From: Vectrevirus LI10P3
Strand: one strand, 5' to 3'
Sequence record: OZ035807.1
DNA: 44,534 nucleotides
The notes beneath the pieces are model-generated. The model worked only from the letters and a program-made list of their open reading frames with translations. It did not search any database and was not told the DNA's origin. The number at the start of each line of letters is the position of its first letter. Positions within the stretch are counted from its first letter, which is position 1. Positions 1-44,534 of the stretch are shown here, piece by piece. Both the position numbers and the translations under genes were made by a program.

Positions 1-29
1 TGTAAAATACAAAGCTAGGAGAGATAAGC

Positions 30-329
30 GTGAGCGTACACAATAAACATGCAGCTACAGAGGATGAGGTTGGCATTCTGCATGGTGCTATTACCAAAAT
101 CTTCAATAAGAAAGCACAGGCAATACTGGACACTATAGAAGAAGACCCTGATGCAGCATTACATTTAGTGTCTGGTAAGGATATTGGTGCGATGTGTAAG
201 TGGGTTCTTGATAACGGCATTACCGCCACACCTGCTGCACAGCAGGAAGAGTCCAAGTTATCTAAGCGCCTCAAGGCTATCCGAGAGGCATCCAGTGGCA
301 AGATTATTCAGTTTACAAAAGAGGAGTGA
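30..329 (+). CDS. putative terminase small subunit (T7 gp18 position)
   Basis: 99-aa ORF with GTG start and AGGAGAG RBS about 6 nt upstream; lies immediately upstream of the HNH and large terminase genes. Call is by synteny only, no motif recognised. Confidence 0.45.
   Translation: MSVHNKHAATEDEVGILHGAITKIFNKKAQAILDTIEEDPDAALHLVSGKDIGAMCKWVLDNGITATPAAQQEESKLSKRLKAIREASSGKIIQFTKEE
122..144 (+). promoter_or_regulatory. phage RNAP promoter-like sequence inside small terminase gene
   Basis: ACTGGACACTATAGAAGAAG matches the core of the repeated promoter consensus; upstream ATTTAC part is not conserved (GCAATA). Confidence 0.35.
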
Positions 330-330
330 T

Positions 331-774
331 ATGCATAGATGGTGTGAATCTCAAGGTTATACCATCTTACCTTCTGGTGTCATCCTTTCAAAGGGTGGCA
401 CCCCTCTCAAACCATTCAAGGCGGGTAGGGGTTATTTAGCAGTTAAAATTAAAAATAAAGAAGGTAAATGGCGTAATGTCTATGTTCATCAATTAGTGGC
501 TTATAAGTATTTACCTAAAACTAATAATGAAGTAAACCACAAAGACGGCGATAAGCACAACAATGATGTTAGCAACTTGGAGTGGGTAACAAGAAGCGAG
601 AATAACTATTTAAAATGCAATGGAAATGATAGGAGTGCCTTAAATAGCTATTTAGCAAGATTAAAAGATTGCTTCTTGCAAGGTAAGGGTGTAGCAGAAA
701 CCGCTAGACTTACTGGTAAAAGTGAACCAAGAGTTTCTTCTCTCTTTAAGGAGTGGCGAAATGGCAAAGGCTAG
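331..774 (+). CDS. HNH homing endonuclease
   Basis: ATG at 331 with GAGGAG RBS 4 nt upstream; motif NHKDGDKHNNDVSNLEWVTRSENN is a typical HNH signature; sits between small and large terminase genes and overlaps both. Confidence 0.7.
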   Translation: MHRWCESQGYTILPSGVILSKGGTPLKPFKAGRGYLAVKIKNKEGKWRNVYVHQLVAYKYLPKTNNEVNHKDGDKHNNDVSNLEWVTRSENNYLKCNGNDRSALNSYLARLKDCFLQGKGVAETARLTGKSEPRVSSLFKEWRNGKG

Positions 775-2659
775 AGAATCACAGGCAGAGGCATTAAAGC
801 GGTGGGAAAACCTTAAAGAACTACAAGACACTTTTAAATATACAGCGGAAGGTTTGCTTCTCTTTGCAGATACAGTTATTCATAACTTAATTGCAGGCAA
901 CCCTCATCTGATTCGTATGCAGGCGGATATCTTGAAGTTCCTATTTTACGGACACAAGTACCGCCTCATCGAAGCGCCTCGTGGTATCGCTAAGACAACA
1001 CTATCAGCAATCTATACGGTATTCCGTATTATTCATGAACCGCATAAGCGTATCATGGTTGTGTCCCAAAACGCCAAGCGAGCAGAGGAAATCGCAGGTT
1101 GGGTAGTTAAAATCTTCCGTGGCTTAGACTTTCTTGAGTTTATGCTGCCGGATATCTACGCTGGGGACCGTGCATCAGTTAAGGCGTTTGAGATTCATTA
1201 CACCCTACGTGGTAGTGATAAGTCTCCTTCTGTATCCTGTTACTCAATCGAAGCAGGTATGCAGGGTGCTCGTGCTGATATTATTCTAGCGGATGACGTA
1301 GAGTCGATGCAGAATGCTCGTACGGCAGCGGGCCGTGCCTTGCTTGAGGAGCTGACTAAGGAGTTTGAATCTATCAACCAGTTTGGGGATATCATTTACC
1401 TTGGTACACCTCAGAACGTAAACTCTATCTACAACAACCTACCTGCTCGTGGTTACTCTGTTCGTATCTGGACTGCGCGTTACCCTTCAGTAGAGCAAGA
1501 GCAATGTTATGGCGACTTCCTTGCACCTATGATTGTGCAAGATATGAAGGACAACCCAGCACTTCGCTCAGGGTACGGGTTGGATGGTAATAGTGGTGCA
1601 CCTTGTGCCCCTGAAATGTATGATGATGAAGTCCTGATTGAGAAGGAAATCTCTCAGGGTGCTGCTAAGTTCCAGCTTCAGTTCATGCTTAACACTCGCA
1701 TGATGGATGCTGACAGATACCCATTACGCCTGAACAATCTAATCTTCACCTCGTTTGGTACAGAGGAAGTCCCTGTGATGCCTACGTGGAGTAATGATTC
1801 CATAAACATCATTGGTGATGCACCTAAGTATGGTAACAAGCCTACGGATTTCATGTACAGACCTGTAGCTCGCCCATACGAATGGGGTGCTGTCTCCCGC
1901 AAGATTATGTATATTGACCCTGCGGGTGGTGGTAAGAACGGAGACGAGACGGGTGTAGCCATCGTATTCCTGCACGGCACATTCATTTATGTGTATCAGT
2001 GCTTTGGTGTACCTGGCGGATACCGAGAGTCGTCCCTGAATCGCATTGTGCAGGCCGCAAAGCAGGCGGGTGTTAAAGAGGTATTCATTGAGAAGAACTT
2101 TGGTCATGGCGCGTTTGAGGCGGTAATTAAGCCGTACTTTGAACGAGAGTGGCCTGTAACTCTGGAAGAGGATTACGCCACCGGACAGAAAGAGTTGCGT
2201 ATCATTGAGACGCTGGAGCCGCTCATGGCAGCACATAGGCTTATCTTCAATGCAGAGATGGTGAAGTCAGACTTTGAGTCGGTACAGCACTATCCGCTTG
2301 AACTACGCATGTCCTACAGTCTTTTCAATCAAATGTCGAACATAACGATTGAGAAGAACAGCCTCCGGCACGATGACCGCCTAGACGCCCTGTATGGCGC
2401 TATACGGCAATTAACTTCTCAGATAGACTATGACGAGGTTACACGGATTAATCGCCTCAGAGCGCAGGAGATGCGCGATTACATCCATGCTATGAATACA
2501 CCTCATCTACGCAGGGCAATGCTATATGGAGATTACGGTACTGAGCGAAGAGTGACCAACACTTCCGTAGCGATGCAGCAGCGAGTTTACGGGCAGAACT
2601 ACCGAAATAAATCGGCAAGCAGAAATACACTTTCTGCAAGGATTTCAAGGACTTATTAA
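761..2659 (+). CDS. terminase large subunit (T7 gp19-like)
   Basis: 632 aa from ATG 761 with AAGGAG RBS; Walker-A-like EAPRGIAKTT near N-terminus; size and position conserved. Confidence 0.85.
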   Translation: MAKARESQAEALKRWENLKELQDTFKYTAEGLLLFADTVIHNLIAGNPHLIRMQADILKFLFYGHKYRLIEAPRGIAKTTLSAIYTVFRIIHEPHKRIMVVSQNAKRAEEIAGWVVKIFRGLDFLEFMLPDIYAGDRASVKAFEIHYTLRGSDKSPSVSCYSIEAGMQGARADIILADDVESMQNARTAAGRALLEELTKEFESINQFGDIIYLGTPQNVNSIYNNLPARGYSVRIWTARYPSVEQEQCYGDFLAPMIVQDMKDNPALRSGYGLDGNSGAPCAPEMYDDEVLIEKEISQGAAKFQLQFMLNTRMMDADRYPLRLNNLIFTSFGTEEVPVMPTWSNDSINIIGDAPKYGNKPTDFMYRPVARPYEWGAVSRKIMYIDPAGGGKNGDETGVAIVFLHGTFIYVYQCFGVPGGYRESSLNRIVQAAKQAGVKEVFIEKNFGHGAFEAVIKPYFEREWPVTLEEDYATGQKELRIIETLEPLMAAHRLIFNAEMVKSDFESVQHYPLELRMSYSLFNQMSNITIEKNSLRHDDRLDALYGAIRQLTSQIDYDEVTRINRLRAQEMRDYIHAMNTPHLRRAMLYGDYGTERRVTNTSVAMQQRVYGQNYRNKSASRNTLSARISRTY

Positions 2660-2680
2660 TTACTGGACACTATAGAAGGA
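2655..2680 (+). promoter_or_regulatory. phage RNAP promoter
   Basis: ATTAATTACTGGACACTATAGAAGGA directly after the terminase stop; matches 13-copy consensus. Confidence 0.7.
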
Positions 2681-2816
2681 AGGCCCAGATAATAAGAGAA
2701 AATAATAGGTAATATATAGTTTAACCTAGGTTATATAGGTATGCCTTAGTATGGGTGTACTCCTGTACACCCTATTCCTTACTACCTTACTATATTTACA
2801 TAATAGGAGAGAGACA

Positions 2817-3095
2817 ATGGCTAATGATTATAGTAGTCAACCATTAACAGGTAAGTCTAAGAGAAAGCAGGTACAACCTGTAAGTGAAGAACTAATGCTT
2901 CCGGTAATCAAAAAAGAGGAAGCTAGTAAGAAAAGCAATGTCATTAATGATGCCACCAAATCAGGTAAACAGAAAGGGGCCATGGTGTGCCTTGAAGTGG
3001 AAGGTGGTATATTGAAGATTGCTATCGCGGTTGATGGCAAAGAAGATTCAGAGTGGAAGTTAGTAACAGTGGAACCAGCTGTTAACCCAGTTTAA
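2817..3095 (+). CDS. hypothetical protein, paralog A
   Basis: ATG 2817 with AGGAGAGAG RBS; shares the block SGKQKGAMVxLE...L(K/H)IA(I/V)A with the next ORF. Confidence 0.6.
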   Translation: MANDYSSQPLTGKSKRKQVQPVSEELMLPVIKKEEASKKSNVINDATKSGKQKGAMVCLEVEGGILKIAIAVDGKEDSEWKLVTVEPAVNPV

Positions 3096-3113
3096 GATAA
3101 GGAGGAAGATTAC

Positions 3114-3401
3114 ATGGCTAAATATGGTACTACAGGTTCTGTTACTGGTCAGGCTTTTCGAGTAAAAGCAGTACAAACTATTGCAACGGCAATCCCGATG
3201 CCTGTTGTTAAAGAAGCAGACCTTAATAGTAAAGATCACCCTATCAACATCAAACATTTATCAGGTAAACAGAAAGGTGCAATGGTTGCTCTTGAGAAAA
3301 GTGACACAACCTTACATATTGCTGTTGCACGTGGTAGTGAACCAACAGACCCTTGGGATTTAACTGGCATGGAATCGCTCGCTGTCACTCCAGCAGGTTG
3401 A
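3114..3401 (+). CDS. hypothetical protein, paralog B
   Basis: ATG 3114 with TAAGGAGGAAG RBS; clear sequence similarity to 2817..3095 (LSGKQKGAMVALE). Confidence 0.6.
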   Translation: MAKYGTTGSVTGQAFRVKAVQTIATAIPMPVVKEADLNSKDHPINIKHLSGKQKGAMVALEKSDTTLHIAVARGSEPTDPWDLTGMESLAVTPAG

Positions 3402-3406
3402 GAATA

Positions 3407-3751
3407 ATGCTTAACAAATACTTCAAGCGCCGTGAGTTCGCTTGCCGATGTGGGTGCGGTACATCCACTGTTGATGCTGAGTTATTACAGGTAGTCACAG
3501 ATGTGCGTGAGCACTTTGGTGTTCCTGTGGTTATTACTTCTGGTCATCGCTGTGCTAAGCACAATGCTAATGTAGGAGGAGCTAAGAACTCCATGCATCT
3601 TACTGGTAAGGCTGCTGACATTAAGGCACGAGGCATCTTACCATCTGAAGTGCATAAGTATCTTACTGATAAGTACCAAGGCAAATATGGGATTGGTAAG
3701 TACAACTCCTTCACCCACATTGATGTACGGGATGGGTGTGCACGATGGTAG
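3407..3751 (+). CDS. endolysin, zinc peptidase M15 family
   Basis: 114 aa; motif SGHRCAKHNANVGGAKNSMHLTGKAADI ... FTHIDVR is the His/Asp/His zinc-ligand pattern of small M15 peptidases. Confidence 0.75.
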   Translation: MLNKYFKRREFACRCGCGTSTVDAELLQVVTDVREHFGVPVVITSGHRCAKHNANVGGAKNSMHLTGKAADIKARGILPSEVHKYLTDKYQGKYGIGKYNSFTHIDVRDGCARW

Positions 3752-3859
3752 GTTGTGTTGCATGGTGTGAACGCATGGTTGCTAAGGCTTCAGAGGAAGG
3801 CAACTATGAAGATTGGCAGAACTACTCAACTTTATTAGCTCAATGGAAAGGGAGATGCA

Positions 3860-4009
3860 ATGAAAAAGCTGTTCAAATCTAAGAAGGTTGTAGGTGCACT
3901 AGTTGCATTGGCAATTGCTCTTGTTTCTGTAGGTCTTGGTGTAGACCTTGGCTCTGGCACGGAATCCTCTGTGACAGACGTGGTCTGCCAAGTGATCACC
4001 TGTGAATAA
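3860..4009 (+). CDS. small secreted/membrane protein (lysis cassette)
   Basis: 49-aa ORF MKKLFKSKKVVGALVALAIALVSVG... with signal-peptide-like N-terminus; GGGAGA RBS; below ORF-track size cutoff. Confidence 0.4.
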   Translation: MKKLFKSKKVVGALVALAIALVSVGLGVDLGSGTESSVTDVVCQVITCE

Positions 4010-4223
4010 GTTTCTAGAAGTGCTGGCAGGTCTTATTGGCCTGCTTGTCTCTGCTAAGAAGAAACAAGAAGAGAAGGAGGCACAAAGTGAAGCGAATCAT
4101 GTTAGTGACAATCCTGCTGATTGGTTCGCTGACCACTTCCGGGTGTCAGCAGGCGTTACCAGAGAAAGCAATGGTGAAACCCCTGAGGCCGACGCTGACG
4201 GAAGTTTACGAGGTAGACGATAA
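4002..4223 (+). CDS. possible i-spanin-like membrane protein
   Basis: 73 aa, N-terminal hydrophobic segment then charged region; GTG start without clear RBS; contains the lipoprotein ORF in +1 frame. Confidence 0.3.
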   Translation: MNKFLEVLAGLIGLLVSAKKKQEEKEAQSEANHVSDNPADWFADHFRVSAGVTRESNGETPEADADGSLRGRR

Positions 4224-4296
4224 GGTCTGCTTTAGTAAGCCTGACGCTACAAAATTAGGTTTGTATATTCTTTCGCTAGAACGCGGATATAATTAA
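4099..4296 (+). CDS. putative o-spanin (outer-membrane lipoprotein)
   Basis: 65 aa from internal ATG; hydrophobic signal followed by LTTSGC lipobox-like motif and Pro-rich segment; embedded in / overlapping the 4002 ORF, the usual spanin arrangement. Confidence 0.45.
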   Translation: MLVTILLIGSLTTSGCQQALPEKAMVKPLRPTLTEVYEVDDKVCFSKPDATKLGLYILSLERGYN

Positions 4297-4325
4297 TACA
4301 TAGCTTTATGTATCAGTGTCTTACG

Positions 4326-4349
4326 ATTTACTGGACACTATAGAAGAGG
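4326..4349 (+). promoter_or_regulatory. phage RNAP promoter
   Basis: TTTACTGGACACTATAGAAGAG upstream of tailspike 1. Confidence 0.7.
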
Positions 4350-4427
4350 TAAGATAGCGCCGTTCTTTTGAGCGGCCTATTACTAGCCAATCTTCATAGG
4401 GAGGGTTGGAAAGTAATAGGAGATAGC

Positions 4428-6326
4428 ATGGCTAAATTAACCAAACCTAATACTGAAGGAATCTTGCATAAAGGACAATCTTTGTATGAGTACCTTGATG
4501 CGAGAGTTTTAACATCAAAGCCGTTTGGTGCTGTAGGTGACGCCACTACTGATGATACGGAGGTTATAGCTGCTTCATTAAACTCTCAGAAAGCTGTCAC
4601 AATCTCAGACGGTGTATTCTCTAGCTCTGGTATTAATAGTAATTACTGTAACTTAGACGGTAGAGGTAGTGGGGTGCTAAGTCACCGTTCCAGTACAGGT
4701 AATTACTTAGTATTTAACAATCCACGTACAGGTCGCTTAAGTAATATTACGGTAGAAAGTAATAAGGCGACTGATACAACTCAGGGACAGCAGGTATCTC
4801 TTGCCGGTGGAAGTGATGTTACTGTAAGTGACGTTAACTTCTCAAACGTTAAAGGTACTGGTTTCAGTTTAATCGCATACCCTAATGATGCGCCACCTGA
4901 TGGACTTATGATTAAAGGTATTCGAGGTAGCTATTCAGGCTATGCTACTAATAAGGCAGCTGGATGCGTACTTGCTGACTCCTCAGTTAACTCCCTCATA
5001 GATAACGTCATTGCTAAGAACTACCCTCAGTTCGGAGCAGTAGAGTTGAAAGGTACAGCCAGTTACAACATAGTCAGTAATGTTATAGGGACAGATTGCC
5101 AGCATGTAACTTACAACGGCACTGAAGGGCCAATAGCTCCTTCTAATAACCTTATCAAGGGGGTGATGGCTAATAACCCTAAGTATGCAGCGGTTGTTGC
5201 AGGCAAAGGAAGTACGAACTTAATCTCAGACGTGCTAGTAGATTACTCAACTTCTGATGCTAGGCAGGCTCATGGTGTTACCGTAGAAGGGTCTGATAAC
5301 GTCATAAATAATGTGCTTATGTCAGGATGTGATGGTACTAACTCTTTAGGACAAGGGCAGACTGCTACAATTGCACGCTTTATAGGTACAGCTAATAACA
5401 ACTATGCGTCTGTATTCCCTAGCTACAGTGCTACAGGTGTTATTACTTTCGAATCCGGCTCTACCCGTAACTTCGTAGAGGTAAAGCACCCTGGCAGGAG
5501 AAACGACCTTCTCAGTTCTGCTAGTACTATTGACGGTGCAGCTACTATTGACGGCACTAATAATAGTAACGTAGTGCACGCACCTGCCTTAGGGCAGTAC
5601 ATAGGTAGTATGTCAGGTAGGTTCGAATGGCGGATTAAGTCCATGTCACTCCCTTCAGGCGTTCTTACTTCTGCTGATAAGTACAGAATGCTTGGGGATG
5701 GTGCTGTATCATTAGCTGTAGGTGGTGGTACTTCTTCTCAAGTTCGCCTATTTACTTCTGATGGTACTTCTCGGACAGTGGCCCTCACCAACGGTAACGT
5801 GCGTCTTTCTACCAGTAGCACAGGCTATTTGCAGTTAGGTGCTGATGCAATGACCCCAGATAGTACTGGTACATACGCATTAGGTTCCGCCAGTCGAGCA
5901 TGGTCTGGCGGTTTTACTCAAGCAGCATTCACTGTTACCTCAGATGCTCGGTGTAAAACAGAACCTCTTACTATCTCAGATGCCTTACTGGATGCTTGGT
6001 CTGAAGTTGACTTTGTGCAGTTTCAGTATTTGGATCGTGTTGAGGAGAAGGGTGCAGACTCAGCTAGATGGCACTTCGGTATCATCGCTCAGCGAGCTAA
6101 GGAGGCTTTCGAACGTCACGGTATAGATGCACATCGCTATGGCTTCTTGTGCTTCGACAGTTGGGATGATGTATACGAGGAAGATGCCAATGGCTCTCGT
6201 AAACTGATTACACCAGCAGGTTCCCGCTACGGTATTCGTTACGAGGAAGTACTGATATTAGAGGCTGCGTTGATGCGGAGGACTATCAAGCGTATGCAGG
6301 AAGCACTAGCTTCCCTGCCTAAGTGA
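4428..6326 (+). CDS. tailspike 1: beta-helix depolymerase with C-terminal intramolecular chaperone (peptidase S74-like) domain
   Basis: ATG 4428 with GGAGA RBS; N-terminal FGAVGDATTDDTEVIAA is the pectate-lyase-fold signature; C-terminus has SDARCK followed by LDAWSEVDF...WHFGIIAQRAKEAF, as in endosialidase / tail-fibre chaperone domains. Confidence 0.8.
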   Translation: MAKLTKPNTEGILHKGQSLYEYLDARVLTSKPFGAVGDATTDDTEVIAASLNSQKAVTISDGVFSSSGINSNYCNLDGRGSGVLSHRSSTGNYLVFNNPRTGRLSNITVESNKATDTTQGQQVSLAGGSDVTVSDVNFSNVKGTGFSLIAYPNDAPPDGLMIKGIRGSYSGYATNKAAGCVLADSSVNSLIDNVIAKNYPQFGAVELKGTASYNIVSNVIGTDCQHVTYNGTEGPIAPSNNLIKGVMANNPKYAAVVAGKGSTNLISDVLVDYSTSDARQAHGVTVEGSDNVINNVLMSGCDGTNSLGQGQTATIARFIGTANNNYASVFPSYSATGVITFESGSTRNFVEVKHPGRRNDLLSSASTIDGAATIDGTNNSNVVHAPALGQYIGSMSGRFEWRIKSMSLPSGVLTSADKYRMLGDGAVSLAVGGGTSSQVRLFTSDGTSRTVALTNGNVRLSTSSTGYLQLGADAMTPDSTGTYALGSASRAWSGGFTQAAFTVTSDARCKTEPLTISDALLDAWSEVDFVQFQYLDRVEEKGADSARWHFGIIAQRAKEAFERHGIDAHRYGFLCFDSWDDVYEEDANGSRKLITPAGSRYGIRYEEVLILEAALMRRTIKRMQEALASLPK

Positions 6327-6333
6327 GAGACAG

Positions 6334-6358
6334 GCAGTGCGTAAGCACTGCTTTTCAC
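6334..6358 (+). terminator. hairpin between tailspike genes
   Basis: GCAGTGC-GTAA-GCACTGC perfect 7-bp stem followed by TTTTCAC. Confidence 0.4.
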
Positions 6359-6411
6359 GCAACTTTTCTTAAAGGTTATCATGGTGGTAGCCTTTCAGAA
6401 GAGGAGGTTAC

Positions 6412-8124
6412 ATGCTTCAAAGATTAAGTGCTTACTTGGTGAAGTACAAGAGTAAACTAACAGGTACTATTGAGCGCCTGCTATCTGATAAACTATCGGA
6501 TACAATAGATGTTGCGGATTTTGGAGTTACTCCATCTTCCAATGACAACAGGCAAGCACTTCAAGCTGCGTTCAATGCAGTCAGAGTGTTAGGCGGTGGC
6601 ACTGTATTAGTCACTAAAGCTGGCGAATATAAACTCAGTGGTACTGTTGAGATATTTGCTAATACACACTTCAAGGTTGCTAAAGGTGTAACATTTGTAC
6701 GTGACTACGAAACAGGAGATACGCTATTCAGATTATCACAAGGGCAAGCTAGTAATGTAACAGTCAGTGGAGGTATCTATGAAGGCAATGGTCACACTAA
6801 GGGAGATACACCTTTTGTAGTATTTGCATCTACTAGTAATAATGATTTGAAGTTTGAAGGCATAACAGTTAACAATGTAGTGGACTACCACGCCATAGAT
6901 TTAGCAGATTGGAACAACGTAGTTATTCGTGATTGTAAATTCCTAGGTTTTAAGAATACAGGCAGTCGTAACTTCTCAGAGGCTATACAGTTAGACCCAG
7001 GTCTTATTACAGTTGGTCACTATGTACAGTCAAGTGGTATGCTGGTGGAGAATTGCTATGCTGGTCCAAACACAGAATCAGGGTTTGGAGGTTATGGTGC
7101 ACTAATTGGAAATCACGCCTCAGCTTACGGTGTACAGGACAACAATATCCGTATCTTGAATTGCACTACAGATGGTGCTCTCTTTGCAGGTGTACGTGTA
7201 TTTAACTGGAAAAACTGGACAGTGCGTGGTTGCACATTTAGGAACTCTAATGCAAGAGGTGTTCATGTTACACCTGTTTCCTCTCAAACTAAACCGCAAG
7301 GAACTCGACAAGGTAGTATTGTAGATTGTACTTTTGATGGCGTAAGAACACCAGTGCTAATTGCTGCACCATCTTGGCCTTTTACCGATATTAGTGACAT
7401 TTGGCATGACCATATTGAAATTTCTAATAATACTATGATCCTCACAGAGGATGTATCCTATGGTGTAGATGCAAGGTGGTGTAAGAATTTAATTGTAAAA
7501 GGTAATACAGGCTCTGGTGGCTTAGGGTTAATCGGTTTACGCTTTGGGACAAAATACCACATCGAAGGTAATACTTGGGAAAACGGAAGAGGTAGTGGGA
7601 TTTGGTTAGGTGAGTCTGATGCTACTACATTCATTGGTACTGGATTATCGGGCGAAGGTATACTTAGTCGTAATATCCTCTCTAAATTAGGGCAATATGG
7701 TATTCATGTAAACTGCAAGGTTGGCGGTCTAGTGATTAAGGCTAATAATATGAAGGAAGTGTCTACAGCTGAAGCAGGTAGGCGCTTCATTAGCATAGAC
7801 ACAGGAGCTAACAACATCCTAGTAGAAGGTAATATTGGAGTAGATGGAGAAAGCCCTAACAAGCCAAGCCTTGGTATTCGTGTTACTTCTTCTTGTTCCA
7901 ATATTAAACTCATTGGCAATGATTGCTATGGTACACAGGCGCCTCAGAATAACCAAGGAGTCGGTTCTAGTACGGTGATTGTTTATGGACTAAATGGCAA
8001 TCCTACAACTTTAGGCGTAGGTGCACCTGTAGGCTCTTTAGCAACTGATATCAATGGGTCTGGTGGTAGTACATTGTACGTTAAAGAATCTGGTACATCT
8101 GCTCAAGGTTGGGTTGCAAAGTAG
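6412..8124 (+). CDS. tailspike 2: beta-helix depolymerase-like
   Basis: 570 aa, AGAGGAGG RBS; N-terminal VADFGVTPSSNDNRQALQAAFNA pattern typical of pectate-lyase-fold tailspikes; no C-terminal chaperone domain. Confidence 0.75.
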   Translation: MLQRLSAYLVKYKSKLTGTIERLLSDKLSDTIDVADFGVTPSSNDNRQALQAAFNAVRVLGGGTVLVTKAGEYKLSGTVEIFANTHFKVAKGVTFVRDYETGDTLFRLSQGQASNVTVSGGIYEGNGHTKGDTPFVVFASTSNNDLKFEGITVNNVVDYHAIDLADWNNVVIRDCKFLGFKNTGSRNFSEAIQLDPGLITVGHYVQSSGMLVENCYAGPNTESGFGGYGALIGNHASAYGVQDNNIRILNCTTDGALFAGVRVFNWKNWTVRGCTFRNSNARGVHVTPVSSQTKPQGTRQGSIVDCTFDGVRTPVLIAAPSWPFTDISDIWHDHIEISNNTMILTEDVSYGVDARWCKNLIVKGNTGSGGLGLIGLRFGTKYHIEGNTWENGRGSGIWLGESDATTFIGTGLSGEGILSRNILSKLGQYGIHVNCKVGGLVIKANNMKEVSTAEAGRRFISIDTGANNILVEGNIGVDGESPNKPSLGIRVTSSCSNIKLIGNDCYGTQAPQNNQGVGSSTVIVYGLNGNPTTLGVGAPVGSLATDINGSGGSTLYVKESGTSAQGWVAK

Positions 8125-8135
8125 TAGGAAGTTGA

Positions 8136-8285
8136 ATGCCATTAATCAAATCAGTTAAGCAAAGTGCTGTACACCAGAACACAGAAGAACTCATTCAATC
8201 AGGACGTGACCCTAAGCAAGCCTATGCGATTGCCAAGGATGTACAACGTCGTGCTATGAAGAAACCTTCTGCATCTTCTGCGTAA
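8136..8285 (+). CDS. hypothetical small protein
   Basis: 49-aa ORF (MPLIKSVKQSAVHQ...) with AGGAAG RBS; no recognisable motif. Confidence 0.3.
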   Translation: MPLIKSVKQSAVHQNTEELIQSGRDPKQAYAIAKDVQRRAMKKPSASSA

Positions 8286-9131
8286 GCAGGTTAATATCTT
8301 AGTGTACACAAGGGCAGACCTAGGTTTGCTCTTAGTGTATTTACAATGGAGGTCTTATGTATATACCTATGGAAGCAATAGTAGGTTGCCTATGCTTGTT
8401 GATAGGTTTCGTTATAGGCTTACTAGTAAATCCTTAGTCCTGTACAAGGATTAACCAAAGTCAAAATTTTAATATAGGCGTGTGTGAGGTGTCTCGCCCT
8501 CGCCCTCGCCGGATTTCCCCCATATGGGGCCGCGTTGCGGTTGGCTTGGGAATTGGGCTGGGCTGGTCCGTCTTCGACGGGTGGGCCGAGGTCTGCCGAG
8601 GCTTGCTCTTAGTGGGAGCACAAGGAGAACGCCTAGGAAGCGCTAGGGCACGCCTTAGTATTGGACAAGGTGATTGCCTTAGTGAAGCCTCTTAGTGCAT
8701 TCCTGAGGTCATTCAGGGCGCTTATGAGGGATTGACAGGGTGGATGGGCGTGGGCTATCTGTTCGTTTCGTTCACTCCGCTTGCGCTACGTTCACTCGCT
8801 CACGTGTACCTTAGGTTATTCCTTGATGGATAGCTTAGGTTAGCCTTAGTGGATTACCTTAGTTAAAGCCTTAGTGCTTCACTTAGTATCAGCTTAGTAG
8901 TGTACCTTAGTAAGTATTAGTGTCTTCTCTTAGTGATTGCACATGCAAGCATGTAAGATGCCATTAGGTCGCGGTCGGTAGACCGCTAAAGAAGGAGAAT
9001 AGTAATAAGATGCAGTAGGAGGAACACCAGAAACCTAGCCAACCTAGCCTATCCTAGCTCTGTATCTATTGCTTTTCCTTAGTCTAACATGTGAGACAAC
9101 CTAGATTTATCTTAGTGATGATATCTTAGTG

Positions 9132-9160
9132 TTGACAAGGCCATCTCAATATAATACTAT
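9132..9160 (+). promoter_or_regulatory. candidate host sigma70 early promoter
   Basis: TTGACA - 17 bp - TACTAT read directly. Confidence 0.4.
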
Positions 9161-9199
9161 TCATCACGTAGGCAGCACTGAGGTGCTTAGTAGCCAGCT

Positions 9200-9260
9200 A
9201 GTAAGGCATACGAAGAGACTAGCGCTTACATTGCTCTTTAACAATTTGCTTAGTGTAACC
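9200..9260 (+). promoter_or_regulatory. RNase III-like processing element
   Basis: Contains GCTCTTTAACAAT, a motif I recall from the T7 R0.3 RNase III site; recurs three times upstream of early genes. Confidence 0.35.
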
Positions 9261-9303
9261 TATGTATGCCGTGGTTAATTACTTATTGAATGAGGGATTA
9301 ACT

Positions 9304-9483
9304 ATGACATTAAACAACCGTGAACTATCCGTTCTCTTCACTCTGTTGTGCTACATGATTCGTAACAACAAATTGCTTACAGATGACGAGTTGGCACTGT
9401 ATCATCGCTTTCTTAACGAAGGTTGGACCGATACAGTTAATCAACACCGTAACATGATAGATGAGTTGAGGGAGGGTAAATAA
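9304..9483 (+). CDS. hypothetical early protein
   Basis: 59 aa from ATG 9304 with GAGGGA RBS. Confidence 0.5.
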   Translation: MTLNNRELSVLFTLLCYMIRNNKLLTDDELALYHRFLNEGWTDTVNQHRNMIDELREGK

Positions 9484-9707
9484 TGTATCAACATGAGGTA
9501 TTCTTTGAATCAGCTAGCGAAGCTATTCGCTTCTTTGAGGACATGCTGCGAAATGGTGTAGGTGTGCATGTACATAGCTTTCTACTAGATTATGACACTG
9601 AATATCACCGAGTTACCTTAGTATCTGAGTATGACAACCAAGTCATTACTGAGTATCTAGGCAGTGAAGATTACGATTACGATGAAGTAATCACGACAAA
9701 TCTCTAA
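9483..9707 (+). CDS. hypothetical early protein (acidic C-terminus)
   Basis: 74 aa; AGGGAGGG RBS; start overlaps upstream stop (TAAATG). Confidence 0.55.
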   Translation: MYQHEVFFESASEAIRFFEDMLRNGVGVHVHSFLLDYDTEYHRVTLVSEYDNQVITEYLGSEDYDYDEVITTNL

Positions 9708-9715
9708 ATTAACTG

Positions 9716-9744
9716 TTGACAGCCACGGCATACAAGGTTACATT
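9716..9744 (+). promoter_or_regulatory. candidate host sigma70 early promoter
   Basis: TTGACA - 17 bp - TACATT. Confidence 0.4.
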
Positions 9745-9835
9745 AAGCATCAAGACGGCGACGTCTTTAAACATCCCGCTCTTTAACAATACGGTTTGTG
9801 TCTTGATAGGCTAACTAACTAACTAAGGTAATTAT
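9745..9835 (+). promoter_or_regulatory. RNase III-like processing element
   Basis: GCTCTTTAACAAT plus long-range complementarity ATCAAGAC/GTCTTGAT and CTAACTAACTAA tail. Confidence 0.4.
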
Positions 9836-9836
9836 C

Positions 9837-9947
9837 ATGAAAGGTTTAATTTGTGTAGAACGTATGGTCAATGGTAAACTTGAAATATTACCACTGGAAA
9901 ACCAATCTAGCTTCAAAGAGTGGTATGGCTGTTTCTCACTGATTTAA
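9837..9947 (+). CDS. hypothetical small early protein
   Basis: 36-aa ORF (MKGLICVERMVNGK...) between two RNase III-like elements; weak RBS. Confidence 0.25.
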   Translation: MKGLICVERMVNGKLEILPLENQSSFKEWYGCFSLI

Positions 9948-9959
9948 GGTAAAGGCTGG

Positions 9960-10085
9960 CACTAGTCAGCCTATCAAGGCGCAAACCAAGCTCTTTAACA
10001 ATTTGGATGGTAGCTTCTTAGTCTGGATAGGTTAAACCTAGGGGATTCTCTTGAGTCTCCTATAATGTAACCTAACTAACTAAAT
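9960..10085 (+). promoter_or_regulatory. RNase III-like processing element upstream of ocr
   Basis: GCTCTTTAACAATTTGG nearly identical to the motif upstream of T7 gene 0.3 as I recall it; CCTATC/GATAGG complementarity. Confidence 0.45.
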
Positions 10086-10098
10086 GAGGATTAATAAC

Positions 10099-10452
10099 AT
10101 GGCTATGTCTAATATGACTTACTCTCAGGTTTACAACACCGCTCATGCTGCATTAGTTGAACGTATCTGGAATGATGATATTGATTGTATCGATAACGCA
10201 CATGATGCAATCCATGATGTGGCGGATAGCGCTGTACCAATCTATTATGCTGACATCTTCTCCGTGATGGCGAGTGAAGGAATTGATTATTTCTTCGAAG
10301 ACTCCGGCCTGATGCCAGACACTAAGGATGTAACCGTAGTATTGCAAGCCCGTATCTATGAGCAACTCACAATTGATCTATGGGAACATGTTCAGTATAT
10401 GATTGTTGAATACGTCAACTCCGCCGAATATTTAGAAGAAGAAGAGGAATAA
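10099..10452 (+). CDS. ocr: Ocr-like DNA-mimic anti-restriction protein (T7 gp0.3 homolog)
   Basis: MAMSNMTY N-terminus, [19 protein letters not shown], [13 protein letters not shown] and [14 protein letters not shown] blocks match T7 Ocr as I recall it; acidic EEEEE tail; TGAGGA RBS. Confidence 0.85.
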
Positions 10453-10454
10453 GA

Positions 10455-10568
10455 ATGGAAAAGCTATACAACTTCATCTTTTCAGACGGTGTAACCCTGA
10501 AGTGTTCCCTGCGTTTCGCACAAATTCGTGAGGAAGTACTAGGCACTACATACAAACTATTTAGCTGA
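10455..10568 (+). CDS. hypothetical small protein
   Basis: 37-aa ORF with GAGGAA RBS immediately after ocr. Confidence 0.25.
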   Translation: MEKLYNFIFSDGVTLKCSLRFAQIREEVLGTTYKLFS

Positions 10569-10584
10569 CACTATAAGAGAAGGC
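10564..10584 (+). promoter_or_regulatory. degenerate phage promoter-like sequence
   Basis: AGCTGACACTATAAGAGAAGG; core has GA/AG transposition (TATAAGAG vs TATAGAAG). Confidence 0.2.
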
Positions 10585-10644
10585 TTAACAAGGCGTTGCT
10601 ACGGTAGCGCCTGATTAAACTTTCACTTACTAAGAGTTTAGACT

Positions 10645-10872
10645 ATGGATTTAGATAGCATCATTATGGCATTTGCTCTTATTGGCTTAAGCTGGTGCTC
10701 CTATCACCTTTACCGTGAGTTCTTATTTGATAAAGCTAAACGCAAACTAAGAAAGGAAGGCGGTAATTACCTTTGTGTAAGAGGTGGGCTTGTAGAATAC
10801 ATTGCACCTAACGGCACGGAATGCTCCATTAGCAAAGATGCATTTATAGAAACGTGGCATTACATCAAGTAA
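10645..10872 (+). CDS. hypothetical early membrane protein
   Basis: 75 aa, N-terminal hydrophobic helix IIMAFALIGLSWCSY. Confidence 0.5.
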   Translation: MDLDSIIMAFALIGLSWCSYHLYREFLFDKAKRKLRKEGGNYLCVRGGLVEYIAPNGTECSISKDAFIETWHYIK

Positions 10873-10935
10873 CTAGCCTATAGCCTACCTGAGTGGGCTA
10901 TGTGATATTTACTTACACTATATAAGGTGACTATT

Positions 10936-11859
10936 ATGACTACTGAAAACATCCTCCTGTCTGTCCGTGAAGCTGCAACCGCTGAGATTAAGCAGCATTT
11001 GGATAATATCGGCACTTCTTACATCAAAGTTGGCGCTTGTCTGAATGAATTACGCGGTGATTTCGAAGGTCAAAAAGACTTTTTAGCTTATGTAGAATCA
11101 GAGTTCGGCATCAAGAAAGCACAATGCTACAAGCTGATGAGTGTAGCCCGTGTCTTTGAAGGAGACGAACGCTTTAAAGGTGTGGCTATGCGTGTAATGC
11201 TGGCGCTTGTTCCTTTCGCTGATGAAAATATAATCATGGAGAAGGCCGCAGAACTCGCCGCAGAGGGCAAGCTGGACACTAACGCCGTAAACGCCCTGAT
11301 TGATCCTAAGAAAGAGACAAAGGCCGAGACGGTACAATCTAAGGCTGAGGTGGTAAAACCGCAGGAGAATGCGACTGAGGCCGCAGAAACTATGCAAGGA
11401 CATGCGACCTTTGAGGATTTCATCTTAGAGAAGGCGAAAGAGGATTTACAAAGTGTGCCGCCAGTAAGTGAGTCGGGTAACGACGAATCCGCACCGTGGG
11501 AAGATGAAAGCAAGCCGGAAGCGCCTAAGGCCGCGCCACTGGACAACACGGCTAACACTGAAAACGCCGCTATGGCTGGCCTACTGGCACAAATTAAGGC
11601 ACTGACTGAGCAATTACAGGCAGCTAACGACCGCATCGCCGCCCTAACCAGTGCACGTGAAAGCAAGAAGGCAGCCGCGCCTATGCTTCCCCAATTCAAA
11701 TCTAAATGTTTCTATGCTCGCTTGGGTTTAAGCGCTGAGGAGGCAACGAAGAAAACAGCAGTTAACAAGGCACGCCGCGAACTGGTTAAGCTAGGCTATG
11801 GTGAAGGCCATGAAGCATGGGCCTTAATCTCTGAGGCAGTAGAAGAATTAACTAAGTAA
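10936..11859 (+). CDS. hypothetical early protein (T7 gene 0.7 position, no kinase motifs)
   Basis: 307 aa from ATG 10936 (AAGGTGA RBS); low-complexity A/E/K/P-rich centre; no GxGxxG or HRD kinase motifs seen. Confidence 0.6.
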   Translation: MTTENILLSVREAATAEIKQHLDNIGTSYIKVGACLNELRGDFEGQKDFLAYVESEFGIKKAQCYKLMSVARVFEGDERFKGVAMRVMLALVPFADENIIMEKAAELAAEGKLDTNAVNALIDPKKETKAETVQSKAEVVKPQENATEAAETMQGHATFEDFILEKAKEDLQSVPPVSESGNDESAPWEDESKPEAPKAAPLDNTANTENAAMAGLLAQIKALTEQLQAANDRIAALTSARESKKAAAPMLPQFKSKCFYARLGLSAEEATKKTAVNKARRELVKLGYGEGHEAWALISEAVEELTK

Positions 11860-11922
11860 CCTTATCGGTGGCATCTTCTTAGGTGTCACCTATTAAGGTT
11901 TCTTTCACTAGGAGTAAACAAG

Positions 11923-14550
11923 ATGCAAGACTTACACGCTATTCAACTTCAACTTGAAGAAGAAATGTTTAACGGCGGTATCCGTCGCTTTGAAGCGGAC
12001 CAACAGCGCCAGATTGCATCCGGTAATGAATCAGACACGGCATGGAATCGCCGCTTATTGTCCGAGTTAATTGCGCCAATGGCTGAAGGTATTCAGGCAT
12101 ACAAGGAAGAGTATGAAGGCAAGCGCGGTCGTGCACCACGTGCATTGGCTTTCATTAACTGCGTAGAAAATGAAGTGGCAGCGTATATCACGATGAAGAT
12201 CGTAATGGATATGCTTAACACTGATGTAACCTTGCAAGCTATCGCTATGAATGTAGCTGACCGCATCGAAGACCAAGTGCGCTTCAGTAAACTAGAAGGC
12301 CATGCAGCTAAATATTTTGAGAAGGTCAAGAAGTCACTTAAGGCAAGTAAGACTAAATCATATCGCCATGCGCACAACGTAGCGGTCGTGGCTGAGAAGT
12401 CAGTAGCTGACCGTGACGCTGATTTCTCCCGCTGGGAGGCATGGCCTAAAGACACCTTGCTGCAAATTGGGATGACCTTGCTTGAAATCTTAGAGAATAG
12501 CGTATTCTTCAACGGGCAACCTGTCTTCCTCCGCACCTTGCGCACTAATGGCGGCAAACATGGTGTTTACTACCTACAGACTAGTGAACACGTAGGTGAG
12601 TGGATAACTGCATTTAAAGAACATGTAGCGCAACTTAGTCCAGCCTATGCACCTTGCGTTATTCCTCCGCGTCCGTGGGTATCACCCTTTAACGGTGGGT
12701 TTCATACTGAGAAAGTAGCAAGCCGTATTCGTCTGGTAAAAGGCAATCGTGAGCACGTCCGCAAGCTGACCAAAAAGCAAATGCCAGCGGTTTACAAGGC
12801 TGTTAACGCTTTGCAGGCGACTAAGTGGCAGGTTAATAAAGAGGTTTTACAGGTTGTGGAGGACGTTATACGTCTAGACCTCGGCTATGGTGTACCTTCC
12901 TTTAAACCACTCATCGACCGTGAGAACAAGCCAGCTAATCCGGTGCCGTTAGAGTTCCAGCACCTGCGAGGCCGTGAACTGAAAGAAATGCTTACGCCGG
13001 AACAATGGCAAGCCTTTATCAACTGGAAAGGTGAATGTACTAAGCTGTACACCGCTGAAACTAAGCGCGGAAGCAAATCGGCGGCAACCGTTCGCATGGT
13101 TGGTCAGGCCCGTAAATATAGCCAGTTCGACGCAATCTACTTCGTGTATGCACTGGACAGCCGCAGCCGTGTATACGCGCAATCTAGCACACTCTCACCG
13201 CAATCAAATGACTTGGGCAAGGCCTTGCTCCGTTTTACCGAAGGGCAGCGTCTTGATAGCGCTGAGGCGCTTAAGTGGTTTTTGGTGAACGGGGCTAATA
13301 ACTGGGGTTGGGATAAGAAAACTTTTGACGTGCGCACTGCTAACGTGCTGGATAGTGAATTTCAAGACATGTGCCGCGACATTGCAGCGGATCCGCTGAC
13401 CTTCACTCAATGGGTAAATGCCGACTCCCCTTACGGCTTCCTTGCATGGTGCTTTGAATATGCGCGTTATCTGGATGCACTGGATGAAGGCACGCAAGAC
13501 CAATTCATGACGCACCTCCCAGTCCATCAAGATGGTAGTTGTTCTGGTATCCAGCACTACAGTGCTATGCTACGCGATGCAGTAGGTGCGAAAGCAGTAA
13601 ACCTTAAGCCCTCTGACTCTCCTCAAGATATTTATGGTGCCGTTGCGCAGGTAGTAATTCAGAAGAATTATGCATACATGAATGCAGAGGATGCGGAAAC
13701 CTTCACTTCTGGCAGCGTGACTTTAACAGGTGCGGAGCTGCGTAGTATGGCTAGTGCGTGGGATATGATAGGAATCACTCGCGGCCTGACCAAAAAGCCC
13801 GTAATGACACTACCTTATGGCAGCACACGTCTAACCTGCCGTGAGTCAGTGATTGATTATATCGTTGATTTAGAAGAAAAAGAGGCCCAACGGGCTATTG
13901 CGGAAGGGCGTACCGCCAATCCTGTACACCCTTTTGATAATGACCGTAAGGACAGCCTGACACCTAGCGCAGCTTATAACTATATGACAGCTTTAATCTG
14001 GCCTTCTATTTCGGAAGTGGTTAAAGCTCCTATAGTGGCAATGAAAATGATTCGTCAGCTTGCACGTTTCGCAGCTAAAAGGAATGAAGGCTTAGAGTAC
14101 ACCTTGCCTACTGGCTTCATCTTGCAACAAAAGATAATGGCGACAGATATGCTCCGCGTATCTACTTGCTTGATGGGAGAAATCAAGATGAGTCTACAGA
14201 TTGAAACGGACGTAGTGGATGAAACGGCTATGATGGGCGCTGCTGCCCCTAACTTTGTGCACGGTCATGATGCCAGTCACCTTATCTTAACGGTCTGCGA
14301 CCTTGTTGATAAAGGGATTACATCTATCGCAGTAATTCATGATTCTTTTGGCACTCATGCAGGTCGCACCGCAGACCTACGTGATAGTCTAAGGGCAGAA
14401 ATGGTGAAGATGTATCAAGGCCGTAATGCCCTGCAAAGCCTGTTAGATGAGCATGAAGAACGCTGGTTAGTAGACACCGGAATCCAAGTGCCAGAGCAAG
14501 GAGAGTTTGACCTTAACGAAATCTTAGTATCTGACTATTGCTTCGCATAA
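11923..14550 (+). CDS. single-subunit DNA-dependent RNA polymerase (SP6-type)
   Basis: 875 aa; N-terminus [30 protein letters not shown] and motifs [34 protein letters not shown] match the SP6 RNAP family as I recall it; C-terminal ...DYCFA. Confidence 0.95.
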
Positions 14551-14558
14551 TATTAATA

Positions 14559-14590
14559 GGCCATTCCTTCGGGAGTGGCCTTTCTTTTAC
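14559..14590 (+). terminator. early terminator hairpin after RNAP gene
   Basis: AGGCCATTCC-TTCG-GGAGTGGCCT stem-loop (one G-U pair) followed by TTTCTTTT. Confidence 0.55.
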
Positions 14591-14639
14591 CTACTACCGG
14601 TAACATTTCATTAACATAAAGTGTCTCACATGTGAGACT

Positions 14640-14664
14640 TATTTACCGGACACTATAGGATAGC
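14640..14664 (+). promoter_or_regulatory. phage RNAP promoter variant
   Basis: TATTTACCGGACACTATAGGATAG. Confidence 0.5.
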
Positions 14665-14825
14665 CGTCGGAGACGGGAAAGAAAAGGGAAGATAAAGGAT
14701 ATAAAAGGAAGTAATAGGTATTAAAGGCTATATAGGTTATCTAGGAATACCTATTACCTTCTTCCTTCCTCTTATTACTACTTAGAGGAAGGGCAGATCT
14801 AGGTTGTCTCACATGTGAGACTTCG

Positions 14826-14849
14826 TATTTACCGGACAGTATAGATAAG
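14826..14849 (+). promoter_or_regulatory. phage RNAP promoter variant
   Basis: TATTTACCGGACAGTATAGATAAG (two core substitutions). Confidence 0.4.
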
Positions 14850-14874
14850 ACTAACTTACTTTGGAGATTTAACC

Positions 14875-15003
14875 ATGCGTAACTTTGAGAAGATGACCCG
14901 TAAAGCTAACCGTTTTGACATGGAAGAAGGGCAGAAGAAAGGCAAGAAGCTGAATAAACCTGTCCGTGACCGTGCATCTAAACGCGCTGCGTGGGAGTTC
15001 TAA
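14875..15003 (+). CDS. T7 gp1.1-like small basic protein
   Basis: 42 aa MRNFEKMTRKANRF...KKLNKPVRDRASKRAAWEF resembles T7 gene 1.1 product as I recall it; GGAGA RBS. Confidence 0.5.
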   Translation: MRNFEKMTRKANRFDMEEGQKKGKKLNKPVRDRASKRAAWEF

Positions 15004-15006
15004 GTT

Positions 15007-16995
15007 ATGGCTATTATTCAGAATGTACCGTGTCCTGCTTGCCAAAAGAATGGACATGATATTACTGGCAACCATCTTATGATATTTGAGGATGGCGCTG
15101 GTTACTGTAACCGTGGTCACTTCCATGATAATGGGAAGCCTTATTACCATAAGCCAGAGGGTGGCATCGAGATAACCGAGTTACCTATTACTGGCAATAT
15201 CAAATATACACCTTCTCAATTCAAAGAAATGGAGAAGGAAGGGAAGATAAGCGACCCTAAGCTACGCGCCATCGCTCTTGGTGGTATGCGTATGAAAGAC
15301 CGTTGGGAGGTCATGAATGAGCAAGAAAGGGCAGACCAAGAAGCAGAGTGGAAACTTGATGTTGAATGGTTCCTCACGCTTAAGCGTAAGAACCTTGTAT
15401 CCCGTCACATTCGAGGTGACATCGCAGCAATGTACGATGTGCGCGTTGGACACGATGAAGAGGGAAGAGTCAACCGTCACTATTATCCACGATATGAAAA
15501 GGGTGTGCTTGTTGGGGCAAAATGCCGGACGTTGCCGAAGGATTTTAAGTTCGGACACCTAGGTAAACTCTTTGGTATGCAAGATCTTTTCGGTATGAAC
15601 ACTTTGTCTCACGTGTTAGACAAGGGGAGACGAAAGGATTGCTTGCTTATTGTAGGCGGTGAACTTGATGCACTAGCAGCGCAGCAGATGCTCCTTGATT
15701 CTGCCAAGGGTACTAAGTGGGAAGGCCAGCCATACCATGTATGGTCTGTCAACAAAGGCGAGTCTTGTCTTGAAGAGATAGTGCAAAACCGTGAGCATAT
15801 CGCCCAATTCAAGAAGATTATATGGGGTTTTGATGGAGATGAGGTAGGGCAGAAGCAGAATCAGCAAGCGGCTCGCCTGTTTCCTGGCAAATCCTATATC
15901 CTTGAATACCCCTCTGGTTGCAAAGATGCTAACAAGGCATTGATGGCTGGCAAGGCCAAAGAGTTTGTTGATGCATGGTTTAATGCCAAGTCATCTGATG
16001 AAGTCTTTGGTAGCCAGATTAAATCTATCGCCTCTCAAAGGGATAAGCTCAAGGCTGCACGTCCAGAGCAAGGACTATCATGGCCTTGGCCTAAGCTGAA
16101 CAAGGTAACGCTAGGTATTCGTAAGAACCAACTTATCATTGTAGGCGCAGGCTCTGGTGTAGGTAAGACTGAGTTCCTTCGTGAAGTAGTTAAGCACCTC
16201 ATTGAAGAACACGGTGAATCTGTAGGCATCATTTCTACAGAAGACCCGATGGTCAAGGTGTCCCGTGCTTTTATCGGCAAGTGGGTTGATAAGCGTATTG
16301 AGTTACCGCCAACCAACGACCCGAAAGAAGATGGATACCGTGAGGTGTTCGACTACACCGAGGAAGAGGCTAACGCCGCCATTGATTATGTAGCTGATAC
16401 AGGTAAGCTGTTTGTAGCTGACCTAGAGGGTGACTATTCGATGGAAAAGGTAGAGCAAACTTGCCTAGAGTTTGAGGCTATGGGCATTTCTAATATCATC
16501 ATTGATAACTTAACGGGGATTAAATTAGATGAGCGTGCTTTTGGTGGGAAGGTTGGTGCACTTGATGAATGCGTCAAGCGGATTGGTACTATCAAAGACC
16601 GACACCCGGTTACTATATTCCTTGTATCACACCTTACACGTCCTCCGGCAAACCGTACCCAACACGAAGAAGGTGGCGAAGTTATCCTTTCTGACTTCCG
16701 AGGCTCAGGCGCTATCGGATTCTGGGCATCTTACGCCTTGGGGATTGAGCGTAATACAAGAGCTGAAACGCTTGACGAAAGGACTACCACGTACATCTCA
16801 TGTGTCAAAGACCGCGACCAAGGTATCTACACTGGAACCAAGGTCATGCTTAAGGGTGACATTCAAACCGGACGTTTAATGGAACCACAAGCCCGTACTA
16901 AGTCATTTGATACAGGTGAAGCAAGGCAACAAGAAGTGCCGGATTTACCGGACACTATAGAAGAGACAACCTTTGACGATGAACAGGAGTTTTAA
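15007..16995 (+). CDS. DNA primase/helicase (T7 gp4-like)
   Basis: 662 aa; N-terminal zinc ribbon CPACQ...C..GH; Walker A GAGSGVGKTEF; DnaB-like C-terminal half. Confidence 0.9.
   Translation: MAIIQNVPCPACQKNGHDITGNHLMIFEDGAGYCNRGHFHDNGKPYYHKPEGGIEITELPITGNIKYTPSQFKEMEKEGKISDPKLRAIALGGMRMKDRWEVMNEQERADQEAEWKLDVEWFLTLKRKNLVSRHIRGDIAAMYDVRVGHDEEGRVNRHYYPRYEKGVLVGAKCRTLPKDFKFGHLGKLFGMQDLFGMNTLSHVLDKGRRKDCLLIVGGELDALAAQQMLLDSAKGTKWEGQPYHVWSVNKGESCLEEIVQNREHIAQFKKIIWGFDGDEVGQKQNQQAARLFPGKSYILEYPSGCKDANKALMAGKAKEFVDAWFNAKSSDEVFGSQIKSIASQRDKLKAARPEQGLSWPWPKLNKVTLGIRKNQLIIVGAGSGVGKTEFLREVVKHLIEEHGESVGIISTEDPMVKVSRAFIGKWVDKRIELPPTNDPKEDGYREVFDYTEEEANAAIDYVADTGKLFVADLEGDYSMEKVEQTCLEFEAMGISNIIIDNLTGIKLDERAFGGKVGALDECVKRIGTIKDRHPVTIFLVSHLTRPPANRTQHEEGGEVILSDFRGSGAIGFWASYALGIERNTRAETLDERTTTYISCVKDRDQGIYTGTKVMLKGDIQTGRLMEPQARTKSFDTGEARQQEVPDLPDTIEETTFDDEQEF
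16943..16965 (+). promoter_or_regulatory. phage RNAP promoter (inside 3' end of helicase gene)
   Basis: ATTTACCGGACACTATAGAAGAG. Confidence 0.6.
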
Positions 16996-17156
16996 TGGAA
17001 ATTATTAAACCAGTATTGAATATCGGTATTGAGATCCTATTCATGCTTGTGATCGCAGATTATGCTGCACGATATGGATTCAAGAAAGCTGTGAAACTTA
17101 TCGTTGCATCTGGTTTTCTTATGTCAATGTTCTTTATTGTAACACGCCTTATCTAG
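16995..17156 (+). CDS. small two-helix membrane protein
   Basis: 53-aa ORF MEIIKPVLNIGIEILFMLVIADYAARYGFKKAVKLIVASGFLMSMFFIVTRLI; start overlaps primase stop. Confidence 0.4.
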   Translation: MEIIKPVLNIGIEILFMLVIADYAARYGFKKAVKLIVASGFLMSMFFIVTRLI

Positions 17157-17228
17157 TGTATTTATCAGGGCTTGTCTCACATGTGAGACAGGCTCTTATT
17201 AAGTACATTAAATAACTGGAGATTGATT

Positions 17229-17912
17229 ATGTATAAATTAGTATTGAATGTAGGTGATTATGTTCGTAACATCAATGAAGCCTCACGTCGTTATCGTTGC
17301 CGTGGTGTAGTGGCTCGTGTAAGTGAGAACATGTATCATGTAGAATATGATGATGGTATTAAGGCTTCTTATCACAAGAAAACCGCACATAAATATCTTG
17401 AAAAGGTTGTAGAGGTAAACAATCAATGTAAGTGCATACATGATGAGGTTTGCGATAAATGTGCTCGCCAGATGCTTAAGAATTTCCTAGCCCCTCTTTA
17501 TTATGGTGCTGGTCCTCAAACACTAGCAGAGTACATGGCAGAAAAGAAAACCACACTCAAGAAAGAGCGTCGCAATGTAATCACTGGTAAGACTCAAAGT
17601 GAGATGATTAAGCAATGTGGCACTGCATTAGGTGTTACACAGTTCAATACTCGTGCATTGGGTAAATCCACAGGGCAAGCTATGGTGAAAATTGGTGAAG
17701 CTATGATGCAACCAAATGTACCTGTGCGAATCGTGGATATTGACCATGCAATCACAGAGCATGGTACACCACGCCGTGTAGCTAACAATCATTTTGCCGA
17801 CACTATAGAAGACATTATTCGTAAGCAAGGGTTGAAGGGTCTTCACATCTTAAATGGTGAAGAATTACTGTACCTACCTATCGTTACTGAAGAAACCTAC
17901 GTGAATATCTAA
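17229..17912 (+). CDS. hypothetical protein
   Basis: 227 aa from ATG 17229 with GGAGA RBS; Cys cluster CKCIHDEVCDKC; contains an internal phage promoter. Confidence 0.6.
   Translation: MYKLVLNVGDYVRNINEASRRYRCRGVVARVSENMYHVEYDDGIKASYHKKTAHKYLEKVVEVNNQCKCIHDEVCDKCARQMLKNFLAPLYYGAGPQTLAEYMAEKKTTLKKERRNVITGKTQSEMIKQCGTALGVTQFNTRALGKSTGQAMVKIGEAMMQPNVPVRIVDIDHAITEHGTPRRVANNHFADTIEDIIRKQGLKGLHILNGEELLYLPIVTEETYVNI
17791..17813 (+). promoter_or_regulatory. phage RNAP promoter (internal to CDS)
   Basis: ATTTTGCCGACACTATAGAAGAC. Confidence 0.45.
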
Positions 17913-17922
17913 GGAGTTAATC

Positions 17923-18141
17923 ATGACTAAAGTATTAATTTATATGCGTGGACCTCATAAATGCTATGCAGTTGTAGCACCAAATGGTGTTAAGCCCTAT
18001 AGTACTTCAAAAGGATTGGCATTAATAGGTGCTAGTAGTAGTGCAAGTTTCCAAATGGAACTTTTTGGTCATTGGACTGAATGGCAATTCCGTGAGGATT
18101 TTAAAGTCATTGGCAGCTTCATGGTGAAACATGCAGAATAA
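17923..18141 (+). CDS. hypothetical protein
   Basis: 72 aa, strong RBS TAAGGAG. Confidence 0.6.
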   Translation: MTKVLIYMRGPHKCYAVVAPNGVKPYSTSKGLALIGASSSASFQMELFGHWTEWQFREDFKVIGSFMVKHAE

Positions 18142-18307
18142 ACATAGTCTTAAAATGTTCGATGGTCATGAAGACCTGCAAGCCAAGATTACTAACCAAG
18201 CCTTCCTGTTCGCACAGTTAACTATGGCTGAAGCAAAGAAGAATAGCCTGACGCGTGAACAGGTTATCAAGGAAAGTGAAGTGAAACGTAAGATTCGCAG
18301 TCGATAA
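18131..18307 (+). CDS. hypothetical small protein
   Basis: 58-aa ORF overlapping upstream stop; no clear RBS. Confidence 0.25.
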   Translation: MQNKHSLKMFDGHEDLQAKITNQAFLFAQLTMAEAKKNSLTREQVIKESEVKRKIRSR

Positions 18308-18364
18308 GTCAAGGGTTGTCTCACACGTGAGACAGCCTTTCATCATATTGATTGGAGGTGCATT

Positions 18365-18472
18365 ATGCCACGTGATTATGATTCTGATTGGGATTTCCAA
18401 GATTCAATGAATCCAAAACCAGAACGTTCAGATGATTACTACGAAACAGAGGCAATGTATGAAGACTATTAA
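18365..18472 (+). CDS. hypothetical small acidic protein
   Basis: 35-aa ORF MPRDYDSDWDFQDS... with GGAGGTG RBS. Confidence 0.35.
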   Translation: MPRDYDSDWDFQDSMNPKPERSDDYYETEAMYEDY

Positions 18473-18677
18473 ATTAAGCAAGGTTTGCTCTTGCGGTAAA
18501 GGTTATCGCAGTCGTATTGATGGTAAGTGTGGGCATTGCAGGTCTAAGAAAGAGGCTGCTTTGTTTGATAAGTACCACAATGAATTAGCATATAACTATC
18601 CTCATCTAACACCTAATTCTTTATTAGGACTTGGTTATAGGGTTAAATACTTTGGAGCAATCTATGAAATCAATTGA
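18459..18677 (+). CDS. hypothetical zinc-ribbon protein
   Basis: 72 aa with CSCGKGYRSRIDGKCGHC motif; overlaps DNA polymerase start. Confidence 0.4.
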   Translation: MKTIKLSKVCSCGKGYRSRIDGKCGHCRSKKEAALFDKYHNELAYNYPHLTPNSLLGLGYRVKYFGAIYEIN

Positions 18678-21210
18678 TTGGAAGAAGGAGGCAGAAGGTC
18701 GTATCCTCGTGATGGATGCGGAAGCTAAAGGACTCCTTGACGCTATCCGATATGGACACCGTGAAGATGTGCATATCATTTGCTGCATGGATTTGCTTAC
18801 TACCGAGGAGTTTCTCTTCTTTGACCCGTATGAGATGCGTGACCCTGAAGCAAGAGAACGCCTGAAGGAATGGGAAGGTCATCAAGACGGAACCTTGGTT
18901 GATGGTGTTAACTTCCTGAAGCATTGTGAAGCTATTGTGTCACAGAACTTCCTAGGGTATGACGGACTTCTCTTTGAGAAAGCATTCCCTGATATTTGGA
19001 AAGGCTTTAACTATACCGAGAAGCGCGGTAAGGGCAGACTCCGTGCTGACCTGTGTCCGGTGCGAGTCATGGATACGCTGGTGATGAGTCGCCTGTTAAA
19101 CCCTGATAGACGCCTTCCTCCGCAAGCATATGCCAAAGGTATGGGTAACGTCGCCCCTCACTCAATTGAGGCGCACGGCATCCGTATAGGCCGCTATAAA
19201 CCGGAGAACGAGGACTGGTCTAAACTAACTGACCACATGGTTCACCGTGTACGTGAGGACGTGGCGATTGGTCGTGACTTGTTCCTCTGGCTCTTTAACG
19301 GGGAATGGATGGAGCACAAACGCCGTGGCGTGAATAAACGCACTGGCCTAGGTATTGAGACAGCCTTCCACATGGAGTCCATTGTGGCGCTGGAGATGAG
19401 CCGTCAGGCAGAGCGTGGATTCCGTCTGGATATTGACAAAGCACTAGCGCGATGCGAAGAACTGGACGCTAAGATTGATGAGACAGTCGCAGCGTTCCGC
19501 CCTCACATGCCTATGCGTATCAAGTCTAAACCTTTTAAACCGGAAGAAAAGAATGAAGTATGCCAACGCGCAAATGAGTATGGAGCTAGCAACAATATAC
19601 CTACTGTCCTTGACCCCTCACACTTTCTTCATGCCGAGAGACGAGGAGATCGCAAGACAGTATGGAGTGTCACTACTAAGTCTGGTGATTGGTCGGCTAG
19701 TGTCAAGAAAGACTTTCCTCACCTTAGAGGAAACCGTAATGACACGCCAAGCATCAAGTGGATTGGCGCTTACTCGCCTGTTACTTTCGAAGAGATTCCC
19801 TTGGGTAACAGGGATACAGTTAAGCAAGTGCTCTATGAGTATGGATGGAAAGGTGTTGAATTTAACGATACCGAGCAAGCTCATCTCGATGAGCACGGAG
19901 TGTTACCAAAACCTTGGAGTGGTAAGATAAATGAAAAGTCCCTCACTTTATGGCAAGAAAGAGCCGCACGTGAAGGTAAAACAGTCCCTGATTGGTGCTT
20001 GGGTATCGCTGCATGGTACATACTCGTATCCCGTCGTGGTCAGATACTCAACCGTGGTGACGTTGAAGCCTTCAACGAGAAGGGAACGTGGCCCTCGCAG
20101 GCTGGTGTACGAAAGTGTCGCGGCCTTGTACCTGTAGCATTCAACAAGGAGCTAGGAATCAATGCGCAGCAATACTACGAGAGGTACGGATGTTGGCCTA
20201 CGTCTGACAAAGATGACGGAGAGTGGCGTGTTCCAGCTGTTGCTATTAGTATTGGCACTTCTACGTTCCGTATGCGTCATCGTAACGTGGTTAATATTCC
20301 TGCCCGTGGCTTGTATCCTTTACGTGATTTATTCATAGCAGGGAAAGGCAAGCTAATCCTTGGTTGTGACGGTGCAGGTCTTGAACTGCGTGTCCTGTCT
20401 CACTTCATGAATGACCCTGAGTACCAAGAGATTGTACTGCACGGTGATATTCATACGCATAACCAGATGAAGGCTGGTCTTCCTAAGCGTGATATGGCGA
20501 AGACGTTTATATACGCCTTCCTCTATGGTTCTGGTATAGCCAACCTTGCAGCAGTCTGCGGTGTTACTGAGGAAGAAATGAAGGAAGTTGTGGCAAGATT
20601 CGAGATTGAACTACCGTCTCTTGCACGTCTTCGTGAGAATGTTATCGCACAAGGTAACAAGTTTGGCTACCTGCAAGCACCTGATGGGCATTGGGGTCGC
20701 ATCCGCATGTCTGGTGGTGAACTTAAAGAGCACACGATGCTTAACGTATTACTCCAGATGACTGGCTCTTTGTGTATGAAATATGCATTAGTCAAGGCAT
20801 TTGCAGTAATGCGCAAGGAAGGTGTAGCTTTGGATGCTATGGGAAATCCTTGTGGTGTGGCTAACGTGCATGATGAAATCCAGATGGAAGTTCCTGAAGA
20901 GGAGGTCTTGTATCTTAACTACGACCTACCTTTCACCTTAGATGGGTTCGAAACAGAGAAGGCTGCTGTGAAAGCAGTTTTCGATGCAGAGGAGAAACGT
21001 GTTCATGTGGATTCTGAAGGACGTATGTGGTCTGCTGCAAACCTCGTTAGCGTTGATGCTGATGCTGGTGTATTGCATTGCCAGCGCCGTTATCACCGTG
21101 CAGGTCATATCATTGCCGACGCCATGACTTGGGCAGGGCAGTATCTGAAGATGCGTTGCCCGATGGCAGGAGAATATAAGATTGGCGCAAGCTGGAAGGA
21201 AACACACTGA
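18664..21210 (+). CDS. DNA polymerase, family A (T7 gp5 / SP6-type)
   Basis: 848 aa from ATG 18664 (GGAGCAA RBS); exo motif VMDAEAKGL; pol motifs DGAGLELR, KTFIYAFLYGSG, VHDE. Confidence 0.9.
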   Translation: MKSIDWKKEAEGRILVMDAEAKGLLDAIRYGHREDVHIICCMDLLTTEEFLFFDPYEMRDPEARERLKEWEGHQDGTLVDGVNFLKHCEAIVSQNFLGYDGLLFEKAFPDIWKGFNYTEKRGKGRLRADLCPVRVMDTLVMSRLLNPDRRLPPQAYAKGMGNVAPHSIEAHGIRIGRYKPENEDWSKLTDHMVHRVREDVAIGRDLFLWLFNGEWMEHKRRGVNKRTGLGIETAFHMESIVALEMSRQAERGFRLDIDKALARCEELDAKIDETVAAFRPHMPMRIKSKPFKPEEKNEVCQRANEYGASNNIPTVLDPSHFLHAERRGDRKTVWSVTTKSGDWSASVKKDFPHLRGNRNDTPSIKWIGAYSPVTFEEIPLGNRDTVKQVLYEYGWKGVEFNDTEQAHLDEHGVLPKPWSGKINEKSLTLWQERAAREGKTVPDWCLGIAAWYILVSRRGQILNRGDVEAFNEKGTWPSQAGVRKCRGLVPVAFNKELGINAQQYYERYGCWPTSDKDDGEWRVPAVAISIGTSTFRMRHRNVVNIPARGLYPLRDLFIAGKGKLILGCDGAGLELRVLSHFMNDPEYQEIVLHGDIHTHNQMKAGLPKRDMAKTFIYAFLYGSGIANLAAVCGVTEEEMKEVVARFEIELPSLARLRENVIAQGNKFGYLQAPDGHWGRIRMSGGELKEHTMLNVLLQMTGSLCMKYALVKAFAVMRKEGVALDAMGNPCGVANVHDEIQMEVPEEEVLYLNYDLPFTLDGFETEKAAVKAVFDAEEKRVHVDSEGRMWSAANLVSVDADAGVLHCQRRYHRAGHIIADAMTWAGQYLKMRCPMAGEYKIGASWKETH

Positions 21211-21326
21211 TGGATAGGCTTGACATTATTTGCCTATTCTTCACTCTCTTTCTTACACTCCTTATGCTTGCTTGTTATGGGAGTCTGAGACTAGATATAC
21301 CTGATGAAGAAGAGGGTTACGACTAA
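21210..21326 (+). CDS. small hydrophobic peptide
   Basis: 38-aa ORF MDRLDIICLFFTLFLTLLMLACYG...; ATG overlaps DNA polymerase stop. Confidence 0.3.
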   Translation: MDRLDIICLFFTLFLTLLMLACYGSLRLDIPDEEEGYD

Positions 21327-21424
21327 TGCAAACTGCTTTTATTATTCTTGGTATCATATTATTTATGGTAGTACTCTGGGCCTTCTCTGGCATTGACCCG
21401 GATTGTGATGGTAACTACGACTGA
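21326..21424 (+). CDS. small hydrophobic peptide
   Basis: 32-aa ORF MQTAFIILGIILFMVVLWAF...; ATG overlaps previous stop (TAATG). Confidence 0.3.
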   Translation: MQTAFIILGIILFMVVLWAFSGIDPDCDGNYD

Positions 21425-21492
21425 GTTATACTCAAGGTCACTTACGAGTGGCCTTTATGGATAACTTATCCCTACTTATTTTGTCTAACATG

Positions 21493-21518
21493 ATTTACTG
21501 GACACTATAGAAGGAAAG
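21493..21518 (+). promoter_or_regulatory. phage RNAP promoter
   Basis: ATTTACTGGACACTATAGAAGGAAAG. Confidence 0.7.
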
Positions 21519-21579
21519 CCTAGACAATCTAGGTTTATAAGGTAGTATAGGTAATTAAGTAAATATAGGAGATATAAAC

Positions 21580-21957
21580 ATGTCTATGGTAACTACTCTG
21601 GTATTTGTAGCTCAATACTTTCGTGGTCTGGCTAATAAGTTCAAGTCCAAGGCTATCAAAGCTATTGAGTCTCGCATCGAGGCAGTACAGGCAGAGCAAG
21701 TTAAAGTTGAAGAACATCGTAGTTCTAAAATGATTGACTGCCATAACCGCTACTATGCATCTCGTGATGACCTTAATGCACGCCAAGTCAAAGAGGTTGA
21801 AGAGATGCTGGCACGTCACCAGCAAGAGCGCGACAGTCTGAAAGCTGAATTTGAAGAGAACAAGGCATCCATCGCCCTTGTACATCAAGCCGCATCTGAC
21901 AGCCTGAAGAAAGAGATTGTTATGCTTGAAATTGAGTTAGACAACCTGACCAAATAA
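21580..21957 (+). CDS. hypothetical coiled-coil protein
   Basis: 125 aa, RBS ATAGGAGA; heptad-like K/E-rich sequence. Confidence 0.55.
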   Translation: MSMVTTLVFVAQYFRGLANKFKSKAIKAIESRIEAVQAEQVKVEEHRSSKMIDCHNRYYASRDDLNARQVKEVEEMLARHQQERDSLKAEFEENKASIALVHQAASDSLKKEIVMLEIELDNLTK

Positions 21958-21979
21958 TTACTGGACACTATAGAACAAT
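21956..21979 (+). promoter_or_regulatory. phage RNAP promoter
   Basis: AATTACTGGACACTATAGAACAAT. Confidence 0.6.
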
Positions 21980-22119
21980 AGGTCGGCTTAGTTCGGCCTA
22001 TGATTGTAAAGTGTTGAACCTTATTGTGCATCTTGCACAACCCGATGCTATATCGGGCTTTCTAGTGAGTACATGCTTGTGCTCAGTACAAAGCTAACTG
22101 ACAATAGGAGACTAAATAA

Positions 22120-22926
22120 ATGGCACGTGGTGATTTTGATTTTGGTGCTCAGGTTACTAAGGCTGAAGGTAAAGTATTTAAGAACCCTGAAGTTGGTGAT
22201 CATGAAGCAGTAATCTCTGGCATCATTCATGTTGGTTCCTTCCAAGATATCTTTAAGAAAGGTAATACCACTGAAGTTAAGAAGCCAGCAAACTTTGTTC
22301 TTGTTAAGATTGTCCTGATGGGCGACGATGATAAGAACGAAGATGACTCTCGCATGGAACAATGGATGGCTGTGCCTCTGAAGTCTGGTGATAAGGCAAC
22401 ACTAACTAAGTTCCTGAATGCAGTTGACCCTAAAGAGTTGCTGGGTGGCTTCGATGATTTTATCGGTGAATGTCTGACTGCAACTATGGTTGGCTCTGGC
22501 GACAAGAATGATGATGGTACTTTCAAGTATGTTAACTGGAAAGGCTTTGGCGGTATGCCTGATAAGTTGAAGAAGCTTGTACTGGCTCAGGTAGAAGAGG
22601 AAGGTCTGTCTATGACAGGTCATATCACCTTCGACAAGCTGACCAAAGAAATCCTTGATGACATCCCAGCTAACTTGGTGCGTCAATACTTCCTTAATGA
22701 AACACCTCGTGGTAAGAACCTGTCTGTTGCTGGTTCTCACGTAGAAGCAATCATTAAAGCTGCTCGTGAAGAAGACCCAGAGTGGAAGAAAGCCAAGAAG
22801 AAAGATGACGAGGATGCTACTCCAGCTAATCGTAAATCTCTGGATACTGGTGAGTCTGTTCCACAGGAAGTACCTGAAGCAGAAGATACTCCTGCACCGG
22901 AGATGGATGAGGACGCGGAATATTAA
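22120..22926 (+). CDS. hypothetical protein with acidic C-terminal tail; possible ssDNA-binding protein
   Basis: 268 aa, codon usage of a highly expressed gene, C-terminus ...PEMDEDAEY; SSB call is by analogy to T7 gp2.5 only, no sequence match verified. Confidence 0.4.
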   Translation: MARGDFDFGAQVTKAEGKVFKNPEVGDHEAVISGIIHVGSFQDIFKKGNTTEVKKPANFVLVKIVLMGDDDKNEDDSRMEQWMAVPLKSGDKATLTKFLNAVDPKELLGGFDDFIGECLTATMVGSGDKNDDGTFKYVNWKGFGGMPDKLKKLVLAQVEEEGLSMTGHITFDKLTKEILDDIPANLVRQYFLNETPRGKNLSVAGSHVEAIIKAAREEDPEWKKAKKKDDEDATPANRKSLDTGESVPQEVPEAEDTPAPEMDEDAEY

Positions 22927-22935
22927 GGAGAAAGG

Positions 22936-23154
22936 ATGAAAGTACAAATCGTAACCCTGCACTGCAAGAAAGGTATCACAACGCTCGGAGGTAGCACTTT
23001 CCACTCTTTCTCCGAAGGGGAGATTTATGCTGACCTGCACTACATCTGGCGCGACGGACAGCACGTGGTGAACTACAGCGACCCAGCTACGGGGAAACGC
23101 CACGGCGTATCGCTTCCTGCGCATGACATTGCTCAGGTGAACACAGTTTTATAA
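22936..23154 (+). CDS. hypothetical protein
   Basis: 72 aa, RBS TAAGGAGAAAGG. Confidence 0.55.
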   Translation: MKVQIVTLHCKKGITTLGGSTFHSFSEGEIYADLHYIWRDGQHVVNYSDPATGKRHGVSLPAHDIAQVNTVL

Positions 23155-23186
23155 AGTCTCACATGTGAGACAAATCGGTGTCCGGT

Positions 23187-23210
23187 ATTTACTGGACACT
23201 ATAGAAGAGA
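23187..23210 (+). promoter_or_regulatory. phage RNAP promoter
   Basis: TATTTACTGGACACTATAGAAGAG, preceded by the GTCTCACATGTGAGAC palindrome. Confidence 0.7.
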
Positions 23211-23258
23211 AGAATTTTAATCGGCGATAATGCCACAACTAACAAAGGAGAATTTAAT

Positions 23259-23636
23259 ATGTTCAAGATTGAAACTATCGTAAACCGTGTTGTTAAAGGT
23301 GCTGCTCTGGTATCCGTTGAGTCTTTCATTATCGTCGATGAAGCTGATCAACTGGTAGCTGGTACTAAGGCTTATGATACTCGTGAAGAAGCTCAGGCTA
23401 AGATTGACAGCATGGGTAACTTCGCTGCGGGTCTGGAGTTCGCTCGTGCTTGCTTCCCTGAGCAGGCTGACAAAGCTCAGATTGGTAAGGCTAATATCGT
23501 AGCTGAATATCTGGATTGGATTGCTGCCGGTAAGCCGGTGAAAGAAGTTAAGTCTGCTGAAGAAGCTGAAGCTCAGGCAGTAGAAGAAGTAGCTGCACCG
23601 GTAGGTGCTCCGGTAAGCGAAGAAGAAGAGTTTTAA
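23259..23636 (+). CDS. highly acidic hypothetical protein (abundantly expressed)
   Basis: 125 aa, about 24 acidic vs 12 basic residues, C-terminus SEEEEF; strong RBS AAAGGAG; codon usage strongly biased to cgt/ctg/ggt/gct; own promoter and terminator. Confidence 0.7.
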   Translation: MFKIETIVNRVVKGAALVSVESFIIVDEADQLVAGTKAYDTREEAQAKIDSMGNFAAGLEFARACFPEQADKAQIGKANIVAEYLDWIAAGKPVKEVKSAEEAEAQAVEEVAAPVGAPVSEEEEF

Positions 23637-23641
23637 TTGAT

Positions 23642-23676
23642 GCCCTGTCTGCCTTAGTGTAGGCAGGGTCTTTTGC
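23642..23676 (+). terminator. terminator hairpin after acidic protein gene
   Basis: GCCCTGTCTGCC...TAGGCAGGG stem followed by TCTTTTG; near-identical in sequence to the hairpin after the capsid gene. Confidence 0.5.
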
Positions 23677-23700
23677 GTAATAGTTATTGGAGAATGAATT

Positions 23701-24006
23701 ATGCCGACTATTAAATCTCGTTTAGTAGCAGACTATGTGTATGGTCGTGACTTAAAGTTAATGCAAGATTACTTTAAAGTAATCATCCTGCTGGATGGAG
23801 AAGTGTTTCACACTAAAACATTCACCCTTCCTGAATTGTTTGATTTAGGTTATTGGGGTTATACATATCAGGCCATAGCAGACAAGGTGCTACTCAGTGT
23901 ATTAGAGGAGTGGCCTACATGCGACCAAACTTCGACTTCGGAGCTACAGTATCGGAAGACAATAACCTGTTGCTGTGGCCAACTGAAGGTAATAGAATCG
24001 CTTTAA
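23701..24006 (+). CDS. hypothetical protein
   Basis: 101 aa; 3' end overlaps the exonuclease gene by about 88 nt in another frame. Confidence 0.45.
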   Translation: MPTIKSRLVADYVYGRDLKLMQDYFKVIILLDGEVFHTKTFTLPELFDLGYWGYTYQAIADKVLLSVLEEWPTCDQTSTSELQYRKTITCCCGQLKVIESL

Positions 24007-24947
24007 TAGATGCTGACATGTTACCCTACATCGTAGGTTATACAATCAGTGACATGACTTATGTACGAGCCACAACTCGTGTTAAGTCAGGACAAGTCCC
24101 ATCAATCAAAGATACACCTGAGTGTAAGCAAGCGTGTGACCGTGTGAACTCCTTGCTCAACTCTTGGGTGTATGCAGCAGAGTGTGATGCAGCTAAGTTA
24201 TTCATGACGAAATCAGAAGCTAACTTCCGTGTTCGCCTAGCCTTCACCAAGCCTTATAAGGGTCAACGTAAGACCGAGAAGCCTCCGTTCTTCTATGAAT
24301 TGCGAGAGCATCTCTTAGAGGTTCATGGTGCAATCTTGGCAGATGGAGAAGAGGCTGATGACCTCATGAGCATTGCACAATGGGACAGCCACCGCCGCTT
24401 CCAGCAAGATACAGGTAACGAGTTCCCTATCGGTAGTCCAGAGCATAAAGCATTCTCTGATACTTGCATCGTTTCCTTAGATAAGGATTTGATGATTGTT
24501 CCCGGTTGGCATCTTCAGCCGGGTCAAGAGAAGAAATGGGTAGAGCCTATGGGTTGGCTTGAGCTACGCCGTAAGGCTAATGGTCAGGTTAAAGACCTTA
24601 AAGGTGCTGGCCTCATGTTTCATTATGCACAGATGATTATCGGTGATGATATTGATAACTATGCTGGCATACCTGGACGTGGTGCTAAATACGCCTATGA
24701 TCTTCTCAAAGATTGTAAGACAGAGAAAGAGTTGTACATGGCAGTGCTTGGTGCTTACAAGGCTAAGTTCGGACATGGACAAGTTAAGATTAAGAATTAC
24801 CGAGGTGGTTATCGTATCGGCAAGGCTTTTGACCTGATGCTCGAATGTGGTCGCCTAGCCCACATGGCAAGATTCAAAGGTGATATATGGCGAGCCGATA
24901 AGAACCCAATCTTGTGGGGAGATGATGCGAAATGGTTAGCAAATTAA
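23919..24947 (+). CDS. 5'-3' exonuclease (T7 gp6-like, FEN/PIN fold)
   Basis: ATG 23919 with GAGGAG RBS; acidic clusters LIDADMLPY, DGEEADDLM, VSLDKDLM typical of FEN-type nucleases; position after DNA polymerase. Confidence 0.75.
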   Translation: MRPNFDFGATVSEDNNLLLWPTEGNRIALIDADMLPYIVGYTISDMTYVRATTRVKSGQVPSIKDTPECKQACDRVNSLLNSWVYAAECDAAKLFMTKSEANFRVRLAFTKPYKGQRKTEKPPFFYELREHLLEVHGAILADGEEADDLMSIAQWDSHRRFQQDTGNEFPIGSPEHKAFSDTCIVSLDKDLMIVPGWHLQPGQEKKWVEPMGWLELRRKANGQVKDLKGAGLMFHYAQMIIGDDIDNYAGIPGRGAKYAYDLLKDCKTEKELYMAVLGAYKAKFGHGQVKIKNYRGGYRIGKAFDLMLECGRLAHMARFKGDIWRADKNPILWGDDAKWLAN

Positions 24948-25342
24948 AATCATCGGAGGTAGCAGCTTATAAGAGGGAATTGCTAGAGAAGCAAGGGTGG
25001 AAGTGCCCACTATGTGGCGGCAGTCTCAAGGCTGTTACTCCTATAAACCGTGTACTTGACCATGACCATGAGACAGGATTCTGCCGTGCTGTTGTATGCC
25101 GAGGCTGCAATGGTGCAGAAGGAAAGATTAAGGGTGTTATCTCTGGTTACGGTAAGGCTGGTAACAACCGTTACTTCCAGCTTCAATGGTTAGAGCGACT
25201 ATATGAATACTGGAAGTTACATAGTACGCCTCAGACAGATAAGTTATATCACAAACATCAAACGGAGGCAGAGAAGCGCGAGGCTAAGAACCGTAAGGCA
25301 CGCCTTGCTTATGCAAGAAAGAAGGAGGTTAAAGTTGGGTAA
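24932..25342 (+). CDS. endonuclease VII-type Holliday junction resolvase
   Basis: 136 aa; CPLCGG ... DHDHETGFCRAVVCRGCNGAEGK zinc/His-Me finger signature of T4 endo VII family. Confidence 0.75.
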   Translation: MVSKLKSSEVAAYKRELLEKQGWKCPLCGGSLKAVTPINRVLDHDHETGFCRAVVCRGCNGAEGKIKGVISGYGKAGNNRYFQLQWLERLYEYWKLHSTPQTDKLYHKHQTEAEKREAKNRKARLAYARKKEVKVG

Positions 25343-26342
25343 GCTTCGCAGCTTGTACAAAGACTCCGAGGTACTTGATGCAATCGAGCAAGCTACCGAC
25401 GAGAAAGGTAATGTTAATTATAATGAGATGGCACGTGTATTATCGTGTCACCCTGTGGGTAAGAAGATTACCCGCCAGTTGGCTCGATACTGGCATGGTC
25501 AATTCAAGAAGACCAAGAAGAATGGTGATTATTACCAGACCCTTCTGCAAGAAGATAAGCGTATCAAAGAAGAGCGTAAGCTCAGGACTCCTGACCGCTA
25601 CGAGGATTTGGCTATTGTACCATTGCCTGACTCGCCTCATCGAAGTGTACTGGTAATCCCTGATACTCATGCACCTTATGAGCATCCAGATACCTTAGAG
25701 TTCCTTGCAGCAGTCGCGGCACGTTACCGTCCAGATACAGTGGTTCACTTAGGAGATGAGGCAGATAAACACGCCCTCTCCTTCCATGACTCTGACCCTA
25801 ATCTGGATAGTGCTGGCATGGAGCTAGAGAAGGCTCGTGTCTTCATGCACAAGTTGCACAAGATGTTCCCTGTGATGCGCCTGTGTCATTCTAATCACGG
25901 CTCTATGCACTTCCGTAAGGCAAGCGCCAAGGGTATTCCAGTACAATATCTTCGCACCTACCGTGAAGTCTTTTTCCCAAATGGAGGTGGCGACCAGTGG
26001 GATTGGCAGCATACACATGTTCTTGAGTTGCCGAATGGTGAACAAGTGGCATTCAAGCATCAACCTGCTGGCTCTGTCCTAGCAGATGCAGCGCATGAGC
26101 GTATGAACCTTGTGTGTGGTCACTTGCACGGTAAGATGTCTGTGGAGTACGCACGTAATACACATGAACAGTATTGGGCTGTGCAAGGTGGCTGCTTAAT
26201 TGATGAGTCATCCCGTGCATTTGCCTATGGTCGTGAGTCTAAATACAAGCCAGCATTAGGTTGTGTGGTCATTCTGGAGGGTGTGCCTCACATTGTCCCG
26301 ATGCAAACCAATAGCGACAACCGTTGGATTGGCAAGATTTAG
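25335..26342 (+). CDS. calcineurin-like metallophosphoesterase
   Basis: TTG start preceded by GAAGGAGG RBS; motifs IPDTHAPYEHPD, HLGDEADKH, HSNHGSMHF match the metallophosphatase signature. Confidence 0.65.
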   Translation: MGKLRSLYKDSEVLDAIEQATDEKGNVNYNEMARVLSCHPVGKKITRQLARYWHGQFKKTKKNGDYYQTLLQEDKRIKEERKLRTPDRYEDLAIVPLPDSPHRSVLVIPDTHAPYEHPDTLEFLAAVAARYRPDTVVHLGDEADKHALSFHDSDPNLDSAGMELEKARVFMHKLHKMFPVMRLCHSNHGSMHFRKASAKGIPVQYLRTYREVFFPNGGGDQWDWQHTHVLELPNGEQVAFKHQPAGSVLADAAHERMNLVCGHLHGKMSVEYARNTHEQYWAVQGGCLIDESSRAFAYGRESKYKPALGCVVILEGVPHIVPMQTNSDNRWIGKI

Positions 26343-26361
26343 TTGACACTATAGAACAAAG
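26340..26361 (+). promoter_or_regulatory. phage RNAP promoter
   Basis: TAGTTGACACTATAGAACAAAG. Confidence 0.5.
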
Positions 26362-26442
26362 GGCTAGGTAAGACTTTATCGGCTGGCGTATCCAAATGAT
26401 ATTGCACTAGCCCTTGATTGTATAGTGAATGGAGGATTCAAT

Positions 26443-26946
26443 ATGTCACACTATGAATGTAAGAAGTGTCATAAGCGTTATGATTACTGTACTTGTGGTC
26501 AAGAGAAAACATCTTTTAAAGTTGGAGACAAGGTATTTCGTAATGAAAAAGATTCGATTCCTTGGAATCAATACTGCAAAGAAGCTGGTATTGACCCTGA
26601 TAGCCCTGTAACCATAGATGATATTGATGGCATTAACTTGTGCTTTCGTGAGGTGAGAGGTACAGGTTGGGATTCCAAAAAATTCAAACTTGCATCTGAT
26701 AAGTTAGACAACAATATGGTAACTCAGCCTAAGCACTACGAGTTCTTTGATGGTGTAGAGGCAATCACTATCATTGCCCGCAGTATGACTGAAAAGCAAT
26801 TCGCTGGGTACTGCATGGGTAATGCCCTTAAGTATCGCCTGCGTGCAGGTAAGAAGTTCAATACTGAAGAAGACTTGAAGAAGGCAGACTATTATAAAGA
26901 GTTATTCCAGAAGCATCGTCACGAATGTATTGATGAGGATATTTAA
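26443..26946 (+). CDS. hypothetical protein, DUF3310-like
   Basis: 167 aa from ATG 26443 (GGAGGA RBS); N-terminal Cys-rich CKKCHKRYDYCTCG; KHYEFFDGVEAITII...GNALKYRLRAGKK resembles the phage DUF3310 family as I recall it. Confidence 0.5.
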   Translation: MSHYECKKCHKRYDYCTCGQEKTSFKVGDKVFRNEKDSIPWNQYCKEAGIDPDSPVTIDDIDGINLCFREVRGTGWDSKKFKLASDKLDNNMVTQPKHYEFFDGVEAITIIARSMTEKQFAGYCMGNALKYRLRAGKKFNTEEDLKKADYYKELFQKHRHECIDEDI

Positions 26947-26947
26947 T

Positions 26948-27121
26948 ATGGAAGGTAAACTGTATAGAGGGTACTTCGGTAACTTATATAAAGTAAGCTC
27001 TCGCGGTTTTGTATTGACCTCTGATGATGAAGGTGCAATGTGGCACCTAAGTGCACATGGTTCTAACTTAGCATACTTTAAAGAGGCAATAGTCAAAGGT
27101 GTGATGAAGGAGGTGAAATGA
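26948..27121 (+). CDS. hypothetical small protein
   Basis: 57 aa, stop overlaps ligase start. Confidence 0.35.
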   Translation: MEGKLYRGYFGNLYKVSSRGFVLTSDDEGAMWHLSAHGSNLAYFKEAIVKGVMKEVK

Positions 27122-28065
27122 ACATCTTCCAATTCCTAGGTCTTCCAGAAGACCACCGCAATCATCCATTCATGCTGGTGAAGCATCGCGGTGAAGTTCC
27201 TGAGAAGAAACTTACTTTTCCATGTTATGCACAGGTGAAACGAGATGGAATATTCAGTGCTGTTGTGGTGCGTAATGATGGTGCTGTTGCCATCTTTGGT
27301 CGTACTGGTAAGAAGCTCGCAAATGTTGAATCCTTGGAAAAGACGTTTAGTGTATTTCCTGTCGGGTTGTATCTTGGTGAGTTGCAATCTATGGCTGTTG
27401 ATGTTTATCTTGAAGCTCTGTCAGGAGTGGTAAACCCTAATCGTACCGAGCCACTTGATTTCATAGGCCAGCAGATTAAAGACAACCTGTATATCGACTT
27501 CTTCGATATGTTAACCATTAAGGCATTCCATGATGGATTCACTGATGTTTCTTATCTCAAACGTTACGATGCTTTACATCGCCGCATCGGCGCTCATCTT
27601 AGCGGGTACAACGCTATCCTTCCTATTACTCCTTGCCATAATGAGCGAGAAGTTGAAGCGTTTGCGCAAGAGCAAATAGATGCAGGCCGAGAGGGTGCTG
27701 TGTTTAAACTTGACGTGGAGTATGAAAGTGGGCACAAGGGCTATCGTCAAACGAAGATCGTTCGTATGGTATCTTACGACCTCACCTGTATTGGGTGGGA
27801 GGAAGGAAAAGGTAAGTATAAAGGTAAAGTAGCTAATTTAATCTTTAAATGGAAAGGTGGTAAGTCCGTTAAGGCTATGCTGGGGCGTGGCTGGTCACAT
27901 GAGGATGCAGCACAGATGTATCACGATATTAAACACGGTGGCGAACTAAACGTCATTGGGAAAATCTTCGCTGTTAAGGCGTTACAGGAATCTAGTAAGG
28001 GAGTCCTGAGACTTCCCAAGGTTTCTGAACTTAGGTTTGATAAGGAAGTCCCTGATGTCTTCTAA
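27118..28065 (+). CDS. ATP-dependent DNA ligase
   Basis: 315 aa; adenylation motif KRDG (AQVKRDGIFSAVV); RBS GGAGGTG. Confidence 0.75.
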   Translation: MNIFQFLGLPEDHRNHPFMLVKHRGEVPEKKLTFPCYAQVKRDGIFSAVVVRNDGAVAIFGRTGKKLANVESLEKTFSVFPVGLYLGELQSMAVDVYLEALSGVVNPNRTEPLDFIGQQIKDNLYIDFFDMLTIKAFHDGFTDVSYLKRYDALHRRIGAHLSGYNAILPITPCHNEREVEAFAQEQIDAGREGAVFKLDVEYESGHKGYRQTKIVRMVSYDLTCIGWEEGKGKYKGKVANLIFKWKGGKSVKAMLGRGWSHEDAAQMYHDIKHGGELNVIGKIFAVKALQESSKGVLRLPKVSELRFDKEVPDVF

Positions 28066-28540
28066 TCCAAATTACCGAAAACCACCTCGTACACCGCCAA
28101 GACCACTTGCCTACTGTCCTTTTACTGGAAAGCTTTTCCGTAAGTTCAAAGATGGCTGGAGAGAAACAGGACTTAGCAGAAAGAGTGATGGATATTTACA
28201 GTGTAAAGTCGATGGTAAGACTGTAAGTGTTCATGTTTTAGCAATGAATATGATGGGTTATGACACTACCGGCTTTACAGTAGATCACATAAATCATATA
28301 CGCTGGGATAATAGGTTTATTAATCTACGTCTATTATCTCATAAAGATAATTGTTTAAATAGAGAGGCGATACATATAAGTAAGCTGCCGAGTGGTAACT
28401 ACAGAGCGCGATGTGGAAATGTTCATCTTGGCGTATTTGAGGATAAGTTACTTGCTCGTGGTGCTATCCTATGGTATCGCCATAGGAGATTTAATAATGT
28501 TAAATTCAATGAAGGCAACGCGTGCCGTAGAAGTAGCTGA
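28055..28540 (+). CDS. HNH homing endonuclease
   Basis: 161 aa from ATG 28055; motif VDHINHIRWDNRFINLRLLSHKDNCLN; overlaps ligase 3' end. Confidence 0.65.
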   Translation: MSSNPNYRKPPRTPPRPLAYCPFTGKLFRKFKDGWRETGLSRKSDGYLQCKVDGKTVSVHVLAMNMMGYDTTGFTVDHINHIRWDNRFINLRLLSHKDNCLNREAIHISKLPSGNYRARCGNVHLGVFEDKLLARGAILWYRHRRFNNVKFNEGNACRRSS

Positions 28541-28691
28541 AGCTATATTTGAAACTTTATCCTGTGGCATGGAAGTGCCATATACTTTACTTGCTGATGC
28601 AGAAGAACTTGGTCTTTCTGTAGAAGCTATCCAAGAGAAGGTTGACGAATTATATGGTACAGACGAAGAAGAAACCGACGATTTCATTTGA
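28497..28691 (+). CDS. hypothetical small acidic protein
   Basis: 64 aa from ATG 28497 with AGGAGA RBS; C-terminus TDEEETDDFI. Confidence 0.45.
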   Translation: MLNSMKATRAVEVAEAIFETLSCGMEVPYTLLADAEELGLSVEAIQEKVDELYGTDEEETDDFI

Positions 28692-28695
28692 AGGA

Positions 28696-28824
28696 ATGGA
28701 GATGCTTGAGATGATTCTCAAGCCTTCTTCTCCGAAGGTGACTAAGACTCATGAAGAGTTAATCGTTGATGAAGTGAAGCGTTACATCATGGATTGTGTC
28801 AGAGCACAACTGGTGGTCCAATGA
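28696..28824 (+). CDS. hypothetical small protein
   Basis: 42 aa; stop overlaps GNAT start (ATGA). Confidence 0.3.
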   Translation: MEMLEMILKPSSPKVTKTHEELIVDEVKRYIMDCVRAQLVVQ

Positions 28825-29282
28825 TACGTCCAGCTTCCTTCCTAGATATTCCTGAGATTATAAACCTTGGGAATAAATATGTGGAAGAGGAAGTCAAGGT
28901 AGTGGCCCATCACTCAGCATCATGGAATGCAGAACAAAGCGCACATAACCTTTGCGCATCTCTTAGTAGAGAAGATTTATTCCTATGGGTTGCTGTAGAT
29001 GAAGGGCGGATTGTAGGGTTCCTGTGGGCTGGCTATCACGAGTTGGCCCCTTGGACACCTGTAAGGGTTGCCTCTGACATTCTCTTTTATATTATACCAG
29101 AGAAGCGAGGAACCCTACTTGGTATGCGTCTCATCAAAGCCCTAAAGCAATGGGCTAGTGATAATGAATGCTCTGAGGTTCGCCTGTCTATCGCCTCTGG
29201 TATCAATGAAGAACGTGTCGGACGTATGTATAAGCGACTTGGCTTTGAACCGTTTGGCACTGTGTATAACCTGAAGTTCTAA
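28821..29282 (+). CDS. GNAT-family N-acetyltransferase
   Basis: 153 aa; RIVGFLWAGY and EKRGTLLGMRLIKALKQWA resemble GNAT acetyl-CoA-binding motifs; ends ...YKRLGFEPFG. Confidence 0.6.
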   Translation: MIRPASFLDIPEIINLGNKYVEEEVKVVAHHSASWNAEQSAHNLCASLSREDLFLWVAVDEGRIVGFLWAGYHELAPWTPVRVASDILFYIIPEKRGTLLGMRLIKALKQWASDNECSEVRLSIASGINEERVGRMYKRLGFEPFGTVYNLKF

Positions 29283-29291
29283 GGAGATAAC

Positions 29292-29501
29292 ATGGGTGTT
29301 GTAAAGAAAGCATTTAAGGCTATCGGTCTTGCTCAAGATGCACCACGTATTGAAGCGAAAGTGCCAGCACAGCAGCTTGAGCGTAAGCCAGAGACTGAAG
29401 CTGAAGATATTCAGATTGGTGCAGGAGATGATGATGCTACTGCATCTGCAAAAGGCAAGCGTGGCCTTGTCCGTCCGGTAGCTTCTAGCTTGAAGGTGTA
29501 A
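29292..29501 (+). CDS. hypothetical small protein upstream of portal
   Basis: 69 aa, RBS AAGGAGA. Confidence 0.5.
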   Translation: MGVVKKAFKAIGLAQDAPRIEAKVPAQQLERKPETEAEDIQIGAGDDDATASAKGKRGLVRPVASSLKV

Positions 29502-29502
29502 T

Positions 29503-31053
29503 ATGAAACAGAGCACAGATTTGGAGTATGGAGGTAAGCGGTCTAAGATACCTAAGCTATGGGAGAAATTCTCCACTAAACGTAGCTCTTTCCTTGATAG
29601 GGCGAAGCATTACTCCAAATTAACCTTGCCCTATCTGATGAATGACAAAGGTGATAACGAGACTTCGCAGAATGGATGGCAAGGTGTAGGTGCTCAGGCA
29701 ACCAACCATCTAGCCAACAAGCTAGCGCAAGTACTATTCCCTGCACAGCGTTCCTTCTTCCGTGTAGACTTAACTGCACAAGGTGAGAAGGTTCTTAATC
29801 AGCGTGGCCTGAAGAAGACAGAGCTAGCTACCATCTTTGCTCAAGTGGAAACACGGGCAATGAAAGAGTTAGAGCAACGTCAATTCCGGCCTGCTGTAGT
29901 AGAAGCATTTAAGCATCTTATTGTTGCTGGCAGCTGTATGCTATACAAGCCGAGCAAAGGTGCAATCAGTGCTATCCCAATGCATCACTACGTAGTTAAC
30001 CGTGATACCAATGGCGACCTGTTAGACATTATCTTGCTACAAGAGAAAGCCTTACGTACCTTTGACCCAGCTACACGTGCTGTAGTAGAGGTTGGCCTGA
30101 AAGGTAAGAAGTGCAAAGAAGATGACAGCGTTAAGCTGTACACACATGCTAAGTATCTTGGTGATGGATTTTGGGAACTCAAGCAATCTGCTGATGATAT
30201 CCCTGTGGGTAAGGTGAGTAAAATCAAATCAGAAAAGCTACCTTTCATCCCATTAACTTGGAAGCGAAGCTATGGTGAGGATTGGGGTCGCCCTCTTGCA
30301 GAGGATTACTCCGGTGATTTATTCGTTATCCAATTCTTATCTGAAGCGGTTGCCCGTGGTGCTGCGCTGATGGCAGATATCAAGTACCTGATTCGTCCGG
30401 GTGCTCAAACTGATGTTGACCACTTTGTTAACTCTGGCACTGGTGAGGTTATCACTGGTGTAGAAGAAGACATCCATATTGTACAGCTAGGTAAGTATGC
30501 AGACCTCACACCTATTAGCGCGGTTCTAGAGGTATACACTCGCCGTATCGGTGTTGTCTTCATGATGGAGACAATGACACGCCGTGACGCCGAACGTGTT
30601 ACTGCTGTAGAAATCCAGCGAGATGCGTTAGAGATTGAGCAGAACATGGGTGGTGTATACTCCCTCTTTGCTACCACTATGCAATCGCCAGTAGCGATGT
30701 GGGGTCTGCTGGAGGCGGGGGAGTCCTTCACTAGTGACCTAGTGGATCCTGTGATTATCACAGGTATTGAAGCTTTAGGACGCATGGCTGAGTTGGATAA
30801 ACTGGCTAACTTTGCTCAGTATATGTCACTGCCATTACAATGGCCTGAGCCTGTCCTAGCTGCTGTGAAATGGCCTGACTATATGGATTGGGTGCGTGGT
30901 CAAATCTCTGCTGAACTGCCGTTCCTTAAATCGGCTGAAGAGATAGCACAAGAACAGGAAGCACAGATGCAAGCACAGCAAGCACAGATGCTTGAAGAAG
31001 GTGTGGCTAAGGCCGTGCCGGGTGTAATTCAACAAGAACTTAAGGAGGCGTAA
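29503..31053 (+). CDS. portal / head-tail connector protein (T7 gp8-like)
   Basis: 516 aa directly upstream of scaffold and capsid; size and synteny. Confidence 0.8.
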   Translation: MKQSTDLEYGGKRSKIPKLWEKFSTKRSSFLDRAKHYSKLTLPYLMNDKGDNETSQNGWQGVGAQATNHLANKLAQVLFPAQRSFFRVDLTAQGEKVLNQRGLKKTELATIFAQVETRAMKELEQRQFRPAVVEAFKHLIVAGSCMLYKPSKGAISAIPMHHYVVNRDTNGDLLDIILLQEKALRTFDPATRAVVEVGLKGKKCKEDDSVKLYTHAKYLGDGFWELKQSADDIPVGKVSKIKSEKLPFIPLTWKRSYGEDWGRPLAEDYSGDLFVIQFLSEAVARGAALMADIKYLIRPGAQTDVDHFVNSGTGEVITGVEEDIHIVQLGKYADLTPISAVLEVYTRRIGVVFMMETMTRRDAERVTAVEIQRDALEIEQNMGGVYSLFATTMQSPVAMWGLLEAGESFTSDLVDPVIITGIEALGRMAELDKLANFAQYMSLPLQWPEPVLAAVKWPDYMDWVRGQISAELPFLKSAEEIAQEQEAQMQAQQAQMLEEGVAKAVPGVIQQELKEA

Positions 31054-31973
31054 TGTCTTTCTCATTTACTGAACCGTCAACCACTCACCCTACTGCTGAA
31101 GAGGGTCCGGTAGAAACCAAGGAGGTAACAACTGATGCTGCTACTACTGATGCTACTGCTGACGCTGGCACTGCTGTACAAGATGACAATGCTGGTGCAC
31201 AACCTACTGAAGACACCGGAGGAGAGGCTTCTGGACAGCCTTCAGAAAAAGGAGACAATGGCGGAGAGAATGGTGAATCTAAGCCAGATGATACCGCGAC
31301 CGACACTGAGGAAGTGCAATACTTCTTCGGAGAACATGAAGTAACAATAGACATCCCACAGGATGTAACTGACAGCCTTAAAGAGAAAGGCATTGATGCC
31401 AAGCAGGTTGCCAAGGAACTCTATTCCAAAGGTGGCAAGTTTGAACTGTCAGATGCAACCAAGCAGAAATTGTATGATGCTTTTGGCAAGTTTGCGGTAG
31501 ATGCTTACCTGTCAGGTCTTAAGGCTCAAAATGAAGCCTTCTTCCTGAAAGAAGCCAACGCAGCTAAAGAGTTGGAAGCAGCTAACACCCAACGCTTCTC
31601 TGATGTTTCTAAGGAAATTGGTGGCGAAGAAGGTTGGTCCCGTCTTGAGGAGTGGGCGCTTGAAACGCTATCCGATGACGAACTCACGGCATTCAATGCT
31701 GTGATGGAGTCTGGCAACCAGTACCTCCAGCAGTACGCTGTGCGTGAACTGGAGAGCCGCCGTAAGACTGCACAGGGTGATGATAGGCCATCCCTGATTG
31801 AGCCATCAGCACCTGCTAAGGCTAATGAAGAGAATGGCCCACTGACGCGAGATCAGTACGTTCAAGCAATCGCAACTCTTAGCCAGAAGTACGGCAATGA
31901 CCGTAAAGCTATGGCAGAAGCTCAGGCTAAACTGGACGCCCGTCGCCGTGCTGGCATGGCTCGCGGTATCTAA
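31053..31973 (+). CDS. scaffolding protein (T7 gp9-like)
   Basis: 306 aa, acidic low-complexity N-terminus; between portal and capsid. Confidence 0.7.
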   Translation: MSFSFTEPSTTHPTAEEGPVETKEVTTDAATTDATADAGTAVQDDNAGAQPTEDTGGEASGQPSEKGDNGGENGESKPDDTATDTEEVQYFFGEHEVTIDIPQDVTDSLKEKGIDAKQVAKELYSKGGKFELSDATKQKLYDAFGKFAVDAYLSGLKAQNEAFFLKEANAAKELEAANTQRFSDVSKEIGGEEGWSRLEEWALETLSDDELTAFNAVMESGNQYLQQYAVRELESRRKTAQGDDRPSLIEPSAPAKANEENGPLTRDQYVQAIATLSQKYGNDRKAMAEAQAKLDARRRAGMARGI

Positions 31974-31977
31974 TTCA

Positions 31978-32004
31978 GTATTTACTGGACACTATAGAAG
32001 GGAG
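31978..32004 (+). promoter_or_regulatory. phage RNAP promoter upstream of capsid gene
   Basis: GTATTTACTGGACACTATAGAAGGGAG. Confidence 0.75.
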
Positions 32005-32052
32005 AAAAGTTCTCCCTAGTTATCAATTTGATTTATAAGGAGATTATAATAC

Positions 32053-33264
32053 ATGTCTACACCGAATACTCTGACTAACGTTGCTGTATCTGCATCCGGT
32101 GAGGTTGACAGCCTTCTCATTGAGAAGTTTAATGGTAAGGTCAATGAGCAGTACCTGAAAGGTGAGAACATTCTGTCCTACTTTGATGTACAAACTGTTA
32201 CTGGCACTAACACAGTGAGCAACAAATATTTGGGCGAAACTGAGTTGCAGGTGCTAGCACCGGGTCAGTCTCCTAATGCCACCCCTACTCAGGCGGATAA
32301 AAACCAGTTGGTAATTGATACCACTGTCATTGCTCGTAACACTGTGGCTCACATCCACGATGTACAAGGTGACATCGATAGCCTGAAACCAAAATTGGCT
32401 ATGAACCAAGCCAAGCAACTGAAACGTCTGGAAGACCAGATGGCAATTCAGCAGATGCTGTTAGGCGGTATTGCTAACACCAAGGCCAAACGTAACAAGC
32501 CGCGTGTTAAAGGGCATGGCTTCTCTATCAACGTTAACGTAACTGAGAGTGAAGCACTGGCTAACCCTCAGTATGTTATGGCTGCGGTAGAGTATGCTCT
32601 GGAGCAACAGCTTGAGCAGGAAGTGGACATCTCTGATGTAGCTATCATGATGCCGTGGAAGTTCTTCAATGCTCTGCGTGATGCAGACCGAATTGTAGAT
32701 AAGACTTACACTATCAGCCAGTCTGGTGCAACCGTTAATGGCTTCGTTCTCTCTTCTTATAACTGCCCTGTGATTCCGTCTAACCGATTCCCTACCTTCG
32801 CTCAGAATCAGGCTCACCACCTGTTGTCTAATGAAGATAATGGCTATCGTTATGACCCTATCGCAGAGATGAATGGTGCAGTTGCTGTTCTGTTCACTGC
32901 CGACGCACTGCTGGTGGGTCGTACCATTGAAGTGACTGGTGACATCTTCTATGAGAAGAAAGAGAAGACTTATTACATTGACACCTTCATGGCTGAGGGT
33001 GCAATCCCTGACCGTTGGGAAGCAGTGTCTGTAGTTACCACTAAACGTAATGCAACTACTGGTGCTGCTGAAGGTTCTGGTGGTGATGATCACGCAACCG
33101 TACTGGCTCGTGCACAGCGTAAGGCTGTATATGTCAAAACCGAAGGTGCTGCGGCTGCATTCTCTTCTACCCCAGCAGGTATCCAAGCGGAAGACCTTGT
33201 AGCGGCGGTACGTGCTGTAATGGCAAATGACATCAAGCCGACTGCAATGAAACCTGCTGAGTAA
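32053..33264 (+). CDS. major capsid protein
   Basis: 403 aa; highly biased codon usage; strong promoter upstream and terminator downstream, as for T7 gene 10. Confidence 0.85.
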   Translation: MSTPNTLTNVAVSASGEVDSLLIEKFNGKVNEQYLKGENILSYFDVQTVTGTNTVSNKYLGETELQVLAPGQSPNATPTQADKNQLVIDTTVIARNTVAHIHDVQGDIDSLKPKLAMNQAKQLKRLEDQMAIQQMLLGGIANTKAKRNKPRVKGHGFSINVNVTESEALANPQYVMAAVEYALEQQLEQEVDISDVAIMMPWKFFNALRDADRIVDKTYTISQSGATVNGFVLSSYNCPVIPSNRFPTFAQNQAHHLLSNEDNGYRYDPIAEMNGAVAVLFTADALLVGRTIEVTGDIFYEKKEKTYYIDTFMAEGAIPDRWEAVSVVTTKRNATTGAAEGSGGDDHATVLARAQRKAVYVKTEGAAAAFSSTPAGIQAEDLVAAVRAVMANDIKPTAMKPAE

Positions 33265-33271
33265 TACCTAT

Positions 33272-33306
33272 GCCCTATCTACCTTGCGTAGGTAGGGTTC
33301 TTTTTG
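33272..33306 (+). terminator. late terminator hairpin after capsid gene
   Basis: GCCCTATCTACC-TTGCG-TAGGTAGGG stem-loop followed by TTCTTTTTGTT. Confidence 0.6.
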
Positions 33307-33318
33307 TTAGGAGGATTC

Positions 33319-34056
33319 ATGCCTGTTATTAAACAACAAAGTTACACTGGCTATACTGTCTCAGATGTAGCCTTTCAAGTGATTGATAGTAAGCTGGAGG
33401 CTGTTAACCTTTGTATGCGAGCCATTGGTCGTGAGGGTGTGGATTCTCTCGACTCAGGCGACCTTGATGCTGAAGATGCTAGCAAAATGATTGATATCGT
33501 CTCCCAACGTTTCCAATACAACAAAGGCGGTGGCTGGTGGTTCAATCGTGAACCTAACTGGCAGCTTGCACCAGACACGAACGGTGAGATTAACTTGCCT
33601 AATAACTGCCTAGCTGTATTGCAGTGCTACGCATTGGGTGAGAAGAAAGTGCCTATGACTATGCGTGCAGGTAAGCTCTACTCTACTTGGAGTCACACCT
33701 TTGATATGCGTAAGCATGTTAATGCTAATGGTATGATTCGTCTTACCTTACTCACCTTACTACCCTACGAGCATTTACCTACAAGTGTAATGCAGGCTAT
33801 TGCCTATCAAGCTGCTGTAGAGTTTATTGTGTCTAAGGATGCAGATCAGACTAAGCTAGCCACTGCGCAGCAGATAGCCACTCAGCTTCTTATGGATGTA
33901 CAATCTGAGCAAATGTCACAGAAGCGATTAAACATGCTGGTACATAACCCCACTCAGCGTCAGTTTGGTATCATGGCTGGTGGCTCTCAGAATGTACCTG
34001 CTTACTCTCATTCACCTTATGAGAGTTGGGCGCTCCGTCCGTGGGAGGATCGTTAA
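33319..34056 (+). CDS. tail tubular protein A (T7 gp11-like)
   Basis: 245 aa from ATG 33319 with AGGAGGA RBS; position after capsid. Confidence 0.7.
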   Translation: MPVIKQQSYTGYTVSDVAFQVIDSKLEAVNLCMRAIGREGVDSLDSGDLDAEDASKMIDIVSQRFQYNKGGGWWFNREPNWQLAPDTNGEINLPNNCLAVLQCYALGEKKVPMTMRAGKLYSTWSHTFDMRKHVNANGMIRLTLLTLLPYEHLPTSVMQAIAYQAAVEFIVSKDADQTKLATAQQIATQLLMDVQSEQMSQKRLNMLVHNPTQRQFGIMAGGSQNVPAYSHSPYESWALRPWEDR

Positions 34057-36458
34057 TGGAAGTACAAGGTTCATTAGGTAGACAAATCCAAGGGATTAGC
34101 CAGCAGCCGCCAGCGGTACGCTTGGATGGTCAGTGCACAGCTATGGTTAATATGATACCTGATGTAGTGAATGGTACTCAATCACGCATGGGTACAACTC
34201 ATATTGCAAAGATACTTGATGCTGGGACTGATGACATGGCTATTCATCATTATCGCAGAGGTGATGGTGATGAAGAGTATTTCTTCACGTTGAAGAAAGG
34301 ACAAGTTCCTGAGATATTTGATAAGTATGGGCGCAAATGTAATGTGACTTCACAAGATGCACCTATGACCTACCTCTCTGAGGTTGTTAATCCAAGGGAA
34401 GATGTACAATTCATGACGATAGCTGATGTTACTTTCATGCTTAATCGTAGGAAAGTAGTTAAAGCTAGTAACAGGAAGTCACCTAAAGTTGGAAACAAAG
34501 CCATTGTGTTTTGTGCGTATGGTCAATATGGTACATCTTATTCCATTGTAATTAATGGGACCAACGCTGCTAGTTTTAAAACACCGGATGGTGGAAGTGC
34601 AGACCATGTTGAACAAATTCGAACTGAACGTATCACTTCTGAATTGTACTCTAAGTTGCAGCAATGGAGCGGTGTGAGTGACTATGAAATACAAAGAGAC
34701 GGTACTAGTATATTTATCGAGAGACGGGATGGTGCTAGCTTTACAATAACAACCACCGATGGTGCAAAAGGTAAGGACTTAGTGGCTATCAAGAATAAAG
34801 TTAGCTCTACTGACCTACTCCCTTCTCGTGCGCCTGCTGGTTATAAAGTACAAGTGTGGCCTACTGGCAGCAAACCTGAGTCTCGTTACTGGCTGCAAGC
34901 TGAGCCTAAAGAGGGAAACCTTGTATCTTGGAAAGAAACAATAGCTGCCGATGTATTACTTGGGTTTGATAAAGGCACAATGCCTTATATCATTGAACGT
35001 ACAGGTATCGTAGACGGCATAGCTCAATTCAAGATAAGACAAGGCGATTGGGAAGATCGTAAAGTAGGAGATGACCTGACTAACCCTATGCCTTCTTTTA
35101 TTGATGAAGAAGTACCTCAGACAATAGGTGGGATGTTCATGGTGCAGAACCGCCTATGCTTTACAGCAGGTGAAGCTGTTATTGCTTCTCGTACATCATA
35201 CTTCTTCGATTTCTTTCGTTATACGGTTATCTCTGCATTGGCGACTGACCCATTTGATATTTTCTCAGATGCTAGTGAAGTCTACCAGCTAAAACATGCA
35301 GTGACCTTAGATGGCGCTACCGTGTTGTTCTCTGATAAGTCACAATTCATACTGCCAGGAGATAAGCCTTTAGAGAAGTCAAATGCATTGCTTAAGCCTG
35401 TTACAACATTTGAAGTGAACAATAAAGTGAAGCCAGTAGTAACTGGTGAATCGGTAATGTTTGCCACTAATGATGGTTCTTACTCTGGTGTACGAGAGTT
35501 CTATACAGACTCTTATAGTGACACTAAGAAGGCACAAGCAATCACAAGTCATGTGAATAAACTCATCGAAGGTAACATTACCAACATGGCAGCAAGCACC
35601 AATGTCAACAGGTTACTTGTCACTACCGATAAGTATCGTAACATAATCTACTGCTACGATTGGTTATGGCAAGGAACAGACCGTGTACAATCAGCATGGC
35701 ATGTGTGGAAGTGGCCTATAGGTACAAAGGTGCGAGGTATGTTTTATTCTGGCGAATTACTTTATCTGCTCCTTGAGAGAGGCAATGGTGTCTATCTGGA
35801 GAAGATGGATATGGGTGATGCATTAACCTATGGTTTAAATGATCGCATCCGAATGGATAGACAGGCAGAGTTAATCTTCCAGCATTTCAAAGCAGAAGAT
35901 GAATGGGTATCTGAACCACTCCCTTGGGTTCCTACTAACCCAGAACTTTTAGATTGCATCTTAATCGAGGGTTGGGATTCATATATTGGTGGTTCTTTCC
36001 TATTCAAATACAACCCCGGTGATAACACCTTGTCTACAACCTTTGATATGCATGATGATAGCCACGTAAAAGCGAAGGTTATTGTTGGTCAGATTTACCC
36101 TCAAGAGTTTGAACCAACACCTGTAGTTATCAGAGATAGGCAAGACCGTGTATCCTATATTGATGTACCTGTTGTGGGATTAGTTCACCTTAATCTTGAT
36201 ATGTATCCTGATTTCTCCGTGGAGGTTAAGAATGTGAAGAGTGGTAAAGTACGCAGGGTGCTAGCGTCAAACCGTATAGGTGGTGCTCTCAACAATACAG
36301 TAGGTTATGTTGAACCAAGAGAAGGTGTCTTCAGATTCCCACTGAGAGCTAAGAGTACGGATGCTGTTTATCGTATTATTGTAGAATCACCTCACACATT
36401 CCAGCTTCGTGATATTGAGTGGGAAGGGAGCTACAATCCAACCAAAAGGAGGGTCTAA
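34056..36458 (+). CDS. tail tubular protein B (T7 gp12-like)
   Basis: 800 aa; N-terminal GISQQP motif shared with T7 gp12 as I recall it; start overlaps upstream stop (TAATG). Confidence 0.8.
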   Translation: MEVQGSLGRQIQGISQQPPAVRLDGQCTAMVNMIPDVVNGTQSRMGTTHIAKILDAGTDDMAIHHYRRGDGDEEYFFTLKKGQVPEIFDKYGRKCNVTSQDAPMTYLSEVVNPREDVQFMTIADVTFMLNRRKVVKASNRKSPKVGNKAIVFCAYGQYGTSYSIVINGTNAASFKTPDGGSADHVEQIRTERITSELYSKLQQWSGVSDYEIQRDGTSIFIERRDGASFTITTTDGAKGKDLVAIKNKVSSTDLLPSRAPAGYKVQVWPTGSKPESRYWLQAEPKEGNLVSWKETIAADVLLGFDKGTMPYIIERTGIVDGIAQFKIRQGDWEDRKVGDDLTNPMPSFIDEEVPQTIGGMFMVQNRLCFTAGEAVIASRTSYFFDFFRYTVISALATDPFDIFSDASEVYQLKHAVTLDGATVLFSDKSQFILPGDKPLEKSNALLKPVTTFEVNNKVKPVVTGESVMFATNDGSYSGVREFYTDSYSDTKKAQAITSHVNKLIEGNITNMAASTNVNRLLVTTDKYRNIIYCYDWLWQGTDRVQSAWHVWKWPIGTKVRGMFYSGELLYLLLERGNGVYLEKMDMGDALTYGLNDRIRMDRQAELIFQHFKAEDEWVSEPLPWVPTNPELLDCILIEGWDSYIGGSFLFKYNPGDNTLSTTFDMHDDSHVKAKVIVGQIYPQEFEPTPVVIRDRQDRVSYIDVPVVGLVHLNLDMYPDFSVEVKNVKSGKVRRVLASNRIGGALNNTVGYVEPREGVFRFPLRAKSTDAVYRIIVESPHTFQLRDIEWEGSYNPTKRRV

Positions 36459-37204
36459 TGGCTATAGGTTCAGCCGTTATGGCTGGTATGTCTTCTATTG
36501 GTAGTATGTTTGCAGGTAGCGGTGCAGCAGCCGCTGTTGGTGGTACTGCCGCAGCAGCAGGAGGGACAGCCGCCGCAGGTGGCGGAGGTTTGCTTGGCTC
36601 CCTTGGTAGTTTCTTAGGAGGTTCTTCTGCTGGCTTCTCTAATGCAGGACTGCTTAGTGCAGGTATGCAAGGTCTTGGTCTTCTAGGCAATCTTTTTGGT
36701 GGAAGTGATGAAGCCAAAGCTATGAAGAAAGCTCAGGAGGAGCAATGGCGGCAGCAGTTAATTGCTACACAAGAAGCATATAAGACAGTAACAGATGCAG
36801 AACGCTCTGCTGCTAAACAGTATCATGCAGATGCAATCAGTAATCAGGCTTCACTGCTACAGCAAAGAGCACAGGTTGCATTACTTGCTGGTGCTACTGG
36901 TACTGGTGGTAACTCTGTGTCTTCTATGCTGAATGACTTAGCAGCAGAAGGCGGAAGGAACCAGAGTACAATTATCGATAACTATGAGAATCAGAAGATT
37001 AACTTCACCAACCAGCTTAAGTCCATCCAACGGGGTGGTCAGATGCAGATGCGTGAGTTTAAGAAACCTTCTGCCGTGAGCACCTTGGTGCAAGGTATAC
37101 CGAGTCTGGCATCTGCCTATGTAACAGGTAGTAAGTCCGGCATGGCTTTAGGTAAAGCTTTAACTGATTCTCGTACATATTCATCTGGAACAAGAGGTAT
37201 TTAA
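36458..37204 (+). CDS. internal virion protein (small, Gly/Ala-rich)
   Basis: 248 aa from ATG 36458 with AGGAGGG RBS; Gly/Ala-rich N-terminal half; first of three ejection-protein genes. Confidence 0.6.
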   Translation: MAIGSAVMAGMSSIGSMFAGSGAAAAVGGTAAAAGGTAAAGGGGLLGSLGSFLGGSSAGFSNAGLLSAGMQGLGLLGNLFGGSDEAKAMKKAQEEQWRQQLIATQEAYKTVTDAERSAAKQYHADAISNQASLLQQRAQVALLAGATGTGGNSVSSMLNDLAAEGGRNQSTIIDNYENQKINFTNQLKSIQRGGQMQMREFKKPSAVSTLVQGIPSLASAYVTGSKSGMALGKALTDSRTYSSGTRGI

Positions 37205-40152
37205 TGGCAATTGAGCGACAAGCAGTACAAGGTCTGCCACAAGTGCAGGCCACTTCTCCTAATGTCATGACCTTTGCACCTCAGCGAGTTGGAGGTGTGG
37301 AGGCTGGCGTAGCTTCTACCTCCGGTAGTCGATTTATCGAAGACCTTATTCGAGCAGCCAGTAGTGTAGCTGATGTAACCACTGGTATCCTTAATCAAAA
37401 GATTGAGGAAGATAAGGTTGTTCAAATGGAGCGGGCATATAACGGATTAATGCCTTCTGAGGATGCAACTCGTGGTGGCGCTCGTGCTAACATGCTTGTC
37501 AAAGCTCAACTGCTAGCTAATGATGAAGCAGCACGAATGAAAGACATGGCTACTCGTTTCCAAGGAACGGATGACGAGTGGACACAACTTATGGTTAATT
37601 CTCGTAATGAGATGCAGAATAAGCTGTTCCAGCAATACCCTGAGTTGCAAGGTGACAAAGATACTATGCGTATGGTCACTAATGTCTTCCAAGAACAGCA
37701 GCCTCAGATTTGGGCGACACGAACCCAGCATAAACTTGACCGTGAACAAGCAGACCGTGAGGATACCTTTGACGGGCGAGTGGCTTCTACTTGGGATTCT
37801 AATATTGACCCTGAAGCATCTGGCTATGCTTTACAGGAACGAATCCGCGAAGGTCTTACTCAAGGATTACTACCTGAACAGATGCACAAGAAGTTAGTCC
37901 AGCGAGCAATTTCACTTGCACAAGGCGGTGATGTTAGCATGGCTGAAGCCCTGAAGTATGTGAAGGACGATAAGGGTGTTTCTGTTTATGCTAAGAATCC
38001 ACAGCTTATCACAGCCATCACTAGTGGTAATGCAGTTTGGGCTAGGAATAATGTAGCTGATGTAACTCGTATGTCTTTCGAAGTTAAAGAATCCTACCTT
38101 GCAGGGGATTTAACTGATGAAGAATTGTTGGAACGAGCACAGCACATTAATAATCTGACAGGTAACTCTGTCTTCTCTAATCCAGAGCTAGAGGTACTGA
38201 TGCGCCAACGGGCTAAGCAGAATGCAGAGCTAGGTGCAATGCAGGATATGCGACGTGAGCTTTACTCCGACCGCCTGACTGGCTTCCAAGGTAAGACTGA
38301 TAAAGAGAAGAAGGCTTACATTGATGTTATCAAACAGGATAGCCAACTTTATGCAGACCAGCAAATCAAACAACGTGGCTTGGACCCTTATAGTCAAGAG
38401 GCTGAAGCTATTCGTGGTGCAGTGGAAGTGCAGCGCCTACAATTCATGAACTCCAAAGGCTTAGTGGATGATACCTTTGAGTCTCGTATCAAAGCCATGG
38501 AATCTATGCTATCTCCTGAGCACTTTGCCAAGGGCGAACCACAAGAGTTGATGACTATTCGCCAGTTGTGGGAACAGTTGCCAGAAGAGGGCCGAGGTGT
38601 CTTTGGTGACACGGTGAATGGCTACATGGATAACTACAACACTGCACTACAAATGGGAGAGACACCTTTGCAGTCTGCAAGGTTTGCGCGTGAAGCACAG
38701 CAGAAATTCTCTCGTACTGAGAAGGAAACCAAGAAGTTCAACTCAGCTATTGGAGATGCACTGGATGAGGTATCTGGTGCTGGCTGGTTCGATGGTAAAA
38801 CCGAAGTGTCAGACTTAGGTAAAGCTATTGCAGAAGAGGAGTTACGAGCTAAGGCTAATATGCTGTGGTCTAGTGGTATGCGTAACATGGATTCCATCAA
38901 GAAGGCTTTAATTACTTGGGGCAATAAACGCTACACTCAAACAGAGGATGCAAAGACTTCCGGTGGCTATTTCATTAAAGGTGATTACACTTCTGCATCT
39001 GATATGCTTATGTCAGTTGGGAAAGGCGTAAATCCTACCGATGTACCTCTGGCGCTTGGTAGGTATGTAGAAACACAGATGCCAGAATTGAAGAAGGAGC
39101 TTCAAGAGTGGGAAACTAAAGATGATATATACATTGATTACAATGAACAGAAAGGTACTTTCGTGATTCGTGCTGGTGCAGCAGGTCGCCCTCTTTCTGG
39201 AGTAATCCCTGTAACCTCTTTAGATACCACTTCACTACTAGATTCTGCCTATCAGAAGAAAGTAGAGGAACGAGATAAAGGCGAGTATGTTCACCCTTAT
39301 CGTACAGATATTGGTGCACAAGAGCCTATGCCAGCTAAACCAACTGCCAAAGATATTGGTAAATTTGGACTAGCTAACTTCCTCATGTCTTCTGCTTTTG
39401 CTTCTGGTGAGAATCTGCCTTCTAACTTCGAGATTAACTATCGAGGTAATATGCAACAATTCTATGACAAGCTAGCTATGGATGAGAATAAAGATAAAGT
39501 TGGCTTTAATAAGGCAACTGGAACCTTTACTCCATATAAAGATGCTCACGGTGAGTCTATCGGTTACGGTCATTTCTTAACGGAAGAAGAGAAGCGAAAC
39601 GGGTATATTAAGATTGGTGATGAACTAGTTCCCTATCGAGGGTCTATGTCTCAGCTTACAGAGAGCAAGGCTCGCGCTCTTATGGAGCAAGATGCCAAGA
39701 AGCATGTGCCTCCTACTCGTGACTGGAAGATTCCGTTTGACCAGATGCATCCTGCACAGCAACGTGGCTTGATGGATTTAACCTACAATTTAGGTAAAGG
39801 TGGAATCCAGAACTCACCGCGTGCTCTTGCTGCATTCAAAGCTGGTAAGCTTACGGAAGGCTTTATCGAAATGCTGGGCACTGCATCAAGTGAAGGTAAG
39901 CGTATCCCTGGTCTACTGAAGCGACGCGCTGAGGCATACAATATGGCATCTGCTGGTGGTGTGCCTAAGATTACCGAAGTGGAGACTCGTGAAGATGGCT
40001 CCATGTGGGTTAGGTTTGGTGGACCTATGCCAACAGGTTCTGTCTCGGCATGGACTCATAAACGTATTGGCGCGGATGGTTGGTATCAGGTTTATGAGGC
40101 TGCACCTACCAAGTTAGCTAAAGGTTCTAAGGTAGGTAAATTTAAGTTGTAG
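37204..40152 (+). CDS. internal virion protein with C-terminal lysozyme-like domain
   Basis: 982 aa; C-terminal TPYKDAHGESIGYGHFLT resembles the T4-lysozyme YKDTEGYYTIGIGH block; GLLKRRAEAYNM further downstream. Confidence 0.65.
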   Translation: MAIERQAVQGLPQVQATSPNVMTFAPQRVGGVEAGVASTSGSRFIEDLIRAASSVADVTTGILNQKIEEDKVVQMERAYNGLMPSEDATRGGARANMLVKAQLLANDEAARMKDMATRFQGTDDEWTQLMVNSRNEMQNKLFQQYPELQGDKDTMRMVTNVFQEQQPQIWATRTQHKLDREQADREDTFDGRVASTWDSNIDPEASGYALQERIREGLTQGLLPEQMHKKLVQRAISLAQGGDVSMAEALKYVKDDKGVSVYAKNPQLITAITSGNAVWARNNVADVTRMSFEVKESYLAGDLTDEELLERAQHINNLTGNSVFSNPELEVLMRQRAKQNAELGAMQDMRRELYSDRLTGFQGKTDKEKKAYIDVIKQDSQLYADQQIKQRGLDPYSQEAEAIRGAVEVQRLQFMNSKGLVDDTFESRIKAMESMLSPEHFAKGEPQELMTIRQLWEQLPEEGRGVFGDTVNGYMDNYNTALQMGETPLQSARFAREAQQKFSRTEKETKKFNSAIGDALDEVSGAGWFDGKTEVSDLGKAIAEEELRAKANMLWSSGMRNMDSIKKALITWGNKRYTQTEDAKTSGGYFIKGDYTSASDMLMSVGKGVNPTDVPLALGRYVETQMPELKKELQEWETKDDIYIDYNEQKGTFVIRAGAAGRPLSGVIPVTSLDTTSLLDSAYQKKVEERDKGEYVHPYRTDIGAQEPMPAKPTAKDIGKFGLANFLMSSAFASGENLPSNFEINYRGNMQQFYDKLAMDENKDKVGFNKATGTFTPYKDAHGESIGYGHFLTEEEKRNGYIKIGDELVPYRGSMSQLTESKARALMEQDAKKHVPPTRDWKIPFDQMHPAQQRGLMDLTYNLGKGGIQNSPRALAAFKAGKLTEGFIEMLGTASSEGKRIPGLLKRRAEAYNMASAGGVPKITEVETREDGSMWVRFGGPMPTGSVSAWTHKRIGADGWYQVYEAAPTKLAKGSKVGKFKL

Positions 40153-40216
40153 TATCTAACTCAAGGCTTGTCTCACATGTGAGACAGGTCTTTATGATAG
40201 GCACTATGGAGGAATT

Positions 40217-43200
40217 ATGGAACAAGACATTAAGACTAATTGGGCTGGATATGTCCAGTCTACTCCTGAGCCGTTTTCTATTGAGGCGGCTCCGGTATCG
40301 GCTCCTACGATACGCCAGCGTAATGAGTTACAAGAGCAAGTTCTTGAAGCTAAAGCTGATGCTGATATCTTAGGTGCTGTAGGTGCTGCCTTCCAGAATG
40401 AGTGGTTGGCATTCGGAGGCAAGCGGTGGTATGACCGTGCCACTGCTGATTTCACACCTCAACCAGACTTCGAGATACAACCTGAGCAACGTGAAGCACT
40501 ACGTTTCAAATATGGTACAGATATGATGCAGACAATCACTGAGGGTGTTCGTTCTGAGGATGAATTGAACTTCCGTATTCAGAATGCTGATGAAGACCTT
40601 GAGCGCAATAAGCGCATTGCTCAGGCTGGCTGGGTTGGCTCTGTGGCGACGATTGGCGCTGCTGTGCTTGACCCAGTGGGTTGGGTTGCCTCTATCCCAA
40701 CTGGCGGTGCAGCCAAAGTCGGCCTCGTAGGTCGTGCCGTGCGTGGCGCTATCGCCGCTGGCGTGAGCAATGCCGCTATTGAATCCGTATTGGTCCAAGG
40801 TGACATGACTCGTGATTTAGATGACATTATGGTAGCACTAGGTTCCGGTATGGCTATGGGTGGCGTTATTGGCGCTGTAGCGCGTGGTAGGGCCACTAAG
40901 CTCAGTGAGCAAGGGGATGACAGGGCTGCGAGCATTGTGCGCAGTGCAGACGCAGGGGACCGCTATGTGCGTGCTGTTGCTGATGACAGTATCGGTGCGA
41001 TGCGTGTTAAGGGCGAAGAGGTACTCACTGAGGGCGCATTTGATATATCTAGTAAAGGCGAAGACTTGCTGAAAACATTGCAGAGGGAGGGGAACTCTAT
41101 TGATATGACCCCTCGCCGCTGGGCCGGAACCATGTCTGCCCTTGGGACTGTCGTGCACTCCTCTCATGATGCTAGTGTTCGTGGCCTCGGTGCTCGCCTG
41201 TTTGAGTCTCCGCAAGGTTTAGGTATGCAAAAGGCATCTGCCAGTCTTATGCAGAATACCAACTTGAATCGACTGAAGTCTGCTGATATGAACCGTTTCA
41301 ATGACGGGTTTGACTTATGGCTCAAAGAAAATAATATCAATCCAGTTGCAGGCCATACTAACTCTCACTATGTGCAGCAATATAATGAGAAGGTATGGGA
41401 AGCTGTACGCATCGGTATGGATGAGTCTACGCCTAAGTCTATCCGTATGGCAGCAGAGGGGCAGCAAGCTATGTACCGAGAAGCCTTAGCTTTAAGGAAG
41501 CGCTCCGGTGAAGCTGGCTTTGAAAACATTAAAGCAGATAGTAAGTATATGCCTGATATCTTTGACACTATGAAAGCTCGCCGTCAATTTGATAGGATAG
41601 GAAAGGATATAGATAAAGAAGATATCATTGAGTTATTCTCTCGTGCTTATCAGAACGGCGCTCGTAAAATTCCAAAAGAAGTAGCGGATGAAATTGCACG
41701 AGCACAAGTAAACCGTGTTGTGGATGCCACTCTGACAGGACGTATGAGTTTCGAAAAGGCTATGTCTGGTCAGACTAAAGCCGAGTATGAAGCAATAATG
41801 CGCAAGGCAGGCTTCAGTGATGAAGAAATTGAAAAGATGGTAGAAGCTCTGGATAACAAAGAAACCAGAGATAACATCTCTAACCGAGCTAAAATGAGTT
41901 TAGGACTAGATGTTACTCAAGAATACAATGGTATTCGTATGCGTGACTTCATGAATACCAACGTGGAAGAGCTAACAGATAACTATATGAAGGAGGCAGC
42001 AGGTGGCGCTGCATTGGCCCGTCAAGGATTCTCTACCTATCAGGCTGCACTTAATGCAATTGACCTTGTAGAGCGAAATGCACGAAACGCGGCTAAGGAT
42101 AGCAAGGCTAGCTTAGCACTAGATGAAGAGATTCGTCAAATGCGAGAAGGGCTTCGCTTGATTATGGGTAAATCTATCGATGTAGACCCACAGGCTTTGT
42201 CTACTAAAATGCTGCGACGTGGTCGTGACATTACAGGTGTACTTCGCTTAGGTCAGATGGGCTTCGCACAGCTAGGCGAACTTGCTAACTTCATGGGTGA
42301 GTTTGGTATTGCTGCAACCACTATAGCTTTAGGTAAGCAATTCCGCTTTACATCTAAGGCTTTGCGGAGCGGTGATGGCTTCTTTCGAGATAAGAACTTG
42401 GCAGAAGTAGAGAGAATGGTAGGTTACATTGGTGAGGATAACTGGCTAACAACCAAGGGTGCACGTCCAGATGAGTTTGGTGATGTAACCACAGTAAAAG
42501 GAATGATGGCTCACTTTGACCAATCCATGAACTCAATACGTCGTGCTCAGACCAACCTATCACTTTTCCGCATGGCACAGGGTTCTCTGGAGCGAATGAC
42601 CAATAGGCAAATAGCTTTGTCTTTCATTGACCACCTTGAAGGCAAGAAGATTATTCCTCAGAAGAAACTGGAGGAACTTGGTCTTACTCAGGAGTTCGTG
42701 ACTAATCTACAGAAGCACTATGATGCTAACTCTAAAGGTTCTGGCTTGCTTGGCTTTGATACAATGCCTTATGCCATGGGTGAAACTTTAGCTAATGCTA
42801 TTCGTCGTAAGTCAGGTCTAATTATCCAACGTAACTTCATTGGTGATGAAGGTATCTGGATGAACAAAGCACTAGGTAAGACATTTGCACAGCTTAAGTC
42901 ATTCTCTCTTGTATCTGGTGAGAAGCAATTTGGTCGAGGGATTCGCCACGATAAAATTGGTCTTGCTAAGAAGACAGCTTACGGGTTTGCTTTGGGTTCA
43001 ATAGTGTATGCGGCAAAAGCCTATGTGAACTCTATTGGGCGAGAAGACCAAGATGAATATTTGGAAGAGAAGTTATCTCCTAAAGGGTTGGCCTTTGGTG
43101 CAATGGGTATGATGAGTACAACTGCTGTATTTAGTCTAGGTGGAGATTTCTTAGGTGGCCTAGGTGTTCTACCTTCTGAGTTAGTACAATCCCGTTATGA

Positions 43201-43414
43201 GGCTGGCTTTCAGACTAAGGGTTTGATAGACCAAATACCACTAGTAGGTGTTGGTCAAGATGCATATCGTTTAGCAGATTCTATAACTAAATATGCAGAG
43301 GGTGATACAGAAGGTGTAGATGTGGCACGTAGGGCTTTACGCTTAGTGCCTCTAACTAATGTAATAGGAATCCAGAACGCATTGCGTTATGGCTTAGATG
43401 AACTGGAGGATTGA
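40217..43414 (+). CDS. internal virion protein (large, T7 gp16-like)
   Basis: 1065 aa; last of the three ejection-protein genes before the tail-fibre adaptor. Confidence 0.7.
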   Translation: MEQDIKTNWAGYVQSTPEPFSIEAAPVSAPTIRQRNELQEQVLEAKADADILGAVGAAFQNEWLAFGGKRWYDRATADFTPQPDFEIQPEQREALRFKYGTDMMQTITEGVRSEDELNFRIQNADEDLERNKRIAQAGWVGSVATIGAAVLDPVGWVASIPTGGAAKVGLVGRAVRGAIAAGVSNAAIESVLVQGDMTRDLDDIMVALGSGMAMGGVIGAVARGRATKLSEQGDDRAASIVRSADAGDRYVRAVADDSIGAMRVKGEEVLTEGAFDISSKGEDLLKTLQREGNSIDMTPRRWAGTMSALGTVVHSSHDASVRGLGARLFESPQGLGMQKASASLMQNTNLNRLKSADMNRFNDGFDLWLKENNINPVAGHTNSHYVQQYNEKVWEAVRIGMDESTPKSIRMAAEGQQAMYREALALRKRSGEAGFENIKADSKYMPDIFDTMKARRQFDRIGKDIDKEDIIELFSRAYQNGARKIPKEVADEIARAQVNRVVDATLTGRMSFEKAMSGQTKAEYEAIMRKAGFSDEEIEKMVEALDNKETRDNISNRAKMSLGLDVTQEYNGIRMRDFMNTNVEELTDNYMKEAAGGAALARQGFSTYQAALNAIDLVERNARNAAKDSKASLALDEEIRQMREGLRLIMGKSIDVDPQALSTKMLRRGRDITGVLRLGQMGFAQLGELANFMGEFGIAATTIALGKQFRFTSKALRSGDGFFRDKNLAEVERMVGYIGEDNWLTTKGARPDEFGDVTTVKGMMAHFDQSMNSIRRAQTNLSLFRMAQGSLERMTNRQIALSFIDHLEGKKIIPQKKLEELGLTQEFVTNLQKHYDANSKGSGLLGFDTMPYAMGETLANAIRRKSGLIIQRNFIGDEGIWMNKALGKTFAQLKSFSLVSGEKQFGRGIRHDKIGLAKKTAYGFALGSIVYAAKAYVNSIGREDQDEYLEEKLSPKGLAFGAMGMMSTTAVFSLGGDFLGGLGVLPSELVQSRYEAGFQTKGLIDQIPLVGVGQDAYRLADSITKYAEGDTEGVDVARRALRLVPLTNVIGIQNALRYGLDELED

Positions 43415-44376
43415 TGAGTTATACTTTCACAGAACATATAGCCAACGGTACGCAAGTAACCTATCCCTTTAGATTTGCTGGCAGGGATAAAGGCTATCTT
43501 CGTGCCTCAGATGTGATAGTGGAATCTCTTCAAGGTAACACTTGGATTGAGGTTACATCTGGCTGGCAACTAACTGGCACGCACCAGATTACTTTTGATG
43601 TAGCACCAGTTGCAGGTTTGAAGTTCCGTATTCGAAGGGAAGTACAAAAGGAGTATCCATACGCTGAGTTTGACCGTGGTGTTACCTTGGATATGAAGTC
43701 TTTAAATGGTTCTTTCATTCATATACTGGAGATTACACAGGAGTTACTTGACGGGTTTTATCCAGAAGGATACTTCATTAAACAGAATGTAAGCTGGGGC
43801 GGCAATAAGATTACTGATTTGGCTGATGGCACAAATCCTGGAGATGCAGTAAATAAAGGGCAGCTTGATGCCATCGACAAGAAGCATACAGATTGGAACG
43901 CCAAACAGGATATTGAGATTGCTGGCCTTAAGGCTGGTATGACTTCTGGTATTGCGCACAGAACTGTTCCTTGGTACACGATAGCCAAAGGTGGTGAGAT
44001 TTCCGTAAAACCACCTTATGAATTTCAAGATGCACTAGTTTTCCTTAATGGGGTATTGCAGCACCAAATTGTAGGCGCATACTCTATAAGCAACAACACT
44101 ATCACTTTCGCAGAGCCGCTTGTGGCGGGTACAGAGGTGTATGTGCTGATGGGTAGTCGTGTGGCTACATCTGAACCTAATATTCAGTTAGAGTTGAACT
44201 TTGACTTAGTAGAAGGCCAACAAGTAGTACAGATTGGCTCTGCATTTAAGTACATTGAGGTCTACCTTGATGGATTATTACAACCTAAACTTGCTTATCA
44301 GGTAGACGGTGACATTGTTACTTTCTCAGAGGGAGTGCCAGAATGCCGGATGACTGCTAAGATTATCACAGCATAA
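43414..44376 (+). CDS. tail-fibre N-terminal adaptor protein (T7 gp17 N-domain-like)
   Basis: 320 aa; N-terminus MSYTFTEHIANGTQVTYPFRFAGRDKGYLRASDVIV resembles the T7 gp17 tail-attachment domain pattern; lacks a receptor-binding C-terminal part. Confidence 0.65.
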   Translation: MSYTFTEHIANGTQVTYPFRFAGRDKGYLRASDVIVESLQGNTWIEVTSGWQLTGTHQITFDVAPVAGLKFRIRREVQKEYPYAEFDRGVTLDMKSLNGSFIHILEITQELLDGFYPEGYFIKQNVSWGGNKITDLADGTNPGDAVNKGQLDAIDKKHTDWNAKQDIEIAGLKAGMTSGIAHRTVPWYTIAKGGEISVKPPYEFQDALVFLNGVLQHQIVGAYSISNNTITFAEPLVAGTEVYVLMGSRVATSEPNIQLELNFDLVEGQQVVQIGSAFKYIEVYLDGLLQPKLAYQVDGDIVTFSEGVPECRMTAKIITA

Positions 44377-44385
44377 GGAGGTAGG

Positions 44386-44534
44386 ATGATTAACTCCGAA
44401 CTGGTAGATAGTGGTGTGAAGCTTGCGCCACCTGCATTAGTCTCAGGTGGGTACTTCCTCGGTATCAGTTGGAATGATTGGGTTCTTATAGCTACATTCA
44501 TTTATACTGTATTACAAATTGGCGATTGGTTTTA
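44386..44534 (+). CDS. class II holin (T7 gp17.5-like), truncated by window end
   Basis: RBS TAAGGAGG; ...GISWNDWVLIATFIYTVLQIGDWF resembles the T7 holin transmembrane segment; reading frame continues into positions 1-46 if the sequence is circularised. Confidence 0.55.
   Translation, partial: MINSELVDSGVKLAPPALVSGGYFLGISWNDWVLIATFIYTVLQIGDWF

What the first reader, a model, noticed from the sequence alone, without database searches (positions are those of the whole stretch)
28696..29282. GNAT acetyltransferase translationally coupled to a small ORF just before the structural module
The 153-aa GNAT-like protein starts at an ATG overlapping the stop of a 42-aa ORF (ATGA). Phage GNATs can acetylate host proteins, antibiotics, nucleotides or toxins, and the target here is unknown. 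I do not recall T7 having a GNAT here; it may be an anti-defence or host-modifying function.
Basis: partly seen in the sequence, partly recalled or inferred. Interest (0 to 1): 0.5.

Follow-up and report, generated by a model that had tools for sequence, protein, structure and literature searches.

The report
Conserved podophage acetyltransferase with small partner
This is the already-annotated GNAT acetyltransferase gene of K1E/SP6-like phages, made together with a conserved 56-residue partner protein just before the portal gene; it is a core late gene of still untested function, more likely tied to virion assembly or host takeover than to anti-defence.

Summary
A 153-aa GNAT ORF (28821..29282) starts at an ATG that overlaps the TGA of an upstream small ORF (ATGA). 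The window is a Vectrevirus (K1E/K1-5/SP6-like), not T7. The GNAT is 96-100% identical to proteins already deposited as 'acetyltransferase' (K1E gp27, SP6 gp28; PHROG 1249).

One correction: the upstream ORF is most likely 56 aa (ATG 28654; K1E gp26/SP6 gp27), not 42 aa. Its stop-start overlap with the GNAT is kept in nearly all of about 40 related loci, down to 33% identity. It is a phage-only two-helix protein with no informative fold match.

The GNAT fold and the acetyl-CoA loop (R96, G97) are well conserved, but no curated subfamily fits.

The genomic slot is that of T7 gene 7, directly before a gp7.3 homologue and the portal. The slot is shared with Rac of phiKMV phages. More distant members of the same PHROG sit in the T7 gene 13 (IVP-A) slot, after the nozzle gene.

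Best reading (about 0.4): a non-structural, late-expressed acetyltransferase acting on a conserved phage-assembly target. The main rival is Rac-like host takeover. Anti-defence, antibiotic resistance and toxin-antitoxin readings find little support.

Ordinary, already-known gene; function untested.

The parts
28821..29282 (+). GNAT acetyltransferase gene (153 aa), orthologue of K1E gp27 / SP6 gp28
   Evidence: ORF. Pfam PF00583 E 1.2e-9. PHROG 1249 E 1e-53. 96% identical to K1E gp27, 76% to SP6 gp28, and 100% to several deposited Vectrevirus proteins. AlphaFold2 pLDDT 90 with a GNAT topology. Foldseek against PDB finds GNATs at TMq 0.7-0.8.
28654..28824 (+). Small partner gene, most likely 56 aa (K1E gp26 / SP6 gp27).
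28821..28824 (+). ATGA stop-start overlap (translational coupling site)
   Evidence: Sequence. The overlap is conserved in nearly all of about 40 related loci. Upstream there is only a weak GGTGG Shine-Dalgarno-like element, and none in the Colwellvirinae relatives.
28497..28691 (+). gp25-like small ORF (64 aa) whose 3' end overlaps the partner gene by 38 nt in another frame
   Evidence: PHROG 5860 E 3e-37. Both reading frames are conserved across relatives.
29292..29501 (+). gp7.3 homologue (69 aa), a small ejected virion protein, directly downstream of the GNAT
   Evidence: PHROG 1320 E 8.7e-12. T7 gp7.3 belongs to PHROG 1320 at E 1e-29. hhalign against the Rac-side downstream proteins gives probability 74%.
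29503..31053 (+). Portal (head-tail connector) gene
   Evidence: ORF. The syntenic gene is annotated as portal or head-tail adaptor in K1E, SP6 and AAPEc6.
26337..26357 (+). Phage-RNAP promoter (ATTTAGTTGACACTATAGAAC), the last one upstream of the cassette
   Evidence: CACTATAGAA occurs 12 times in the window against 0.9 expected. The next copy is at 31990, before the capsid gene, so the kinase, ligase, HNH, gp25, gp26, GNAT, gp7.3-like, portal and scaffold genes share a transcription unit.

Best explanation
The region encodes the K1E gp27 / SP6 gp28 acetyltransferase. It is an apparently active GNAT enzyme.

How it is made:
- Its translation is coupled, through an ATGA stop-start overlap, to a conserved 56-aa two-helix partner protein (K1E gp26).
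- Both genes are transcribed by the phage RNA polymerase in one unit with a gp7.3-like ejected protein, the portal and the scaffold.

Where the family sits:
- Across podoviruses this GNAT family (PHROG 1249) always lies inside the virion-assembly module.
- In some phages it sits in the slot of T7 gene 7, before gp7.3 and the portal, as here.
- In others it sits in the slot of T7 gene 13 (IVP-A, a non-structural factor needed for morphogenesis), between the nozzle gene and the internal virion proteins.

Inferred mechanism: it is a non-structural late protein that uses acetyl-CoA to modify a conserved, phage-intrinsic target during particle assembly. The target is most plausibly one of the small ejected or internal virion proteins encoded next to it. 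The partner would act as a stoichiometric adaptor or regulator.

Shown here: gene identity, fold, cofactor-loop conservation, coupling, synteny and transcription-unit layout. Inferred: enzymatic activity, the target and the role of the partner.
For: Identity: 96-100% identity to deposited 'acetyltransferase' genes, and PHROG 1249 at E 1e-53.

Fold: AlphaFold2 pLDDT 90 with GNAT topology, and Foldseek matches to GNATs.

Cofactor loop and other core residues, measured over 141 representatives that are at most 50% identical to each other:
- R96 98%, G97 87%, Y/F90 99%, D/E86 91%
- N-terminal residues R3 94%, D9 96%, E23 89%

Coupling and partner: the overlap is conserved in nearly all of about 40 loci, and the partner is found upstream in the related loci that include the upstream DNA, weakly in the three most divergent.

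Context here: no phage promoter lies between the GNAT and the portal, and the downstream gene is a gp7.3 homologue.

Context elsewhere:
- Four of five sampled remote members lie in a structural-gene block. One (L071) sits directly between a Pfam-identified nozzle gene and a PHROG 'internal virion protein'. The two scanned (L070, L071) belong to PHROG 1249 (E 5e-31 and 9e-36).
- SIO1 gp26.2, which Hardies et al. place in the IVP-A slot as an acetyltransferase-family gene, is hit by the window GNAT at 3e-8 (PMC4819975).
- The window has no separate gene between the nozzle and the first internal virion protein.
- According to PMC4819975, IVP-A is required for morphogenesis but is not kept in the virion.
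Against: - No experiment on any PHROG 1249 member was found, and no acetylated virion protein is documented.
- Gene position in T7-like genomes partly reflects timing of expression rather than function.
- The only characterised GNAT in this genomic slot, Rac of LUZ19, acts on the host by triggering RNA polymerase alpha cleavage (PMC7552054).
- Homology to T7 gp13 is only suggestive in my test: hhalign probability 35%, P 4e-4.
- The nearest solved structures by sequence are small-amine acetyltransferases (Dpa, SSAT, PAT).
- The canonical central glycine of motif A is missing: the loop reads RGTLLG.
Confidence: 0.4

Rival explanations
1. Rac-like host takeover. The GNAT acetylates one or more host proteins in mid to late infection to shut down host functions. 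LUZ19 gp28 (Rac) does this: it triggers cleavage of the host RNA polymerase alpha subunit.
For: Same genomic slot and local architecture in LUZ19: a small overlapping ORF, then the GNAT, then a small virion protein, then portal and scaffold.

Profile similarity between the two families:
- hhalign of the window family against the Rac family gives probability 96%, E 2.7e-9.
- Rac's second-best PHROG is 1249, at E 5e-4.

Rac needs its acetyl-CoA site and is toxic to the host (PMC7552054).
Against: - No pairwise similarity by BLASTP (E 18).
- The window GNAT does not hit PHROG 3986 at E 0.01 or better.
- The profile match may be no more than generic GNAT similarity.
- The Rac paper reports that the effect is genus-specific: LKA1 carries a GNAT in the same slot but leaves alpha intact.
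- Acceptor-side residues are conserved across phages of unrelated hosts.
- The upstream partner is not detectably homologous to LUZ19 gp27: there is no HMM hit and hhalign gives probability 12%.
Confidence: 0.25
2. Small-amine acetyltransferase. The enzyme N-acetylates a universal small metabolite, such as a polyamine or diamine or an amino-acid analogue. This would adjust free polyamine levels during DNA packaging or replication, or detoxify a compound.
For: The nearest solved relatives, by sequence and by fold, are:
- Dpa polyamine acetyltransferase (profile E 7.5e-5)
- SSAT1/2 and thialysine acetyltransferase
- PAT, BAR and ArsN

The best NCBIfam partial hits are ArsN1 and AAC(6'). Phages are known to encode active spermidine acetyltransferases (PMC9992855). 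A universal metabolite would explain why the acceptor-side residues are conserved across hosts.
Against: - All matches are weak: 11.5-28 bits against NCBIfam cut-offs of 86-569, and PDB E-values of 1e-5 or worse.
- Nearest-neighbour transfer of function is unreliable within the GNAT superfamily.
- The phage spermidine acetyltransferases confirmed in PMC9992855 came from other phage types (two Erwinia phages, SPBc2, Goslar, known prophages and others), and no SP6-like phage is among the candidates named in the passages read.
- It does not explain the strict placement within assembly modules, or the coupled partner.
Confidence: 0.12
3. Anti-defence or host-range accessory function. The GNAT would inactivate a host immune protein or a toxin, as the acetyltransferase AcrVA5 does with Cas12a (that example is from my own knowledge).
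For: Phage GNATs can interact with defence. A review reports that escape mutants to a lanthipeptide anti-phage defence carry mutated GNATs (PMC12360287). The positional counterpart in T7, gene 7, is annotated 'host range'.
Against: - It is a core late gene, conserved across Molineuxvirinae, Colwellvirinae and beyond. It is not in the variable early region, where K1E's ocr-like anti-restriction gene sits.
- The family has 1228 cluster representatives at E 1e-10 or better, with acceptor-side residues conserved.
- There is no significant PADLOC similarity.
Confidence: 0.08
4. A toxin-antitoxin-like pair: the small upstream protein would be an antitoxin that neutralises a tRNA-acetylating GNAT toxin, as in TacA/TacT or AtaR/AtaT.
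For: The architecture resembles type II GNAT toxin-antitoxin modules: a small upstream gene overlapping the start of a GNAT gene of about 150 aa.
Against: - The small protein has no Pfam or NCBIfam hit, so no DUF1778 or ribbon-helix-helix domain.
- The family occurs only on phage-sized contigs.
- Members of the same GNAT PHROG in other podoviruses lack the partner altogether.
Confidence: 0.02

Closest known systems
K1E gp27 / K1-5 gp27 / SP6 gp28 'acetyltransferase' (PHROG 1249)
   Same: Orthologue. It is 96% (K1E), 86% (K1-5) and 76% (SP6) identical, and 100% identical to several deposited Vectrevirus proteins. The flanking genes and the ATGA overlap are the same.
   Different: Nothing substantive. 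The only local difference in this window is an HNH endonuclease inserted upstream, between the ligase and gp25.
Rac (LUZ19 gp28, PHROG 3986), the phiKMV-type GNAT that triggers cleavage of host RNA polymerase alpha (PMC7552054)
   Same: GNAT fold. Same slot at the end of the replication genes, directly before a small virion protein and the portal. An upstream small ORF overlaps its start. Profile-profile similarity is 96% probability.
   Different: It belongs to a different PHROG, with no BLASTP similarity. Its upstream partner is not detectably homologous. Its activity is reported as genus-specific.
T7 gp13 (IVP-A, DUF2833, PHROG 308), a non-structural factor needed for morphogenesis
   Same: Hardies et al. 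report that IVP-A and the genes in its slot in phiRIO-1-like phages match acetyltransferases (PMC4819975). Other PHROG 1249 members occupy that slot. The window has no separate IVP-A gene. hhalign gives a collinear alignment over 121 columns.
   Different: The similarity is weak here (probability 35%, P 4e-4). The gp13 alignment lacks the R-G cofactor loop. The genomic slot differs from that in the window.
T7 gene 7 protein ('host range', PHROG 2746)
   Same: Identical slot, immediately before gp7.3. Weak collinear profile similarity to the Rac-type GNATs (probability 67%, P 5e-5) and to the broad family profile (probability 42%).
   Different: No significant direct similarity to the window GNAT family. 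The motif-A region is shortened by a three-residue gap in the Berlinvirus and Eapunavirus sequences.
Small-amine GNATs: Dpa (8a9o), SSAT1/2, and the phosphinothricin, arsinothricin and methionine-sulfoximine acetyltransferases
   Same: They are the best solved-structure matches by sequence and by fold, at TMq 0.7-0.8.
   Different: Identity is only 15-24%. NCBIfam scores are far below the curated cut-offs. They are cellular enzymes with no assembly-module context and no coupled partner.

Membership tests
GNAT superfamily (Pfam PF00583 Acetyltransf_1) | Profile score above the curated gathering threshold | tested here: met
   38.9 bits against a cut-off of 20.7. PF13508 scores 36.3 against 27.
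GNAT superfamily (Pfam PF00583 Acetyltransf_1) | Mixed alpha/beta GNAT fold: beta1, alpha1, alpha2, beta2-4, alpha3, beta5, alpha4, beta6-7 | tested here: met
   AlphaFold2 pLDDT 90 with the secondary-structure elements in that order. 835 PDB matches at E 1e-3 or better; the 50 best listed are almost all GNATs.
GNAT superfamily (Pfam PF00583 Acetyltransf_1) | Acetyl-CoA pyrophosphate-binding loop, motif A: Q/R-x-x-G-x-G/A | tested here: inconclusive
   The loop reads R96-G97-T-L-L-G101. R96 is 98% and G97 87% conserved over 141 representatives, but the central glycine of the canonical motif is replaced.
GNAT superfamily (Pfam PF00583 Acetyltransf_1) | Acetyl-CoA-dependent acyl transfer | not testable with these tools
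   This needs a biochemical assay.
SP6 gp28 / K1E gp27 orthologous group (PHROG 1249) | High-scoring profile match together with conserved synteny | tested here: met
   PHROG 1249 E 1e-53. 96% identical to K1E gp27. The gene order ligase, small ORFs, GNAT, gp7.3-like, portal is the same.
Rac family (LUZ19 gp28, PHROG 3986) | Sequence membership in the Rac family | tested here: not met
   BLASTP E 18. PHROG 3986 is not among the window GNAT's hits at E 0.01 or better. Only superfamily-level profile similarity is seen.
Rac family (LUZ19 gp28, PHROG 3986) | Genomic slot directly upstream of the first small virion protein and the portal | tested here: met
Rac family (LUZ19 gp28, PHROG 3986) | Induces cleavage of the host RNA polymerase alpha subunit | not testable with these tools
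   An experimental phenotype (PMC7552054).
IVP-A / T7 gp13 (DUF2833, PHROG 308) | Sequence or profile homology to gp13 | tested here: inconclusive
   hhalign of the gp13 family against the broad family profile gives probability 35%, P 4e-4, collinear over 121 columns. gp13 shows no GNAT PHROG hit. Hardies et al. report an HHpred match to acetyltransferases (PMC4819975).
IVP-A / T7 gp13 (DUF2833, PHROG 308) | Gene located between the nozzle (tubular tail B) gene and IVP-B | tested here: not met
   In the window the nozzle ORF (34026..36458) is followed directly by the internal virion protein ORF (36419..37204). The GNAT lies upstream of the portal. Other PHROG 1249 members do occupy the IVP-A slot.
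GNAT toxin / ribbon-helix-helix antitoxin modules (TacAT, AtaRT, KacAT) | Upstream antitoxin with a ribbon-helix-helix / DUF1778 domain | tested here: not met
Curated resistance or metabolic GNATs (AAC(6'), ArsN1, RimI, MshD) | NCBIfam score above the curated cut-off | tested here: not met
   Best scores are 11.5-28 bits against cut-offs of 86-569.

The most novel reading that the evidence does not exclude
The GNAT and its 56-aa partner may be the SP6/K1E-group version of one ancestral podovirus assembly enzyme. Its descendants would include T7 gene 13 (IVP-A), T7 gene 7 ('host range') and Rac. It would acetylate the small ejected proteins encoded next to it. The gp7.3-like proteins compared here all begin Met-Gly, Met-Ser, Met-Ala or Met-Thr. 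That would make an enzymatic post-translational modification a conserved step in building the podovirus DNA-ejection apparatus.
Probability: 0.15. Interest if true: 0.6.

Novelty: already known. Interest (0 to 1): 0.3.

Why it matters
The gene itself is ordinary: proteins identical to it are already deposited as 'GNAT family N-acetyltransferase'.

It matters only as a pointer to an open question. A well-conserved, apparently active acetyltransferase family (1228 cluster representatives at E 1e-10 or better) sits inside the assembly modules of many podoviruses, including therapeutic K1 and Klebsiella phages. Its substrate has never been identified.

The only studied gene in the same slot is Rac, which acts on the host. 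T7's counterparts, gp7 and gp13, have genetic phenotypes (host range and morphogenesis) but no known mechanism.

A deletion plus mass spectrometry in K1E, K1-5 or SP6 would settle whether podovirus virion proteins are enzymatically acetylated.

Tried and rejected
- **Aminoglycoside, phosphinothricin, arsinothricin or RimI assignment.** Rejected as membership: NCBIfam scores are far below the cut-offs.
- **Defence-system relation.** PADLOC gives one insignificant hit, E 0.015.
- **Direct homology to Rac.** BLASTP finds nothing. A large-database search with Rac returned only one close cluster, and a viral-contig scan returned only close relatives. I therefore built the Rac profile from tblastn hits.
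- **Homology of the partner to LUZ19 gp27.** Not established: hhalign gives probability 12% and the HMM finds no hit.
- **The first search for related loci attempt**, using an alignment that included Rac, failed for lack of a conserved stretch.
- **Literature.** Searches for experiments on SP6 gp28 or K1E gp27, for acetylated podovirus virion proteins, and for the T7 gp7 mechanism found nothing specific.
- **The hairpin at 28704-28723**, flagged as terminator-like, lies inside the coding sequence, is followed by a weak T tract, and is kept only in close relatives. I treat it as incidental.

Full report
**What is in the sequence**

The ORF 28821..29282 (153 aa) begins with an ATG whose last two bases, plus the next A, form the TGA stop (28822-28824) of an upstream ORF in another frame. 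Pfam places the 153-aa protein in the GNAT family: Acetyltransf_1 E 1.2e-9, 38.9 bits against a cut-off of 20.7, and Acetyltransf_7 at 36.3 bits against 27.

**Which phage this is**

The window is not T7. It is a near-complete genome of a Vectrevirus (K1E/K1-5 group, Molineuxvirinae, SP6-like). It is 97-98% identical over this region to many deposited coliphages.

The GNAT is 100% identical to proteins of phages KMB14, ULINTec7 and T205P5. It is 96% identical to K1E gp27, 86% to K1-5 and 76% to SP6 gp28. Many of these records, including K1E, K1-5 and SP6, annotate it as '(N-)acetyltransferase'. It falls in PHROG 1249 at E 1e-53. As a feature, the gene is already known.

**The small upstream ORF**

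The 42-aa reading starts at ATG 28696. K1E gp26 and SP6 gp27 are annotated at 56-57 aa, and in the window the corresponding ATG is at 28654.

Several lines favour the longer form:
- The 42-aa product covers only positions 15-57 of the PHROG 6507 profile.
- The upstream ATG is conserved, and in several relatives it is preceded by GGAGGA.
- In the two loci that have lost it (L024, L033), an ATG or GTG appears two codons downstream.
- The 28696 ATG is TGG in SP6, TAT in L031 and TAC in L050.
- The conserved motif KKxxI..E lies upstream of the 42-aa start, and it is present in distant homologues whose N-terminal regions overlap no other gene.

The 56-aa gene overlaps the 3' end of the preceding gp25-like ORF (28497..28691) by 38 nt in a different frame.

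**Is the coupling real?**

I fetched 42 related viral loci, with GNAT identity ranging from 100% down to 33%. Nearly all of the roughly 40 with an intact upstream region have a small ORF whose stop overlaps the GNAT start by 4, 1 or 8 nt.

An HMM of the small protein finds it immediately upstream of the GNAT in the related loci that include the upstream DNA. Most score between E 1e-15 and 1e-31. The three most divergent are weak: L039 at 5e-5, and L041 and L044 at 0.016.

The Shine-Dalgarno element before the GNAT ATG is weak (GGTGG) and is absent in the Colwellvirinae relatives. That fits termination-reinitiation coupling.

**The enzyme**

AlphaFold2 gives a confident GNAT fold (pLDDT 90, pTM 0.86). 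Foldseek against PDB returns hundreds of matches; the best listed are almost all GNATs, at TMq 0.7-0.8, and no subfamily stands out. They include phosphinothricin/BAR/ArsN enzymes, Naa60, Dpa and SSAT.

Sequence and profile searches of PDB give weak best hits: a Brucella GNAT (3e-5), Dpa polyamine acetyltransferase (7.5e-5) and SSAT2. NCBIfam equivalogs such as ArsN1, AAC(6'), RimI and MshD score 11.5-28 bits against cut-offs of 86-569.

An exhaustive profile search finds 1228 cluster representatives at E 1e-10 or better. Over 141 of them, the most conserved residues fall into two groups:
- the beta4-alpha3 cofactor loop and its surroundings: R96 98%, G97 87%, P93, Y/F90, D/E86;
- residues in beta1 and alpha1: R3 94%, D9 96%, E23 89%.

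This pattern suggests a retained enzymatic function and a conserved acceptor. The central glycine of the canonical Q/R-x-x-G-x-G/A motif is replaced; the loop reads RGTLLG.

**Genomic context**

The consensus CACTATAGAA of the phage promoters occurs 12 times in the window, against 0.9 expected. The last copy before the cassette is at 26347 and the next is at 31990, before the capsid gene. The GNAT is therefore co-transcribed with the ligase, an HNH endonuclease, gp25, gp26, a 69-aa protein, the portal and the scaffold.

The 69-aa protein is a homologue of T7 gp7.3: it hits PHROG 1320 at E 8.7e-12, and T7 gp7.3 hits the same PHROG at 1e-29. In T7, gp7.3 is a small virion protein sitting in the portal-tail channel (PMC11784390).

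The order ligase, small ORFs, overlapping small ORF, GNAT, small gp7.3-like gene, portal, scaffold is kept in SP6, Era103, uligo and phi-A318.

**Relation to Rac**

LUZ19 has the same architecture: gp27 overlaps gp28, followed by gp29 (a virion protein), the portal and the scaffold. Gp28 is Rac, a GNAT that triggers cleavage of the Pseudomonas RNA polymerase alpha subunit. It needs its acetyl-CoA site, and the effect is reported as genus-specific (PMC7552054).

The window GNAT and Rac show no BLASTP similarity and fall in different PHROGs. However, Rac's second-best PHROG is 1249 (E 5e-4). Profile-profile comparison gives probability 96%, E 2.7e-9, which may be no more than superfamily-level similarity. 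The upstream partners are not demonstrably homologous (probability 12%, no HMM hit). The downstream small proteins are moderately similar (probability 74%).

Rac-type GNATs also occur in T7-like Ghunavirus phages, between gp6.7 and gp7.3. In phiPsa17 that gene is labelled gp7, and it is not among the virion proteins named as detected in the passages read (PMC4517105).

**Relation to T7 genes 7 and 13**

T7 gene 7 ('host range') occupies this very slot. A small gp7 family profile aligns collinearly with the Rac-type GNATs (probability 67%, P 5e-5) and more weakly with the broad family profile (probability 42%). It also hits PHROG 3986 at E 0.025. This is suggestive only.

More telling is the position of remote members. 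Four of five sampled members of the window's family are not before the portal. They lie in a structural-gene block: in L071 directly between a Pfam-identified nozzle gene and a PHROG 'internal virion protein', and in L072 in the same gene order. The two that were scanned (L070, L071) belong to PHROG 1249, at E 5e-31 and 9e-36.

That is the slot of T7 gene 13 (IVP-A). Hardies et al. described this position: phiRIO-1-like phages carry a non-structural gene there that matches acetyltransferases, T7 IVP-A also matches, and IVP-A is required for morphogenesis but not retained in virions (PMC4819975). SIO1 gp26.2, one of their examples, is hit by the window GNAT at 3e-8.

The window has no gene between the nozzle and the first internal virion protein. 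My own test of the gp13 family against the broad profile is collinear over 121 columns but weak (probability 35%, P 4e-4).

**Interpretation**

The family is a core, late, assembly-module gene of many podoviruses, with a conserved cofactor loop and conserved acceptor-side residues regardless of host.

I therefore favour, at about 0.4, a non-structural acetyltransferase acting on a conserved phage-intrinsic target during assembly. Plausible targets are the adjacent small ejected or internal proteins. The gp7.3-like proteins compared here all begin Met-Gly, Met-Ser, Met-Ala or Met-Thr, which is compatible with N-terminal acetylation after methionine removal. That is weak evidence.

The rivals, in order:
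- **Rac-like host takeover (about 0.25).** It rests on the only experimental precedent in this slot.
- **Small-amine acetyltransferase (about 0.12).** It rests on the weak nearest-structure hits and on known phage spermidine acetyltransferases in other phage types (PMC9992855).
- **Anti-defence (about 0.08).** It fits poorly with a core late gene, and PADLOC gives no significant hit.
- **Toxin-antitoxin (about 0.02).** It is contradicted by the partner's lack of an antitoxin fold and by partner-less members of the family.

**Verdict**

The GNAT call is right. The gene is already annotated and common, so it is not novel.

The aspects I found no description of in the papers searched are modest:
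- the strict conservation of the coupled partner;
- the fact that one PHROG occupies both the gene 7 slot and the gene 13 slot.

The function remains experimentally open.

Noticed in passing
window 28037..28540 (+): An HNH endonuclease ORF (Pfam HNH_3, E 8e-9) lies between the ligase gene, whose 3' end it overlaps, and gp25. Most Vectrevirus relatives lack it: their match to this region begins about 105-110 bases into the query. It looks like a mobile homing-endonuclease insertion.
   Followed up: partly
window 28704..28723 (+): A perfect 8-bp hairpin (GCTTGAGATGATTCTCAAGC) followed by CTTCTTCTCC lies inside the small partner ORF and is flagged as terminator-like. It is kept, with loop changes, in close Vectrevirus relatives but not in SP6. 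It is probably incidental, or a weak attenuator or translational pause site.
   Followed up: partly
window 28654..28691 (+): The gp25-like ORF and the 56-aa partner ORF overlap by 38 nt in different frames, and both protein sequences are conserved. In several relatives the partner's Shine-Dalgarno sequence (GGAGGA) is built from the Glu-Glu codons of gp25. In this window it is weakened to GACGAA.
   Followed up: partly
L065 831..1232 (T7 gene 7): T7 gp7 ('host range') sits in the same slot as the GNAT. As a five-member family profile it aligns collinearly with the Rac-type GNATs (hhalign probability 67%, P 5e-5) and hits PHROG 3986 at E 0.025. It may be a degenerate GNAT relative.
   Followed up: partly
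L071 7982..9778: This podovirus contig carries a PHROG 1249 GNAT in the IVP-A slot. A 598-aa protein in the same block of large genes downstream of the nozzle and the GNAT has an ART-PolyVal (ADP-ribosyltransferase-like) Pfam domain.
   Followed up: no
proteins P0158, P0161, P0168, P0181: Representatives of 318-385 aa match the GNAT family profile in two separate stretches. These look like tandem double-GNAT proteins related to this phage family. Their context was not examined.
   Followed up: no
L005 40199..40777 (K1E genes 41 and 42): Two small K1E proteins (92 and 95 aa) are annotated 'acetyl-CoA acetyltransferase', which seems unlikely for proteins of that size. The equivalent genes in the window were not examined.
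   Followed up: no

Follow-up and report, generated by a model that had tools for sequence, protein, structure and literature searches.

A GH24 lysozyme domain with an inserted hairpin at the C-terminus of a K1E-type middle ejection protein

The window, by which we mean the whole stretch of DNA analysed (44,534 nucleotides of Vectrevirus LI10P3, record OZ035807.1), contains on its plus strand an ORF with an ATG start (37204..40152) whose product, of 982 aa and 109.5 kDa, is the ejection protein at the gp15 position of the structural operon. It is preceded by a gene (36458..37204, +) for a 248-aa gp14-like internal virion (outer-membrane pore) protein, assigned to Pfam PF24072 T7_gp14 (E=6.8e-33) and PHROG 805 (E=4e-52), the ATG of which overlaps at 36458 the TAA of the upstream tail-tube B gene, as it likewise does in VEc3. 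Downstream lies the gene (40217..43414, +) for a gp16-like inner-membrane ejection protein of 1065 aa (PHROG 342, E=1e-248). The same order of gp14-like, gp15-position and gp16-like genes occurs in VEc3, K1E, K1-5, SP6, phiKMV and T7. Because the gene sits between those of the gp14 family and the gp16-like protein, its description as a middle internal virion protein in the first-pass annotation is correct by position.

The 982-aa protein matches PHROG 4290 over its full length (E=0) and is the orthologue of K1E gp35, K1-5 gp38 and SP6 gp36; nucleotide matches to its gene were found in 64 phage records, with 80–99% identity. K1E gp35 is in fact the same protein, encoded within the same gene order and ca. 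99% identical, the differences being only 10 point substitutions in 982 aa, among them an R in place of H782, in the turn adjoining D780. The last 249 aa are 98% identical to those of K1-5 gp38 (YP_654136.1), and residues 734–859, which include the active site, are identical; SP6 gp36, which like the other two is a virion-associated lysozyme of the Molineuxvirinae, shows 42% identity over the full length and shares the E-N-insert-YKDAHG-x-S motif. Pfam searches gave no match for the N-terminal 730 aa, NCBIfam searches returned nothing meaningful, and no homology to T7 gp15 was detectable by hhalign of a 10-sequence family profile (probability 0.2%, E=0.35). A role in the periplasmic tunnel therefore rests on gene order and on the literature, in which K1E gp35 (982 aa) is assigned as a virion-core protein ejected to form the periplasmic tube (PMC8954989, Table 1) and IVP-C is described as diverging beyond recognition between phage groups (PMC4819975).

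The gp16-like protein varies in length: it has 1065 aa here, 1061 aa in K1-5, and 1102 aa in both K1E and VEc3. It matches PHROG 342 only from profile position 162 onwards and gave no SLT match in a Pfam search, so that, as judged from sequence comparison, it has no counterpart of the transglycosylase domain at the N-terminus of T7 gp16. That T7 carries its wall-degrading domain there, as stated in the first-pass annotation, is borne out by the Pfam SLT match at aa 15–127 of T7 gp16 (E=1.7e-31). The spacer before the gp16-like gene contains a conserved 13-bp stem-loop (40163..40192, +; RNA MFE −22 kcal/mol, z −3.48), identical in K1E, K1-5 and VEc3; at the corresponding place, SP6 has an inverted repeat that resembles it but differs by several substitutions. 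A simple terminator scan did not call this hairpin. A separate lysis endolysin of the peptidase M15 type is encoded at 3407..3748 (+), where a tblastn search with the M15 endolysin of VEc3 gave 85% identity across 114 aa; holin and spanin homologues lie at 3860–4006 and 4144–4293.

Towards its C-terminus, the middle ejection protein carries a true GH24 domain of the T4 lysozyme type, which very probably cuts the cell wall; it spans aa ~745–914 of 982 (39436..39945, +) and is followed by a β module of ~60 aa (39967..40149, +). Pfam PF00959 Phage_lysozyme matches aa 776–910 with E=2.2e-10 and 41.4 bits, well over its curated cut-off of 22.3 bits, and the family profile matches GH24 crystal structures in the PDB with E values down to 5e-27, while the predicted C-terminal domain adopts the α/β two-lobe fold of T4 lysozyme (T4L). 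In phmmer comparisons against the PDB, the single sequence retrieved T4 lysozyme variants only (best E=5.5e-4; aa 777–890 on T4L 17–133), pairing Y778-K779-D780 with T4L Y18-K19-D20 and S785 with T26 through a one-residue deletion. The block TPYKDAHGESIGYGHFLT (aa 776–793; 39529..39582, +) corresponds to the canonical β1-turn-β2-β3 and includes D780 (codon 39541–39543), E784 and S785 (39556–39558); the classical GH24 relative P0020 (AYKDAHGYSIGYGHF), among others, and phiKMV gp36 (YKDADGYSVGLGHYL) have near-identical strings. The lysozyme-like block noticed in the first-pass annotation is thus real, and the resemblance is not due to chance.

It had also been pointed out that the catalytic Glu is off its expected spacing, and indeed the residue found nine positions upstream of D780 is A771 (39514–39516); nevertheless, the Glu is present, as E761 (39484..39486, +), 19 residues upstream of D780. 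The Pfam match begins at profile position 9, past the Glu, and for this reason an alignment by eye shows no Glu at the canonical spacing. A homologue search with the C-terminal 282 aa gave only three matches, and conservation was evaluated with an exhaustive representative search. Of 133 relatives, 129 have E in the column of E761, which coincides with that of T4L E11, to which we propose E761 is equivalent, both in the MAFFT alignment and in the family-HMM alignment; E761 is invariant in alignment A3 and reaches at least 90% conservation in alignment A1. Likewise, E761 is the next to last residue of helix 746–762, the first of the predicted fold, at the end of which the catalytic Glu is expected. 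N762 forms a cap and, together with the inserted β-hairpin that follows it, occupies 39487..39531 (+); the hairpin has short strands F768-N769 and T774-F775 in the DSSP assignment of the model. The motif reads E761-X18-D780-X4-S785, with the Glu 10 residues farther from the Asp, instead of the Glu-X8-Asp/Cys-X5-Thr reported for all published structures of this endolysin family (PMC8228626), because a hairpin of 9–10 residues is inserted between E761 and the YKD strand. The spacing between Glu and Thr/Ser is bimodal among the relatives, with 13–19 vs 23–30 residues (14 in T4L and 23 here), and 67 of 129 relatives show the insert signature E-N...G-[FYW]...W-x-P. The departure in spacing is a variant of the motif and not the loss of a residue.

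The altered catalytic chemistry considered possible in the first-pass annotation, in which the domain would have no general-acid Glu and would use another mechanism or set of residues, is accordingly unsupported and highly improbable: A771 and the non-canonical spacing would fit it, but the A771 column is variable among the relatives, E761 is essentially invariant and, like E11, sits at the end of helix 1, and the insertion accounts for the spacing. The identity of the second acid group leaves more room for alternatives. It is most probably D780, whose equivalence to T4L D20 we infer, although the family HMM sets T4L Y18-K19-D20 on the first hairpin copy, F768-N769-K770, and not on Y778-K779-D780, and the residue at the canonical Asp position is therefore ambiguous. 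Taken at face value, this register would keep E761 with another partner: hairpin G767-T776 would be T4L β1-β2, the Asp site would be K770, and a carboxylate from D780 or E784, or the Glu alone, would act. The spacing E761-X8-K770-X5-T776 is canonical, E-[GN]-x4-[small]-[aromatic] falls in the same register in the classical and the insert-bearing groups, and GH24 chains from the PDB pair 'AYDDGVGVWT' with the family's 'GfddatgvWt', with insignificant scores. Moreover, D780 gives way to Ser in most of the insert-bearing relatives (57 of 75), which have a conserved S-x-E-G-G-x-D-T instead. We nonetheless consider this register unlikely, since PYKDAHGESIGYGHF corresponds nearly residue for residue to the classical GH24 hairpins of P0020 and phiKMV, pairwise phmmer sets D780 on D20, and in the model the 778–780/783–786 hairpin adjoins the IGYGH strand, as β1-β2 does in T4L.

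With E761 and D780 as the favoured pair, our overall explanation is that the K1E-type ejection protein very probably carries an active GH24 muramidase, with E761, that cuts the wall at entry. By analogy with T7 and phiKMV-like phages, the protein would be stored in the capsid core, leave the particle through the tail upon infection and help to span the periplasm; its last ~240 residues, an active muramidase followed by the small β module, would then cut the MurNAc-GlcNAc glycan locally, allowing the DNA conduit to cross the wall. E761 would act as the acid catalyst from the C-terminal end of helix 1; the hairpin after E761-N762 would shift the canonical YKD-turn-S-IGYGH hairpin downstream, D780 would serve as the second carboxylate and S785 would stand for T4L T26. 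Activity is taken here from the K1-5 and SP6 orthologues: muralytic bands of 107 kDa for SP6 and 109 kDa for K1-5 virions are tabulated in PMC5380687 with reference to Moak and Molineux 2004, and K1-5 YP_654136.1 is listed in a review as a 109-kDa virion-associated lysozyme. These bands, as tabulated, argue against a non-catalytic peptidoglycan-binding anchor that would position the ejectosome while something else degrades the wall, as do the conservation of the catalytic Glu and of second-shell residues and the lack of a detected muralytic domain in the two neighbouring ejection proteins. Nothing specific favours such an anchor, although a basic domain (pI 9.3) in an acidic protein (pI 5.6) would also fit binding, and we regard it as very unlikely. 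Hardly credible at all is a function in lysis at the end of the cycle instead of at entry, as could be read from the 'lysis' label of PHROG families 4290 and 7: the domain is fused to ~730 aa of virion protein within a structural operon, an M15 endolysin, a holin and a spanin are encoded elsewhere in the window (3407–4293), and published work assigns the orthologues to the virion.

Near-identical phages are already known to carry a virion lysozyme on their ejection protein at the gp15 position. The suggestion that it represents a different solution to cell-wall penetration from that of T7 is valid, but it had been published for K1E/K1-5 gp35, SP6 gp36 and phiKMV gp36 (PMC8954989, PMC5380687, PMC4819975, bioRxiv 10.64898/2026.05.18.726046). 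The N-terminal transglycosylase of T7 gp16 does the same job, the local opening of the wall by an ejected internal core protein, and differs in fold (SLT, PF01464), in its transglycosylase chemistry, and in the carrier protein and terminus. phiKMV gp36, with its C-terminal lysozyme gp36C, and the periplasmic-tunnel protein gp42 of Ar-KM share the architecture seen here, a T4-lysozyme-type domain at the C-terminus of the middle ejection protein in place of a transglycosylase on gp16. Of 127 Autographivirales whose ejectosome proteins include an identifiable lysozyme/transglycosylase domain, 31 were reported to have it at the 'C-terminus of the PT' (bioRxiv 10.64898/2026.05.18.726046). phiKMV gp36 belongs, however, to another GH24 subgroup, with a canonical E-X8-D (EAYRGEAYKD) and neither the insert nor the K1E-type C-terminal β module; its score with the HMM of the K1E family is 3 bits, and in BLASTP the similarity is confined to a 15-residue stretch, which does not indicate a close relationship between the lysozyme domains. 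T4 lysozyme and the P22, R21, RrrD and LysF1 endolysins are free-standing proteins of ~150–165 aa with E-X8-D/C-X5-T, whereas the domain described here forms part of a virion protein, has E-X18-D-X4-S and contains a second extra hairpin (801–810).

Given the ca. 99% identity to K1E gp35, and since lysozyme placement of this kind is a textbook case of mosaicism in T7-like phages, the discovery value of the locus is small; the useful result is a correction, in that E761 is present and a strict E-X8-D-X5-T rule would wrongly call the domain inactive. More tentatively, the K1E/SP6 lysozyme could define a distinct GH24 branch, characterised by E-N plus the hairpin insert, that breaks this rule, lacks a solved structure and in most members has replaced the canonical Asp with Ser and gained a new acid in E-G-G. 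The consensus of the E-N proteins is E-N-x4-G-[FYW]-[DN]-x3-G-x-W-x-P-H-x-S-x-E-G-G-x-D-T-[IL]-[GA]-Y-G-H, and in the sample examined they are strongly enriched at the C-termini of ejection proteins of ~900–1000 aa; two short members are known from contigs of 1.4–1.9 kb. No solved structure with the E-N insert came up when two peptides were compared with the sequences in the PDB; the same queries returned a resemblance, probably fortuitous, to the T4L C-terminus TGTWDAYKNL in an engineered duplication construct. The catalytic hairpin may have been duplicated in tandem to give the insert; at the DNA level only 12 of 30 bases are identical, which speaks neither for nor against such an origin. 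The carboxylate partner of the Glu in insert-bearing enzymes may be of interest for the engineering of virion-associated lysins and, if the branch is real, its insert could suit the enzyme to work while attached to the ejectosome, or to regain its fold once it has passed through the tail.

The window holds the complete genome of a K1E/K1-5-type coliphage (genus Vectrevirus, Molineuxvirinae), in which the gp15-position ejection protein is encoded by a single plus-strand ORF at 37204..40152 (982 aa from an ATG at 37204 to a stop that ends at 40152; predicted mass 109.5 kDa). This region has 80–99% nucleotide matches in 64 phage records, with 99.3% nucleotide identity to Escherichia phage EC120. 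PHROG 4290 ('lysozyme domain-containing protein') spans the full 982-aa protein, K1E gp35 differs from it at 10 of 982 positions, and K1-5 YP_654136.1 shows 98% identity over the last 249 residues, with 734 to 859 identical. No homology was detected between T7 gp15 and the N-terminal ~730 aa (hhalign probability 0.2%); a tunnel role is attributed to the protein because of gene order and published assignments.

The first-pass annotation had pointed to a likeness to T4 lysozyme (T4L) in the motif block TPYKDAHGESIGYGHFLT (aa 776-793, nt 39529-39582, plus strand), which goes beyond chance as judged from Pfam, PHROG, phmmer, the family profile and AlphaFold2/Foldseek. Residues 776-910 match Pfam PF00959 (Phage_lysozyme; E = 2.2e-10, 41.4 bits, cut-off 22.3 bits), and T4L variants were the sole phmmer matches among PDB sequences (aa 777-890 on T4L 17-133). 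A 54-relative profile matched GH24 crystal structures with E down to 5e-27, and the AlphaFold2 model of aa 735-982 from the 54-relative alignment (pLDDT 96.1, pTM 0.90) retrieved only GH24 proteins with Foldseek (T4L, R21, RrrD, a fungal GH24 muramidase and PHAb10). Other GH24 hallmark positions are also kept, with G789 and R907 invariant and N862 and G864 at least 90% conserved. Structure prediction and alignment thus confirm the GH24 fold and family.

It had also been claimed that an Ala occupies the position of the catalytic Glu, nine residues before the Asp of the block, and that catalysis might be altered. The Ala is indeed there (A771 versus D780); the PF00959 match begins at profile position 9, C-terminal to the family Glu, and therefore an Ala appears in the canonical Glu-X8-Asp register. 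Cluster representatives, searched exhaustively by HMMER with aa 720-982 as query, yielded 302 relatives; 133 of these were aligned together with T4L. The E761 column, which is also that of T4L E11, contains Glu in 129 of these 133 relatives, Asp in two and a gap in two; in alignment A1, E761 reaches a conservation of at least 90%, and it does not vary in ten full-length homologues. The sequence around the Glu is FYDKLAMDEN, versus IFEMLRIDEG in T4L, and the family HMM aligned T4L residues 5-134 as a single stretch, with E11 on the E761 column. In the model, helix 746-762 terminates at E761-N762, and helix A of T4L at E11-G12. From column conservation, alignment with E11 and position at the helix end, we conclude that the predicted catalytic Glu is present as E761, 19 residues before D780 rather than nine. 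The case for altered chemistry finds no support, since an insertion has moved the Glu and not removed it.

Two residues compete for equivalence to T4L D20. The insert, GFNKATGTFT, reads like a further copy of the catalytic hairpin PYKDAHGES (IYKDTEGYYT in T4L). The first, inserted copy is in exact canonical register with E761, so that K770 would take the Asp site and T776 the Thr site, and the family HMM puts the T4L YKD on it. We nonetheless favour D780 as the probable D20 equivalent, because pairwise phmmer aligned D20 to D780, the second copy is near-identical to classical hairpins (AYKDAHGYSIGYGHF in P0020, a GH24 relative, and YKDADGYSVGLGHYL in phiKMV gp36) and it adjoins the IGYGH strand. 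Insert and canonical hairpin together (39502-39558, aa 767-785) suggest an ancient hairpin duplication; DNA identity of the two copies is only 12/30. T4L residues 155-164 (TGTWDAYKNL) also resemble the insert consensus TGxWxPHKSL (TGTFTPYKDA at aa 772-781), a match stemming from an engineered T4L duplication construct (PDB 1jtm, E about 6) and probably due to chance.

Among relatives, the gap from the Glu to the Thr/Ser before IGYGH is bimodal (13-19 or 23-30 residues), being 14 in T4L and 23 in the window protein, whose motif is E761-X18-D780-X4-S785. The long (E-N) class, comprising 67 of 129 representatives, has the signature E-N-x4-G-[FYW]-[DN]-x3-G-x-W-x-P-[HY]-x-[SD]…[DE]-[TS]-[IL]-[GA]-Y-G-H; 23 of its 67 members have the domain at the C-terminus of a protein no shorter than 850 aa, versus one of 62 in the classical E-G class, and long-class members of mid length also match PHROG 4290. 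This split of the GH24 relatives (P0005-P0152; segment 39484-39570 of the window) sets the classical E-G class apart from the 'E-N + ~10-residue hairpin' class, and it is the latter that is enriched at C-termini of ~900-1000-aa proteins. In the model, the inserted residues make up a short extra hairpin (F768-N769 / T774-F775) before the canonical one (Y778-D780 / G783-I786), followed by strand H790-F791. Two peptide queries against PDB sequences did not recover any solved chain that bears the E-N insert. Judged by sequence, the K1E/SP6 proteins are atypical within their own branch, because 57 of 75 insert-bearing relatives carry Ser at position 780, with a conserved S-x-E-G-G-x-D-T there instead. 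Residue 782 (39547-39549), in the turn adjoining D780, is His in the window phage and K1-5, Arg in K1E and, at the equivalent position, Glu in most insert-class relatives.

A T7-gp14-family gene (36458-37204, plus strand; PF24072, E = 7e-33) lies 5′ of the gp15-position gene. Its ORF was called at 36419-37204 (GTG start, 261 aa); the likelier start is the ATG at 36458, overlapping the upstream TAA as in relatives (248 aa). Its N-terminal Gly/Ala-rich stretch has eight more residues than in VEc3. After a 64-nt spacer follows the gp16-like gene (40217-43414, plus strand; PHROG 342, E = 1e-248), with 1065 aa versus 1102 in K1E and VEc3 and 1061 in K1-5, a length polymorphism. The PHROG 342 match begins only at profile position 162, and Pfam and PHROG searches found no SLT domain, which T7 gp16 carries at aa 15-127; with GH24 on the neighbouring protein, the wall-degrading module therefore lies on the gp15-position protein and not on gp16. 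The initial interpretation thus stands as to a real lysozyme on a carrier unlike that of T7, but not as to its chemistry. A role as lysis enzyme is ruled out by a separate cassette at 3407-4293, with M15 endolysin (3407-3748, plus strand), holin (3860-4006) and spanin (4144-4293).

The spacer (40152-40217) holds a 13-bp perfect stem-loop (40163-40192, plus strand; AAGGCUUGUCUCAC-AUGU-GAGACAGGUCUU; MFE -22 kcal/mol, z -3.48), unchanged in K1E, K1-5 and VEc3; SP6 has a comparable inverted repeat with several substitutions at the equivalent position. It was not called in a simple terminator scan, and may act as an RNA processing site or in the control of transcription or translation between the two ejection-protein genes. 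In one relative (L009, metagenomic contig SRR19039500_83849), the gp15-like protein is apparently two adjacent ORFs (2-763 and 767-1816), the upstream one covering PHROG 4290 positions 442-673 and the downstream one (349 aa) the lysozyme and C-terminal module; the gene is either genuinely split or broken up by a frameshift error.

A lysozyme on the gp15-position protein is already known. K1-5 Gp38 (YP_654136.1, 109 kDa) and SP6 Gp36 (107 kDa) are listed as virion-associated lysozymes (review PMC5380687, crediting Moak and Molineux 2004), K1E/K1-5 gp15-like proteins (gp35, 982 aa) are reported to bear the lysozyme activity that gp16 bears in T7 (PMC8954989), and phiKMV-type phages have an equivalent arrangement (PMC4819975; Ar-KM preprint), found in 31 of 127 Autographivirales with an identifiable lysozyme/transglycosylase domain in ejectosome proteins (Ar-KM preprint, bioRxiv 10.64898/2026.05.18.726046). 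RefSeq already labels orthologues 'lysozyme domain-containing protein'. phiKMV gp36 shares the architecture of the window protein, but its GH24 domain is classical, without insert and barely similar in sequence. By inference from T7 and phiKMV-like work (PMC8954989; bioRxiv 10.64898/2026.05.18.726046), core proteins would exit the capsid via the tail, the gp14-like protein would make an outer-membrane pore and the gp15-like protein would span the periplasm, with its lysozyme domain level with the wall and cutting glycan strands locally; the gp16-like protein would then reach the inner membrane. What is mildly new here is only this lysozyme's place in an insert-bearing GH24 branch, which has no solved structure and whose motif spacing departs from the textbook.
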